Shown: positions 1-64,000 of the stretch, piece by piece
Position numbering within the stretch: the first letter of the stretch is position 1
How the letters are laid out: the number at the start of each line of letters is the position of its first letter
Origin: Trichomonas gallinae
Taxonomy: Eukaryota
Direction of reading: 5' to 3'
Assembly (NCBI GenBank): GCA_008369845.1
Contig: MRSU01005687.1
Span: 1 to 64,000 of the forward strand
Length of the DNA: 64,000 nt
Position numbers and translations under genes: made by a program
The notes under the pieces: generated by a model
Database searches by the model: none
Told to the model about the DNA's origin: nothing
The model's input: the letters and a program-made list of their open reading frames with translations, nothing else

Positions 1-319
1 CACGGTGTCACTTTTCGCGCGCGAACCCCGAATCCAAAATCAGCGAATCCATCACTAAACGGCCAGTTCGCACATCCCTAGTTGATATTATCTCAGTTGA
101 TCAATATGTCTATAATAAATCATAGATATTAGTGAATTGTAGATTATTGAAGAAATCAAATTTATTAAAATGCGTTTTTCGCGTATATTATTATGAGAAA
201 AGTGTGAATTTTTAAATAAAAGGTATATATTCAGTGATAACAATATAAATCAGTATAGATTTTGTCACTTTTCGTTAATAAAAAAGGAAAAAAGTTGTGT
301 GTTTTTTTACCAATTTTTA

Positions 320-3300
320 ATGTCTGATCTCGAAGAAAAGGTGCGAAATTATACGAGGCAGCTAGAAGAACTCCGTTCGCAGAGTTGTAAGCCCTCTGAT
401 TCGGACAACTTCGAGAAACAGATTGAAAAATTAGTCAACACTGTAGAAAAAGCATCCACACGCTTTGAATCATACGAAGAAACAGAAGTGCCAATCGTTG
501 ATGATACCTGTTTGAGCAATTTCATTGATTCGAATTTCAAAAAATTAACGACATCTACAATGGTAGCAACAGAAGAATCCAAGAATAACGATCAAAAGGC
601 AGATCCTATTACAACTATAGTAACGTATGACAAAAATACTGAAAATTCGTCTAATTCGAATCTAAAACAAAGAAACGACGGCGTTTATGTAGATAAATAT
701 ATAAATATTAAAGAAGAAAATATACAAAAAATAACAAATCGCTTTAAATTATCACCTGCAGACAGCATTTTTCTTGATAATCAATCACAATTACAAATTG
801 ACCCTTCTTTTGTAAGGCAAACCCCGCCAAATCTTCATTATAACTACGAAATAGGCGATTACATGGATGATGTACCACAATATTCCGTGGACGAAATCCA
901 TACAAGTTTTTCTCCTGCATTTTTTTGGGATCCAACACAAGTTGTCATTAACGACATACTTCGTGTTGAAATTAAGAGCATCAAATACTTAGTTCATCGA
1001 CTTTCTTCAGATCAATTTTATTATACAAAGAAATTGGAAGCATTATATAGAGAATACCAGAGTCATATTGATCAGTCACTTCTAACATATTACAACTCAC
1101 ATATCAAAGTTCTTAGAAAATGTTTGAAAACAAATCCGGAAAATAAATTAAACATTCTCAGTGAAATTATCAATTATAGAGAATTGGTTGATAAAGAGGA
1201 GCAAACGATTCGCGAATACAAGGATCAATTAATCGTTGTTTGGCAGCAACTTCAAGATATTCGAGCAACAACTTATATAGAAACACCAGTAGCTCTAAAA
1301 TGGCTTTCACATAAATTAACAGATGAAGAAAAGGTCAAATCCAAAGAAAATCAAGAGAAGAACTTCAGAAAACGCATTAAAGAAATTTTAGAATATAAAT
1401 ATCTTTTATCCGGGGAACAGCTCGATGAAAATGGTTTATACGAGGACCTTATAGCTCACAGAAAGAAACTAGGGCTTCCATTTGCAGGAGACGTTGAATG
1501 GATTCCCAAATTAATTCAAATCGACACAACAGAAGAATCCAAGATTCCTAACGAAGAAATAGAAAGGAGCAGGGAACTATCAGACACTTATACATATGCC
1601 AAAGTAATAATCGGCAGCCAAACAGCAATTTCAATCGCTTCTTCACTCGACGATGATTTTACTTCCACGATAAACTTCGGCTGCAAATTTGTCATCACGA
1701 GAATCCCCAAATACGTTAAGATAGAGTTATGGGAACAAAGCTCGAGGGGTGTGTTTAAAGTATGTGACGCATCTCTCCCAGTATTCAACGGAGAGCCAGC
1801 AAAATACAGCGAATATCATTTCACTTCAGATGTTCCGCTTAATAATGGAAAACTTATTGAAGGCGAAGTTTTAGGCGCCGCTTTTATCTGCACGAATCCA
1901 AACGCATCTATTACTCGTGTCAGACAAAACAAGCCACACCAAAAGGCGCAGCTGCAGGTTTCTTTAAGTGGAATTCCTGACAGACAGAGAACATATGCTT
2001 CAACAAACCCAAATATTGATCCAAACGATCCTATGATTATCGAAGCTTTGTCTTTTAATCCGGATCCATATGACAACAAAGACAGGGACATGAGGAGATT
2101 TAAATTAGATACAGCGAAGAATACAACAATGCTCGCTTCAATGGCGCCAACAAATATATTCAAGAATCCAATAGATATCAAAGGAAAGAAAAAGAAACAA
2201 AATGATAAACTTCCGCTCGATGAAATTATCACAGAAGTTCACTCGGAAACTCCTATTTCTCTGTTCACAAGACTGTGGAATTTCTTCTTCAGAAAGAGAA
2301 GGCCACTGTTTACATATGATACAGAGGAAATGGAAGAACCGAACCAATTATTTATTAGAATTTCGTCAATCATGTATCCGCCAAATAGAACGTCAATGTG
2401 TTTAGTATCAGAAGAATTAAATCATAAAGGATATGAAAGCGATAAATCGAAAAAACCAAAGATATCTTTAATAGCTCTTTGCGGTGATAAAACGTTTGAG
2501 TCAGGGCCAATGAAAATTCATTCAGATAGATGGGATTGCGAATTTGAATTTGACATCAGTGTATTCGATGATTTTCCAAACATAAATTTGGCATTAAACT
2601 TTTTCGATAACATTAAATACAAATTCCCGAAGCTAGGCAATAAATCGGAATCACACTACATAGGACAAATCGATTTGCCGTTATTAGCATTAAGAGATAA
2701 CAATTGGAAAGTTGGAGGAACATATTTAGTGAACTGTCCTTTTAAGAGTTTAGCGAATACAATCGACAAAGCTATGACTGTTCAACTTAGTGTTGGTGTC
2801 AATAAATTCTCGACGATGAACAATGTAGAAGACAATCTGCAGTTAGATATCAATGGATCTCCTCTGTGCAACTTCATTTTCAAGATGAAACTCCCTGAAA
2901 CAGTGAAAGATGTATTTTCTGCTCTGAGATTCGTGTCAATGTTTGCGACTATTCCTCACAGTAACGGATATATTGCTGGACCTGAAGAGTTCTTGGATAA
3001 CTGCATGGGCACAAGCATAGAGCATTCTTTATGTCTGAGCTGCTTTTTGCTCACTCTTGGATTCATGCCAGTGATAATTATTGGAACAGATATTTTCGAA
3101 GGAAACTGCAGCTACGTTCACATTCAGCACAAAGGCGAATCTGTTTTTCTCGACGCATGCAAGAATAAGCGCTACAAGAACTTCCCATTCCATTTGTGCA
3201 AAGCTGTCGTGACACAAGATTTCGTCTATCTTCCACTCACTGACAAATTTAACTTCGAGTTTAGTGACCCGTTAAAATGGAAAGTCTATGGGCAAGCAAT

Positions 3301-3760
3301 AAGAAAACCGAACATTGTCGATCACGAATATATCAAGTGTGAAGCTGACACAAATGAAATGGCTTCATCTATACTTAAAGCTATTAATGACATGGTGAAG
3401 TCTAATGCATCACGAAAGATTTCGTGGAGCAAAACGATTTCGAGCAGTTTAGAGAAAATCATTGACACTTGCGAATCAGAAATTCAAAACGGACAACTGC
3501 CGAAAGACATAGAGTTATCATGTGGTGATTTACCAATAAGAGCAGTAGGAGCTCCTTTCCTTAATTATTTCTCAGAGACTATTGATAAATTGGATAATTT
3601 CATTGAGTTAATATGCGGAACTGTTGCGAATCAACATTTCTACGAAATGGAAGGCGATAACATCGTTAGCGCTTTATCAATCAAAGTGTTCCCACATACA
3701 AATGGATTCCACGCTGTTTGGGTATTCCTCGCTTCTATACAGAAATTAGTTACTGATTAG
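320..3760 (+). CDS. CC2D2A: CC2D2A/MKS6-like ciliary transition-zone protein (coiled coil, C2 domains, C-terminal transglutaminase-like region)
   Basis: Long intact ORF with first ATG at 320 (the track start at 299 is GTG). It has an N-terminal coiled coil, C2-like segments and IDPNDP. GTSIEHSLCLSCFLLTLG resembles the CC2D2A/CEP76 G.xEEHAxLLCxYF motif, and the terminal SALSIKVFPHTNGFHAVWVFLASI resembles the CC2D2A C-terminus. Recognised from memory of the family. Confidence 0.75.
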   Translation: MSDLEEKVRNYTRQLEELRSQSCKPSDSDNFEKQIEKLVNTVEKASTRFESYEETEVPIVDDTCLSNFIDSNFKKLTTSTMVATEESKNNDQKADPITTIVTYDKNTENSSNSNLKQRNDGVYVDKYINIKEENIQKITNRFKLSPADSIFLDNQSQLQIDPSFVRQTPPNLHYNYEIGDYMDDVPQYSVDEIHTSFSPAFFWDPTQVVINDILRVEIKSIKYLVHRLSSDQFYYTKKLEALYREYQSHIDQSLLTYYNSHIKVLRKCLKTNPENKLNILSEIINYRELVDKEEQTIREYKDQLIVVWQQLQDIRATTYIETPVALKWLSHKLTDEEKVKSKENQEKNFRKRIKEILEYKYLLSGEQLDENGLYEDLIAHRKKLGLPFAGDVEWIPKLIQIDTTEESKIPNEEIERSRELSDTYTYAKVIIGSQTAISIASSLDDDFTSTINFGCKFVITRIPKYVKIELWEQSSRGVFKVCDASLPVFNGEPAKYSEYHFTSDVPLNNGKLIEGEVLGAAFICTNPNASITRVRQNKPHQKAQLQVSLSGIPDRQRTYASTNPNIDPNDPMIIEALSFNPDPYDNKDRDMRRFKLDTAKNTTMLASMAPTNIFKNPIDIKGKKKKQNDKLPLDEIITEVHSETPISLFTRLWNFFFRKRRPLFTYDTEEMEEPNQLFIRISSIMYPPNRTSMCLVSEELNHKGYESDKSKKPKISLIALCGDKTFESGPMKIHSDRWDCEFEFDISVFDDFPNINLALNFFDNIKYKFPKLGNKSESHYIGQIDLPLLALRDNNWKVGGTYLVNCPFKSLANTIDKAMTVQLSVGVNKFSTMNNVEDNLQLDINGSPLCNFIFKMKLPETVKDVFSALRFVSMFATIPHSNGYIAGPEEFLDNCMGTSIEHSLCLSCFLLTLGFMPVIIIGTDIFEGNCSYVHIQHKGESVFLDACKNKRYKNFPFHLCKAVVTQDFVYLPLTDKFNFEFSDPLKWKVYGQAIRKPNIVDHEYIKCEADTNEMASSILKAINDMVKSNASRKISWSKTISSSLEKIIDTCESEIQNGQLPKDIELSCGDLPIRAVGAPFLNYFSETIDKLDNFIELICGTVANQHFYEMEGDNIVSALSIKVFPHTNGFHAVWVFLASIQKLVTD

Positions 3761-4164
3761 AATAAATATTTTTTTTTGTTTTGTGTGTTAATTATCAAAT
3801 ACTATATTTATTTATAATAATATCAGCAATTGAAAGAATCATCATAAAATCAACTTAAGTTATTAACTTTAATGTAAAACAACCAATTTAACAATAATTA
3901 TAGGGAAAATAAAGCTATTGAATATTTTTATCATCCCCTATTTATTTACTACCAATAATTGCTAGTTTCTGCAAATGAAAAACTGCATATTGTACATGTA
4001 CATGATTATCATAAATAAAGTAAAGAATCTCACAGCAACAAGGAAAAATGCCTTAAAAAAATGTCAAAATAATTTATATGTCAAAAAAATATTTTGTGAT
4101 CAGAAGAAGGATTCAGATCTAAAATTATCAGAAATCTTTATTAATCAGAAATAGTAGTGATTTT

Positions 4165-6111
4165 TTATTGCTTTTGTGCATCATGGTAGGTGTTGTAAGC
4201 TGTGAGAATTCTCTGGTATTCCTGCTTGAGCTTCTTGTATTGATTCTTAGAGAGTGGTTCTCCTTTGGCATCCTTTGTTGGGATGTTCTGCTCGTCCCAC
4301 TCTGAGTAGAAGTCTGTGAGGGATCTGTAGTACTCATCTGGGTGCATTGGGACGCCGTCCTTGATTGGCTTTGGCATCTGTGGACCCTTCTTCTTTGACT
4401 CAACTGGCTGCTGTGGCTTGTTCTTGAATGTCTGTGTTGTCTGCTTAGACTTCTTAGCCTCCATGAACTGCTTTGGATCGCCAAGCTTGAAGTCGACGTT
4501 ACCCTCAGCGTTATCCTCGAGCTTGATGCCGATGGAAAGGAGGGAGTCGTCTCTCATTGTGTCGAGCTGTGCCATGTTAGTCTTGACACCTGTCTCGAGC
4601 TGCTTGAGCAAATCAGCTGCAGCGCCTGTGTCCTTCTTGAGGTCGATGTTGAGGGCCTTGGCGAGCTCTCTGACCTGCTTGAGCATGTCGAGGTTGTTCT
4701 TCCTGACGTTCTGTCTGTACTGGCACATAGCCTGTGGGAAGCCAGCCTTGGCGAAGTCTGTAGAAGCCTGTGAGAGAAGGACTGTCTCTGGAGCGAAGCC
4801 GAGAACGGTCATGATGTTGTGGACGAGTCTGGCAGCGGAGATGACGAGGGAGTCAATAACCAAGTCTTTCTTCTGGTAGTATGCGTCGATGAGCTCGATC
4901 ATAGCGTCAATAGCTGCTGGGATATCGAAGTTGTCTGCGAAAGCGTCGTGGATCTTCTGTGATGTGACGGAGATCAAGACGGCGAAATCGTGGTCGTGTG
5001 GCTTGAATCCGTGCTTGAGCTCGCTGATGGACTTGTGGAGAGCTGCCTCGACTGTCTGCAAGAAGTTCATGATTCTTGTGAGCTTAACACGAGCGTGCTC
5101 GATGAGGTCGTCACCAAGCTGCATAACGTTCTGCCACTGGACGAGGCAGAAGATCATGCGGATGAGGTTGACGTCGTACTTCTTGAGGCCGTCAGCGATT
5201 GACCAGAAGTTGCCCATGGACTTGGACATCTTCTCGCCGTCAGCAGCGCGGAGCTGGCCTGTGTGGAGCCATGTGCGGACCCATGGTGTGGCACCCCAGC
5301 GTGTCTGTGACTGGGCGATCTCGTTAGTGTGGTGTGGGAAGCGAAGATCGATGCCGCCGCAGTGGACATCGAACTGCTTTCCATAGAAGAGTCCGGACAT
5401 TGTTGAGCACTCGATGTGCCAACCTGGGCGGCCCTTGCCCCACTTTGTTTCCCAGTACTGGCCTGCAGCCTCCTCGAATGGCTTGGCTTTCTTCCACAAT
5501 GCGAAGTCGTTACGATTGCGCTTCTTCTCGCCGGACTCAGCTGGGTTCTCGTTTTCAGCTGTTGATGTATATGAACTGCGTTCAAGCTCAGCGTAGACGA
5601 ATCTTCCATCATGTTCATACTTCTCGACGTCGAAGTAAACAGAGCCCTCGGATTCGTATGCGAAGCCCTGCTGGACGAGGTTATCGACGAAATCGATGAT
5701 CTCTGGCATAACTTCGGAAACGCGGAGAACTGAATCTGGGCGACGAACATTCAATGTGTCGAGTTCTGCGAAGAAAGCTTTCTCACGATCAGCAGAGTAG
5801 CCGAGTGCAGAGCCGTATTTGGCCTTATCTGCGTCATTCATTTTGTTGAATGTATCAATAATTTTATCGTCGATATCTGTGACGTTCATTGACCACTGAA
5901 CTGGAATATTGAAGTAGTCGGTCATAATGCGTCTAACCATATCAAGAGAAATGTATGTTCTCGCATGGCCAAGATGTGAAGTCGAGTAAACAGTTGGTCC
6001 GCATGTATAGCAGCGGAGTGGGAGGCCTTCTGGCCTCATGAGTGGTTGTTTTGTCTGTCCCAATGTGTTGAACACGCGAATTCCGGTATCGACCAGTTTC
6101 TCCGATTCCAT
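4165..6111 (-). CDS. CARS1: Cytosolic cysteinyl-tRNA synthetase
   Basis: CGPTVY, HLGH (HIGH), GRPGWHIECS, HCGGIDLRFPHHTNE and KMSKS motifs; eukaryote-type C-terminal YSEWDEQNIPTKDAKGEPLSK; strong GC3 codon bias. Confidence 0.97.
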   Translation of the reverse strand: MESEKLVDTGIRVFNTLGQTKQPLMRPEGLPLRCYTCGPTVYSTSHLGHARTYISLDMVRRIMTDYFNIPVQWSMNVTDIDDKIIDTFNKMNDADKAKYGSALGYSADREKAFFAELDTLNVRRPDSVLRVSEVMPEIIDFVDNLVQQGFAYESEGSVYFDVEKYEHDGRFVYAELERSSYTSTAENENPAESGEKKRNRNDFALWKKAKPFEEAAGQYWETKWGKGRPGWHIECSTMSGLFYGKQFDVHCGGIDLRFPHHTNEIAQSQTRWGATPWVRTWLHTGQLRAADGEKMSKSMGNFWSIADGLKKYDVNLIRMIFCLVQWQNVMQLGDDLIEHARVKLTRIMNFLQTVEAALHKSISELKHGFKPHDHDFAVLISVTSQKIHDAFADNFDIPAAIDAMIELIDAYYQKKDLVIDSLVISAARLVHNIMTVLGFAPETVLLSQASTDFAKAGFPQAMCQYRQNVRKNNLDMLKQVRELAKALNIDLKKDTGAAADLLKQLETGVKTNMAQLDTMRDDSLLSIGIKLEDNAEGNVDFKLGDPKQFMEAKKSKQTTQTFKNKPQQPVESKKKGPQMPKPIKDGVPMHPDEYYRSLTDFYSEWDEQNIPTKDAKGEPLSKNQYKKLKQEYQRILTAYNTYHDAQKQ

Positions 6112-6780
6112 AGGAAAAATGTTGGGCTAAAATTTTGTATCGGTTATTCTGCTTTTTTGATTTTTGCATTCTATACGTATAAAGAAGCCTAAAATAAAGG
6201 AAAATTTGTCAATTTTTTGAAAATTTTTAATCGTTCCGCTGAATTCAATTTTAAAACACCCTGAAACTAATAAGATAAATGAAAATATAAAAACGAAACC
6301 TGTAAGAAAATTGACAATAAACTTTGCCAATTCAAATTTACGCGTCAATTTTTATCATTTTTACCACCAATTTTAAAATGATCTTAAGCAAATATATTAA
6401 ATATAAAACATGTATATAAAACTGACTGTAAACTTTGCCTGTCAAATTAATATGTCAATTTTTTACTTTACAATTGATTTTTTGTAATATATGGATAAAT
6501 TGTAGTTTGGTGACCGGCATTATAAGTAAATACTAGAAAACAATGAGGTAAAAGTTTTTAATTCGGTTTTTATTGAAAAATAAATTTTATCAGACGCAAT
6601 CATATGTATGATACTCACACAGCAGTGTATTATTGAAGAGAATCTTTATGTTCTTAACCTTTAGCATGTTTAGTCGATTTTGAATTGAAATTTTGCATCG
6701 TCAACAGAACAAGTCAAATGATAATGGAAATCAAACTCATATAGTGGTTGCTTCATTTTGATTGAATAATTTTATTGAAA

Positions 6781-6890
6781 TTCGGAAATTAAAACAAAGT
6801 TGAATTTCATAGCAAAAGTAAGGAATTAATATATGTTGAAAAGTGAAATTATGCTTGCATATATTATCATTGTCACTTTACTCATATTTA
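6781..6890 (+). repeat. Dispersed ~110-bp repeat, copy 1
   Basis: Shares an identical 29-bp core AAAAGTGAAATTATGCTTGCATATATTAT (6839-6867) and a similar TTCGGAAA..AAAACAA..TTGAATTTCATA flank with 9342-9450. Confidence 0.75.
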
Positions 6891-7250
6891 AACAGATATT
6901 TATTTTGAATCAAATGATGCAAAAGCTTGTGTATCTATTCTGAAATAATGATTTTGAGTATTTCCTGACAGCAATCAACATTATCATACAAACTACTATA
7001 ATTTGACGTCAATGAAAAAAATGTTTGTAAAATGAGATTGAAAGCGTTCATTAACGTTGAATGATTGAAAAACCCCCGAATATGTATCAGTCAAAAAGAT
7101 TTTTGAATGTTATTGTTAAATTCTTGAAATTATTTCTAGATCCTGGAAATAAGGGCAGACAGCAGGGGCTATCATATTAATGCGGGGGGTATTTTTGTCA
7201 TGTAAATATTTTTGTAAACTATTTTTAAAATTTAAAACTGATAAAAAGAG

Positions 7251-9086
7251 ATGAATGTTTCATCTCCATATATATATGTAACGACGCCTAATTCAACAAA
7301 CAAGCCCGTCCGACTTCTATTACCGAATGATTTTGATCGCTTAAAACAGAAAGCGCAAGTCGCTCTAAAAATTAATGATGAAATTTCGCATTTTATATCT
7401 AAATCAGGTGACATTATACTATATATAAACGAAGTTATGCCAGGAGATACTTTATATGCTGCTACTCAGCCTCCTCCAGAAATTATTGATTTATCTTCAA
7501 GCGAAATGAATTTAGAACTCCCAGATAATAAAATAGAAGAGGAGGAAGACGAGGAAGAAGAATTTTTTTCAAATCATGAGTTAAATTCTGAAAGTAATGA
7601 AAATCATCTTGAAGAAGAAGAATCAGATATACCATTAACAGAAAACAGTATTCAAGAAATTCATAATAATGAAGAAGAAGAGGAAGAAGAACATTTTAAT
7701 TTTGAACCTGCAGAACAAAATCAATCACAACCAGTTCATGAAGAAACGCAATCACTGAGAGAAAGTCAAATATCTAATAGAAGCGAATCAGCATCAGTCA
7801 TCAGCCGCTCTTCACTTTCTCAAGCATCAATTATTTCAGATGCTGTTGAGAAAACAATCCTCGGGCCATCAATAACAAATCCTGTAGCAAAAACATTTAC
7901 AATGAAAACAATTGATACAAGATTCAAACAAGTTTTTAAAGAATGCGATAAAACAATTCTCGATGGACAGCGTAAATTCTTTAAGTCAGCGTTAAAGATC
8001 TTACCAGGGAATGCAACACTGCAAAAGAAGAATTCGATTACACTTCTTCCACAAATAGAAGACAGAATTTCAGCCTTTTTGGACAAACACAGAGTAATAT
8101 ATGAAGGAACAACATCATATACATTTTCAACTTTAGTTGGTGGTCCAAATCATTCTGGCAAAAGTCTGCTTCTCTCGATTTTTCTTGAGAATTTTATTGC
8201 AGATTTGGTTACAAGTCATACAGCTCAAGAAAACTTCGTTTTTGTTTCTGATGCAATCCAACTTGCAGCACACGCGACAAGCTTAGAAACATTCATGACA
8301 AATTATATCGAGACAACTTTCACTCAAATTTCGTGGCAACGGACGGGCTTCTCCAAGTTCTGCAAATCAGTGACGAACTACTTCGCGTCAATCTTCTGCA
8401 TGCCAGAAGAAACGCTGCCAACGCTGCCTCATTTGTTCACGAAAGATGAATATTTCAAGACTGCAGTCAAAAAGCTGTTTAGTCTTGCCCAAAGAATACA
8501 CGAAATTGCTTTCTCTAATGGAGATATTGATGATTGGCAGACAACACTTATGCTCTTCCCATCATTGGTAGCAGAATGCTTTGGATTCAAGAAAACGCAC
8601 TTCATCATAGATAATATTGAAGTCCTTAATGTTACAGCTAAAACTGTTACAAATGGCTCAGAGATGTCAATCGATATTTTATATTCACTAAAGGAGGTCC
8701 TCAATACCCAGAGCTACGTTGTTTCTGGTACCAACAGCCAGATAGCTATCGCTCTACTTTCTGGTACAGATGGCGTCGATCTCTTAGGAAAATGCGACAT
8801 TTTATCAACAGTCGGATTTTCAGGAAGTTTTTACGGCTCAAACCAGGAATTTTCCATCAAGTTTGTTGATGAAAAGAGAAGTGTGAGGATAAAGTCTATC
8901 CACTGCTGTGGATGCCCTGCATTCATCGCGAGGTGGGAAGAAGTTTGGTTTGCGCTCAATGAGGATGATGAGGATTTCACCGAGTCGAAAAAGAGGATGA
9001 CAGACTTATTGGCACTTATTTTCCCGGACGAATCAATGATGACTAAGGAAATAGAAACTTTCAAGCCGATTTCTGTTGTTGCATAA
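7251..9086 (+). CDS. Hypothetical protein: N-terminal ubiquitin-like (DCX/KHA-type) domain, acidic linker, divergent P-loop NTPase domain
   Basis: 611-aa ATG ORF. The first ~70 aa have a beta-grasp-like pattern ending GDIILYINEVMPGDTLYA. Poly-Glu linker, Walker A-like GGPNHSGKS, Walker B-like HFIIDNIE. Stop overlaps TAAA. Confidence 0.6.
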   Translation: MNVSSPYIYVTTPNSTNKPVRLLLPNDFDRLKQKAQVALKINDEISHFISKSGDIILYINEVMPGDTLYAATQPPPEIIDLSSSEMNLELPDNKIEEEEDEEEEFFSNHELNSESNENHLEEEESDIPLTENSIQEIHNNEEEEEEEHFNFEPAEQNQSQPVHEETQSLRESQISNRSESASVISRSSLSQASIISDAVEKTILGPSITNPVAKTFTMKTIDTRFKQVFKECDKTILDGQRKFFKSALKILPGNATLQKKNSITLLPQIEDRISAFLDKHRVIYEGTTSYTFSTLVGGPNHSGKSLLLSIFLENFIADLVTSHTAQENFVFVSDAIQLAAHATSLETFMTNYIETTFTQISWQRTGFSKFCKSVTNYFASIFCMPEETLPTLPHLFTKDEYFKTAVKKLFSLAQRIHEIAFSNGDIDDWQTTLMLFPSLVAECFGFKKTHFIIDNIEVLNVTAKTVTNGSEMSIDILYSLKEVLNTQSYVVSGTNSQIAIALLSGTDGVDLLGKCDILSTVGFSGSFYGSNQEFSIKFVDEKRSVRIKSIHCCGCPAFIARWEEVWFALNEDDEDFTESKKRMTDLLALIFPDESMMTKEIETFKPISVVA

Positions 9087-9341
9087 AAATAATGTATGTA
9101 TATCTTTTCATAACCAATTAGATATTACAATTTTAATTCGATTCTATTTCTTTCAATTGAGAGTTAGAATATGCACTATTTTAGTTACGAAACAGCAAAA
9201 CCATTAATCAAATACCAATATAATATTTATTTATATTTTTAATAATTAATAACTGCTAATTCTATTGGGAGTAGAAATTTTAAACTACATTTAACTTAGT
9301 GATACTGTTGTAATAATTTTATACAAGGTAAACAGGATATA

Positions 9342-9450
9342 TTCGGAAAATAAAACAAGATTGAATTTCATATGAAAAATGATTAATTGTTATATGGTAA
9401 AAAGTGAAATTATGCTTGCATATATTATAATTTTTCCCTTTATTTACATT
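9342..9450 (+). repeat. Dispersed ~110-bp repeat, copy 2
   Basis: Identical 29-bp core at 9400-9428, same orientation as the copy at 6781-6890. Confidence 0.75.
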
Positions 9451-9611
9451 TGCAGAGAATTTAGAATTGTGCAAAAAAAAATCAAAATATAGATCTCTCG
9501 AAGTAAGAATAAGTGCCTATGAATCATTTAGATGATTATTATATGCAGTTGTATTTATTATGAATTACAAACAAAATATTTTAAAAAAATACAAACAAAT
9601 AGGATATATAA

Positions 9612-11300
9612 TCAATAAGGGAGGAAGTTCCATGGCATTTCTTTGAGTTCCTCAACTTTCTCGTCTTCAAGAAGCTTCTTCGGTTTTTGAGGTCTGATGA
9701 ATGGCTTAGAATAAAGGTCTTTAATGAATTGCTCATTATCTTCATTTGTTATAACCTTGTTGTTTTCAGAAACAGTCTGCTGCACACTTCCAATCCTACA
9801 GGCTGAGGCATAAGCAGAAGAAAAACCTTTTCTCACTTCGCTGCTCTTTTGTTTTTCGTCTTCAGCAATAACCAACTCATCGTGCATAAGCTTGAATGAC
9901 AGAATATTCGCGTCAATGGCCTTTGAGTCTTCTTTAATCATTCTTTCCAAATCTCCAAGTTTGAATCCGGGTTCTGTATCTTCATCAACAGTTGTTTGAG
10001 CTTTCTCTTCATCGCACTTTTCCTCTTTTTGCTTTGGTGGGCTTGGATTTCTTCCTGCTAGTTTCTTTTTCATGAAATCTATAATAATTGGATCTTTATC
10101 ATCGATATCAGGTATTTCTTCACGCTTATTTTCAGCGAGAAGTTTTCCAAGATCATTAACAAACTTCTTCAAAGTCTTTGGCTGGCAAATTTCAACTTCT
10201 TTCAAATGATTATTTAAATCTTCTTGGAGATGGGCCATCTTATCATTTCTAATACTCTGTCTTTCATTAAATTCTTTTCGTTTTTGCTGGTAATTTGTCA
10301 TAATATGTGGTTTTCTCGCACGATGCAATAAAGATCTTGTTTCTATCATTGGATTATAAGTGCTGACAGTAGCTGTGAGATTCTCCTCGGTGTGTGGATT
10401 CGGGAGAAGAGTCGGGAAGTTCATCTCTAAGTCACCAGCGCCATTTCTTGGAAATGCTAGTTCCATCTTAACATTTTTCGTGTAAGGCATGATCTGCCGC
10501 TTTGTCGAGAACTGTATTAACGGTGTCAATGAAGTAGGCCTGAAATAAATCGTTTTTGGAGGAATTCTTTTATCAGGTGGCGTCAAACTCGTTAAATCTT
10601 CCTTCGGAAGCTCAATCGACGGTATAAAGTTTGGATCTTTTGGCGGATTCAGCAATGCATCAGGAATGTCAGCTTGTGGAGGAATTTTGAAATATTTTTG
10701 CAACATTTGCATAACGAAGACATCAACGGCTGTAAAGCCCGTAAACATCTCGTAGACCACGATGCACAGTGACTGGCGGAAATCTTTCTTCGCTGCGATG
10801 GGATTTCCGTTTGATTTCTGTAGAAACATGTCTTGAAGCGTTTGAGTAACGAAAAAGGGAAAACTTCTGATAAATGCATCGATTATTTTAGCGGGATAAC
10901 GTTTTTCTGTATATAAAGCAAATAATAATAATCCCCAATTCTCACCTGAAACTCTATTAAAGCCCTTTATCCTTGAGTCATCAGGTAGATGCATAGTAAA
11001 GTGAAATAACCAAAATAGAGGCTCGAATAAGTTAGTGATGTAAAATAAATTGTCTTCGTATATTTTCATTGCGTCTTTTTCTTCTTCTATGAATTTGATT
11101 CCATCGAGTGAGTTCTTGACACACTTATTCATCATGTTTAAATCCATTTCATCACGTTTTCGATATGGAATATTTTTCATTTCGTAATATTTATATTCAG
11201 AAGGATCACCTTTCATTCCTTTGTTGGACACAGTTCGAGACCTGTGTCGAGTTTGAGGCGGCGGAGCAGGAGAAATAAATGAAACTTTCCTTCTTTGCAT
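9612..11300 (-). CDS. FAM227: FAM227-like (FWWh domain) protein
   Basis: 562-aa ORF. LFWLFH...FNRVSGENWGLLL...DAFIRSFPFFVTQTL...FRQSLCIVVYEMFTG and a later FRPTSLTPLIQ follow the motif order of the FWWh domain as recalled. Confidence 0.6.
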   Translation of the reverse strand: MQRRKVSFISPAPPPQTRHRSRTVSNKGMKGDPSEYKYYEMKNIPYRKRDEMDLNMMNKCVKNSLDGIKFIEEEKDAMKIYEDNLFYITNLFEPLFWLFHFTMHLPDDSRIKGFNRVSGENWGLLLFALYTEKRYPAKIIDAFIRSFPFFVTQTLQDMFLQKSNGNPIAAKKDFRQSLCIVVYEMFTGFTAVDVFVMQMLQKYFKIPPQADIPDALLNPPKDPNFIPSIELPKEDLTSLTPPDKRIPPKTIYFRPTSLTPLIQFSTKRQIMPYTKNVKMELAFPRNGAGDLEMNFPTLLPNPHTEENLTATVSTYNPMIETRSLLHRARKPHIMTNYQQKRKEFNERQSIRNDKMAHLQEDLNNHLKEVEICQPKTLKKFVNDLGKLLAENKREEIPDIDDKDPIIIDFMKKKLAGRNPSPPKQKEEKCDEEKAQTTVDEDTEPGFKLGDLERMIKEDSKAIDANILSFKLMHDELVIAEDEKQKSSEVRKGFSSAYASACRIGSVQQTVSENNKVITNEDNEQFIKDLYSKPFIRPQKPKKLLEDEKVEELKEMPWNFLPY

Positions 11301-12091
11301 TTTTGTACGTTATTTGTGGCGCCAAATTTTATAATTCTGTCAAAAATTGTTTTTGTAAAGTGTCAAAATTTAAATCATGTAAAGTGTCAGATATCAAGAT
11401 TATATTGTTTTTGACACTTTACAATATTATAGAAGTGTAACTGATAATTTTTGCATTAACGCACTTAACTATTTTCTACCATTGGAATTCTTCCCAAATT
11501 AAGGATGTAGATACAATATAGTAATATGTATCATATACCTGGAAAATAACAAAAAGCTATAATAGATTCATGAAGTTCTAATGAATTTTTGACATATATC
11601 AAAAATTTGGTGCCTGCATAGTTGTTCCAAGCCGAAAACAGGGTATTTGTGACATTGTATGATAGTCCTTATACAGAGCATGATAATCTTTTTACATGAT
11701 ATTTTTGTTAGTAAATATAATTAGAACAAGAAGTGATGAAAATAATTTTACATGACGGATTGTCATATTAATGGGATAATTGTATGATTTACATGTCGAA
11801 TTATGCCACTTTTTGTCAAAAATCGCATTTAAAAGACGTTTTTGCCCCAAACATTGATAGCTAAAGGAGAAACTACTATCATGTTCATTAATCTTATGCA
11901 AAGTGCATAGAGTATTCCTTATTATTATAAATATGTAGATGACAAGTAAAATTTGATGAGCAGCGAAAAAAAGAGTAGACAACAGGGGCTGACTTACTAA
12001 TGAAGGGGGTCTATATTTGCCAAAATTAATTTTGACAAAATTGGTTTACATTGTCAAAATAAAATTGAATTTAAAAAGCGGTTTTAATGGC

Positions 12092-12209
12092 CATATCTGT
12101 ATGAGTCATGTCTAGCTGTCGTCGGCAAGAATGTTACAATGCAGAGACACATGCTCTCGGGTAGTGTGAATGTGGGAAACCATTGGATCGCTGTTCAGGA
12201 GCTACAATT
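12092..12209 (+). ncRNA. Candidate two-hairpin H/ACA-type snoRNA (possible snR191/U19-like LSU helix-69 guide)
   Basis: GC-richer island in an AT-rich intergenic region. Hairpin 1 has lower stem TCTGTAT(12096-102)/ATGCAGA(12139-145) and pocket strands GAGTCA(T) and GTTAC, complementary to GUAAC-U-A-UGACUC. An ACA lies 14 nt after the pocket. Hairpin 2 is closed by GCTCT/GGAGC and followed by ACA-ATT (12204-209). An upstream AAGCGGTT (12076-83) resembles the trichomonad M3 promoter element. No perfect ANANNA H box. Confidence 0.55.
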
Positions 12210-12693
12210 CTTAAAAAATCAGAGTTTTTTTTTAGACGAGCCATTTCTAACATACGAATTACTCTTTCAAGCATCCCTTCTGTTTATATTTGGAAATATT
12301 TCAATTTTTTTGCGCAAGAGAATATTTGAAATAAATTCTGCGATGTTATTCATTGGAATATTAGACTATGAATATTAGAATTCTTTTATATTTTTGAGTT
12401 AAAAGTGAGAAAAATAGACTATGAAAAATAAAAATATAAATCCTGGAAAAATATCCTTGTCTTGTTTAATCTTTCTAGAAAAGTCTCCACTCTCTCAATT
12501 GTAGCTGAAATGATGTAATTTGAGATTGTTATGTTCATTGTTAAGAAAGATTTTATTGAAGAATTTGAAATTAAAACATAATTAGCTATGCTTTTAGTGT
12601 AAATCGGTGTAATTGCTTTAGAAATATGTAATTTGCTATTCTCAAAAGAAATAAACAAAGATTTTATAACTGGACGTTAAACAAAAAAAAATC

Positions 12694-15000
12694 ATGGATA
12701 AGAAGCGGGATGTTATTGGGAAAATACAAATGGCATATGAAATTATAGAGAAAATCAAGCCACGGTCTCCTTCTCCTGTGAATTATAAAAATTACAGACC
12801 TTACCGAAAAAATAGAAGAAATATTTCTCCAAGGAGAAGCAATGTTCGTCTAAAAAGCTCAGCAACGCAAACACTTCCAAGAGGACAGATCATTAAAGCA
12901 CAAGAATTGCTTTATTTACATAAAATTTACTACAAAGGAAATGCAAAAATCAATTTTAGAGCGAGAACTATACCCGATCAAGAGCACAGAAGGAAGGAAA
13001 TAGTTCCAAATCAATACGAATTATTCGTTGAAGAGCAGAAAGCCGGTCTAATCCAAAGAAGATATACATTGCACCATTATCTTTCGTTTTGGTACCATAA
13101 AATGACTAAACGCAAAGGTGCCCGTGAGCAGCAGCAGATATTGGACATGGAGAAAAAGAGGCAACTCTTGGATTATTCGACTCCTGAAATGATGGTCGAT
13201 GAAAAGCGTGATACGATCAAACAAGATGAAAAATCACTTATTGTAAATGAAGAGCTTCCTCAAGAAGTGCATTTGGAGCTTTCAACACCTATTGCACAAA
13301 AAACAAGAAATTTAAAGACACCTTCTGAGATTATTTTCGATTCAAAGCTTCTCGATGGAACAAGATTCGACGAAAAAGAGGAAACCCCGCCAAAGAGTCC
13401 AAAAGCATTTCAAAAAGAGTCAAAAAGCACAAAATCACAAAAAAGCGTCAAAACTGAACCAGATGCAGAAGTTCTCAATCCTAGATCAAGTTCTACAGAG
13501 TACTACTCATCCAGTCTTTATTCTCCGAACGCTCAATTCAGTGATTCAGAAAATGATTTAATTGAAGAAGCAAACAATGTGATGTACAAACTTTCACAAC
13601 GTAAAAGCAGACGCTCAACAGCAGCAAAACCAGAAGAGCAGACTCATTACAGGCCAAGACCAGCGCCAATAGAAACCAATCCAGAAAAACTGTCTTCACC
13701 ATATACAAAACAAGCTTCTTCATTCGCAAAACAATCTTCTCCATATGTAAACCAAGCGCCACCATATACAAAACAATCTTCTCCATATGTAAACCAAACG
13801 TCATCATTTTCCAAGCAGTTATCTCCATTTACTAAAGAAGGCACGAGTCCTCAAACTCAGAAACAAGAACCATCTCCACTTCCTTCTCCTAAAAAGTCGC
13901 CGAAGCATGAAATTATTGTTCCACAGGAGAAGGAAAGTGAAAAGAAGGTTCCGCCGGGTGAAGACGATTATCTGAGCTACACGCGAGATTTACTTGACAA
14001 ATATGAGAAAGATGACAACGAAATTCCAAAGATAACAACAACGAAAAGAAAACCGATTATTGTCAACGAATTTGACAGCGACAATGACACAACGGAGATG
14101 TTCCTCGAAGACAGGAATAAATACACAAATAGCTACACATCGAGAATCGACTCAATACTGAATTATGGAATCTCAAAACCTTCTAAAAACAAAATCGAAA
14201 CATCAACAATTTTCGAATCATCAAACGACGAGAAAAAGGTTCAACAAACAGTTGTTGTCAATGACAGAAGACAGATAATGACAAACCTTGACAAAGGAAA
14301 CAGACTCTTAGCAGCAGCTGATGCACTTTTATCTGAAGAAGAAGAGAAATCAGAATTATTCGATCCCCTGCCAAATCAAGTGAAAGTTCCTGAAGCTGAA
14401 AAAATCAAATCAACTATCTCCACAATGGACAGATTACACCAAAAAGTTGAGAAGGTGTCTATTAACAATGAGTCGATAATAAATAAAGTCTTGAAAGACT
14501 CTTCTTCGTCGAGCAGAACACTAAAGGATTCATCGACAAACACAGAATCATCTGAAACTGCAACAACAACTACAACGACAACAAAAACACATTCTAAAAA
14601 AGTATTGGAGTCGAAGTCAACTGGAAATATCAGCATCAGCTCTGTTAATGGAAGGAAGCAAGTCATGTATAAAGGAAAGACAGAATTAGAAGAACAATTA
14701 GCGAGATTAGAAAAGCTGAGGATTAACGACACAATTGATACTTCATCGTCTTACTCAAATAGCTTGGACAGCGGCAAAAAGGCACCAACTTGTGTTGTTT
14801 CCGTTAAAGATGCTGTAGAAGTCGGAAGAAACATTCCAGATAGAGCCGTGAAGAAGGTTGTTTATACGGCAATTGTATCTGATGAATCTGAAGCTGACAT
14901 GGTCTTTTTGGAGCTCGACTCTTCAGGAAACAACAGTGTTGGAACTGTCCAAGATAAAATATCTGAGATAGAAACACCTGGAAAGCCAACTTTGTTTTAA
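12694..15000 (+). CDS. Hypothetical low-complexity (Ser/Lys/Glu/Pro-rich) protein
   Basis: 768-aa ATG ORF, mostly disordered composition, no recognisable catalytic motif. Confidence 0.75.
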   Translation: MDKKRDVIGKIQMAYEIIEKIKPRSPSPVNYKNYRPYRKNRRNISPRRSNVRLKSSATQTLPRGQIIKAQELLYLHKIYYKGNAKINFRARTIPDQEHRRKEIVPNQYELFVEEQKAGLIQRRYTLHHYLSFWYHKMTKRKGAREQQQILDMEKKRQLLDYSTPEMMVDEKRDTIKQDEKSLIVNEELPQEVHLELSTPIAQKTRNLKTPSEIIFDSKLLDGTRFDEKEETPPKSPKAFQKESKSTKSQKSVKTEPDAEVLNPRSSSTEYYSSSLYSPNAQFSDSENDLIEEANNVMYKLSQRKSRRSTAAKPEEQTHYRPRPAPIETNPEKLSSPYTKQASSFAKQSSPYVNQAPPYTKQSSPYVNQTSSFSKQLSPFTKEGTSPQTQKQEPSPLPSPKKSPKHEIIVPQEKESEKKVPPGEDDYLSYTRDLLDKYEKDDNEIPKITTTKRKPIIVNEFDSDNDTTEMFLEDRNKYTNSYTSRIDSILNYGISKPSKNKIETSTIFESSNDEKKVQQTVVVNDRRQIMTNLDKGNRLLAAADALLSEEEEKSELFDPLPNQVKVPEAEKIKSTISTMDRLHQKVEKVSINNESIINKVLKDSSSSSRTLKDSSTNTESSETATTTTTTTKTHSKKVLESKSTGNISISSVNGRKQVMYKGKTELEEQLARLEKLRINDTIDTSSSYSNSLDSGKKAPTCVVSVKDAVEVGRNIPDRAVKKVVYTAIVSDESEADMVFLELDSSGNNSVGTVQDKISEIETPGKPTLF
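13694..13835 (+). repeat. Coding 21-bp tandem repeat (S-S-P-Y/F-x-K/N-Q heptads)
   Basis: SSPYTKQ ASSFAKQ SSPYVNQ APPYTKQ SSPYVNQ TSSFSKQ LSPFTKE; AAACAATCTTCTCCATATGTAAACCAA occurs twice. Confidence 0.85.
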
Positions 15001-15370
15001 TTTAAAATTAATATGTTATTGTTTTATGTTTTAACTTGAAAATAACTCATTGTTTTATAAATTTTTTTTTTCACCATCAAATAGAAAATAAATGATAAGA
15101 TTCCAAATTTGATTGTTGGAAAAGTGATTGAAAAACTGATCTGACAAGATATTTGCTAAAGAAACATGGATGATAATTTTATGAAGCAATTACTAAGGCT
15201 TTCTTCTTGATCAAGAATAATATGCAATGAATAAATTAAAAATAATTACAGACGATTTTGGCCAATGAATTTTATTTGGAATGAGTTGATAATAGATATT
15301 GCAATATTATTATAAAACAAACACTAAAATTAATTTTCAACATGAAGCAAAAACTAAGACTGTATAAGTT

Positions 15371-17467
15371 TCAAATTTTTGATGAATTTGCAAATAACTC
15401 AACGAGATCTTGCTTTCTTCTGTTGTTTTTAGCGATATCAATAGATGAAACTCCTTTGCAAGACTTGATATTAGGATCAGCACCTTTGATCAGCATCTGT
15501 TTGATAAGATTCAACAAGAATTCTTTACCATTTCTATATTGTATTGTCAGAAGCATTAATGGAGTAACTCCTTTTGAGTTTCTCGCATTGATGTCTATGT
15601 CTTTGTATTCTGTAATAAGCTGCAGGGCAAATGCATAATTTTTAATTCCACAATGATAATGCAAAACGGTTTGGCACCTAAAATTGCGGATGTTTATATT
15701 AGGAATAATTTTCATCAAAATCTGATAAAAATCAATGCGTGTCTTAAACCTATGATGGAATGGTGATTTGCGTGGATTGAACTTAACAACATGTGGACTA
15801 AGATCTAAAATAAATTGAAGATGCTCTTGAGGATATGTTGTTAAAGAGAATTGATAACGAATTTCATGTTCATAAATGAAATGATATAACAAATCTAATC
15901 TATCGAACATAATTCTTTCATTAAACTGTTTGAACTTAGGAGATTGCAAGAAACATGACGCGAATTCAAAAGAATAGCCGATTAATTTTGCTAAAATAAA
16001 ATTATATTCTTTTTCCGTGATATTATTTGTGTTTTCGATTAATTCGTTGAAGACTTTGGTTCTTTCTGGTCTAGATTTCTTTAGGCTATATATGTCTTTT
16101 ATATTTTCCTTGTTTGTGTAGAAAACAGTGTAAAACTCTCCGTGATATAATTCTTTAAATCTTTCTTGAAATTTAAGTCCTGATTTTTGCAGATATAAAA
16201 CGATATTGAAGGATGTTGTTGCTAATGTAATAATATCATCAAAATACTTGGTTAATTTCGGGTGATTTATGTATTTTCCGAGTAATTCTGGATTATTGTC
16301 TGCTAGGAGGAGGAAAAATCCTGAAACGCAATGCTTGAATATTATGTTAAAATAAGGTAAATCAAAAAATGCGCTAATGAATTCTTCGTATGCACCAACA
16401 GCCATCCAAAGGATAATTGATTGACTCATATGATGTGTCTTATGATAATTCTTCAAGAGGTAGAGAGCAATTTCTTCATACCCACTTTTTAATGCTGAAC
16501 TAATCGCTTGGATTATATCAATCGATGAGACATAATTCATTCTTGGGAGAAGAGGGAAGAAATACTTGCAATTTGATCGCTGAAGTGGTGCATAGAATGA
16601 TGGTAGTATGTTATATTCAGAAATCATCCATTCAACTAATTGAAAATTATTACATCTTACAGCAATGTTCAATGGCTCCAATGGGTCTTGATTATGGTTC
16701 AAGCAGTATCGAACAATAAAAAGATCACCACCTTGGACTGCGCTGTTGAATGTTTCTTGGGTAATTTCGATATTGATTGAATTAACAAGATATTTGAAGA
16801 CATTGACTGATGCAAAGCGTGCAGATATGTTAATGAGTAATCCAGCGACGGTTTCAATGTCTTCACGTGATAATTCTAATTTTTGAAGTCCATCAAGGTC
16901 ATCCCATGCAGCATAGTACTCGTATGTATCCTTTGGATAGAGAAATTCTGTTTTTTCAAAGAGCGCAGCTGAACTGCTGAACTTTTTATGAGAATTTTTA
17001 TTTAATTCATTTAAATAGTTATTAAAATATGGCGATTCCCATTCCATGTTCTTGTCAATTGGTATATGATCGATAATTGATGAAAAAACTCGTTCTAAAG
17101 GTTTAATCAGTTTTGGTTTTGCTAAAGCGACAGTATCAAATAGTTGTAGAACGAAGACTTGATTTGATTTCTTCTTTTTGAGGAATTCTAGTAGTCTATT
17201 TGTAATTTTATCAACATTTTCCATAGAAATATTCCAAAATTCGTTTTCAATTTCGAGTTTCTCAATGATAGATTTATCCATGTCATCTGGTATTGTGTAT
17301 TCTGCCATTGAGAAGTCAGAAAGATCCGAATTGTATAAACTCGCGAAATCTTCTTCTTCATATTCGTCATAGTCTTCTTCTAACGAAAATGATTCATCTA
17401 CAACATATCTTTCCATATGAACTTCGAACTTATCATAATCTAAAATTTCACCATCACTACTTGACAT
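15371..17467 (-). CDS. Ankyrin-repeat protein (DUF3447-like region plus C-terminal ankyrin repeats)
   Basis: ATG at 17467 preceded by TTCATTTT (Inr-like). AAWDDLDGL, SARFASVNVFKYL and SAVQGGDLFIVRY are typical of trichomonad DUF3447/ankyrin proteins. C-terminal DINARNSKGVTPLM and GADPNIK. Confidence 0.85.
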   Translation of the reverse strand: MSSSDGEILDYDKFEVHMERYVVDESFSLEEDYDEYEEEDFASLYNSDLSDFSMAEYTIPDDMDKSIIEKLEIENEFWNISMENVDKITNRLLEFLKKKKSNQVFVLQLFDTVALAKPKLIKPLERVFSSIIDHIPIDKNMEWESPYFNNYLNELNKNSHKKFSSSAALFEKTEFLYPKDTYEYYAAWDDLDGLQKLELSREDIETVAGLLINISARFASVNVFKYLVNSINIEITQETFNSAVQGGDLFIVRYCLNHNQDPLEPLNIAVRCNNFQLVEWMISEYNILPSFYAPLQRSNCKYFFPLLPRMNYVSSIDIIQAISSALKSGYEEIALYLLKNYHKTHHMSQSIILWMAVGAYEEFISAFFDLPYFNIIFKHCVSGFFLLLADNNPELLGKYINHPKLTKYFDDIITLATTSFNIVLYLQKSGLKFQERFKELYHGEFYTVFYTNKENIKDIYSLKKSRPERTKVFNELIENTNNITEKEYNFILAKLIGYSFEFASCFLQSPKFKQFNERIMFDRLDLLYHFIYEHEIRYQFSLTTYPQEHLQFILDLSPHVVKFNPRKSPFHHRFKTRIDFYQILMKIIPNINIRNFRCQTVLHYHCGIKNYAFALQLITEYKDIDINARNSKGVTPLMLLTIQYRNGKEFLLNLIKQMLIKGADPNIKSCKGVSSIDIAKNNRRKQDLVELFANSSKI

Positions 17468-17845
17468 AAAATGAAGTTTACATGTCAAAAATTATTTATT
17501 AGTTTAACTTTGCAAACGATAAAAGCTTTAACATATTTAATGGATAGTGCAAATAGCAGTATATGGCTATATATAGATATAGTTACAAAGTTGTTCATCC
17601 AATGACATAAATAAATCAAAAAGCAAAAATCTCAATGATATTTGTAAAAACATTTGGCTACATATAGATCGAATTCCTTGCTTCATATGGATGCAAGTAA
17701 ATCAACCAATCACATATATGAAGTTGTAAAATTTTGGACAAATAAAGACTCTTATTTGGTAATGTATCTCAGGAATAAACAAATTGTTATCAATATGATG
17801 TATGCCATAGTATAGAGATGATGTTTATATGAAATGAAGAAAAAG

Positions 17846-17855
17846 AAAAAAAAAA
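17846..17855 (-). terminator. RNA polymerase III oligo(T) terminator
   Basis: Run of about ten T on the minus strand, 4 nt after the tRNA discriminator base. Confidence 0.75.
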
Positions 17856-17859
17856 TGAA

Positions 17860-17940
17860 CGACGACCATGGGATTGGAACCCACGCGGATAAATCCACGG
17901 GATTAGCAATCCCGCGCCTTAACCACTCGGCCAAGCCGTC
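17860..17940 (-). tRNA. tRNA-Ser (anticodon GCT), type II variable arm; T-loop has C instead of purine at position 57
   Basis: Reverse complement is GACGGCTTGGCCGAGTGGTTAAGGCGCGGGATTGCTAATCCCGTGGATTTATCCGCGTGGGTTCCAATCCCATGGTCGTCG. It shows an acceptor stem, A-box TGGCCGAGTGG, CGGGA-TTGCTAA-TCCCG anticodon arm, GGA-TTTA-TCC variable arm and a G discriminator. Confidence 0.93.
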
Positions 17941-18973
17941 TTTACAAGAAAATATGTAAATGGATCTATATGATAACAATTAAGCACTTTTTGCAAATGT
18001 TTTGGCGCCAAAATTAATTCTGTCTACAATTAATGGATTTCATTGACAAATATTAGGAAATACCACAATAGATAGCTATCACATGTGATTTTATCAACTT
18101 ATATCTAATGTTAGGACATTTTTTTCCCAGTGAATAACTCATTTCAATTTTATTAAATTATAATTATAGATATGCGTTTATACATATATGGTATAAATGA
18201 TAGATCACAGAAAACTTTGTGCATTGCGAAATTTTTTCTATACAACACTACGTTTACACATTTGATTTGCTATTAAATGAACTTGATATCATCAAAAATG
18301 TTTGAATAATCATTACAAAAAAATTTGAAAGAAAAATAATCATATCAATCTCAAACTGAAAATATGCATAATTTATTAAACTTTTATTTAATCATGTGTC
18401 TTGTTATTGAAAAATAATTCATTCAAAAGTTAATTTAATTATATTTTAATTTCCATTAACAAACGTGATGATTAAATGCTAATTAAACCATTTTCCCCCT
18501 AGTCTATTTAATTTTTTTGATCGATTATTTTCTATTCAAATTTCGGTTACTTTCAAACAAATTTTTAATAATTCATTAATCATATTTATTCTAACATTTT
18601 GGTTCCAACGATAAATTTCCATTCAAAAATGATATTCGGATTATTTAAAAATATTAAAATATGATAATAGCTTAACATTAATGAACATCTTTCTAACGAT
18701 TATTATCCATTTAAAATTTGAATTAGAATAAAAATATGTTGTATATATAATACATAGTTAAATTTTGAAACATTAGATATCTTGTGCGCCCGTAACTTTA
18801 CAAAATTAATTTTTATTCACCAAATCAATTTAAAACGGCCAAAAATTCCGTTTATATGTTAAATTTTTATATTTTCATTTAAAATCGATTTTTATTATTT
18901 TTTATTGCATAAAACGGTTTCCAAAAGTGAATTTTTTTCACTACAACATCTTAAGATTTTAGGAATCCAAATA

Positions 18974-21900
18974 ATGTCTGATACTGCTGACAATTTGGAC
19001 CACGATGTTGCTAATTATTCTAGTGAAAACAACAGCGACAATGAACCAAGATCGAATCATCATAAACATAAGAAGAATGTCATTAAAAAGCTGAATGAAA
19101 AGAACAACCAGATAAAACAGCTGGAAAAAGAGATTAGAAACATCAAACTTACGCTTTCGGAAAGATCTAACGAATTAAACAATGCTAGAAGAACAATCAC
19201 CGAAAAGGACACAGAAATCGAAAGCTTGAAGAATAACTCACCACAAAGCTCATCAGTTCATAATGAGGAAGAACTCAGCGAACTTAAATCTGAAATTGAG
19301 CAGCTGAAAAACGAAATAAAAACAAAAGACGAGACAATAAATACTCTACAGCAGAAGACAGAGGAACCTACTACAGAAGAAGCCACCAACGATAAAGATT
19401 CTGAAGAAGATGATCAAAAAGCAGGAAAAAGCGAACATCGTCGCCGCCACAAGGATATGATTGGCAAGCTTAATGAGAAGAATAATCAAATCAAGACATT
19501 GGAGAAAGAAATAAAGAATATTCGACTTTCTTTGTCAGAAAGATCGAATGAACTTAATAATGCGAGAAGAACAATAACGGAGAAAGATGCAGAAATCGAA
19601 TCTCTTAAAAATAACTCTTCTCAAAACGCTTCAACTGTCAGCGAAGAAGAATTAAAATCATTACAGGCGGAAAACGAACAGTTGAAGGAGACAATTAAAG
19701 CGAAAGACGAACAGATCGATTCATTACAGCAGGCTTCTGTTACTGAAAATAATTCTAACTCTTCTACAACGAATTCTGAATCAGTTCAAAGCGAAGAAAG
19801 CAGCAAACACCGCAGGCATAAAGATATAATGGGCAAGCTCAATGAGAAAAACAACCAAATCAAACAATTAGAGAAAGAAGTCAAGAATTTGAAATTATCG
19901 TTATCAGAAAGATCGAACGAACTTAACAATCTGAGGCGCACAATGGCGGAAAAGGAACAGATGAAAGGCAATACTGAGGAATTGAACTCTCTCAAGTCTT
20001 TAATCGAAAAACTTCAAGAAGATCTTAAAAATAAGGACGAAACAATAGCTCAGAACCAGAAGACGTCGGATGCAGAAATCTCTCGTCTCAAAGAAGAGCT
20101 CTCGAAGGCATCAAATGACACAGAAGAGAAAGAAGAAAATGATGACACAGAAGAATCACATAAAAGCTCAAGACATCGTCACCACAAGAACATGATTGAC
20201 AAGCTTAACGAGAAAAACAACCAAATCAAGACATTGGAGAAAGAAATAAAGAACGTTAGGCTAAGTTTATCAGAAAGATCGAATGAACTCAACAACATCA
20301 GAAGAACATTAGCGGAAAAGAATACAGAAATCGAAAATATAAAGAACGAGCAGCAGAAATCATCAGAAGAAGAACTTAACGCATTAAAATCAGAAAATGA
20401 AAAACTCAAAGAGATATTAAACGCGAAAGAAGAAGAAATCAAAGATCTCAGTTCCAAAGTCGATGAACTCTCAAATTCTAGTACTACAAATTCAAGTTCT
20501 CCTAATAGCGAATCAGATCCTGAAGGAGAAAGTCATAAGCACCGCAAGCACAAAGAGGTCATTGGCAAGCTGAATGAGAAGAATAACCAAATCAAGCAAT
20601 TAGAGAAGGAAGTTAAGAATTTGAAATTATCTTTGTCAGAAAGATCAAATGAACTTAACAACTTGAGGAGGACAATGTCAGAGAAACAAGAGTCATCGAA
20701 TAACAGTGAAGAAATCGAAAATCTTAAAGCAGAAAACAAAAAACTCAAAGAAGAGCTCAAAAACAAGGAAGAAGCAATTTCTCAACTACAGAAGACGTCA
20801 GATGAAGAAATCTCTCGTCTCAGGGAGGAATTAGCCAACAATACAACAGAAACAAACGATAAAGAAGAAAATGATGAAGAATCTCATAAGAGTTCAAAGC
20901 ATCGTCATCATAAAGACATGATTGCTAAGCTTAACGAGAAGAACAGCCAAATCAAGACATTGGAGAAAGAAATCAAGAATGTTAGACTAAGTTTATCAGA
21001 AAGATCGAACGAACTCAACAATCTTAGGAGAACAATGGCTGAAAAAGAGAATTCCAAGCCTGCATCAAATGAAAACGAGGAAGAACTCGCTAAATTGCGT
21101 GCAGAAATAGAAAATCTCAAGCAAACAGTCAATTCTAAGGAAGAAGAGATTAAAGGACTCAAAGCTCAGCTCAAAGATGCTTCAAGTGCCGCAAATACAG
21201 TGGAAACAAACACAAATGATGACAATGAAGAACCCGAAGAAGGGAAGAAACATAGAAGGAAGCATCACAAGGACCTCATTGGAAAACTCAACGAGAAGAA
21301 CTCGCAGATCAGCAAACTCGAGAAAGAGCTGAAATTCACTAAATTGTCAGTGACAGAAAGACTAAACGAAGTCAACAACCTCAAGAGGATGATTTCAGAG
21401 AAAGACGCAGAGATTGCCAGGCTCAAATCAGGCGATTCTTCAATTGAGGAGCCTCCTGTAGTAGCCCAGGCAGCTGCTGTCAAGTCTCGGGAAGTCAAAT
21501 TCGATCCAAGCGTCTTCGGATCAGATCCTTACAGGCAGAAGGACGAGAAGACTTTGATGATCGAGGCCTTGAAGAAGCAGCTCGACGAGAACAACAAATC
21601 GATGCATGATAAGGACGAGAAACTCAAGCGTATGGAGAACGAGATCAGTTCGATGAAAGACGACCACGAGAAGATGCTGAAGGACATGGATTCTAAAGCG
21701 CAGGAAATCGCCGACCTCAAAGCTCAGTTGGATGCCAAGGACAAGGAGATCAGTGAGATCAAGAGTGAAGTGGAGAAGGTCAAGTCACTTTCGATCAACA
21801 AGTTATCGGTCATGCAGTTGAAGAAGAAGGTTCAGAGTCTCAAGACGGATAAGGCAGCACTGGCCCAGGAAGTCAAGCTACAGACCACGCGTTTGTCGAT

Positions 21901-22156
21901 CATACAGGCGGACAAGAACGCAAGACTCGAGGAGGAGAACATGTTAGCGAAACTGAAGAGGAGGCTCATTGCAAAGGATCTGGAACTTGAGGAGAAGGAG
22001 AAGAAGCTTGACGCGATCAACACGGCAATGAAGAAGCTCAAGAAGGACTACGACATATTATTTCAGGAACTTAATGGCAAGAGGACGGCAAAGAAACTAG
22101 AGCTTAAGTCGACGATTAAACCTGTGCAGAAGAAGACCAGCAAGAAGATTGAATAA
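18974..22156 (+). CDS. Coiled-coil protein built from seven ~120-aa repeats
   Basis: First ATG at 18974. Seven copies of H/R-rich patch + K(D/N/E)xIxKLNEKNxQIxxLEKExKxxxLxxxERxNExNNxRR, each followed by a second coiled coil and an acidic/Ser linker. Confidence 0.9.
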   Translation: MSDTADNLDHDVANYSSENNSDNEPRSNHHKHKKNVIKKLNEKNNQIKQLEKEIRNIKLTLSERSNELNNARRTITEKDTEIESLKNNSPQSSSVHNEEELSELKSEIEQLKNEIKTKDETINTLQQKTEEPTTEEATNDKDSEEDDQKAGKSEHRRRHKDMIGKLNEKNNQIKTLEKEIKNIRLSLSERSNELNNARRTITEKDAEIESLKNNSSQNASTVSEEELKSLQAENEQLKETIKAKDEQIDSLQQASVTENNSNSSTTNSESVQSEESSKHRRHKDIMGKLNEKNNQIKQLEKEVKNLKLSLSERSNELNNLRRTMAEKEQMKGNTEELNSLKSLIEKLQEDLKNKDETIAQNQKTSDAEISRLKEELSKASNDTEEKEENDDTEESHKSSRHRHHKNMIDKLNEKNNQIKTLEKEIKNVRLSLSERSNELNNIRRTLAEKNTEIENIKNEQQKSSEEELNALKSENEKLKEILNAKEEEIKDLSSKVDELSNSSTTNSSSPNSESDPEGESHKHRKHKEVIGKLNEKNNQIKQLEKEVKNLKLSLSERSNELNNLRRTMSEKQESSNNSEEIENLKAENKKLKEELKNKEEAISQLQKTSDEEISRLREELANNTTETNDKEENDEESHKSSKHRHHKDMIAKLNEKNSQIKTLEKEIKNVRLSLSERSNELNNLRRTMAEKENSKPASNENEEELAKLRAEIENLKQTVNSKEEEIKGLKAQLKDASSAANTVETNTNDDNEEPEEGKKHRRKHHKDLIGKLNEKNSQISKLEKELKFTKLSVTERLNEVNNLKRMISEKDAEIARLKSGDSSIEEPPVVAQAAAVKSREVKFDPSVFGSDPYRQKDEKTLMIEALKKQLDENNKSMHDKDEKLKRMENEISSMKDDHEKMLKDMDSKAQEIADLKAQLDAKDKEISEIKSEVEKVKSLSINKLSVMQLKKKVQSLKTDKAALAQEVKLQTTRLSIIQADKNARLEEENMLAKLKRRLIAKDLELEEKEKKLDAINTAMKKLKKDYDILFQELNGKRTAKKLELKSTIKPVQKKTSKKIE

Positions 22157-22579
22157 ATTTATTTGTAATAGTTTTTGATAAAAATACAAGATGTTTTATT
22201 GTCTAATAATAAGAATTTTTTTATCAATACAGACAACATCATTTAAAAAAACATCATTTTTTGAAGCACTAAGTAAAACTGTTTTTTCATTGATAGTTAA
22301 AATTATTGTAGAACACAAATTTTCGCAGCATCTTTATAATAGATAATTATCAAACTAAATGAGTGATATATGGAGATTTCTTATGAAATAATAATTCTTC
22401 ATAGTGATGATAAAAAAAAAATATTTGTTGAAGTTGGGTGAAGCAAGAATTTATGCATTATTATCATTAATTATTTGTATTATTAAAATAGTCAATAAAT
22501 GAAACATTAGTTAAAGAAATGTGGATAATTTTATCGAAATAAAAAATCTTAAAGATTAATCAATAAAGAAAGAAAATAA

Positions 22580-25500
22580 TTATGGAACTAAAAACTTGAG
22601 TAATTTGTCAGCTTTGTCGCTGAGTGGACCAGATCCCATTAACTCGACAGCGAGAGTTAAAGAAATATCTCTCAGCTTCACACTTTCCTGAGAATTGTCT
22701 TTTCCGACGACATTTAGACAATTCATAATGAAGTCGATGAGTTCTGGTGTCGCGTAAATCGCTTTGATTCTCTGCACAACATCAGAAGCGAAAACAATCA
22801 ATTCGCGTGTCGGCATCAGTGTGTTGAGAGACTGTGGAGTTACGCCAGTGAGAAGCTTCTTGATGATTGCATTGGCTCTATTCCTGACATCAGCCCTTTC
22901 ATTCGAAAGAAGATCAACGAAAAGCGACAAATTCAACTTATTCTTGCTTGCGAATTCATTGAATGTGCATCTGATTTCGAGGTAGGCTTCAATGAGCTCT
23001 AATATCTGCATAGAAAATTCCATCTGATTCAAAACGTTCTTGAGTGCGTTAATGTAAAAGTCTGCGTTTTCTTTCATCTGTCCTTTGATCATTTTTCCAA
23101 CCAATGTCGACAAAACGCTTACAGATGCTGCTAATGCGAATTTTGACTCTGTAGTTAAGCTCTCCAGCACGCTGATGAATATGGTTGTTGCGTGTTCAGT
23201 CCTGATTCCGCCTGAAATAGCGAACGGAATTCTTTTGTCGAAAGTGAAAGCCAAGAATCTCCTCGAGTCATTAGAAGAAGACTTGAAAGCAATTGCCAAG
23301 CATTCAGACAGCTTAGCTGTTAGTTGCACTGATGTGCTGTTAGTGCACTTTCCGAATGATGAGAATAATGAAGCGTACAAACAAGATGAGGTCACTTTGT
23401 AGACTTCATTCTTCGAAGCCAACAATTCGCCGACTGACGCGCAAATTTTGAAGATGCTGTCTGAATCTAGCAAAGCTAGCATCTCAGCAATCTTGTTTAT
23501 TGTTGCTTCAAGGGCTTCAAATGTTGAGAATTCGATCGAAATTGAGTCTTTGCCGAGTTTTCCAACAACTGTATGTTCGAATATTTTATCGATCGTCAGC
23601 AGAATTTCTTGCCTCGAGTCTTTGATTTCTCTCGACGACATCTGCTTGTGCTGCGAATTTAGAGCACCGAGCCACATCATGACGCACGAGAAGAACAAGC
23701 CGAGGTTGTCTTCAACAGTGTAATACTCCAAAAGTGTCGGAATGAAGTGGAAAAATGACAAAGCAGATCCAGCCATCAGCAAAGCATTGTATTCTTTGAT
23801 GAACAACATTCTTCTCGACTCGCTCATTACTATTAAAGAAACAAGCATCTTCTTGACTTCCATTGAGTCAGCGAGCATAATAAGAGAAATCGCTGTGGCC
23901 ATGTTTGTCTGCGCGAATCCTGAAATCGCTGTGTTTAGATGATACTTGATTTGCTCGCTGTTGTTTGAAGAGTTCGCGCTGTCTATCATCCACTTGAACG
24001 TCGCTGGCGAAGCTGTGAATAATGCAGGGCCATGGATGCCAACAGCTGCACGTATAATCATGGCGCTTGGTAATGAGCATGTCTTGGACTTCGAGATTTG
24101 TTCGCATAACTGTTGACAGAATTCGAGATTTTGCGAAAGTAAAACTCTCGCGAATAATGAAACAGCTGACGTGCTTAATGCATCAAAATTCAGCTCCTGG
24201 TCTATTTCAGCCAGTGGATCCTTGAAATTCTTCATTGATGGATTTTCCATTTGATTATTATTATTTTCCTTCACATTTATGCCGAAAATTGCCATTAACG
24301 CTCTAAAAGCAACAGATCTTGTTACTCTGATATTAGACAAACAAAGTGGCGCTGTATTATACAAGATTACGCCGAGATCTTGTTTTGGAACAGCAATGTT
24401 CCTGTTGCAGGCTTCTACAGCGCATTCGTAAGCGAAAGAAATGAAAGGAAGTGGATCTGTCTTTGTGAAATGCTTGGATGTTTCGACTAAACATGTTTTG
24501 AGAGTTTTTTGATCTGGATTAATTCTAAACAACAGTGCTGCCATGTGTTGGTTCATGGATCTGTCACTAACGAAGTTGTCTATGTGGAATAACCAGCTCT
24601 GGATGATTGTATCAGCGAGTTTTCCTACATTTTTCTGATTTGCGATCATATGTATTAAATAAGGAGCAAATAATGGGATAGGAGCGGCCCTTTCGACTAG
24701 ATCTACTGGGCAAATGGCAGAAGAAAGCTGCGGGAAAACTTCTGATAATTTTTCAATTTCAGATGCAAACATTGTCATGTTCTTTTCTGTTGGAAGGCTG
24801 TGATTCAGTATGTTGTAGACCATTTCCTGTTGTTGAGGAGTCATTCCTGGCTTTGGAGCAAGAATCTTAGAAACTGAAGCGACAGTAGCCATTCTCACTG
24901 AGTATTCTATAGTCTTCTTGTCGTGACCGATAAATAAAAATGTCTTTTTCTTCTTTTGCATTGAGATTTGGTTCAATTCTTCCAAACAATTCGAGAAATA
25001 TTGCTCGCTTAAGGCTGCAAAGAAGTCTATGAAGAGCTGCATGTCTATCTGTTTCTCTTTCTTAGGACTAAGAACTTCTGTTGATGTCACAATTTGAATT
25101 AAATCTGAAATATCAGAAGAAGAAAGATTCTGAAGATAAGCAATTGGAATAACGAGTTGTGGTGATATCTTGGCTTTGGCTATAAGTGCAGATTTGATGT
25201 CTTGCGCGTAAACTTCTGAGATAAAGTTATCAAATAGCTTTGTCCACGTTTGCGGAACTGCTTGATTGGGTCTGAAGATTCTTATGTATGTGGAGAACTC
25301 AACAAGGCCACTAGGCTTCTTGATAAAGAAAGGAAGAAGGTGAACAAAATATTCAGTGAATAATTTCTTGTCTGGAGCCGGAATGACACTGTTTTTGGCT
25401 TCAGGAATAACCTTTTCGATCTCTCCTGCTACGCAAGCGATTACTTCATGATCGTTGACGAGTTTTATATTATTCAGCAATTTTTCAACGATAATACCTG

Positions 25501-26779
25501 TGTATTGCTTGTAGAATGAAATAAACTGGCCAATCATAATGAAAACAGAGGGTCTGAGGTTAACGTCAGACAAAATCGTTTGATTTGATAATATCGAGAA
25601 AACAGGATCGATAATTGCCATCAGCATTGAGTCATTGATCTTCTTATGAGCAATTACATATGATATTCCGCTCATTATTCCAAAAGCAACAGCTGGCTTA
25701 ACATCTTTCGAGAAACACATGTTTTTAATGTTTGGTTCGGTAAATGCTAGATCGAAATGTATGGCTAAGATAATTCCTCCCATTGCCGTATCGATTGATT
25801 TGAACAAATCTGCGATTATTGTCTTGAAATTCGTAACATCTTTCCTTGGTTCAACGAATCTGATGACTTCTGTGCAATACAAGTTATCTCCAGCATAAAT
25901 ATGCTGTGCAAGATCTCTTAAATGAGTCTTTAGCTGTTCTTCGAGGTTATAATGTTCAACTGTGTTTGTAGCAGGCAATTCAGCGAAAACAGACGCAATA
26001 TCTATCCTCATTGAGTCAGCAACTTTGTGAAGAATGTTGACAATCGATGGACAAACGGCCAGAAAGATTTCAAATGCAGAATTTGCTTCCAGGAAGTGGA
26101 AACCTGCTTTAATCAGTCTAAACGCAATTCTTTGCTGTGTTGCATCGCTAATCAAAAGTGGTTTGATTGTGTTGATGATTTTTTCATCGCCGCCGAATTC
26201 ATTATACATTCCTTGTGTCGTTGCATTTAATTCTTTGATTGTATGATCGGTCCAGAACGTAATCAATGCATTAATCGAAGGAATTGACTGAATATTGAAG
26301 TTATTTAATAACTTAATAAATGTTTCATCGACAATCGACTTTTTGATTGATGAAAATATCGACAGGCAGAAGAATGAATAGGTTGCTGGTGGATCGGTGA
26401 TGAAATTCACAATTTCTTCGGTTTTTGTGTCTGGAATTTGCTTAAATAATTGTTGAAGAACCATAATAAGCTTATCATTGAACCTTATATCAGTAGATTG
26501 GATAGGATAATCGATGATTAAACGAAGAATTAGCTTTAATTGTTCATAATCAAATAATTTGAGAGAATTCTCTTTTTCAGCGAGCATTTCTATGACGAAT
26601 GCGAATAATGCTTCGTAATTCCCCTGCACTGTTGGTCCTTTCTGTTCACGAATAACATACAAAATAATATCTTGGTACTGGGCTGACTTAGCAAGGAAAG
26701 AAACTACTTCAGCGCGATGTGACCGCTGGTTCTGTAGTGTCTTACTGATGAGTAGTGCATAAGGTGGAGCTGCTGTCAT
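22580..26779 (-). CDS. Large alpha-solenoid (HEAT/ARM-like) protein of unknown family
   Basis: 1399-aa ATG ORF of Leu/Ile/Ala/Phe-rich amphipathic helices, with HEAT-like ends such as FVDLLSNERADVRNRANAII. Confidence 0.7.
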   Translation of the reverse strand: MTAAPPYALLISKTLQNQRSHRAEVVSFLAKSAQYQDIILYVIREQKGPTVQGNYEALFAFVIEMLAEKENSLKLFDYEQLKLILRLIIDYPIQSTDIRFNDKLIMVLQQLFKQIPDTKTEEIVNFITDPPATYSFFCLSIFSSIKKSIVDETFIKLLNNFNIQSIPSINALITFWTDHTIKELNATTQGMYNEFGGDEKIINTIKPLLISDATQQRIAFRLIKAGFHFLEANSAFEIFLAVCPSIVNILHKVADSMRIDIASVFAELPATNTVEHYNLEEQLKTHLRDLAQHIYAGDNLYCTEVIRFVEPRKDVTNFKTIIADLFKSIDTAMGGIILAIHFDLAFTEPNIKNMCFSKDVKPAVAFGIMSGISYVIAHKKINDSMLMAIIDPVFSILSNQTILSDVNLRPSVFIMIGQFISFYKQYTGIIVEKLLNNIKLVNDHEVIACVAGEIEKVIPEAKNSVIPAPDKKLFTEYFVHLLPFFIKKPSGLVEFSTYIRIFRPNQAVPQTWTKLFDNFISEVYAQDIKSALIAKAKISPQLVIPIAYLQNLSSSDISDLIQIVTSTEVLSPKKEKQIDMQLFIDFFAALSEQYFSNCLEELNQISMQKKKKTFLFIGHDKKTIEYSVRMATVASVSKILAPKPGMTPQQQEMVYNILNHSLPTEKNMTMFASEIEKLSEVFPQLSSAICPVDLVERAAPIPLFAPYLIHMIANQKNVGKLADTIIQSWLFHIDNFVSDRSMNQHMAALLFRINPDQKTLKTCLVETSKHFTKTDPLPFISFAYECAVEACNRNIAVPKQDLGVILYNTAPLCLSNIRVTRSVAFRALMAIFGINVKENNNNQMENPSMKNFKDPLAEIDQELNFDALSTSAVSLFARVLLSQNLEFCQQLCEQISKSKTCSLPSAMIIRAAVGIHGPALFTASPATFKWMIDSANSSNNSEQIKYHLNTAISGFAQTNMATAISLIMLADSMEVKKMLVSLIVMSESRRMLFIKEYNALLMAGSALSFFHFIPTLLEYYTVEDNLGLFFSCVMMWLGALNSQHKQMSSREIKDSRQEILLTIDKIFEHTVVGKLGKDSISIEFSTFEALEATINKIAEMLALLDSDSIFKICASVGELLASKNEVYKVTSSCLYASLFSSFGKCTNSTSVQLTAKLSECLAIAFKSSSNDSRRFLAFTFDKRIPFAISGGIRTEHATTIFISVLESLTTESKFALAASVSVLSTLVGKMIKGQMKENADFYINALKNVLNQMEFSMQILELIEAYLEIRCTFNEFASKNKLNLSLFVDLLSNERADVRNRANAIIKKLLTGVTPQSLNTLMPTRELIVFASDVVQRIKAIYATPELIDFIMNCLNVVGKDNSQESVKLRDISLTLAVELMGSGPLSDKADKLLKFLVP

Positions 26780-27730
26780 TTTTTTTGTTATAAAAAATCC
26801 AGGATTTTGAATGAAAATGATCCAAATTTTGGATTACTTTGTAAAAATAGGGAAACTAAAATAATATAGAAATTTTTCGGATCCGAAAAGTGAAGTCCGA
26901 TCATTTCCCCTTCAATTGTTAATCGGAGAAAAATTTAAAGCTTTTTCTTTAGTTTACAAACTTTTAAGTATGAGAGAAAAATTATAAAGATGTTCTTTAC
27001 TATTTGCTTACACAATATCATTTTATAAAGTTGATATTCACGTATATTCCTCATGTAGATGTCGCGATCACGCGAATCTGTTTCTAAAATAGTACTTTTT
27101 CTTAAGTCTGTGATCGTATATGAGATTTTTTTATACAGGAAAAAGAACTTTTTTTGTGGCGGCTTTTTTACTTTGTGTCAATAATTAAAAAATTTTGTGC
27201 GATTTTTTTAAATTACATTATCTTAGCTATATATCCACATTTAGTCAATTTTAAATAATAAATTAGATTTTATTTTTGTTATTAAATATAACTATAAGGA
27301 AAAGGATGTAATAGTCTATATTTTTCGAAAGATTTCGAACTGAATTAAATAAAAATACATGTATCAGTGTTCAATGCACTTACATTGTGGAGAAATGGAT
27401 GAAAATAGGTGTTAAATTGAGTTACAAACAACTTAATTATCCCAAATTTGAATAAAGATAATTCAGCACACTAAGTTTGTGATAAAATACATGATAATTG
27501 CTTATTAGTTAAGTTCCAAGCTACATATCATCCCAAGTTCGAGGTAAGATAGTTCAGCACACTTAAAAATTTAGTAACATGCCAAAGCACAAGCTACAAA
27601 TGAACCTTCAATCAAGCAATGTTTTTGACATGTAAAGCGACAAAATCGATATAATTTTGCCATGTAAAATGGATTAATTTTTGACAATATTGAGTGAAAA
27701 ATATTGAATAGTTTACGACAAAAATTCAGA

Positions 27731-28339
27731 ATGTCTGAAGATAAACCTACTGGCTCACTTACAAGCCTTTTGCACGATAGCACGCCATCAACTGCGCCAA
27801 CAGTCAAAAAGGTCACCGCAGGACCTATAGTTTCAAGGAAATTCAACTCAAAACCACAAATTCCAGAAAATTATCTTTCTATTGCTAACGCATTCCTTTT
27901 GACACCAGATATGACAGGACCAACAGAATCTCCATTCCCCAATGAAGGATCCGCGCAGAAATCCGATACAGGAGATATAGAAGTTGTTCAGGAGACTAGA
28001 TGCATTTGTGGATTGACACACGGCTCATCAGTACAAATTCAATGCGATTCATGTCTTAAGTGGCTCCACGAGGATTGCGTTCATCTTAAAAATTCAAAAG
28101 AAGCAGATCCATTCATTTGCATTTATTGCCAATACGAAATTGCAAAATCCGTTAAAGCTTACGTAAGACAGCGCCTTGCATCTTTATTACCAAAAGCTCA
28201 GCAACTTGAAGTCGATATCCAAAGTGGTCGCCAAACTCAATATATGCCAATCTGGAACGAGCTAAGCGATATTGTTAACGATATTCAAGAGGTTCTGAAG
28301 ATGATCCCTGAATTACTTCACTCTGAAGATTATTCTTAA
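27731..28339 (+). CDS. PHD-finger protein
   Basis: First ATG at 27731. TRCICG...IQCDSCLKWLHEDCV...FICIYC is a C4HC3 PHD finger with the conserved Trp. Confidence 0.92.
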   Translation: MSEDKPTGSLTSLLHDSTPSTAPTVKKVTAGPIVSRKFNSKPQIPENYLSIANAFLLTPDMTGPTESPFPNEGSAQKSDTGDIEVVQETRCICGLTHGSSVQIQCDSCLKWLHEDCVHLKNSKEADPFICIYCQYEIAKSVKAYVRQRLASLLPKAQQLEVDIQSGRQTQYMPIWNELSDIVNDIQEVLKMIPELLHSEDYS

Positions 28340-28526
28340 TGTTAATATCTTGTGATTCTTAATATAAAAGTTTTGTATTTTGATGGATCCACTCAAAGAC
28401 AATTTATAGTTTTATTATTACAGATCCTCGACCCCCAAATTATTTTGCCAGACCCTGTTAATATATTTTTTTTCTTAACCCCTAAATTATTTCGTCGGAC
28501 CCTGCTAAATTTTAACAAAATCTTGA

Positions 28527-29873
28527 ATGGATTATAAGGATGAATCACCCAGCAAAGAGCCAACTTCTCTTGTGACCAAAATACAATATGAACCTAGACC
28601 GGAAGAAATTGGACCTGAGTTAGTCGAAGATATTGAAAATTGTGTTAAAAAAATACAGAGTATGATTGATTCACAGTTACCTGACGCATATTTAGACTAC
28701 ATAAATACTAGATTTCAGTTAAATTCCAAGCTTATCGGTTATGTTCTTTATCAAATTAATTTTATTGACATAATTTGCAAATCTTTAATGACAACACCAG
28801 AAAAGAGCAGTGATATATTGAGAATAAAAGTATTATCGCTTACGATAAGTCAAGTTCCTGATTCGGTTGTTGAATTCCAGCCTTATGCTCTACAGTTTGT
28901 GACTTTAGCTAACGAAAGAGCCTGCTTTTTCGAATGCATGCATATTTTATCATGCATATTAACAAACAAACCAGAAAAATCTACAGAACTCGTAAATAAT
29001 CATATTTTGAGGTCTTTACAGCAATTTATAACATTAATGGGTACAAAAAAAGATCGTTCATATATTCTCAATGTTCTTAAAATCATTGTTGCAAATTGTG
29101 ATGATGAAATTCTCAGAAGAAATACATCACATGCAATTCCTCCAATCCACACACTTATTCCAAACTCAACTGTTCAAGAAATATGCCCAATTCTTCAGAT
29201 GCTGCAAAAAATTACGAAAATTAATAATATCATGCCAATTCCTGCCATTTATACAAATCCAGTTACTGATTATTTGTTTGATTGTACTCGTTTCCCTTAT
29301 TTAATGAATTTGCACATGTCAGACGTTTTACAAGAAATTATATCACAAGATGTTCAATTTTTTATATTTTTGGATAACAAATATGACGCAATTGGCAAAT
29401 TGATGGACTTTGAAGAGAAAGAATCACAAAAGGAAGTTGAAATAGGCGTTTTATTTCTTGTAATTATGAAATTAAGTTATTATGAAGAAGGAATCCAGCA
29501 TTTAATCGCAAGGCAGCTTATTGTACCGTTAATAACACTATTTCCTGTACTTAAATTCAAGTATCAAATCCGTTTTCACTATTTTACTGCATCAGCATCA
29601 ATTTATGCTCTGAGATACATGATAGAAAATACTGATTTTCCGCTCATTATTAACACAATGGTTGAACACATCAGCAACAACTTCAATGAAGCTTTGTTTA
29701 GGAGGTTTGCTGAGTTAATAAACAACATTATATCATCAGCATATATAGGAATCGTGCAGAGTTTTGATCTAGATGAGATCAAAGATCTGCTAGAAGACAT
29801 TCACATGGGTAACTCAGAAGATGACGCTATAATGGCAGGAAACTTGTTGGAGGCTTTGTTTCCAAGTGAATAA
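28527..29873 (+). CDS. Hypothetical ARM-like helical repeat protein
   Basis: 448-aa ATG ORF with helical hydrophobic periodicity; stop overlaps TAAA. Confidence 0.65.
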   Translation: MDYKDESPSKEPTSLVTKIQYEPRPEEIGPELVEDIENCVKKIQSMIDSQLPDAYLDYINTRFQLNSKLIGYVLYQINFIDIICKSLMTTPEKSSDILRIKVLSLTISQVPDSVVEFQPYALQFVTLANERACFFECMHILSCILTNKPEKSTELVNNHILRSLQQFITLMGTKKDRSYILNVLKIIVANCDDEILRRNTSHAIPPIHTLIPNSTVQEICPILQMLQKITKINNIMPIPAIYTNPVTDYLFDCTRFPYLMNLHMSDVLQEIISQDVQFFIFLDNKYDAIGKLMDFEEKESQKEVEIGVLFLVIMKLSYYEEGIQHLIARQLIVPLITLFPVLKFKYQIRFHYFTASASIYALRYMIENTDFPLIINTMVEHISNNFNEALFRRFAELINNIISSAYIGIVQSFDLDEIKDLLEDIHMGNSEDDAIMAGNLLEALFPSE

Positions 29874-30195
29874 AATTCTATTTTTGTTTGTATTATTTCC
29901 AAATCCATTCATTACTATTTGCACTCTAAATAGAATCTTAATTATAGCAATTTATTATGAAAATTTCAAAATACAAACAAATATCGATTTTTTTTAAATT
30001 TCTATTATATTTATCTGATTTTTAACTATAGCATACCATTATGCTCTTAGATTTAACTACATTATTGTCTTAATAATAAGTGGAGATGCTTTTGATTGTG
30101 GAAATTAAGAAACAAAATTTTTGCAGATTCTATATTTCGCTTATATATCATGCAAAACTTTGAAATAATGAATTTGAGATTTTTTTGGATTTTTT

Positions 30196-30245
30196 GAAAA
30201 GTGACACATAAAAATTTTGTCGATTTTTTGGTGGAAAAGTGACAC
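30196..30245 (+). promoter_or_regulatory. Two copies of GAAAAGTGACAC (M2-like AAAGTGAC element)
   Basis: Identical 12-mers at 30196 and 30234, just upstream of the ATG at 30261. The reverse form GTCACTTTTC occurs at 7 and 264, upstream of CC2D2A. Confidence 0.55.
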
Positions 30246-30260
30246 CAATTTTTTCATCAA

Positions 30261-31100
30261 ATGAGTTCATGGCATAGAGTTCAATTTTTTCCGTCCAAAA
30301 TCAAGGGAACTATGACCGATAACGTTGGAGATCGGTCAGAACCTGTAAAACCATACAATATAGCTCAGGAAGCTGCTTTCAATACTCTCTACGAATGCGC
30401 GCTTGATAAGAATTTTCATGATCAGTCTCTTCAGCCATATTTGTACAGACTTCCATATTTCGAGAAATTTCTTACAGATCGAAATTTCAGCAAATTAACG
30501 CCGGATTTCGAGAATTTTTCAGATAATGCTACCTTAGAAATCGAGTTTCTTCAAGATTGTTTTCGTGTATCAAGCAAGCTTGGATCAAACTCTCAAAATG
30601 AAACATATAAATATGAACATTATTTATTCCCTATTTTAGAAGACATTGAAAACGGATCCATAAGAAAAATGCTAGCTGCAATATTAATTCGTTATAAAAT
30701 AGGATATACTAACGGAAAAATCTTCACCAAAATAACAGACTATCGCATTCAGCCTGAAACAGTACATTATTACGAGCTTGAAGTTACAAAAGATTTTCTA
30801 CTATCTGCATTTCCAGACATTCATCCATTGGATAGCGAGAAATCTTTTAACGAGTTATCATGTCCTCAAATTTGCACAGATCCATCACTTGATGTAGCAA
30901 GATTTAATAGTATGGTTGATTGGAAAGAAAAAATGTGGAAACCAGTCAGATTTGAGGATTATCATTTCATAACGCCAGAAAAACCATTTGAAGTTAAAAA
31001 ATCCGATATACCAGTTAAAAATGTACAAAATTCTATAGATACTACACTATTCAACGGCATTAGAATGAAAAACTTGAATTTCCAGGAAGAAAAGACATAA
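30261..31100 (+). CDS. SPT20: Spt20-like (SAGA complex) protein
   Basis: ILEDIENGSIRKML...GYTNGKIFTKITDYR...HYYEL...PQICTDPSLDVAR parallels the recalled Spt20 domain motifs (LDAEELP..F..GCVIAEIRDYR..PLCLDPS). Confidence 0.6.
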   Translation: MSSWHRVQFFPSKIKGTMTDNVGDRSEPVKPYNIAQEAAFNTLYECALDKNFHDQSLQPYLYRLPYFEKFLTDRNFSKLTPDFENFSDNATLEIEFLQDCFRVSSKLGSNSQNETYKYEHYLFPILEDIENGSIRKMLAAILIRYKIGYTNGKIFTKITDYRIQPETVHYYELEVTKDFLLSAFPDIHPLDSEKSFNELSCPQICTDPSLDVARFNSMVDWKEKMWKPVRFEDYHFITPEKPFEVKKSDIPVKNVQNSIDTTLFNGIRMKNLNFQEEKT

Positions 31101-31253
31101 GGGATTGAACTCTGCCACAATTTGTTTGTTTTATTTGATATTATTCATAGTTTCTTGTTATTTGATTTAATTTATAAAAATAACTTTGTTTTGTTTTCTA
31201 TTAATCGTACATATATTTTTAGCATATCAAGTATTTTAATATAAACATGATTT

Positions 31254-31987
31254 TTATTCTGTTGAAGCAATTGCTGCTTGAATTGCTTGTTCACCTTGTG
31301 CTTTTCTCAACAGATTAGAAATTTTAGAGAGTTGGTAGTTCTCTGATATATTTAATGGCATTTTCCCTGCATCATTTTTAACAGAAACATTTGCATTAAA
31401 ACTCAAAAGAAGTTCAACCATTGGCTGACGATTCCATTTAACTGCTATATGAAGAGGAGTCCAATTAAAATACGATGAATGCTAAAATAAGTTAAAAATG
31501 AATTTCTTCAGCTGCATTAATATTAGCGTCGTGTTCAATAAGAAGCCTAGCAATATCAACATATCCCCAAAGAGCTGCTCTATGTAATGGTGTCCAATAA
31601 ATCAATAATGAATTCCATGAATATCTTTAACATTCGGATCAGCCTTATGCTCAAGTAACAAGTTAACAATTTGTGTATACCCAGCGAGTGCGGCAATATA
31701 AAGTGGTGTTCTATAAAATTAAAAATGAATATCATAAATGAAAAATGAATTTCTGCATCATTTGCACTAATATTCGCATCATATTGTATCAAATACTTCG
31801 CACAGTCATATGCTCCTGAAAAACAGGCAATATGCAGTAGAGTTGGGCGTACGATTTTAATTCCGTTTTTATCGAAGGTTGGTAATATTGTGTTTGGATT
31901 CACAATTTGTGGAGCCACTGTTTGTAATAATTCAACTTTGCGCTCCTCACATGCTTTAATCGCTGTCTGTATATCAGTAGCACTCAT
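31254..31987 (-). CDS. Ankyrin-repeat protein (~215 aa) encoded discontinuously: join(31987-31751, 31733-31731, 31712-31614, 31596-31504, 31486-31481, 31463-31254)
   Basis: Ankyrin repeats lie in shifting frames: PTLLHIACFSG, RTPLYIAALAG, WTPLHRAALWG, WTPLHIAVKWN. Removing five 17-18 nt elements gives exact 33-aa periodicity and one ORF ending GAA-TAAA. It could alternatively be a pseudogene. Confidence 0.8.
31464..31480 (-). other. Non-canonical micro-intervening element 3b (17 nt) ATTCATCGTATTTTAAT
   Basis: Lies between TTT-AGC and TGG-ACT-CCT-CTT-CAT (WTPLH). Confidence 0.7.
31487..31503 (-). other. Non-canonical micro-intervening element 3a (17 nt) ATTCATTTTTAACTTAT
   Basis: Lies between GAA-GAA and a 6-nt TTT-AGC micro-exon; contains an in-frame TAA. 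Confidence 0.7.
31597..31613 (-). other. Non-canonical micro-intervening element 2 (17 nt) ATTCATTATTGATTTAT
   Basis: Its removal yields the consensus KD-IH-G-W-TPLH; contains an in-frame TGA. Confidence 0.75.
31713..31730 (-). other. Non-canonical micro-intervening element 1b (18 nt) ATTCATTTTTAATTTTAT
   Basis: Lies between the GAT micro-exon and AGA-ACA-CCA-CTT (RTPL); contains an in-frame TAA. Confidence 0.7.
31734..31750 (-). other. Non-canonical micro-intervening element 1a (17 nt) ATTCATTTTTCATTTAT
   Basis: Lies between the GAA (Glu) codon and a 3-nt GAT micro-exon at the ankyrin hairpin. Confidence 0.7.
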
Positions 31988-31994
31988 TACAATT

Positions 31995-32200
31995 AATATC
32001 CCCTAATCTAAAAAAACAGCCCCTTACTATAAATATCCCCATTTTTCCCCAACCAACCCCTTTTTATAAGTCTTTATAGAACATCCCTTAATTAAATTAT
32101 CAGCCCCTTAATATCAAATTTATTACCCCATATTTTATTCAGGCAGCCCCTTAATATTAAGCAAAAATAACCCCTAATATAAATAATCAGCCCCTTTATA
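31995..32200. promoter_or_regulatory. Bidirectional promoter region with an array of CCCC(T)/CAGCCCCTT motifs
   Basis: C-runs start at 32000, 32020, 32037, 32047, 32057, 32085, 32104, 32126, 32147, 32171 and 32191, between divergent ATGs at 31987 and 32220. CAGCCCCTT occurs four times. Confidence 0.6.
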
Positions 32201-32219
32201 ATAGGACGATAAAGATAAA

Positions 32220-32537
32220 ATGGAAGGTGTGAGTGAAGCACTTGTTGATGTAACTCATGGACCTTTGGATCCCCTTGAGCAGAAAATGGATAAGGTAATG
32301 TATGTTTTATTTCTAACAAATCAGAGAATTACAAAAAGAGTGCCTTGAATCTGTCAATAAAATTGAACCTCAAGGTTTGGATGAATTGAAGAGGGTAGTA
32401 TGTTTTAATTCTAACATCAGATGGCACAAGTGCCCGCATATATTGCTAAAATCAAAAAGATTCGCGCTGAAATGCAAGCATGTGATGAACTCGCCACTAA
32501 AATATCAAAAGGCATTGATAAGTTGGCAAAAGCATAA
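32220..32537 (+). CDS. Small coiled-coil protein resembling BLOC-1 pallidin/snapin; two short spliceosomal introns; join(32220-32299, 32325-32394 or -32397, 32421-32537)
   Basis: Spliced product is MEGVSEALVDVTHGPLDPLEQKMDKVIELQKECLESVNKIEPQGLDELKR(V)MAQVPAYIAKIKKIRAEMQACDELATKISKGIDKLAKA. The YIAKIKKIRAEM..TKISK..KL segment resembles pallidin YHAKLVNIRKEM..SKLKK..KL. Gene structure is well supported; the family call is moderate. Confidence 0.75.
32300..32324 (+). other. 25-nt spliceosomal intron GTATGTTTTATTTCTAACAAATCAG
   Basis: GT donor, TCTAAC branch point fused to a CAG acceptor; removal restores the reading frame. Confidence 0.9.
32395..32420 (+). other. 26-nt (or 23-nt from 32398) spliceosomal intron GTAGTATGTTTTAATTCTAACATCAG
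   Basis: GT donor(s), TCTAAC branch point, CAG acceptor; both donors keep the frame. Confidence 0.88.
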
Positions 32538-33015
32538 GATGCTAGCTATATCAATAGATATCACTTTGTTTCTTTTCAATTTAATATTTCGATTAAAAAA
32601 CAGAATCTTTATTGTTCAATAGCTTATTATCTGATCGGTTTAGTCTTACAATTCGCTTCGTTTTAGCTTTTTTTTTGTGAATCCTTTAATTTTTTAATAT
32701 TTTGGTTAATCAAACTATATAATTCATGACATATCTTAATGGCAATGCACATAATGATGTGTTAAAAGTCATTAATTTATAATGAAAAAGTATGTTTTAT
32801 TTCTTTGAGAAATTGGTGTCTTTTTAGATAATGAAACGCTTTTTGAATAATTTTGTTTGCGAAATAAAACAAACATATGTGGCAATCGCGCTGTTTCGTA
32901 GATTTATTATTTGAGAATTAAAGGACGACTTAAATTTGAAAATTATTTAGGGAACCTGCTTGGTAAAAATGAGAACTACCTAATAAATAACATGATAATT
33001 GAAACCAGACGCGAT

Positions 33016-33267
33016 TTATAATATCGAATCTTTTTCTATTTCCAAATACTCTTCTAAAGTATAGGATTCCAGTAATTGCAAGTCATGTATTTGTTTGTCC
33101 AATTCTTCTAATTTTGAAATGATTTTCTCAGCAAATTCTCCTTCAGTATTGTAGTTTTTCATTACCGACAACTGTTTACTATTCATTGGCGTGAAATTAT
33201 CCAATTCTTTCTCTAATTTGTCGAATACATCATTAATTGTTTTCTCGGTAAGTTTTTTGTTAGACAT
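33016..33267 (-). CDS. Small helical/coiled-coil protein (83 aa), weakly reminiscent of BLOC1S2
   Basis: ATG ORF with coding-like composition and heptads (IISKLEELDKQIHDLQLLESYTLEEY); paired GGG(G) motifs upstream at 33302 and 33322. Confidence 0.55.
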   Translation of the reverse strand: MSNKKLTEKTINDVFDKLEKELDNFTPMNSKQLSVMKNYNTEGEFAEKIISKLEELDKQIHDLQLLESYTLEEYLEIEKDSIL

Positions 33268-33949
33268 TAATATAAATTGTTGTTGGAAATTTTAAATTAT
33301 AGGGGCTATCTCGAAAAAACAGGGTCTAAAATGATATTAACTATTTTGTGTAACCCACTTTTTAAGAAATTCTGACATGTAAAAAGTCAAAAATGATGGA
33401 TTTGTCGCGTAAAAACGAAATTTTTCATATGTAATGTTACAATCGTGAAAACACGTCTGACATCTGACACACGACACTTTACAATGACAGATTTTCTAAA
33501 AAAGTGGGCAATTTTGGTTAATACGAAATGTTTCTATAATAGAAATCGTGTGTATATTTCAAATCATAGATCAAAAAGTATTATTAATGAATTTTCCCAA
33601 ATTCAGGAATTTTATTTGGATTCAATTGTCGTATAATTTATAAATATGCATCAATAATTGATAGTAATATAAAATATGAAAGAAAATATATATGTTATCT
33701 CTTACGTTTTTTCTTCGGGAATCGAAATATACGTGAACAAGTCTTCATTTTTCATTTCCAAATAGCATTATAAGCATATTATCATAATCCACTGTTCGAA
33801 GTAGATACAACACAAAAACAGATCTGTCAGATATATTGCCAACAGACAACCCCGTCTTTTTTTGAGCTCTACACATTGAACTATATTATCTCATGCTATT
33901 TATAACATTTTTAAATATTTTTAAAAATTCGGATTTCACTTCACATCTA

Positions 33950-36900
33950 ATGAGAACCTCCAATATAGGACTTATTGTAGATTCGTGGTTGAATATCCAC
34001 CAAATTATAGAGAAGTTAACAAACAATTCGACCAACAGAGTGATTTATGACTCGATTTCAGGTCCAATACAATTCACTTTTGTCGATTTCAACGCAAATC
34101 CAAACGCTAACTACAACTACATCCTTGTTGCGGTTGATCCCACAAAGCCACTTACCAAACAAGAGCAAACAAACTTAGCGAACAAGATCCCAAGAAGAAC
34201 TCCAGTTGGTGTTGTTGCTATCGCCAGGAAATCATGCGAGATTAAGCTCGCCGAGGAGATCAATGCCGATTTCAGTTCACACATTGACCTGACATCTGGC
34301 GAAGGCGCTGAAGGCGTTAGATACCTTCTCTCCCAGTTCGCTGCTGGCACACCAAACATCATCTATGACCCACCACACATATTAGACAAGTTCCAGAAGA
34401 TCTGCGGAATGGTTAATGATAGACGTGTTTTATCGTTCAAGGCAGCAACAAATACACAAGTTTGCACGAAAGCAGATGGAAGCTTCAAGAAACCAACAGA
34501 CTGCGGGTACACGTGGACAGATTTCGATAATACGAAACCATACTCTTGGGGCGAAACGCTGTACGATTGGTACGCATTCAAGGGCGAGTGCCAACTTCCA
34601 GATGGTTATGATGCCACAAAGCACACAATCCGCGTTAAATTCAATGTTGAGAGGAACTATCTCGTAAACAGATACAACGATAACACACCATGCGGCCCAG
34701 AAGGCAGATTCTGGTACAACGGCAAAACAATCGGCGCCATCGATGAATTTCATGACTCCCATATCGTCACTGAAGCCGGACCATGCGAACTCAGAGTTTT
34801 CACTGGCCGTTGCTTGAGCGGACACAGAACACTCAGCTTTGGTATCGAACTCACAGACAAGGCAACTGAAGCTTTGTACTACAGATTGTATTTCATGTAC
34901 CATTTGATCGACTTGCTCGAGGACACAAACCCAGACAAGTCCCGCCTCATCGCCATCGTCGATGCCGCTGTTCGCAAACTCGATATCAGAAACTTATCCG
35001 ATACAGTCTACTTGAAGCCAAACAGAGATCACGATCCACAGAACACAGCATTCTACGCATCAGTCCCAGCCGCTCTTGAAATCCTCAGAACAATCAAGGA
35101 TATCCGCGGTAAGCCAAGTGCTGATGATCCTTGCACATCAATCATGGGCTACTCGCACCTCGATACATGCTGGTTGTGGCCATACAACATCTCCAAGTAC
35201 AAGAGCGCCAACACAATCGCATCAATGCTCCACCTCATGGAGAACCCACCAGACGAGTTCGACAACCCAGTCCAGTGGCGCTACCTCGCTACAGCCGCCC
35301 AGCACTACAAGTGGCTCCAGGAGTGCGACAAGGATCTCCTCGACAGAGTCCTCCAGGCAGCCAAGAACGGCCGCTGGATCGTCGATGGCCTCTCATGGCT
35401 CGAGCACGAGTGCGTCCTCTTGAACGGCGAATCCATGATCAGGCAGATGCTCTACGGTAAGCGCGTCTTCGAAGGCGAGTTCGGACACAAGCAGAACTGC
35501 CTCTTCCTTCCAGACTGCTTCGGCTTCTCCGCTGCTTTACCACAGGTTTTGCAGGGCTTCGGAATCAACGAGTTCGTCACATCCAAGATTTCATGGAACG
35601 AATACAACGAATTCCCATACGACACATTCACATGGCGCGGCAACGATGGCAGCGAAGTCATGGCGCACTTCATCACAACAAACACATCCAAGACATCATG
35701 GAACACAACATACACAGGCGTCGCATCTGTCGCACAGCTTTTAGGCTGCTACGACCACTACAAGCAGAAGGATGTCTGCAGGCACGCCGCCTTGAACACA
35801 ATCGGCAACGGTGATGGTGGTGGCGGTATCACAGAGGACATGATCTGGAACATCAACCTCATGAACGAACTCCCAAGAATCCAAGGCGTTCCAGCTGTCA
35901 AATTCCCAACATTCCCAGAGTTATTCGAGGAAATCGAGCAGAACAAACCACTCCTTCCAGTTTGGGACGGCGAGCTCTACCTCGAGTACCACCGCGGCAC
36001 ATTCACATCCCAGGAAGAGACAAAGAGACTCAACAGGAAACTCGAGTACCACCTCAGGAACTGCGAGTTTTTGATGGTTGTCCTCGCTGCCAGATATGGA
36101 TACGACGCCAGCCAGCACATGGACACTATCAGAGACATCTGGGAGCAGACATGCCTCTTCGAGTTCCACGATGCTCTTCCAGGCACAACAATCAACGAAG
36201 CCACAATCGATATCAGAAGGCGCGGACAGACATGCCTCGACACACTCGTCGCTCTTGAGAGCAACCTCGCTTCTATTCTTGCTGACCACCTCAACTCCAA
36301 TATTGCTGTCTCCACAAAGGCACCATTCTATGGCTGGCAGACACAAGCAGCTGCTAACCCAGATAAATACACTACAACAATCACAGAGAGAATCAACACA
36401 AAGGAGCAGCAGGACATGTGGCAGGAGCTCAAAATCCAATGGAACGACGAAAACCCAAGAGTCTGCGACGACATTGAATTCGATGAAGCAACAAAGACAG
36501 TTAAGACTAAGCAGATGACAATCGTCATCAACGAGCATGGTGGCATCAAGTCAGCAGTTGTTGGCGACAGAGAGTTCATCGCTGAGAGCGCTTCTCCATT
36601 CAACCTCTACGAAGACAGACCACTCAACTGGCCAGCATGGGATATCCAGAGGTACCACAAGGAGATGCAGATCGATCCACCAGTCTTCGACAAACTCGAG
36701 AAGATCGACAACAAACACTTGAAGCTCACATGGCACATTAAGAAGGCCGGCGACGGACAAGCTGAGCTCACAACAATCGAGCAGGTCTGGACATTCTCCG
36801 GAACAACAATCGATATGGCAACATTCGTCCACTGGACACAGCACGACAAGCTTCTCAAGTATGTCATCCCAACAACAATCAGAGCCCGCAAGGCCAAGTT

Positions 36901-37603
36901 CGGTCTCCAGTTCGGCTACATCGAACGCGAGACGCACTACAACACACACCGCGACTTCGCTGTCTTCGAAGAGTCCGGCAGATGGGCTGATTTGTCCGAC
37001 GGCACAGGCGGTGTCACGCTCTGCTCTGATATCAAGGCAGGCTTCGACGTCCACGGCAACACAATGATGATGTCACTCCTCAAGGCTCCACAGGCTGTCG
37101 ACAAGTGGGCTGACTTCGGTGACAGAAGATTCATCGTCAGAATCGACTTCCATAACGAGCCATTCTCAGCACGCTCACAGATCCTCCACGATCAGATCAC
37201 AACACCAAACGCATTTGGAAAGGCAACAACATCCACAAAGAATGTCGCCGAGGAGTTCATAAGGATCCCAGACAACAAACTTCTTCTCACAGCTCTCAAG
37301 CTTGCTGAGGCTGGCGACGGCTTCATTGCTCGCTTCGTTGAGCCACTCGGCGGATGGACAAAGACAGACGTCGAGTTCCCACTCCTTGAAGGTGACTGGA
37401 CATTCAACTTAGTCACAATGGAGGAGCTCAACCCACAGCCAATCCAGTTCAAGGACAAGAAGATCACACTTGAAGCTAAACCATTCCAAGTCTTATCCGT
37501 CCACTTTAAGAAGAGCGGAAACATGATGAGCCCATCCAAGTTCTCAGGCAATTTCTACAGAACATCATTATCGATCGATATGTGCGGCGATGCTAGGTTT
37601 TAA
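33950..37603 (+). CDS. GH38 (class II, MAN2C1/Ams1-type) alpha-mannosidase with N-terminal extension
   Basis: ATG at 33950 follows the Inr TCACT-TCACA (33936-45). Motifs GYSHLDTCWLW (Zn-binding HxD), FLPDCFGFSAALPQ (nucleophile), GNGDGGGG, ELYLEYHRGTFTS and FHDALPGT. No signal peptide. Confidence 0.95.
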   Translation: MRTSNIGLIVDSWLNIHQIIEKLTNNSTNRVIYDSISGPIQFTFVDFNANPNANYNYILVAVDPTKPLTKQEQTNLANKIPRRTPVGVVAIARKSCEIKLAEEINADFSSHIDLTSGEGAEGVRYLLSQFAAGTPNIIYDPPHILDKFQKICGMVNDRRVLSFKAATNTQVCTKADGSFKKPTDCGYTWTDFDNTKPYSWGETLYDWYAFKGECQLPDGYDATKHTIRVKFNVERNYLVNRYNDNTPCGPEGRFWYNGKTIGAIDEFHDSHIVTEAGPCELRVFTGRCLSGHRTLSFGIELTDKATEALYYRLYFMYHLIDLLEDTNPDKSRLIAIVDAAVRKLDIRNLSDTVYLKPNRDHDPQNTAFYASVPAALEILRTIKDIRGKPSADDPCTSIMGYSHLDTCWLWPYNISKYKSANTIASMLHLMENPPDEFDNPVQWRYLATAAQHYKWLQECDKDLLDRVLQAAKNGRWIVDGLSWLEHECVLLNGESMIRQMLYGKRVFEGEFGHKQNCLFLPDCFGFSAALPQVLQGFGINEFVTSKISWNEYNEFPYDTFTWRGNDGSEVMAHFITTNTSKTSWNTTYTGVASVAQLLGCYDHYKQKDVCRHAALNTIGNGDGGGGITEDMIWNINLMNELPRIQGVPAVKFPTFPELFEEIEQNKPLLPVWDGELYLEYHRGTFTSQEETKRLNRKLEYHLRNCEFLMVVLAARYGYDASQHMDTIRDIWEQTCLFEFHDALPGTTINEATIDIRRRGQTCLDTLVALESNLASILADHLNSNIAVSTKAPFYGWQTQAAANPDKYTTTITERINTKEQQDMWQELKIQWNDENPRVCDDIEFDEATKTVKTKQMTIVINEHGGIKSAVVGDREFIAESASPFNLYEDRPLNWPAWDIQRYHKEMQIDPPVFDKLEKIDNKHLKLTWHIKKAGDGQAELTTIEQVWTFSGTTIDMATFVHWTQHDKLLKYVIPTTIRARKAKFGLQFGYIERETHYNTHRDFAVFEESGRWADLSDGTGGVTLCSDIKAGFDVHGNTMMMSLLKAPQAVDKWADFGDRRFIVRIDFHNEPFSARSQILHDQITTPNAFGKATTSTKNVAEEFIRIPDNKLLLTALKLAEAGDGFIARFVEPLGGWTKTDVEFPLLEGDWTFNLVTMEELNPQPIQFKDKKITLEAKPFQVLSVHFKKSGNMMSPSKFSGNFYRTSLSIDMCGDARF

Positions 37604-38087
37604 ACTAAGCGTAGCTTTTTCTTTTAAAAAACTTTAACTTTATATATTGAATTCCATCCAATCTTTACAATACACTATAGACCTTTAGTTTGCTTCTATC
37701 CAGGAATTAATTATAAATTATTTCAGATTCTTATAATATAAATATATGTATTCCAGAATCATACCACTCTGATAATTAATATTTTCAAATGAATGTCAAT
37801 GATTTTGTTTGAGAAATAGCAGCTAAGATACCATTTATCATCCTATAGATACCATTTTCCTTATTACAAGATAAATTCTCCATTAAAGTTTGTGAGTAAT
37901 GCAATTTGCGATGCAGATAATGACAGCCTTTTTAATGATTTGTTTTAGTGGTGATTTAAACTATTTCGATATAAAAGAATCATCATATATATACATGAGA
38001 AATGGTTATTAAACTATTATTTTTACAGCAATATTAATATATATAAATAAATCCGAATAAATTTGTTGTTTTTGTTCTTGTCTTATT

Positions 38088-40409
38088 TTAACAAGTTAGT
38101 ATTGCTTTAAGTTCGTTCTCGAAAGACTTCGCAATAAGTATATTGGTCCAATTCTTCCACATTTGAACCATTTCGCCTACAAATTTCTGCTTGTGATGCT
38201 TGAAACTTGTCTTGTATCCTTTCATAAGTTTCGCGGCATCGATTTCGCTGAACTTTTCTTCGACTGCTTTGCCTTTCAGTGTCTTCAAGCCGGCCTTAAC
38301 CAGAGCCTTCTTCGCTCCTTCGTTGAACGCATTGATAGCGCTCAGGCTTCTGCAGAACTTAACTCTGAGCGATGCAAGTTTCTGGAAGAAATCAGACTTA
38401 GCGAAAACGTGTGCTTTCATTGATGTGCTAATTGTTAAGTTGGAAACGATGCCTTCGAATAAAATATTGATTGTGTTCTTGTTCTCTTCCGCTGTTTTCT
38501 GTTTGGCAGCAAGCTTTTCGATCAAATTGAAGATCTCGCCAATAACATATCCACCGAAATCTGGGTAAATCTGAGCCATTGCCTGGAAAACGCATGCAAC
38601 ACTGGGCATCAACGCGTCATTTGTTGTTAAATTCAAGCAATATTCCATAATTAATTGGCCGTATTGTTTAGATTTCGGCTGATACTTGACTTCCGGGAAA
38701 TTTGTTATTGTTTTTGAAAGCTTCTTGAAGACTCCTTGATCTGGGAGCAAGTAAATGATTGTGTCTAAAATTATTGAATGAATAAAATTAAAACCAGTTT
38801 TTTCGAGCGTGGACTGCGAAATTACGACAAGATCGAAGATAAACTTAGAATAGTGCACGCTTTTTATGAGTTCTTGGGTAATATTGGGATTATGCAAAAC
38901 AATGTAAATAAAAGACAAAGCTGGCGTTGAAAATGCAACTGTTGGCTGAACAAGGAACTGTTTTTGAACTGGCTTGCCGAAAAATGCATCCATAACTTCT
39001 TTTGGATCTAAATCTCTAAATGCTATAACGAAAGACCTGTTTTTTAATGTTAAATGCGATATAATGGCTAATAATGTCTTCATCATTTCAGCGGAATAAA
39101 TGGTTATTGATCCTGTATTCATTTCAACAACAAAATCTCTGCAAATTCTCAGGAAAGACTTAAGCAACAAGCGATATGCAATGTTCATCGTTGCGAGATT
39201 GTATGTCGTCTTATATGAAACTGGTTTTGAAATTAATTTCAGATTCATTATAGCAAGGACTGTTCTTAATAAATCGTATCTTGTGAGGGCCTCACTCTGA
39301 TCTTCTGGGCCAATTGACATCCAAATATTATCACTGTCTGTTTTTGTAAATCTATTTCTGAAAAGCAAACGTATTGCGGTGCCACAAAAGCGAGATATTA
39401 GCGAAATTTCAGTTCTCATGATAGTCCAATGGTCTCCTTTAACTTCTGGTTCTTCTTCTGATTCATTTTTTAAATCTTTCGATTCTTTCACATTTCTCTT
39501 TGGCTCCTGTTTAGTATTCTGCTTAGTGGCTTGCTTTTTGGTTTGTTTGACGTTTTTTTGTTGAGATTTTTTTTGTTGAGTTTTTTTCACTGTTTTTTGT
39601 TCTTTTTTCTGTGGCTTAGCGTTAGATTTTCCTTTTGCCTTCGGCTTTTCATCATCTTCTTCCTCTTCTTCCTCGTCTTCATCTTCATCAGAATCTTCTT
39701 CCTCTTCTTCTTCTTCATCCGAGTCTTCTTCTTCCTCCTCTTCCTCCTCCTCTTCTTCTTCATCTTCTTCCTCATCCTCATCCTCTTCTTCTTCTTCATC
39801 ATCATTTGATTCTTCTTCTTCCTCTTCTTCTTCATTTGAATCTTCTTCCTCCTCTTCCTCCTCCTCTTCTTCTTCATCATCTTGTGGTTTCTTCTTCTTT
39901 GCAGCTTGTTTTGGTGTTGATTTTGAATTTTGTTTCTTCTGATCTGATTCTTTTTCTGTTTCTGATTTAAATTCATTACTTCTTATTTGTAATGGACCGA
40001 AAATCTTTTCAGCTCGTTGCTTTGCTGCTTCAAAATTTCCGTGGGCAGCAATTTCTTTGAATATTGGATGAAATTCGCGAAAACTGAGAAGAGTAGTAAG
40101 TATTAATACAAAAGATTGACAAACAAACGAAATTTCATTATGTTGCTGTTCAGATAATTTTGATGTTGATTGATCATCGTCGTATTTCTCAATAAATTGG
40201 ACAGATTTATTACATATAGCGACAAGGTTCTTTGGCTGGTTGGTTGCAATAGGAATTATCTTCGCTGGATCGTAATATCCGATTTCACTTCTTTTAGGAG
40301 CAACAGCGAGCAAAGCTTGAAGGATCTGTGGGTCCTTGGAGTGGTCCTCCTTTGCGTATTTGTCGAGAATGGCGTAAACAGGTGCAGAAATGCTCGTTGC
40401 ACCTCCCAT
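38088..40409 (-). CDS. HID1: HID1/dymeclin-family protein with long acidic insertion
   Basis: ATG at 40409 gives MGGATS (myristoylation pattern MGxxxS). QPKNLVAICNKSVQFI and NIWMSIG...TRYDLLRTVLAIM resemble recalled HID-1 motifs. Confidence 0.6.
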   Translation of the reverse strand: MGGATSISAPVYAILDKYAKEDHSKDPQILQALLAVAPKRSEIGYYDPAKIIPIATNQPKNLVAICNKSVQFIEKYDDDQSTSKLSEQQHNEISFVCQSFVLILTTLLSFREFHPIFKEIAAHGNFEAAKQRAEKIFGPLQIRSNEFKSETEKESDQKKQNSKSTPKQAAKKKKPQDDEEEEEEEEEEEDSNEEEEEEEESNDDEEEEEDEDEEEDEEEEEEEEEEEEDSDEEEEEEEDSDEDEDEEEEEEDDEKPKAKGKSNAKPQKKEQKTVKKTQQKKSQQKNVKQTKKQATKQNTKQEPKRNVKESKDLKNESEEEPEVKGDHWTIMRTEISLISRFCGTAIRLLFRNRFTKTDSDNIWMSIGPEDQSEALTRYDLLRTVLAIMNLKLISKPVSYKTTYNLATMNIAYRLLLKSFLRICRDFVVEMNTGSITIYSAEMMKTLLAIISHLTLKNRSFVIAFRDLDPKEVMDAFFGKPVQKQFLVQPTVAFSTPALSFIYIVLHNPNITQELIKSVHYSKFIFDLVVISQSTLEKTGFNFIHSIILDTIIYLLPDQGVFKKLSKTITNFPEVKYQPKSKQYGQLIMEYCLNLTTNDALMPSVACVFQAMAQIYPDFGGYVIGEIFNLIEKLAAKQKTAEENKNTINILFEGIVSNLTISTSMKAHVFAKSDFFQKLASLRVKFCRSLSAINAFNEGAKKALVKAGLKTLKGKAVEEKFSEIDAAKLMKGYKTSFKHHKQKFVGEMVQMWKNWTNILIAKSFENELKAILTC
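39648..39882 (-). repeat. GAA/GAG/GAT trinucleotide-rich tract encoding ~75 Glu/Asp residues
   Basis: (tct/tcc/tca)n runs on the plus strand, inside the HID1-like ORF. Confidence 0.9.
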
Positions 40410-40951
40410 TTGCGAAAATAATAAAAAATGAAGTTTTCCATGAATAATAAGCTTTGCATTGTCGTACAATTAAAACAAACCAAATTTTGAGCGGTTTTGT
40501 TTTATTTTTGATTAAAACTTAATTATTTTGATCGACAATATATGTTATTATTATTAAAAATATATAGTTAAGAATTCATATTATTGATTTAGATAGCTAA
40601 AATAGTTCAATAATGAATAATAACTAACTTTGAAATTTATTTTATCAATAAAGCTTCACCTTCAAATATATTGTTTTCTATGATACATAAAAGTAAAATT
40701 CAAAATCAAACATCGTTTTGATACTAAATGAAAATATGATGTTAAAATTAATTGACAATCTCTAGAGTGAAAGCATCAAAATGAATTTTTATGCCTAAAA
40801 ATAAAATTACATTGTGATCATTATAAAATAAGTTATATTTCTAAATATCATCTGATATACATTAGTATATCTCATAAATAATAAATCATAACGCATCATA
40901 TTAATATTTCTATAACATAACTTTTATTAAAAATAAATAATAACATGGAGA

Positions 40952-42922
40952 TCATTTGAATTGGATATTCTTGACAACTTGCGCGAGTTTGTTATAATTC
41001 GCGCGCGTTTCTTGCAGCATCTTCTCAAGTCCTTGAATGATTTCGTGGCTTGTTGCCTGTGCATCGTCTCTTGTCTTAATCTCATATTTAAGTCGATCAA
41101 TATCATTCTGCATCTGCCAGAATTTCATCTTGTTCGCGTGAAGCATGATGTTCATAGGGTTGTTTGACTCTTCTGGCTTGAAGACTAAGCTGTTTCTCGC
41201 TTTTTCTGCCTCTAAAACAATGATTTTAGATCTGAGACGTTTTAATTCGTCAGTCAAAGCGTCAGATTGAGAGTTGCACTGGTTTGGAAGGTGTTTTCTC
41301 CTTAATTCCATTAGTTTGCCGTCGAGTTCTGCGACTTTTTCGACTAATTCGAGCTTTTCTTTATCATTTGATCTTGTATCTTGTGCTTTCTGTCTCTCTT
41401 CCTGGATTTGGAACTTCAGCTTGGCAATTGTATTGTTGCAGTCTGAGAGTTGGCGATTTAGGCTGGCATTTGTTTTTTGCATATCTAAAATTTGTGATTC
41501 AAGCTTAGAATTCTGTTCTTTAAGCTTCATCTTCTCTATTCTAACCTCATCAAGCTGATCTGATGCTTTAGAGAGCTCCTTTCTCATGGTGTTCATTTGA
41601 TTCGATGCGCTTGAAAGATTTGAGCCAAGAGCATTGTCTTTAGCTATGATACTTTCCTTAAGTACTGCATTTTCAGATGTTAAAAGGGAAATTTTGCTTT
41701 CAAGCTCTTTGTGAGTTTTAGTTGAATTTGCAAATTCTTTGTTTAATTGTTCGTATTTGATATTGGATTCTTCAAGCTGTTTCCTAAGCTTGTCTTGCTC
41801 CAATGATGATAAAGAACGAAGTTTTTCGATTTGAGAAGTCAAAGATTGAAATTCTGACTCTTTTAGCGATAATTTCGTGGATAATTCAGATACTGATACA
41901 GTGAGTGACTTGTTTTCTGCCATAAACTTTGTGTTTTGTTCATTTAACGATGTTATTTGATCACGGAGCTCTTGAATTGATTTTGATGAGACTTTTAATT
42001 GGTTTTGGATTTGTTTGGACATAAGCTCATCAAATTCATTCTTCATTTGCTCTTTTTCTTTCTTTAATTGTTCAATTATTGAATTTAACTGATCTACATT
42101 TTGTTGCAATTGTTTATTGGCTGATTTTAAGCTCTCATTATCAGCATTAGCTTCATCAAGGCCGCGCTCTGTTTGAGATTTAAAATCTTTGATTTTTGCG
42201 ATTTCTTTTTCCAAAGCAGCAATTTTGTTATTTGCTTCGGCTAATTCTTCTTTTGTAGCGTTGAAAGACTTCGTAAGTTCATCATAATTTGAAGATTGCT
42301 TATTTAGCTTGTCAATGAGCTCTGATTGCTCCTCTTCGACTTCTTTGAGATGTTCTTGTAATGATTCTATCTCTTCAGTTCGATTTTTGACTTTTTCGTT
42401 TAATTCAGAAATTGTGTTGTTTAAGTTTGTTATTTCTTCTTCTTTCTGTAAGATAACTGTGTTTAAACGTTCATTTTCCTCTTTCATGTGACCATGTTGG
42501 AAAGCTGCTGATTCTTTCTCATTATTTGCATTTTCGAGCTGTTTTTTGAGATCAACAAGGGTTGATTCGGCATCAGTAGCTTTATTTCTTGTTTCACTAA
42601 GTTCTGGTTCGAGATCAGCAAGTTTTGCTCTGAGTTCGGCGATGAGCGCGTTTTTGCGCTCAACATCGCTTTGTAATTCATCATAACTGAGCGTTTTCTG
42701 CTTTTCTTCTGTGAGTTCTTGTGTGAGACGTTCAAGCTGTAGTTCGAGTTGGTGTTTTTCTTTCTCACAAACGATTAATTTTTGTTCTAATTCTTTCTTT
42801 TTTTCGACGAGACGCTTCATTCCCGGCGGCTCTGAAGACTCGCCCTTATCAGCTTTCTTCTTCGAAATGGTAATGTTAGTATCAAGGTTTTCGCGTCCGC
42901 GCATCTTAGGAATTTTCGACAT
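40952..42922 (-). CDS. Long coiled-coil protein
   Basis: 656-aa ATG ORF with continuous E/K/L/Q heptads. Confidence 0.85.
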   Translation of the reverse strand: MSKIPKMRGRENLDTNITISKKKADKGESSEPPGMKRLVEKKKELEQKLIVCEKEKHQLELQLERLTQELTEEKQKTLSYDELQSDVERKNALIAELRAKLADLEPELSETRNKATDAESTLVDLKKQLENANNEKESAAFQHGHMKEENERLNTVILQKEEEITNLNNTISELNEKVKNRTEEIESLQEHLKEVEEEQSELIDKLNKQSSNYDELTKSFNATKEELAEANNKIAALEKEIAKIKDFKSQTERGLDEANADNESLKSANKQLQQNVDQLNSIIEQLKKEKEQMKNEFDELMSKQIQNQLKVSSKSIQELRDQITSLNEQNTKFMAENKSLTVSVSELSTKLSLKESEFQSLTSQIEKLRSLSSLEQDKLRKQLEESNIKYEQLNKEFANSTKTHKELESKISLLTSENAVLKESIIAKDNALGSNLSSASNQMNTMRKELSKASDQLDEVRIEKMKLKEQNSKLESQILDMQKTNASLNRQLSDCNNTIAKLKFQIQEERQKAQDTRSNDKEKLELVEKVAELDGKLMELRRKHLPNQCNSQSDALTDELKRLRSKIIVLEAEKARNSLVFKPEESNNPMNIMLHANKMKFWQMQNDIDRLKYEIKTRDDAQATSHEIIQGLEKMLQETRANYNKLAQVVKNIQFK

Positions 42923-43350
42923 CGAAATGTGTACGTTTAGGATAAAAAGATTTTATTATTAAGGTTATTTACGTGTCATATTTCACAACAAATCATATTG
43001 GTGTTGCAGACAGATGTATACCATTGACGTGAAAAAAAGACAATTGTTGAAATTTAATTGAGCCATTCCAAAAAGATTATTGCTAATTGACTCTATCAAA
43101 TATATTTGCCAATTTAGTATTTTACATGACAAAAATATTCTGTTTTTCAATTCAATTTTTATTTTACATTACAAAAAGTTTAAATTTACATGTCAAAAAT
43201 TATATTTTGTCCGGCAGGAAATTCATTGAAATAATGTATACTTTTCGATAATTTTGCTTGTAAGAAAGTTTTTTTAAACATTCTTTGATGTTCATAGAAA
43301 TTTTACGAAATTTTAAATAAGGTTATTTACATGTCAGATGTCAGAAAATA

Positions 43351-44367
43351 ATGAAGAAAGCGAGGGAAGCATTGATTCGTCCGCGGCGGAAAAATTATGA
43401 CATTTCATCAATGCCAATAACTTTTTCTTATGCGGGCAAAGATTTCATTCGCTGTCCATGTAGCTACGAAAACAAACGACATCAGCAGATTATCGGATCA
43501 ATGTACTATTTAGCAGACAGACCAGTCTCACCTGGCGATGTTTGCGTTATATATCTTCACGGAAATGCCAGTTCCCAATTAGAAGGCCGTTTTCTCATTC
43601 CAAATTTATGCCCACACGGAATTGCCGTATTTTGTTTCGATTTTGCCGGATGTGGACTCAGTGATGGAAGCTACATCTCGTTGGGATACTATGAATCCTT
43701 TGATACAAAATTTTTAATGAATTCATTACTAATTCAATTTGGTTTCTCAAAATTCATTCTTTGGGGAAGATCAATGGGTGCAGCAACAGCACTCTTAGTA
43801 CGCCATCCAAATCTCGCTGCGTGCATATCAGATTCCGCTTACATATCTATTGAAGAGATGGTTAACATAGTAGCAAAGAAATCTGATATTCCAGGCATCA
43901 TCCGTCCATTTGCTAATTGGTTCCTGAAGGAGTCTGTTGACTCGTGCGCCTTGTTTGACTATACATCAGTCAATGTTTTGGAATCAATTAAAAAAATTCA
44001 AGTGCCGATAGTAATAGGGCACGCTGAAAACGATGAAATTGTACCTTTTAGCCACAGCCAGATGCTTTATCAAGCCTGTCCAAACGTGATGAAATTATTC
44101 ATGAAACTTCCTGGCGGACATAACTCGCAGAGACCAGCAGAATGGATAAGACTTTGTGTGATGTTCATAATTGACCAGTTTGGACTTGAACATCCTGAAC
44201 AGGTACCAATCTACGAAGCTCGCGATTTGCAAGATTTTGATGCTCACTTTTCATCAGCTGATGAGTTGTATCCTAGGAAGCCACGAAAGAATGGAAGTGA
44301 AGATGGTGATGATGGTGTGAGAACTAAGTCGAGAAGACAATCTCGCGTTGATTCTGATTCTGATTAA
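43351..44367 (+). CDS. Alpha/beta-hydrolase (ABHD / S9-like, YqkD-type)
   Basis: YLHGNAS oxyanion motif, FDFAGCGLSDG, nucleophile WGRSMG, acid HAENDEIVP, His LPGGHN. Confidence 0.93.
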   Translation: MKKAREALIRPRRKNYDISSMPITFSYAGKDFIRCPCSYENKRHQQIIGSMYYLADRPVSPGDVCVIYLHGNASSQLEGRFLIPNLCPHGIAVFCFDFAGCGLSDGSYISLGYYESFDTKFLMNSLLIQFGFSKFILWGRSMGAATALLVRHPNLAACISDSAYISIEEMVNIVAKKSDIPGIIRPFANWFLKESVDSCALFDYTSVNVLESIKKIQVPIVIGHAENDEIVPFSHSQMLYQACPNVMKLFMKLPGGHNSQRPAEWIRLCVMFIIDQFGLEHPEQVPIYEARDLQDFDAHFSSADELYPRKPRKNGSEDGDDGVRTKSRRQSRVDSDSD

Positions 44368-44920
44368 TTGTTAATAGTTACTTGTTAATATAAATTTGTT
44401 TGTTATTTCGTTCGAACTTATCATATTCATTTTGCCTTTATGCTGATCATATTACTTTTCATATTTTTTCAATTATTTCAAAATAACAAAATTGGATAAT
44501 ATGGGAACGATAAAGATGCTAACATTGACTAGGATAATAGGAATTGCGTGTCATATTACCTATTATGAAGGATAGAAAATTCAATCGCTGTGTGAATTCA
44601 TCCAACAAGTTTAGAATCATGAGTAGATCCTTTATATCCTGCATTTATTATGAATATATAGAGAACCGAGCGTTTGACTGTATTTATTGAGATATAAAAC
44701 CTTATTCGGACTCAGTTGGCAATTATAATTGTTATTTTTGATAGCTCATAATGCAATTAATACATTGCCAACCTTAGATGATGACAATATATTCTTGGAA
44801 AGTAATTTTTTGCAAGAAAATTAAATGAGAATAGCAGCACTCATATTTGTGTCATTTAGAGATATATTCATGTTCGCAAAAAACATATTTATCCGTATAA
44901 AAAAATTAACATCAATTCTA

Positions 44921-45520
44921 TTAAAGGAATAAAGAATTCTGAGCCTTATCGGTCAGAAATTCACTTAGTTCGGATATGTCGGATTCGGAGTCGAAATGGC
45001 TGAAAACATTGCTCAAAATGCAATTTGATATGTTTTCAAGCTCTTCGACATGCATTGATGGTTGAACATCAGCTTTTTGGGAAATTGGAGACTCTGTTGT
45101 TGCTGCCTTGCTGTGCTTTAAGTTCTTTGATCTTCTTTCGATCTTAACCTCATTGTGCTTAATTCCATGGTATTTTACAAGCGATTTATGCCATCTATTC
45201 TTTACACTGTTTCCATTTCTTCCTGGTAAGAACTGACTGATCATTACCCAGCGTGGCCCGAATTCACGATACTTGCTGATGATTATTTCGTCTTCTCTTG
45301 CCGACCACCTCTTAGATGAGGTGTCCTCATACAAATAGGAGTTATATCTGTCTCTGCATTGTGGTCCAGTCCTTCCTGGAAGATACTTCGCAACAGCGGA
45401 CCAAGGACTGATGTGTTTGTTTTCTACAAGGTCCTTAATCAGTGCATCTTCCTCGGGTGTGAACCTCCTGCTCTTAGTATTCTGCCCCTTTCTCTTGCAG
45501 TCACTAGTTTCGGAATGCAT
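44921..45520 (-). CDS. R2R3-Myb transcription factor
   Basis: First ATG at 45520. FTPEEDALI...W..VA..LPGRTGPQCRDRY and WSAREDEII...FGPRW..IS..LPGRNGNSVKNRW. Confidence 0.95.
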   Translation of the reverse strand: MHSETSDCKRKGQNTKSRRFTPEEDALIKDLVENKHISPWSAVAKYLPGRTGPQCRDRYNSYLYEDTSSKRWSAREDEIIISKYREFGPRWVMISQFLPGRNGNSVKNRWHKSLVKYHGIKHNEVKIERRSKNLKHSKAATTESPISQKADVQPSMHVEELENISNCILSNVFSHFDSESDISELSEFLTDKAQNSLFL

Positions 45521-47393
45521 TATCAAATTTAACTAAAAATTTGGGAAAAATTAGCAGATGGTTGTAAAAAACTATGGTAATGGGAGATATATTAATCGTT
45601 GTTTTGAATGATTTTTAGGTTTTGAGATGATTCTGAAAAAATCAAATGAATTGATTTGACAATCAATTTAATTTTTTGTAAAAATGCTATAAAACACTCA
45701 GAGAGATAATGTTATTCAATAAATTATTATCAAAAAATTGGGAAATTGAATAAAATCAACCGAAATTTTACAATTTTTAATGATGAAATATGAATATATG
45801 ATATGTTATGAGCAGAATTTAAAAATTTTACAAAACTCTCAAAATTATGAGGCATTCAATTAATATTTGTTGCCTGGCATCGAAACAAAAAATATTAGCG
45901 AATTAAAAAAAGTTATCCTTCCATTCAAAAAATTTACAAAAAATTAAAATCGTCATCATTTATTGACAAAATCATTTAATATTATTTATGTTTAAAATTT
46001 TTGACACGTTTTTCCTCTCAATTCATCCGCAGTTGACAAATTTAATCGCAGTTATATTATAATGTTGTAAATGTTGATTTTGGCTAAAACACTTCTGAAT
46101 ATCATGTTTTCAACATTAATACACTCGAAATATTCACAAAAATTCATTAATTGATAGATTCGTGGATGCTAAATATTTATATACCTTACAAACATTCTTA
46201 ATTTTAACAAATAATAGGCTATGAATAAGGTATTTTTTTGGAAATCAAATCGTATTTATTTGAAATTGTAATATTTTGTCTGATGGAATCAAATCTTTGT
46301 ACATACTATATTATATACAATAACTGAAAAATGATATAACAATAGTATTTGTGGAAGAATGAAGATTTGTCAAATAAAAAAACTTACATGTCAAAAAATA
46401 TTTGAATTTTTAATCCGTCTTTTTTAGATTTGAATATCGTGATATTCCTAATTTAGATTTTTGGACACGAAACAAAATTCTAGTATAATACAGTCTCAGC
46501 ATCACCTATGGATGATGGAACAGGCATTTATCATAGAAATGAAGCATTTTTACTTCTATTGATTCCAATAGATTGATTATCCATTTGATAAATCATTAGT
46601 TGTTCAAATATATATCCAAAATGTATTGAAAATGAACTAGGTGCTTAGCTGGAAATGCATGTTTTAATCATTCAATCAGTAATAAACATGAAATCAATCA
46701 AAAACTAATTAGAATGGGTTTCTTCTTATCAATTATATTGATTTTTGATATATTCTGAACTCAGATTTTTAATTGAATCTTTTCGAAAAAATATAAACTC
46801 TTATTTAAACAATAAGAGTTTGATCATAATAGATGACGATAATTATTGCTTAAAATCATGAAATTATTTTTGCAATTTCAGGCATTTTGGATACCGACAA
46901 TTATCATTTCAAAATCCTCAGCAAATAAATGATGCATTATTTGTTTTGTTCAGAAATAAGTCGTTTTGGAGTTTGATGACTGCAAACTTGTTCAATTCAA
47001 AATAATTTAATTTATTTTTGAATAAACATCTGCGAGCAATCCAGCAACTTCGTATTAACGACATATAAAATTAAAACATGATTTTTCCGATTTAATTCGG
47101 AAAAAATAAAATCAGAAATCGGTAAAATTAGCTTTTTCTGCATTTTGAAATGTTGAATTTTATGGCAAATTTTTTCCTCTGCGAATTATTCAACTCTTTT
47201 TGATGTAAAACATGATATTTTATGAATATCAAAATTTTGCATCAACTTAATCGATTAATTAAGATTCACCTGTAGATAGATATGTTAGTTGGGTGCTCTG
47301 CATTTTATTGATGCTATTTTCATAGTCATAGAACAAACATAGCATAAGTTCAAAATACGCAATATAAAATATAAAAATAACCTCAAATGTAAA

Positions 47394-49517
47394 GTGTTTA
47401 TACGAAAAGTGACAACTCCAATAAAAGGAAAAAATATAAAAATAACGGAAATCGATAAAAACACGTCCTCAGAGCGATCAAATGGACTGCCATACAATGT
47501 ACTTGATGGTACGCCAACAATAAGTGGCTTTTATCCCTCAAGTTTCATAATTCATCCCAAACCTGTCAATGTCACTGTTTTACATAATGTTAAGCCATTT
47601 ACAATTCATTTTAAAGATCAAATAAGCGAAATTCATGACAAAATAGAAAAATTTTTAAAGATTCAGAAAATTCGAATATCAGATTTTGCTTTGCCATGTT
47701 TTATTTTTCTCACAACATTTAACTCAACGCATGACATAGCTGCTTCTGTTTCAAATGTGGATGATGTTGCCAGTTATTTTCAATCAATCATGCCAAATTT
47801 ATCACAAGAAATCATGGACCAAATAAATGGATCAAAAAAACCAATCAAAATGACAACATATTCTTATTTTCTCAAGAGTATTGATGGACTGTCGGACACC
47901 AGTGTATTGAAATTAACAGCAATGATTTCTTATTATGTTAAAGAAGATTATTCTCAAACGCAAATATTCGTGAAATGCAGCACACTTATTTCAACGTCAT
48001 ATAATGCTTCGATATCTTTCAGCAACTTCCTCAAAGATCTTCTCGCTGATCAGCCACAAGACAGTTCAGAGGAAGAAGATGATGAATCAGAAAAGAAAAT
48101 TTCATACACAAGAAAAGAATTACTTAAAAAAACAATTTCAACAGCACTCGTTGATGACTATGCAAAAGGGCCTCCTAAGAAGATAAATCTGCCTTCTTAT
48201 AAACCAATATCAAGAGAAGGAAGACAAAAGGTTGGATGCAGTTACGTAATCAATCCAACGGATTTACCAAAAGGGTTAAAAGAGTCACTTTTATTCAACA
48301 CTTGTTATGTGTCAGTTTTCAGTGGCTCAGAAGGCGGAAACATTGACTCAACGAGCGAATTGGACCAACTAATAAGAGACCAAGAGGAGTATTTCAAAGA
48401 AACACAATATTATCCAGATGCTCAAGTTAGAATCAACAGAATAGAAAAATCATTATCGTTTTTAAGATCAAAAGAAATGTGCCACAATTTTCCTGGTTTT
48501 TTGATACTAGCAATTAAAGATATATACGGCAGTTCAGCCTGGGATATTTTTCAGGCACTTTCAGTTAACAGGTCTGATACTTCTTTAGTGTTAATAGACA
48601 GAATGAGCCAGGTTATCAACATTTATTACTCATTAGATATAAATTGGAGGAATTTCCATTCATACGAAAATGGTGTCATGGGTGGGCAGATGATGCTCAA
48701 AGTTCCTGAGCCAAACCTCGCCCTGCCAATGACAATTGCTTTCAGCAAAGAAGGACAAGACTGGAATGAGCTCCAATTGATGCTGACGTCAACGTGTAAA
48801 CACATTAAACTTGACACAGACACATCAGCAGAACTGGAAAGAGCTGCATTGAGATTTTTCAGCGTAATTGAAAATGTCGCTGAAAGCGATGAAAAGATTC
48901 GATGCTACATGCCTAGACTTTTTATATCTGCTATTCAGATCATCCCAGAAATAATCGATGCCATCCACAGATTCGATCATACACTAAATTCAATGCTTGG
49001 TGGTGAGTATTGTTTTGCTGCTTTAGCGCAGTTGAAGATTGCAGAATGCACAGCAAAATACCATCAATCGTTAACAGGAGAAGATAATAATATAATGACA
49101 AAGGATGTTTCTAGAGTGATGAAGTTAGTAGTGCAGCATTTTATGCAGCGGCAATCCTATAAATCGGGTCAGAAGAAATCAGACTCCAGCATAATTTCTG
49201 CTTTTTTCGGGTCAATTGAAGGAGTGACACTAATTAAACGAGTGAAGATATTCACTTCAATAATGAGGATGCTCATGCTCCGCGGTGAGTTTGATCCTCT
49301 CATAGATGTTTTTAATCAGTTTAAAGCTGGTGAAGTCAGTGAGAAACTTTACAAAAAGAGAGTAAGAGATATCTGCCCTTCGCGCGGCCTTTTCGCAATA
49401 TCGAATCACGGTAAAGGTATAATACGAGTCAGAAGTGCAATGGAAGGTGCCCCAACACTCACTGTTGTTCCTGTATTGATCAGGCCACCACCGACTTTTA
49501 ATGCAAGGAAGAGATAG
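47394..49517 (+). CDS. Hypothetical protein, start codon uncertain
   Basis: Frame is open from 47343 to a TAG ending at 49517; first in-frame ATG only at 47790; no recognisable family. Confidence 0.65.
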   Translation: MFIRKVTTPIKGKNIKITEIDKNTSSERSNGLPYNVLDGTPTISGFYPSSFIIHPKPVNVTVLHNVKPFTIHFKDQISEIHDKIEKFLKIQKIRISDFALPCFIFLTTFNSTHDIAASVSNVDDVASYFQSIMPNLSQEIMDQINGSKKPIKMTTYSYFLKSIDGLSDTSVLKLTAMISYYVKEDYSQTQIFVKCSTLISTSYNASISFSNFLKDLLADQPQDSSEEEDDESEKKISYTRKELLKKTISTALVDDYAKGPPKKINLPSYKPISREGRQKVGCSYVINPTDLPKGLKESLLFNTCYVSVFSGSEGGNIDSTSELDQLIRDQEEYFKETQYYPDAQVRINRIEKSLSFLRSKEMCHNFPGFLILAIKDIYGSSAWDIFQALSVNRSDTSLVLIDRMSQVINIYYSLDINWRNFHSYENGVMGGQMMLKVPEPNLALPMTIAFSKEGQDWNELQLMLTSTCKHIKLDTDTSAELERAALRFFSVIENVAESDEKIRCYMPRLFISAIQIIPEIIDAIHRFDHTLNSMLGGEYCFAALAQLKIAECTAKYHQSLTGEDNNIMTKDVSRVMKLVVQHFMQRQSYKSGQKKSDSSIISAFFGSIEGVTLIKRVKIFTSIMRMLMLRGEFDPLIDVFNQFKAGEVSEKLYKKRVRDICPSRGLFAISNHGKGIIRVRSAMEGAPTLTVVPVLIRPPPTFNARKR

Positions 49518-50330
49518 ATATAATAGTTTGTTTTTTTATGTTTATTATATAAATATATTTGTTTATTTGTCTTAAATCAAAATTAAGCGGTTATATTTGA
49601 ATCATAAAATTCATGAATGAAGGCGCGGCCGCGGCGCTATCATCGCCGGATTTGGAAATTATTTTCATATATAGAAACATATGTAATGTGCATTTCAAAA
49701 TGATTCATATTCCAAATATTTCCTGAAGAAGAATTAATCAAATCTGTTAATTAAGAACACAGTCTTATTATTCATATAAGAGTTTTTAACAAAATTTCTG
49801 TTAAAATTCAATGAGAAAAACTCTATTTTTTAGTTTGTCAAAAAATATTGTTTGAAATTCATTATATGCTAATTATGTGTTCCATCATGTGTAGACATAT
49901 AACCTATATGCGCTTCCGTCATTATATATATGTGATTAACTTCTCTCTAATTCTGATGTATTTGCCTAAAAACAAGACATAAAGAAATTCATTGATGAAA
50001 ATAGGAAAACATAATAATAATAGAACTGTTTTAAAGCTGATATAAAATGACATGAAAAGAGTCGATAATTGTTAGATAGTTAGAATGAATAAAACACGTT
50101 TGCTGGCAAAAATTTGCAAAATAATTTTGGATGCCATGAACATCAAGTCATTTTTGTTTTATATATAAGTCCATTAATGTGAAGGATGTTGATTTATTGA
50201 GTTCGATTTCATGATTAATTTTATTGGACAGGAAAAACATTGAAGAGCTCATATTTGGAATAATTTTTGGGATGAATGGACTATATGCAGTTATTATAGC
50301 AAAAATAAAGAGCATAAAAAATATAACAGA

Positions 50331-53300
50331 ATGAGGAGTGGATCTTCCTCCTCAAATCCTTCTCTTTTTATTCCCCAGACTTCGCTGGGTGACATATATC
50401 TCAAGCTCATTACGAGCATTCCCGAAGATTCCCCGCATTTGCTTCATATTATCCAATTTATAACATCAAGTTCGTTTTTAACTAACTTTGGATCATTTCA
50501 ATTTGCAGTTACGATGGCAAAAATGCTTGAAGATTATCCAGAAAGAGGCAAAATTACGCTACAAGTTTTCGAAAAATTAGTTGATTATCCAATCATCCAC
50601 AGAATCGTAAATTTAGTCAAGAAAATCGACCCCAAATTCTTCAGCGACATAAACGAAAACGTTCAGCCTAAAATTGCCAGCATCTTCTCGTTCAGTACTG
50701 AGAAAGATGTTGCAGAATTAGCTAAACAATACACATTTTCTCAAAATAAGAGCGTTCGCTTCAAGCATGAAGGTTCATTCGTCTCAATATCAGACGTTTT
50801 TAATGAAGCTTCTGCAGAAAATGGAGATAATTATTCAACAAAATCTTTACAATGCATTGAACAATTCCAGCCATATACAGAAAACGATGTTGCCGATTTT
50901 GTTATTAACCTCGTATCAAACAAGTCACCAATTTCGAAAGATATCGCTACAAGAGATAGAAATACTTTATTCAGTTTATTAAGACAATTTAAAAACTCGA
51001 AAATTACTCTAGAACAGCTTATTAAGGCTTTTGACTCGAGATCTGTAATTATCTCGAGCATGGCTTCATTCAACCATTTTATTTCAGCAATAAAAGAAGT
51101 AACAGGATCGCGATCTGTTCCTATTGGCTCATTCTTGGGACAATGGGATCATCCTAAGACTCAATTAAACTTTCTTCAACATATTATAAATTCACAGCCG
51201 ATTGCAGTACAATTTCCAAGGTCACAACCTACAAAAATCAATCCGATACTGATTGGTGATTTCAAAGGCGATCACTGGAGATATCCAGAGTTTATTGTCG
51301 CCTTGGCCAATCTTTACAACGAACTTCCAGAAGAAATCAACGCATTACTCGCACAATTATCACCATCTAACTCTACCGCACTACTTCTCGTTTCTCTAGC
51401 CTCACTTGGCGAAACATCATCATTCGCAGGTCAGCTTTTATCCAATTTGGTGACTTGCAACTCTCAGTACATGTGCGGAATATCAACGTTATGGGCAATG
51501 AACAGCAACTTTTTGATCGACACTTGCGCGAAACTTCATGAAGACAAACCAATTATGCTTAGCCGCATTTACGACATTGCAGACGATCTTTGCGTCTTGG
51601 AAGAGTTCAAGAGCCGCTCTCCGCCTAAATTCCGCGCTGTTCTCGAAATATTCGACTTCTTCAGACACGGAAACGATTTTAGAGTCTTCCTTAAAAACCT
51701 CAAAAATCCAGAACTCGCGATGCAGATATTCGAGCGCCCAACAGACTTCGGCTTCATCATCCCGATGAGTGTTGAGCGCCGCCTTTCAACGGACGACAAA
51801 AACATGTACAGCGCTGATTTATTGTTCTTTTTATATCTCAAAGAAATTTTTGACTCGCTCGATGAAAACATGAGAACACGCACAATTCCTTCTCTTTTCC
51901 AGAAGTGCTGCGAGCGCACGAAGAAGCTTACTCAGTGCGAATTCAGATGGCATCAGAAGGTTACAGCTCCGCCATCTCCTCGTCCAGCGAAAGACGAAGA
52001 TTTGACGACATTGGCGATGAAAACGGAGAAAAGAGAAACAGAGAAGTTCAGAACAATAGTCGCATCTCTTGTTTCCGATTTCCCGCGCGATAAAAACGCG
52101 GCAGAAAAGAACGGCAAGAACTTAGGTATTTTGTTATCTAGGAACTTATTGTGTCCGTCGGATTCTGTCTCCGCAATTTCGCTGATCAACAGAGGCCTTT
52201 CGCTGAGAGAAAACTCTAATGGATTCATTTTCGCGCGCGAAGCACTTAAGGAGATCGCGCCCGGATTTAAGTTACTTCTTCCTTTCGCTAGACAAATCGT
52301 CACGAGTTCGCAAGTCAAGAAATCTCTTCCTGAAGTTTATGATGCGGCAGTTTCTGCTTTAAAGCCTGAAGTCTGCCAATTGCAGCAGGAAGAAGCAATT
52401 CAGCCAACTGTTTTCGACATTCATCCTAAGCTCAAAAGGTTCAGATATATACATCCTGATGACGAAAATCCAATGAAAACTGGCAATTTCGATGCTTACG
52501 CTTTAGCTGTCATCGAACAAGAAATGCGCAAAAATGGTAATGATATGTCAATTAATTCAGATGTTGAACAAAATTGCATCGAAGCCGCTTTATATCAAAT
52601 TCATTCTATTATATTAAACGGCGATAAACAAGCAATGTGGAAGCTTACAAGACTCGCGAGATGGCTTGCTTCCAGGACAATTTCAAACTCAAATCCATCG
52701 TTCGGCAAATTCCTCAATTTAACAGATTTAGTTTTATATTCATATGAAAATAATTTGTTAAGCTTAACTCTTCCTTTCTTGGCAACACTTTTCGAAAAAG
52801 TCCCACAGTGTTTCTTCCCACCATGTCCATGGACTATTTCCATTCTCAGCGCTTTAGGAGCAATCTACAGGCTTCCTTATCTCAAGAGAACTCTTATGTC
52901 TATGATCAAGAGTATTTTCGACTTATTCAATTGCGGAATCACTGATATCGAGCCACACAGATTACGTCCACTTGAGACATTACCAATGAAAGACTCAGAC
53001 TTCCTCTTTCCGCCGCTGAATTTCGAGATTCCAGTCATCAGCCGTGACAAACTTTATGCCGGCGACATTTTCTCGATTGTCTCCGTTGTTTCACGCTTCT
53101 TTAAAGGAGCTGACAACCAGACAACGAAAGAAGTCGCATTATTTGTTCACTCCAAAGTCCCAGCTATCGCCAAATCAGCCTACGAAACAGCCTTTTCGTT
53201 AGCTACGAAAGACTTCGCAAGGAGCAAAGATTCACACGCAGCAGAAACATTTGCGTTGACTTTGCTTAAAACATTGTGCAAGTCTCTCGCAACTGTTGCT

Positions 53301-55352
53301 GTCAAACTGGAATTCACATACATCGATTCTAGATCAACAAGATTCATCGAAAACTTAGTCACAGCAATCTCACAGAATGTTGGCTCACATCTGCTCAAAA
53401 CGAACATGGCTCCACTCAGAAACTTGAGAGAAACATGCGACACGAATTTCTTGGACGTACAGAACTTCCCACCATCTGTCGCATCTATTGTTCCAGAAGA
53501 ATTATGGCCGCATGAAGCAGAAGCAGCCAAATCAGGCAAAGGAATTTTCGGCTGCTACAAAGTGCCAAGCAGCGTCAAGCATGTTTATTCACATATTGGC
53601 GCTGTCACTTTCGAAAGCCATTCCACAGGCGAAATCCAATTTGATGAGAATTATGCCAAAGCGATTTATTCTTGCTTTACACAGAACTCTACTGGTGAAA
53701 TCACAGGATACACAAGCCGCGCACCACCTATTACAGATCCAGCCAAAATCCCGCAATACTTGGCGACAGTTATAACATGCTTCCCACCTCAGATATCATC
53801 CAGTGTCGTTGAGCTTGGTGTCCAAATCATTTCTCACATCTGCGTCGCAACTGGAGGAAATATGACTGACCTGGCTCCTTTAGTCGAAGAGATGCTCGTC
53901 GAACAAATGCCGCACATGAGGATCTTTGTCGCGCTGGCATCTCAACGCATCATTCGCCCGCACCTCATTGAGTTCTTGCTGATGAACTTCTTCGAGGAAA
54001 ACGGCATCGAAGGCATCGACATTGATCCTCTTCTCGCTTGGCTCCACGATTGTCTGATTGTTCAGAAGACTCTCATTCCCTCAGAGTTCGGCAGACTTCT
54101 CGCTTTTATCTCGACAGCAAAAATTCCGTTCAACGATACAGTTAAGGACCTCATCAATCTCTACATGAATTGCGCAATCGAAGAGCAGAAGCCGCCAAGA
54201 ATTTCTCCTGTTTCAAGTAAGTTCGAGAAAGTAATGTTGAACGATTTCAACTCTGCGCACACGAATGCCACGTCTATTACGAATTTCTTTAAAGAATTCG
54301 CTGAGCACCTCAAGAAGACTGAAGTCTGGACGAACTTGATAAAGACAGCTTATCCTGATAGAAGATTGGATTTGCTACAGATCTTCTTCGGCATCATGGA
54401 ATACTGCAAAGCCCAGGATTTACAGATTCTCCAGATCTTCTTGCGCGTCATGTTCGAAGCTTTCACGAAATCAAACATCGATGGATACTTCTTCTCCACC
54501 GTCATCTCATCAGTAGTTTTGCAACTCCGTAACAGATCAATACACTACGCAAAGATGTTCGGTGGTTTCTTGAATGATACAACGCCGCTCAAATATCCTC
54601 GTTTCACACCGGTTTGGCTCTTCCTCTTCCCGCTCGTTATTCCTCCACTTTTAGCAGACGATTCACTCCACCCGCCTTTGAGCTTGCTCGTCGACAGTCT
54701 TCTCGCTCCACTCAATAGATTCCCGGCTGACTGGCTCAGCAGGCCGCATTTCAAGAAGTACTATAAAGCTGTCTTAAGGTTGATGTTGCTTTTAGTTCAC
54801 GACAATCCTAGATTCGTCGCGAGTTTCGCATTCGATTTCGTCAACGAAATTCCGCTGAAATTTAGAAGAGTAAGAAATATTATCCTTTCATGCAACGCTC
54901 CTGAAGTACCACTCAATCTCCTCTGCCGCTCTGAAGCTCAGAAATTAATACGCGAGCTGACAGCAGGCCAAAAAACATTCCCAGACTTTATTGCAAGCAA
55001 TGGAAATAATCTCAGCCACTCAACATTCGAAGACGTTTTCTTCTACATCTACAGTATTATGCCGTTCGAGCAGGTCCTTTGGACATATGCGAGGGGCTTC
55101 ATGCTCGCGGTAGAAGGAGTGGAAGAAGCTACGATGGTCTTGGAGGCGCTTTTCGATGGATTGAGATGTAATTCGAAGCAGACGGCTACTTTTGAGTCAA
55201 CAATTTTGAGGATTTACACGGAGATCGACAAAACTTACAACCAGCTCACTTGCAAGGATATAATCGATTCCATTGTCATGGCGAGGGCGGATAACCTCTC
55301 GCCGATCCCTTACGGCATTCAGTCCATAAAGGCTAAGCTCTCTGATGAATAA
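50331..55352 (+). CDS. CNOT1: CCR4-NOT scaffold Not1-like protein
   Basis: FPPCPWTISILSAL, TKDFARS, PLKYPRFTPVWL, YYKAVLRLMLLLVHDNPRFV...IPLKFRRVRNIILS and terminal PIPYGI match the order of Not1 motifs. Confidence 0.88.
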   Translation: MRSGSSSSNPSLFIPQTSLGDIYLKLITSIPEDSPHLLHIIQFITSSSFLTNFGSFQFAVTMAKMLEDYPERGKITLQVFEKLVDYPIIHRIVNLVKKIDPKFFSDINENVQPKIASIFSFSTEKDVAELAKQYTFSQNKSVRFKHEGSFVSISDVFNEASAENGDNYSTKSLQCIEQFQPYTENDVADFVINLVSNKSPISKDIATRDRNTLFSLLRQFKNSKITLEQLIKAFDSRSVIISSMASFNHFISAIKEVTGSRSVPIGSFLGQWDHPKTQLNFLQHIINSQPIAVQFPRSQPTKINPILIGDFKGDHWRYPEFIVALANLYNELPEEINALLAQLSPSNSTALLLVSLASLGETSSFAGQLLSNLVTCNSQYMCGISTLWAMNSNFLIDTCAKLHEDKPIMLSRIYDIADDLCVLEEFKSRSPPKFRAVLEIFDFFRHGNDFRVFLKNLKNPELAMQIFERPTDFGFIIPMSVERRLSTDDKNMYSADLLFFLYLKEIFDSLDENMRTRTIPSLFQKCCERTKKLTQCEFRWHQKVTAPPSPRPAKDEDLTTLAMKTEKRETEKFRTIVASLVSDFPRDKNAAEKNGKNLGILLSRNLLCPSDSVSAISLINRGLSLRENSNGFIFAREALKEIAPGFKLLLPFARQIVTSSQVKKSLPEVYDAAVSALKPEVCQLQQEEAIQPTVFDIHPKLKRFRYIHPDDENPMKTGNFDAYALAVIEQEMRKNGNDMSINSDVEQNCIEAALYQIHSIILNGDKQAMWKLTRLARWLASRTISNSNPSFGKFLNLTDLVLYSYENNLLSLTLPFLATLFEKVPQCFFPPCPWTISILSALGAIYRLPYLKRTLMSMIKSIFDLFNCGITDIEPHRLRPLETLPMKDSDFLFPPLNFEIPVISRDKLYAGDIFSIVSVVSRFFKGADNQTTKEVALFVHSKVPAIAKSAYETAFSLATKDFARSKDSHAAETFALTLLKTLCKSLATVAVKLEFTYIDSRSTRFIENLVTAISQNVGSHLLKTNMAPLRNLRETCDTNFLDVQNFPPSVASIVPEELWPHEAEAAKSGKGIFGCYKVPSSVKHVYSHIGAVTFESHSTGEIQFDENYAKAIYSCFTQNSTGEITGYTSRAPPITDPAKIPQYLATVITCFPPQISSSVVELGVQIISHICVATGGNMTDLAPLVEEMLVEQMPHMRIFVALASQRIIRPHLIEFLLMNFFEENGIEGIDIDPLLAWLHDCLIVQKTLIPSEFGRLLAFISTAKIPFNDTVKDLINLYMNCAIEEQKPPRISPVSSKFEKVMLNDFNSAHTNATSITNFFKEFAEHLKKTEVWTNLIKTAYPDRRLDLLQIFFGIMEYCKAQDLQILQIFLRVMFEAFTKSNIDGYFFSTVISSVVLQLRNRSIHYAKMFGGFLNDTTPLKYPRFTPVWLFLFPLVIPPLLADDSLHPPLSLLVDSLLAPLNRFPADWLSRPHFKKYYKAVLRLMLLLVHDNPRFVASFAFDFVNEIPLKFRRVRNIILSCNAPEVPLNLLCRSEAQKLIRELTAGQKTFPDFIASNGNNLSHSTFEDVFFYIYSIMPFEQVLWTYARGFMLAVEGVEEATMVLEALFDGLRCNSKQTATFESTILRIYTEIDKTYNQLTCKDIIDSIVMARADNLSPIPYGIQSIKAKLSDE

Positions 55353-56055
55353 AAAAAAGAAAAAAGAAAAGAAGAGAAAAACACAGAAAATATCAAAAAT
55401 GCGCATTTTTTTTTTTCATATGAAACTAATTCACTAATATAGGATTATTATATCGGAATAATATAAATACAACTAAAGGGAGGAGTTATATAATATTGCT
55501 AATTAATTCGCAATAATTTTACAACAAATAGTCAAGATAAACCAATAATTTCATTGAATTGTTTGATTAATATTAAGTTTGTATAAAGAAATTTTAGCAA
55601 GTTATGGTTTAAATCAAATTCTAATAACTATATATCATTCGTATTAACTTTTTTATTGCAGTTTTGAATTAGAGCTTGCTAAATTTTGATTCTATGTGTC
55701 TATTGATTCTATATGACTAATATTGATTTTTAGCAATTAATTAATTAGTCATAAATAAGGAAATTTGGAAAAGTAATAAATAGTAATTACTAATATTTTC
55801 AATCAAAAATATGGAAATTTGGATTTTTTATATTTCGGACATTTGAAAAATGGTAATAAATCGACAATTATGATCTATTATTCATTTTATACACATATCA
55901 ATCACAAATGAACAAAAATTTTGTTAATTTTTTTTAACCAAAAATTTTAAGCATTTCTTTTGATTCATTCAAGTATAGATTTGTTATTCATTAATATAAA
56001 TTTTAACAAGTCTTTATCAATAATATACCAAAAAACGTTCCGAAAATTTTATATT

Positions 56056-56631
56056 TTAACAACAACCAGATTTCTTCTTTCCTTTTTGTGGTTCTGCTTC
56101 AAGATGAACTCCAACATCTTGAACTTCTTCTTTTTGTGGTTTCTGAGGTTCAACGGTGACATCATAAAATAATTCTTCGACACCTTCGTTTGTAAGTGCC
56201 GAGCAAAAGTACACGTGGTCATATTGTTGCGCTAGACGCATCCGAAATTGCTCTTGGTTATCATTTAACAGATCTATTTTATTAATTACAACAAATGGAA
56301 TCGCAGTAGGGACCTGTTCTGCAATTTTCATCCATTTGTCAATGGATGTGATTGATTGCTGATCGTTTGCTGCTGCACAAATTATGATTACATCAGAATC
56401 TCTTGTGTATAAAGGGACGAGAGAGTGATATTTCTCTTGACCTGCAGTATCCCATAATAGTAATTCAACTTTTTCGTTCTCGACTTCTTGCATTGTTTTC
56501 AAGTGTGATGATCCGATTGTTGAAGCTAGATCCGCGTCGAATGTTCCCTTGACTTTCCTGTTGATGAGAGACGTCTTTCCAACACTGGAGTCACCGACAA
56601 AAGAAACTTTAAGGGATTTTTTGGTTATCAT
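56056..56631 (-). CDS. Rab-family small GTPase
   Basis: GDSSVGKTS, STIG, WDTAGQE, NKID and CSAL motifs with a C-terminal CC prenylation site; Inr-like TTTCATTTT just upstream of the ATG. Confidence 0.96.
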   Translation of the reverse strand: MITKKSLKVSFVGDSSVGKTSLINRKVKGTFDADLASTIGSSHLKTMQEVENEKVELLLWDTAGQEKYHSLVPLYTRDSDVIIICAAANDQQSITSIDKWMKIAEQVPTAIPFVVINKIDLLNDNQEQFRMRLAQQYDHVYFCSALTNEGVEELFYDVTVEPQKPQKEEVQDVGVHLEAEPQKGKKKSGCC

Positions 56632-56844
56632 TCAAAATGAAATTGAAAAATGATCGTGAATTTGACATTTATCAATTTTACATGTCAATTGTCTTGAAAT
56701 TACTCGTATTTTCTTCCATCATATGTGTGCCAAGAAAAAAGTTATTAACATGCGGTCATTTTTGAATAAAACCGTTTTTAGAAATTTTTTGATTATTAAC
56801 ATTAATGACAAGCTTAATTCAAGATGATGGGGAATTTATAAAAA

Positions 56845-57221
56845 TGATGCATGAACTTCTAATGATGACATGTAAATACAACAAATGACGCGTAAATTTC
56901 TAATATTGACATGTAAATTTCTCAGAATTAGCAGATTTTTTTTAATATTGACACGTAAATCTGAACAATGACGCATAAAATCCAAATTATGTCATGTAAA
57001 CAATATTATGACATGTATAATTATCAAGGATATAAAGCAATTTCAAAATATTGCTACGATGTTTATGGCTTGTAAAATGGTAATGCATATAGAGCATTTA
57101 TATTCCAAAGTTTCAAGCTCGGAAATAGTATTTGCATGTGTGATTACATCTCTTTATTATGCTATATAAAAGCTATATAAATTTTCATATGACATGTAAA
57201 TATATAATTATGTCATGTAAA
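56845..57221. promoter_or_regulatory. Regularly spaced array of TGAC(A/G)(T/C)GTAAA-like motifs in a divergent promoter
   Basis: Copies at 56866, 56886, 56907, 56949, 56969, 56990, 57009, 57190 and 57211; a degenerate copy at 56845. Confidence 0.7.
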
Positions 57222-57247
57222 TGTCAAAATTCCAAAATAAAATCTGT

Positions 57248-60200
57248 ATGTATAACTTTCTTTTCTTGCTTATCCCATTTTTGGGATATGCAACGCTAAA
57301 TGCTACATTAGCATTGAAGCGGCGGAAACGAGAAAATGGTTTATCTAAAAGACAATTTGAAGAAGATTCAGAGGGAGAATTTTCTATTCAAAATGTCGAT
57401 GATGAATATGATGTTTCTAAGATCTCAATCAATAAAATATCATATCATGATCAAGATACCATTCTGTTTCCTTCAGAAACTGAAGTACAAATCGTAGTCG
57501 ATCAAGTGAACATCGAAAGAAAAACAGATGACTCATTAAATTCGGAAGATATTTACAAAGAAATAAGCACTCATGTTGTTCCATCTGTATTTTCTCATGC
57601 TTTACCTTTGATAAATATTCATTTTAATAAATTAATCGATCAAAATTCAAAAGAATCTACTGAAATTATACACACAGATGCATATATTGACTTTACTAAG
57701 TCAATTATTGAAATCAGCGATAGTGAAACTAAAAATTATCCAATAATTTTTGGAAAAAGCGACCAAGAAATCATAGAAAATCACCAAAAGTCAATCACAA
57801 AACGTCTGTGTTTGAGTGATATACAGAACGAAGTCACTGCTTTACCAGAAAATGATATGAATATTGAATCAAACGACGTTTTCGATCGCAATGTTAATCA
57901 TCAGTATTCAACCTTGACAGGAAATCCAATGCTTGGTATTTCAGGTAGGTCTACTTACGAAAAATTTGAACATCTCAGTACTCCAAAGATGAATTATGCA
58001 GATTATCGCGCAATCCCAATTATAGAAAGAGAAAATCTCAGTACTCCAGGTTCTAATAATTATCATGCAGGATCATTATATATTGAGGAAGATAGTGTCG
58101 AAATTGAAGAGGAAATCGAAGAAGAATATTCAGAAATACAGTCAGAACTTGACGAAACCAACGTTTCTAATCTCGATTCTATTGAGCCAATTAATACTCA
58201 GCCAATTCAAGAAAAATCCGAACAATCCAATGAAGAATTAGCACAAGACATCGAAAATGAGGCACAAATTACACAATCAAACGAAAATAATCAACTTACT
58301 AAATTCGATATTATATTAATTAACGAGTTTGAACAATTGTATGACTCATTACAAGAAAACACAAATGAAGAACAATATTCTAATCCAAATATTCAACTTT
58401 GTTCAAATACTCAAAATATTTCAATCGAACCACAAAATATCGAGAAACAAATGGAATTAGATGACAAACAAACACAAAAGGATTCTAATTCTGAACAAGA
58501 AAACCCAGAAGAAGAAAGTTTTGGTGAAATTTCAACTCGCAATGCTCAATTTGAGCAAAAAACATTTGAAATAGACAGAAATTCAGTTGTTGAATACGAG
58601 TTTGAGTCACAGCAAGAAAATGCCGAAGAAGAAAGTTTCGATGGAATTATTGAAGAAAGAAATGTTGACTTCAACATAATTCCATTGCAAATCAACAATC
58701 AATCACGCCATGAGGTTCATATTGAGAATGAGGAAAACCTTACTCTTTCATCAATTGAATATCAATTTATAAATTCACAAATCTCTAGGAATTTCGAAGT
58801 TTCAACATTAGATCCAATTAATATCTACAAAGAAAACAACATTGCAGAACTTAGCTTGTCGTTGCCTCGAGAACTCAATTTACCAATTATTCAGGAAGAA
58901 AAACAAGCAAATTCTACACCAATAGTTGAATCACAGAATGAATCTGTTGAAATTCCACAATCTATTGTTTCTGATTCTAATGAATTTGAATCAAATTATA
59001 TCGATTGGCCAAATCAACTCGAATCAAATGGCCAATTTGCTCTTCAAAATAATGAAATTGCTTCAATTCCTGAATCAAGCTTAAATATCGAACTTTCTGA
59101 TCTTGTTTCAGTTCTCGACATTAAAGCAATGCCAATTCCACTAGAAAACTCGGAATATCTCGAATTCGATTTCATGCATCAAATCAAGTTGTATCAAAGC
59201 AATCTTCAGCACGAAATTCATCTTCCAATCGGCGCAAATCAGCTAAATTCATTATCATTTACTGACAATGAAAACATTTTCGGCAATGAAGCGGAAGAAT
59301 TAAAGCAAAATCCTTCATTATCACTTTCCAGTACTGAAGAGGTATTTAACACATTCATTAATGACACAGCTACACTTAATCCTTTAGTATTTTCTCAAAA
59401 CGAATCAGAAAAATCGCCGAAACAAACTTCTTCATTGTCTCTTACTAACAATGAATATATTTTCAGTATTTACCAAATGAATCAACACAATCCTTTAGTA
59501 ATTTCTCAAATTGAGCAAATCTTCAACAATGAATCAAAAGAAATTGAAAAACAGTTGCCTACATTCTCTCATTCAAATAATGAAGAAATTTTCGATAATT
59601 ATTCTCAAATCGAACAAAACAACAACAATAATAAAGTAGACGTTTTAACAACAAAACAGTTGCCTACGTTGTCGTATACTAATGCTGAAGATATCTTCGA
59701 TTTTAACACTAGTGATAAGTATTCAATGATTCAACACAATCCTTTGGCATTTTCACAAATCGAACAAATCTTCAACATTGATAAAGAAGAGCAAATTCCT
59801 AAGAAATCCGAGTTTTACACAATTCCTGATATAGTTTTGTCGAAGAGTGAAACAGTCCAATTCAATGTTGATAATAAGGACGAAGCAAGCACATGGAGTA
59901 TTTCACTGACAGAATATTTCGGCTTTGGAGCCACAGAAAGTGTTTTGTCAATATCAAACGACACGATATATTATGACCAATCGCTTGAAGATGAAAAGAA
60001 GAGCAAGCTTGAGTCATCAAAAGTCGTAAGCTCTCACATTCCGTCGGAAGAGATCCATTTGGCTACGTCAAATGTTCTCGAGAAGCATCAGTTCATACCA
60101 TCATCAGCTTTAACACGCTCCCAGACTACAGAACTATTCTTCTTTGATTCAACAATGCTTCCTAAATACGGCTTCGAATTGCAAACATTCCAAGACGAAC

Positions 60201-63200
60201 AGCTTGATTCTTCAATCCCAGAATTCAAATTAAGCAACACACAGTTCCACAGTCCAATCTTTGAAAATCCATACACAAAGAATGTATATATGCAGACTTA
60301 TTATCTATACATTTCTCCTGACCAAGAAGATTTCGAAGAGAACATTTACCAAAACCCAGAAACTGAAGAAGAGAAGACAGTTAATCAGGAGCATTATCAA
60401 TTAATTATCAGTGATGTTTCAACAATTGATCGCGCATCAGTCGCACAACCAGTATCATTGGAAACATCAGAATTGATCGAAGGACAATCATTGGATCTCG
60501 ATGAATCTAAGGAGCTAGAAATTTGCGACTCAGCTGCTTTCATGATATCACCAGACGAAAACCACAATGAGATTTGCTCAATTCCATCATCACAGTTTGA
60601 CATTTTCTACAACCAGAATCTCTCGATTTACAATGACTTCACAAGCAGCATCGACATCAAATCGAAGCCGATTACTTTGTCGAAATTTACTTACCAGTCA
60701 ATATCAATCGAATCCGATAATGAAGCAATAGTATCAGACCGCAGCGCATTTGTTGATTACGATGGAGAAGGTCGTCGTGATCTTTCAAACTATTCTTCGT
60801 CTCCATTGAGCATTGCTCCTGAGTCCAAACCAGTTTTATCTTCTCAATCGCAACCTACTCTCACTGTTGAACCAGCTGAACACAATCTAGAGTTCTACAC
60901 AGGAGAATCTGAGTTGGTTGATTCAGCGTATCCGCTCTTCTTCATGAGTAATTGTTCTCATTTCTCCCTCAGCACAATTACACAAGATCTCAATATTGCT
61001 AAAACTCCATCAATTACCATTCATCCATCTCACTCGGAGCTTGAAGAAAATGTCAGCTTCACTCTTGATATTGACCATGCTTCGATTGAAGAAAAAAGCG
61101 AAGATAAGATTGAGAAACTCGTGTTTACAGATTATGAATCAATGTTAGAAGTTACTCCTTCTCAAACAATCAACTTTGAAGAAAAGTCCCAGAAATTAGA
61201 GTTTAATGATTATGAATCAGTATTTGAAGTTTCTCCTTCTCAAACAGTCACTGATGCTCAAACACAATCTCAAGTTATTCTACCTCAAACAGAAATTCGC
61301 AGCTATTCACCAGATTTGAGTGTTAGTTATATCCAGGAATACAGTCAATGTCCAGAGATAGAACTCACATCTCACAATGAAGTTTTGAGTGAAATCAATC
61401 CAATCACACAATCATTCTCAATCAGCGAACCTGGCTACAGAATGATCACTAATCCAGTAACAACCGAATTTGAGATTTCACAGAGTGATCCATTGTTTGT
61501 TGACAACAAAGTCGAACAACCTTCATCGAGACTTCATCTTGATCTTGTTTCATCATCATCAGATTACCACTTCATTGAATCTAAGCCAACGCTGACATAC
61601 ATGAAACCAAGTGAGCAGTTCTACTGCATCAAAGATTATCCAACCCTTCTTCTTAGTATTGATGAATTAACATCAGTTGACATTTGTGAAGTTTTGAAAG
61701 ACACATCTAATGATGATATCAATAGTGACAAATCTAAGGAAGAACATGTTCTTGCCATGCCAGAATTCACAATTTCATCTATTATTGAACTTCTTTCAAT
61801 TGAATCCCACAAGATCGAAGAAGATCTTCAAAATGATGAAAATGAAGTTCATTCTAGTGATATTCGTCTTCCATCACTTAATCTATCAACAATTTATGAC
61901 ATTTTATCAATTGATTCACCAACGAATGACATAACACTTTCATTCTCTACAGCAGAAGAATTCAGCATCAATGATCAATCATCCACATTGTCTCTACAAC
62001 AAGCTGCTGACCAGTTCTCCGTTTCACCTCATAAGCAACTTATTCCTCTTGATGTCTCATCAATCAATTCTCATGAATCAATTCGTGAACTTTCATTGGC
62101 CATGAGTCCGAAGAATGAGATATATGATGGCGATGCTGGTAAGAAACAATCAGCACTTTCAATCAATAACAATCAGCTATTTGATGTTGAGTCTGTTTCA
62201 AGTCCGAAGAACTTAACAACATACTCGTCCGGAGAAGGAATTTACATCCCATTACAAGTTGCAACTCTCTCAATCTCAGGGTCAGAACACCAAGAAATCA
62301 CCAATGTTTCAGCAATACTTAACATCACTGCCTGCGAGTCTACAGACATCAAACACGACCCACCGACATTCACATTCAGCAACGCTTACCAGTTCTTCTC
62401 TTCACCATCATTATCATACAAACCAGAGATTTCCATTTCAACTGATTTGTCATCTGAATATGAATCTCAAATGTCACCCGTTCAATATTGTATTTCATCA
62501 CAAGATCCAATCATCTCTGTCGAAACAAAAGAACACAAATTGTCATCATTCACAAGCGAATCATATAAGATTCCATCAACATCTCCCGAATTTTCATATA
62601 GTCAACCATCATATCTCACAATCAGCAGTGCTGCCGCTTCTTCACCTAGATCACCTAGCCGCTCTCCAGTCAAGCGCTTCACCCGTTCATCCAAATCAGA
62701 AATCACACATGTTTATGATGACTACATCCAGATCTCATCATCAATTAATCTTGAATCGAAGAATGATACCGTATTCGATTTAGAGTCGAATAATGCAATG
62801 TTCGAAATGAGTCAGTTGACACACACTCAATATCCAGGTATTTATGATGATTACAGCCCAGAACTTACAACAGAAATTATTGCTGAATATGAATATTCTT
62901 TAACACCAGCTATATCATATTTCAAATATGGCGATGTTTCTGTTTCTCCAATTATAACTGTACTTGAGTTCAGCACAATATCTCATTATGAATCTGAGAC
63001 TACAATCGACTCTACACAACATTCTGATGATGAAGATGCTCACAACAAGTTAGAGTTCTCTGAACTCAAGACAATCTTTGATGAACAACGTCATCAGTCA
63101 GAGCTTGCTGTCAGCGAATCATTTGCTGAATCTACAAAGAATGAAGAAGTTCACAAAGAATCTCCACAACTCTCAAAGTCTGACTTTGTTTTGTACTCAG

Positions 63201-64000
63201 TAGAATCTGCAGCAATTGATCTTGCATTTAGTGAATCCACATACATTTTCGAAGAGAGCAAAGATTTACAACCAACACTTTGCTCTCTTGAAGACTGCAC
63301 ACACGAATTCAATGCAGCTAAGATTGGCCTTGATAAATTCAATAGCGAACACATTTCCATTGTTCCAAGTGAACAAGAAATAGACTTTGATGTTTCATCA
63401 CGCGATGCTAATTTCGACCAAACAGAACGCAAATACATCAATCTTTCTATCACATCCAATGAAAGTGTTGATATTTTCTCACCAATCAAATCTCTTTCTA
63501 ACTTCAACTCCGAATCAGAACACAAGGAAATCAAGCGCGAAATCATTTCAAATGAGTCAGTAGATGTTGAATTATCTCATGCGCCACTTGAAATCAGCGA
63601 ATCTATATTATCACATGACAGTGCAGCGATGGAGCATCAACTTTCAATCTTCAAAGAAGAATTAGTTGATTATCCATCATCTAGTGAATCATTTGAACTT
63701 AGTCGAATCCATTACTCTGTTCATCATCCTTCACCAATTGAAACCAATTTGTCCGAATTCACATCAGAACCAATTTCAGTTTCTCCAACAGAAGTCAAAC
63801 ATGATTCTAAACACAATGATCTTTCCATCAATGATGCTGATCACTTAATAATCGAAGGAAATACATTTGCTTCTACTTTATCAATCCAATCTTTGAGCCC
63901 AGTTTTCATCAAACCTGTTGCACCGGTATTGAATTTCTATACTAGCGATGCTGAATCTGTTAAATCAACAGTGCCATTATTTGCTCAAAGCAACTTTGAT
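57248..64000 (+). CDS. Giant (>2250 aa, 3'-incomplete) acidic Ser/Glu/Ile-rich protein with N-terminal hydrophobic anchor
   Basis: ATG at 57248 gives MYNFLFLLIPFLGYATLNATLALKRRKREN.... The same frame reads ...VKSTVPLFAQSNFD at the window end. No stop-terminated ORF is listed in this frame, consistent with it being open throughout. Confidence 0.85.
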   Translation, partial: MYNFLFLLIPFLGYATLNATLALKRRKRENGLSKRQFEEDSEGEFSIQNVDDEYDVSKISINKISYHDQDTILFPSETEVQIVVDQVNIERKTDDSLNSEDIYKEISTHVVPSVFSHALPLINIHFNKLIDQNSKESTEIIHTDAYIDFTKSIIEISDSETKNYPIIFGKSDQEIIENHQKSITKRLCLSDIQNEVTALPENDMNIESNDVFDRNVNHQYSTLTGNPMLGISGRSTYEKFEHLSTPKMNYADYRAIPIIERENLSTPGSNNYHAGSLYIEEDSVEIEEEIEEEYSEIQSELDETNVSNLDSIEPINTQPIQEKSEQSNEELAQDIENEAQITQSNENNQLTKFDIILINEFEQLYDSLQENTNEEQYSNPNIQLCSNTQNISIEPQNIEKQMELDDKQTQKDSNSEQENPEEESFGEISTRNAQFEQKTFEIDRNSVVEYEFESQQENAEEESFDGIIEERNVDFNIIPLQINNQSRHEVHIENEENLTLSSIEYQFINSQISRNFEVSTLDPINIYKENNIAELSLSLPRELNLPIIQEEKQANSTPIVESQNESVEIPQSIVSDSNEFESNYIDWPNQLESNGQFALQNNEIASIPESSLNIELSDLVSVLDIKAMPIPLENSEYLEFDFMHQIKLYQSNLQHEIHLPIGANQLNSLSFTDNENIFGNEAEELKQNPSLSLSSTEEVFNTFINDTATLNPLVFSQNESEKSPKQTSSLSLTNNEYIFSIYQMNQHNPLVISQIEQIFNNESKEIEKQLPTFSHSNNEEIFDNYSQIEQNNNNNKVDVLTTKQLPTLSYTNAEDIFDFNTSDKYSMIQHNPLAFSQIEQIFNIDKEEQIPKKSEFYTIPDIVLSKSETVQFNVDNKDEASTWSISLTEYFGFGATESVLSISNDTIYYDQSLEDEKKSKLESSKVVSSHIPSEEIHLATSNVLEKHQFIPSSALTRSQTTELFFFDSTMLPKYGFELQTFQDEQLDSSIPEFKLSNTQFHSPIFENPYTKNVYMQTYYLYISPDQEDFEENIYQNPETEEEKTVNQEHYQLIISDVSTIDRASVAQPVSLETSELIEGQSLDLDESKELEICDSAAFMISPDENHNEICSIPSSQFDIFYNQNLSIYNDFTSSIDIKSKPITLSKFTYQSISIESDNEAIVSDRSAFVDYDGEGRRDLSNYSSSPLSIAPESKPVLSSQSQPTLTVEPAEHNLEFYTGESELVDSAYPLFFMSNCSHFSLSTITQDLNIAKTPSITIHPSHSELEENVSFTLDIDHASIEEKSEDKIEKLVFTDYESMLEVTPSQTINFEEKSQKLEFNDYESVFEVSPSQTVTDAQTQSQVILPQTEIRSYSPDLSVSYIQEYSQCPEIELTSHNEVLSEINPITQSFSISEPGYRMITNPVTTEFEISQSDPLFVDNKVEQPSSRLHLDLVSSSSDYHFIESKPTLTYMKPSEQFYCIKDYPTLLLSIDELTSVDICEVLKDTSNDDINSDKSKEEHVLAMPEFTISSIIELLSIESHKIEEDLQNDENEVHSSDIRLPSLNLSTIYDILSIDSPTNDITLSFSTAEEFSINDQSSTLSLQQAADQFSVSPHKQLIPLDVSSINSHESIRELSLAMSPKNEIYDGDAGKKQSALSINNNQLFDVESVSSPKNLTTYSSGEGIYIPLQVATLSISGSEHQEITNVSAILNITACESTDIKHDPPTFTFSNAYQFFSSPSLSYKPEISISTDLSSEYESQMSPVQYCISSQDPIISVETKEHKLSSFTSESYKIPSTSPEFSYSQPSYLTISSAAASSPRSPSRSPVKRFTRSSKSEITHVYDDYIQISSSINLESKNDTVFDLESNNAMFEMSQLTHTQYPGIYDDYSPELTTEIIAEYEYSLTPAISYFKYGDVSVSPIITVLEFSTISHYESETTIDSTQHSDDEDAHNKLEFSELKTIFDEQRHQSELAVSESFAESTKNEEVHKESPQLSKSDFVLYSVESAAIDLAFSESTYIFEESKDLQPTLCSLEDCTHEFNAAKIGLDKFNSEHISIVPSEQEIDFDVSSRDANFDQTERKYINLSITSNESVDIFSPIKSLSNFNSESEHKEIKREIISNESVDVELSHAPLEISESILSHDSAAMEHQLSIFKEELVDYPSSSESFELSRIHYSVHHPSPIETNLSEFTSEPISVSPTEVKHDSKHNDLSINDADHLIIEGNTFASTLSIQSLSPVFIKPVAPVLNFYTSDAESVKSTVPLFAQSNFD

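What the first reader, a model, noticed from the sequence alone, without database searches (positions are those of the whole stretch)
31481..31733. 3-nt and 6-nt micro-exons encode the variable beta-hairpin residues of the ankyrin repeats: possible combinatorial diversification
Seen: tandem elements enclose GAT (31733-31731, Asp) and TTTAGC (31486-31481, Phe-Ser). Both are multiples of 3, so skipping either keeps the frame. At junction 2 an extra ATTCAT (31622-31617) sits 9 nt upstream of the element and would be an in-frame alternative 5' boundary. Established: the D-x-x-G-x-TPLH hairpin positions contribute to the ankyrin binding surface and are among those randomised in DARPin libraries. 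Inference: alternative element or micro-exon use could produce variant binding surfaces from one gene, or gate expression of the protein.
Basis: inference. Interest (0 to 1): 0.85.

Follow-up and report, generated by a model that had tools for sequence, protein, structure and literature searches.

The report
Tiny AT-AT introns flanking micro-exons
An ankyrin gene of a Trichomonas parasite is broken by five 17-18-base inserts that start and end with AT; three of them are cleanly absent from a likely transcript of a close relative, so they are likely a new, very short kind of intron, and the 3- and 6-base exons between them are likely always kept, not shuffled for variety.

Summary
A minus-strand ankyrin gene (31987-31254; exon 1 is 74/79 identical to T. 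vaginalis TVAG_363260) has five 17-18-nt AT..AT elements in three hairpins, with GAT and TTTAGC between tandem pairs. Removing all five gives a 215-aa ORF. One contig of run X1, which behaves like RNA, lacks elements 2, 3a and 3b exactly and keeps TTTAGC. X1 shares 5 of 5 informative alleles with a 16-kb contig that keeps the junction 1 and 2 elements. A distant ortholog has 34 extra nt at all three hairpins, one parsed as 17+ATG+17. Diversification is not supported: orthologs keep hairpin length, the ATTCAT at 31622 encodes Ile-His, and skipping deletes residues, including the consensus-Gly position. The real finding is a likely new class of 17-nt introns with loose ends (A/G-T..A-T/G), below the 23-nt published minimum for Trichomonas, most likely cut by a length-measuring spliceosome (inferred). 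RNA evidence is one contig at depth 4.4, so rare isoforms are not excluded. The scan had noted AT-ending ankyrin introns in other eukaryotes; I found no note on this element.

The parts
31254..31987 (-). ankyrin-repeat gene, ortholog of T. vaginalis TVAG_363260; 215 aa after removal of five elements
31751..31987 (-). exon 1 (79 codons; unique N-terminus plus first ankyrin repeat, ends D-A-E)
31734..31750 (-). element 1a, 17 nt, AT..AT (predicted intron)
   Evidence: frame and ortholog alignment; a compatible 17-nt AT..AT read-through in T. vaginalis P0002; not bridged by X1
31731..31733 (-). 3-nt micro-exon GAT (Asp, hairpin position 4)
   Evidence: ortholog D-A-N-D-R; ATG micro-exon at the same hairpin of L001; weak end-of-contig hint in X1
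31713..31730 (-). element 1b, 18 nt, AT..AT (predicted intron)
   Evidence: X1 record ends at this boundary (table 8)
31614..31712 (-). exon, one ankyrin repeat; ends D-I-H-G
31617..31622 (-). internal ATTCAT: coding Ile-His, not a used boundary
   Evidence: kept in X1; D-V-H-G-W in P0010
31597..31613 (-). element 2, 17 nt, AT..AT; absent from the X1 contig
   Evidence: table 4 (17 left out at 31597); kept in P0001's contig
31504..31596 (-). exon, one ankyrin repeat; ends A-E-E
31487..31503 (-). element 3a, 17 nt, AT..AT; absent from the X1 contig
   Evidence: tables 5, 5c
31481..31486 (-). 6-nt micro-exon TTTAGC (Phe-Ser, hairpin positions 3-4); kept in the X1 contig
   Evidence: table 5c: its reverse complement stands between 31463 and 31504
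31464..31480 (-). element 3b, 17 nt, AT..AT; absent from the X1 contig
   Evidence: tables 5, 5c
31254..31463 (-). last exon (W-T-P-L-H ... stop); its own hairpin carries no element

Best explanation
The five 17-18-nt AT..AT elements are likely a previously undescribed class of tiny introns that are cut out of the RNA one by one, likely by a spliceosome that measures length and tolerates unusual end bases, so that the 3-nt and 6-nt micro-exons between tandem introns are likely kept in every productive message and rebuild a normal-length ankyrin hairpin. Shown: the elements, the restored 215-aa frame, exact absence of three elements with TTTAGC kept in one RNA-like contig, and 17-nt multiples at the same hairpins in distant orthologs. 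Inferred: that removal happens on RNA and not in a relative's DNA (about 0.85); that inclusion of the micro-exons is constitutive (about 0.8); that the machine is the spliceosome (about 0.5, from the invariant second base T and second-last base A in every confident parse and from a GT..AG member of the class in L001). Any retained element truncates the protein, so splicing efficiency could set protein level; this is untested.
For:: 17 nt left out at 31597 and a 40-nt joint 31463-31504 with the 6-nt micro-exon between, in one 250-nt contig; the placement of the 17-nt gap is unique; the 8 longest X1 pieces listed (of 16 laid) lie in or at the edge of ORFs, at contig depths from 3.4 to 77, as a transcriptome would; all 5 of X1's 8 substitutions that change the read-through ORF equal P0001, whose 16,205-nt contig keeps elements 1a, 1b and 2; the two remaining differences lie outside X1's cover and inside element 2; ortholog L001 has exactly 34 extra nt at 3 of 3 hairpins; junction 1 parses as 17 (GT..AG) + ATG + 17 (GT..AT); in P0106 only a 17-nt removal, of 40 lengths tried, restores the R-T-P-L-Y motif (ends GT..AC, inferred from protein); P0004 has 51 extra nt at junction 2; 7 of 8 measurable hairpin inserts are exact multiples of 17 and the eighth is 35. 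T. vaginalis P0002 is compatible with 17 nt + GAA + a second element while its interior has diverged.
Against: RNA evidence is one contig at depth 4.4 from one run whose RNA status is a guess, from a relative and not from the window's strain; junction 1 is not bridged. No conserved branch adenosine: the window's five elements have an A at -6 to -8, but L001 element 1a has no internal A and P0001 appears to have T at -6 of element 2; no TCTAAC branch site as in type B introns. In L001 junctions 2 and 3 a 17+17 parse needs one element ending TT or TG or starting GA; a 20+14 parse also fits. ORF fragments P0006, P0007, P0010 suggest longer inserts at the same sites in other lineages, so 17 nt is not universal. 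P0003 and P0004 are open at some junctions and closed at others, which shows that element-free genomic copies may exist in relatives.
Confidence: 0.72

Rival explanations
1. Same RNA-level removal, but by a non-spliceosomal nuclease and ligase (Ire1/RtcB- or tRNA-splicing-like) that measures 17 nt and is targeted to ankyrin-hairpin codons.
For: Strict 17-nt unit with loose ends; no conserved branch A; no other convincing case among 13 candidates from a window-wide scan, so the class looks tied to ankyrin hairpins.
Against: No conserved or unusually stable structure at six junctions (z from -1.56 to +2.12); second base T and second-last base A are the spliceosomal invariants; one member is GT..AG. 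Repeat duplication can also explain confinement to ankyrin repeats. Other ankyrin hairpins in the window carry no element.
Confidence: 0.25
2. One reading: alternative use of elements and micro-exons makes several binding surfaces from one gene.
For: Both micro-exons are multiples of three and skipping keeps the frame (214 and 213 aa). Micro-exon content differs among orthologs (Asp, predicted Glu, Met). Loose ends in L001 allow more than one parse with different residues at constant length. Contigs drop rare variants.
Against: The only transcript-like contig keeps TTTAGC and Ile-His-Gly. Skipped models align worse to orthologs. Hairpin length is conserved. In the window each tandem junction has exactly one parse with all four ends of the class. 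The gene is a conserved ortholog whose hairpin residues resemble those of distant orthologs, not a hypervariable one.
Confidence: 0.1
3. The elements are DNA insertions that make a pseudogene here, and X1 comes from a relative or paralog that never had them, or they are excised from DNA.
For: X1 differs from the window at 8 listed sites and its RNA status is a guess; P0003 and P0004 lack some elements on contigs of 4.6 and 3.9 kb.
Against: X1 carries the alleles of P0001, whose long contig keeps the elements; T. vaginalis G3 and L001 also carry inserts at the same hairpins with intact exons; a pseudogene would not keep 74 of 79 residues while element interiors diverge.
Confidence: 0.1
4. Reverse-transcription or assembly artefact, or ribosomal hopping over unspliced RNA.
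For: Low depth; AT-rich sequence.
Against: Three exact, frame-restoring removals in one contig with no repeat left at the joints (both = 0); hopping does not remove bases from RNA.
Confidence: 0.04

Closest known systems
Trichomonas type B spliceosomal introns (PMC6260720, PMC12316389; passages read)
   Same: Same lineage; very short; U-rich; tight length; degenerate 5' end
   Different: Type B are 23-26 nt, GT..AG, with TCTAAC branch site; these are 17-18 nt, AT..AT here (GT..AG, GT..AT in L001), lack TCTAAC, occur five to a gene, in tandem around 3- and 6-nt exons, only in ankyrin hairpins so far
Stentor coeruleus 15-16-nt introns (PMC9505925; passages read)
   Same: Comparable size, AU-rich, fixed length; window elements have an A at -6 to -8
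   Different: Stentor introns are mostly GU..AG with a nearly fixed branch A and are the genome's general intron class; here ends vary and the A is not conserved in orthologs
U12-type AT-AC introns and their terminal variants (recalled, not read here)
   Same: AT start; tolerance of first and last base with U at +2 and A at -2
   Different: No ATATCCTT 5' motif or TCCTTAAC branch site; far shorter
Ire1/RtcB introns of HAC1/XBP1 and tRNA introns (recalled; listings)
   Same: Short, frame-shifting, non-GT-AG removal that gates a full protein
   Different: No stem-loops or CNG-CNG motif seen (motif recalled)
Micro-exons and zero-nucleotide exons between minimal introns (10.1101/224170, search listing only)
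   Same: Tandem minimal introns with 0-6 nt between
   Different: Those use canonical spliceosomal signals

Membership tests
Trichomonas type B intron | GT..AG termini | tested here: not met
   5 of 5 window elements are AT..AT; one L001 element is GT..AG
Trichomonas type B intron | TCTAAC branch site 7-8 nt from the 3' end | tested here: not met
   absent from all five; best look-alike TTTAAC in 3a
Trichomonas type B intron | length 23-26 nt | tested here: not met
   17-18 nt
intron (any kind) | present in DNA, absent from mature RNA, frame restored | tested here: met
   three of five elements, one contig, relative with matching alleles, RNA status inferred
spliceosomal intron | U at +2 and A at -2 | tested here: met
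   5 of 5 window elements and the two L001 junction 1 elements; ambiguous for one element each at L001 junctions 2 and 3
spliceosomal intron | conserved branch adenosine | tested here: inconclusive
   A at -6 to -8 in the window, none in L001 1a
spliceosomal intron | lariat formation and snRNP dependence | not testable with these tools
   needs bench work; no genome held
Ire1- or tRNA-endonuclease-type intron | conserved RNA structure at both cut sites | tested here: not met
   six junction folds, none significant
U12-type intron | extended 5' and branch consensus (recalled) | tested here: not met
   sequence of the five elements
alternatively spliced micro-exon | both inclusion and skipping isoforms | tested here: inconclusive
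   only inclusion seen, one contig; contigs drop rare forms
ankyrin repeat (PF00023) | 33-aa repeat with TPLH-like motif | tested here: met
   four exons above the curated cut-off

The most novel reading that the evidence does not exclude
Parabasalids have a second, so far unseen RNA-excision system that cuts 17-nt units out of ankyrin-hairpin codons by ruler and not by splice-site sequence; it acts on many ankyrin genes now annotated as split or pseudogenes, and where ends are loose, a shifted register swaps hairpin residues at constant length, giving variant binding surfaces or an on/off gate for the family.
Probability: 0.15. Interest if true: 0.95.

Novelty: new variant of a known kind. 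Interest (0 to 1): 0.8.

Why it matters
Trichomonas is held to have only a few dozen introns, all GT-AG and at least 23 nt long (PMC12316389). That survey kept only junctions with GT..AG motifs and used STAR defaults, which by my recall report gaps under 21 nt as deletions, so 17-nt AT-AT introns would be invisible to it. If the class is general, part of the 923 frameshift-split genes of the 2007 genome, an open question restated in bioRxiv 10.64898/2026.08.31.748405, may be intact spliced genes; this can be tested at once on public reads. Introns this short with free end bases, spliced around 3-nt exons, would also test what a splicing machine minimally needs.

Tried and rejected
No whole genome is held, so no genome-wide count and no snRNA search. 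No RNA holder on record was listed for the stretch; X2 and X3 laid nothing on the gene: no evidence either way. X1 gave no cover across junction 1 and none in several intergenic bins; gaps in cover are not used as proof. Search with the last exon for longer proteins found none, so no full-length spliced protein was recovered. The representative search was swamped by long generic ankyrin proteins; it added only P0099 and P0106. Genome contigs: no relative. Viral contigs pattern: 13 matches, none with a 17- or 34-nt insert. Plasmids: no match. Atlas: generic ankyrin clusters. Rfam: only a tRNA in the window. Folding: no conserved structure. Window-wide scan for other frame-restoring elements: 13 candidates, 1 in this gene, the other 12 not convincing by eye. 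The alternative boundary at 31622 was rejected. Literature: ten searches found no description of such elements; TVAG_363260 is absent from the main text of PMC6260720 and from three supplement files of PMC12316389. The library lacks most subscription papers, and bioRxiv supplements could not be seen; the split-gene tables of the readthrough preprint may list this gene. Exact DARPin randomised positions were not found in the passages read and are recalled.

Full report
Observation. The minus strand holds an ankyrin gene from 31987 to 31254. It is interrupted at three beta-hairpins by five AT-rich elements: 31750-31734, 31730-31713, 31613-31597, 31503-31487 and 31480-31464, of 17, 18, 17, 17 and 17 nt. 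Each starts ATTCAT and ends TTAT or TAAT. In the window 14 of 128 ATTCAT sites fit this pattern, six of them inside this gene, against about 0.02 expected in 290 nt. Of 17 removal subsets printed (of 32), only removal of all five gives the full 215-aa frame; leaving any one in stops translation at 83-157 aa. The four longer exons each match PF00023 above cut-off.

Identity. Exon 1 is 74 of 79 residues identical to T. vaginalis TVAG_363260, annotated as an 88-aa protein that ends just after the first junction. The window is therefore a close relative of T. vaginalis.

Evidence for removal from RNA. Three runs were listed; none is a recorded RNA holder of the stretch. One 250-nt contig of run X1 (depth 4.4) lacks exactly 31597-31613 and joins 31463 to 31504 with six letters between, the reverse complement of TTTAGC. 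So elements 2, 3a and 3b are gone and the 6-nt micro-exon stays. X1 is only guessed to be RNA. On a 20-kb stretch the eight longest of its 16 laid pieces lie in or at the edge of ORFs, with contig depths from 3.4 to 77, as expected of a transcriptome. X1 is a relative, so I asked whether its DNA could lack the elements. All five X1 substitutions that change the read-through ORF match protein P0001, which comes from a 16,205-nt contig and reads through elements 1a, 1b and 2; the two remaining differences lie outside X1's cover and inside element 2 itself. The same allele set thus exists with the element on a long contig and without it in X1. Junction 1 is not bridged. The X1 record is laid through 31714 with one letter left over, which fits GAT inclusion or retention of 1b but not skipping of GAT; this is a one-letter hint.

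Orthologs. A metagenome contig (L001) holds a distant ortholog with exactly 34 extra nt at three of three hairpins. Junction 1 parses as 17 nt GT..AG, ATG, 17 nt GT..AT. Junctions 2 and 3 are ambiguous: a 17+17 parse needs one element with a TT or TG end or a GA start, and 20+14 also fits. In P0106 only a 17-nt removal among 40 lengths tried restores the R-T-P-L-Y motif; P0004 has 51 extra nt at junction 2. Seven of eight measurable inserts are exact multiples of 17 and the eighth is 35. The T. vaginalis read-through is compatible with 17 nt, a 3-nt exon and a second element, with a diverged interior. Against uniformity, P0006, P0007 and P0010 suggest longer inserts, and P0003 and P0004 are open at some junctions and closed at others. 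The positions of the elements inside the hairpin also differ between orthologs.

The micro-exons are real, but they rebuild a hairpin of standard length. Five of five open ortholog hairpins have three residues between D/E and W/R. Among 527 hairpins in 147 long ankyrin proteins, 481 have four residues between D and T, one has three and 15 have two. Skipped models keep the frame but align worse to orthologs. GAT encodes the position that is Gly in 282 of 481 hairpins; by my recall that position is framework in DARPin libraries, and the passages I read (PMC8683736, PMC8229355) confirm only that randomised positions form the binding surface. The ATTCAT at 31622 is kept in X1 and encodes Ile-His; P0010 has Val-His-Gly there. 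In the window each tandem junction has only one parse in which all four ends fit the class. Diversification is thus unsupported, though one low-depth contig cannot exclude rare forms. Gating by retention is possible, since every retained element truncates the protein.

Mechanism. I commit to a spliceosome that measures length and tolerates end bases (about 0.5), because the second base is T and the second-last is A in every confident parse and one member is GT..AG. Against it, the branch A is not conserved: window elements have an A at -6 to -8, but L001 element 1a has none. The main rival is a nuclease-ligase with a ruler (about 0.25); folding of six junctions showed no structure. A scan of the window found no other convincing case, and other ankyrin hairpins in the window are uninterrupted. 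The neighbouring Snapin-like gene carries two ordinary type B-like GT-AG introns of 25 and 23 nt, which shows how different the known short class looks in the same genome.

Comparison with what is known. PMC12316389 (passages, three supplement files searched) reports 63 introns in T. vaginalis and 81 intron-bearing genes in T. stableri, a 23-nt minimum, STAR defaults and a GT..AG motif filter. PMC6260720 (passages) defines type B with TCTAAC. The elements fail three type B features. They approach Stentor's 15-16-nt introns in size (PMC9505925, passages) but not in ends. The readthrough preprint 10.64898/2026.08.31.748405 (abstract, first part of Results, passages) notes 923 frameshift-split genes as unexplained and does not invoke splicing in what I read. 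PMC10711314 (passages) lists one rare GT-AT junction in Giardia. Ten searches found no report of this class; subscription papers and bioRxiv supplements were out of reach. Earlier scan notes mention AT-ending introns in ankyrin genes of other eukaryotes; I did not test them, and none is on this element.

Verdict. Observation confirmed; interpretation partly supported. The micro-exons are a by-product of tandem tiny introns, and the tiny non-canonical introns are the discovery. New variant of a known kind; interest 0.8.

Noticed in passing
window 32220-32537 (+): Small gene with two type B-like GT-AG introns (32300-32324, 25 nt; 32398-32420, 23 nt). Removing both gives an 89-aa ORF; its last exon matches Snapin/Pallidin PF14712 positions 54-88 of 89 (E 0.0023, below cut-off). 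Both end TCAG, not the AACAG of the published type B search motif, so they may be missing from published lists.
   Followed up: partly
protein P0004, C-terminus: A further insert seems to start at the fourth hairpin (after N-I-K-N-D), where the window gene has none; elements are gained or lost hairpin by hairpin.
   Followed up: no
   Followed up: no
window 44425-44441 (+) and 28111-28126 (+): Look-alike ATTCAT..TTTAT stretches, one after the end of an ORF and one inside needed coding sequence of a PHD-like finger; the motif alone does not define an element.
   Followed up: no
window 15371-17467 (-): DUF3447-ankyrin gene with an unbroken 698-aa frame and no elements.
   Followed up: partly
window 17860-17940 (-): tRNA gene of 81 nt by Rfam; anticodon and possible intron not checked.
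   Followed up: no
window 33893-37603 (+) and 4165-6111 (+): Two genes with GC near 45-49% against about 33% around them: a glycoside-hydrolase-like gene and a cysteinyl-tRNA-synthetase-like gene (names recalled from motifs, not searched). X1 also holds a diverged paralog of the first.
   Followed up: no
window 57221-64000 (-): Open frame of at least 2260 codons, acidic and low in complexity, running off the window end.
   Followed up: no
L001 1-2900 and 3760-6612: Neighbours of the ortholog differ from those in the window (a long PI3-kinase-like ORF, name recalled from motifs) and show no such elements.
   Followed up: no
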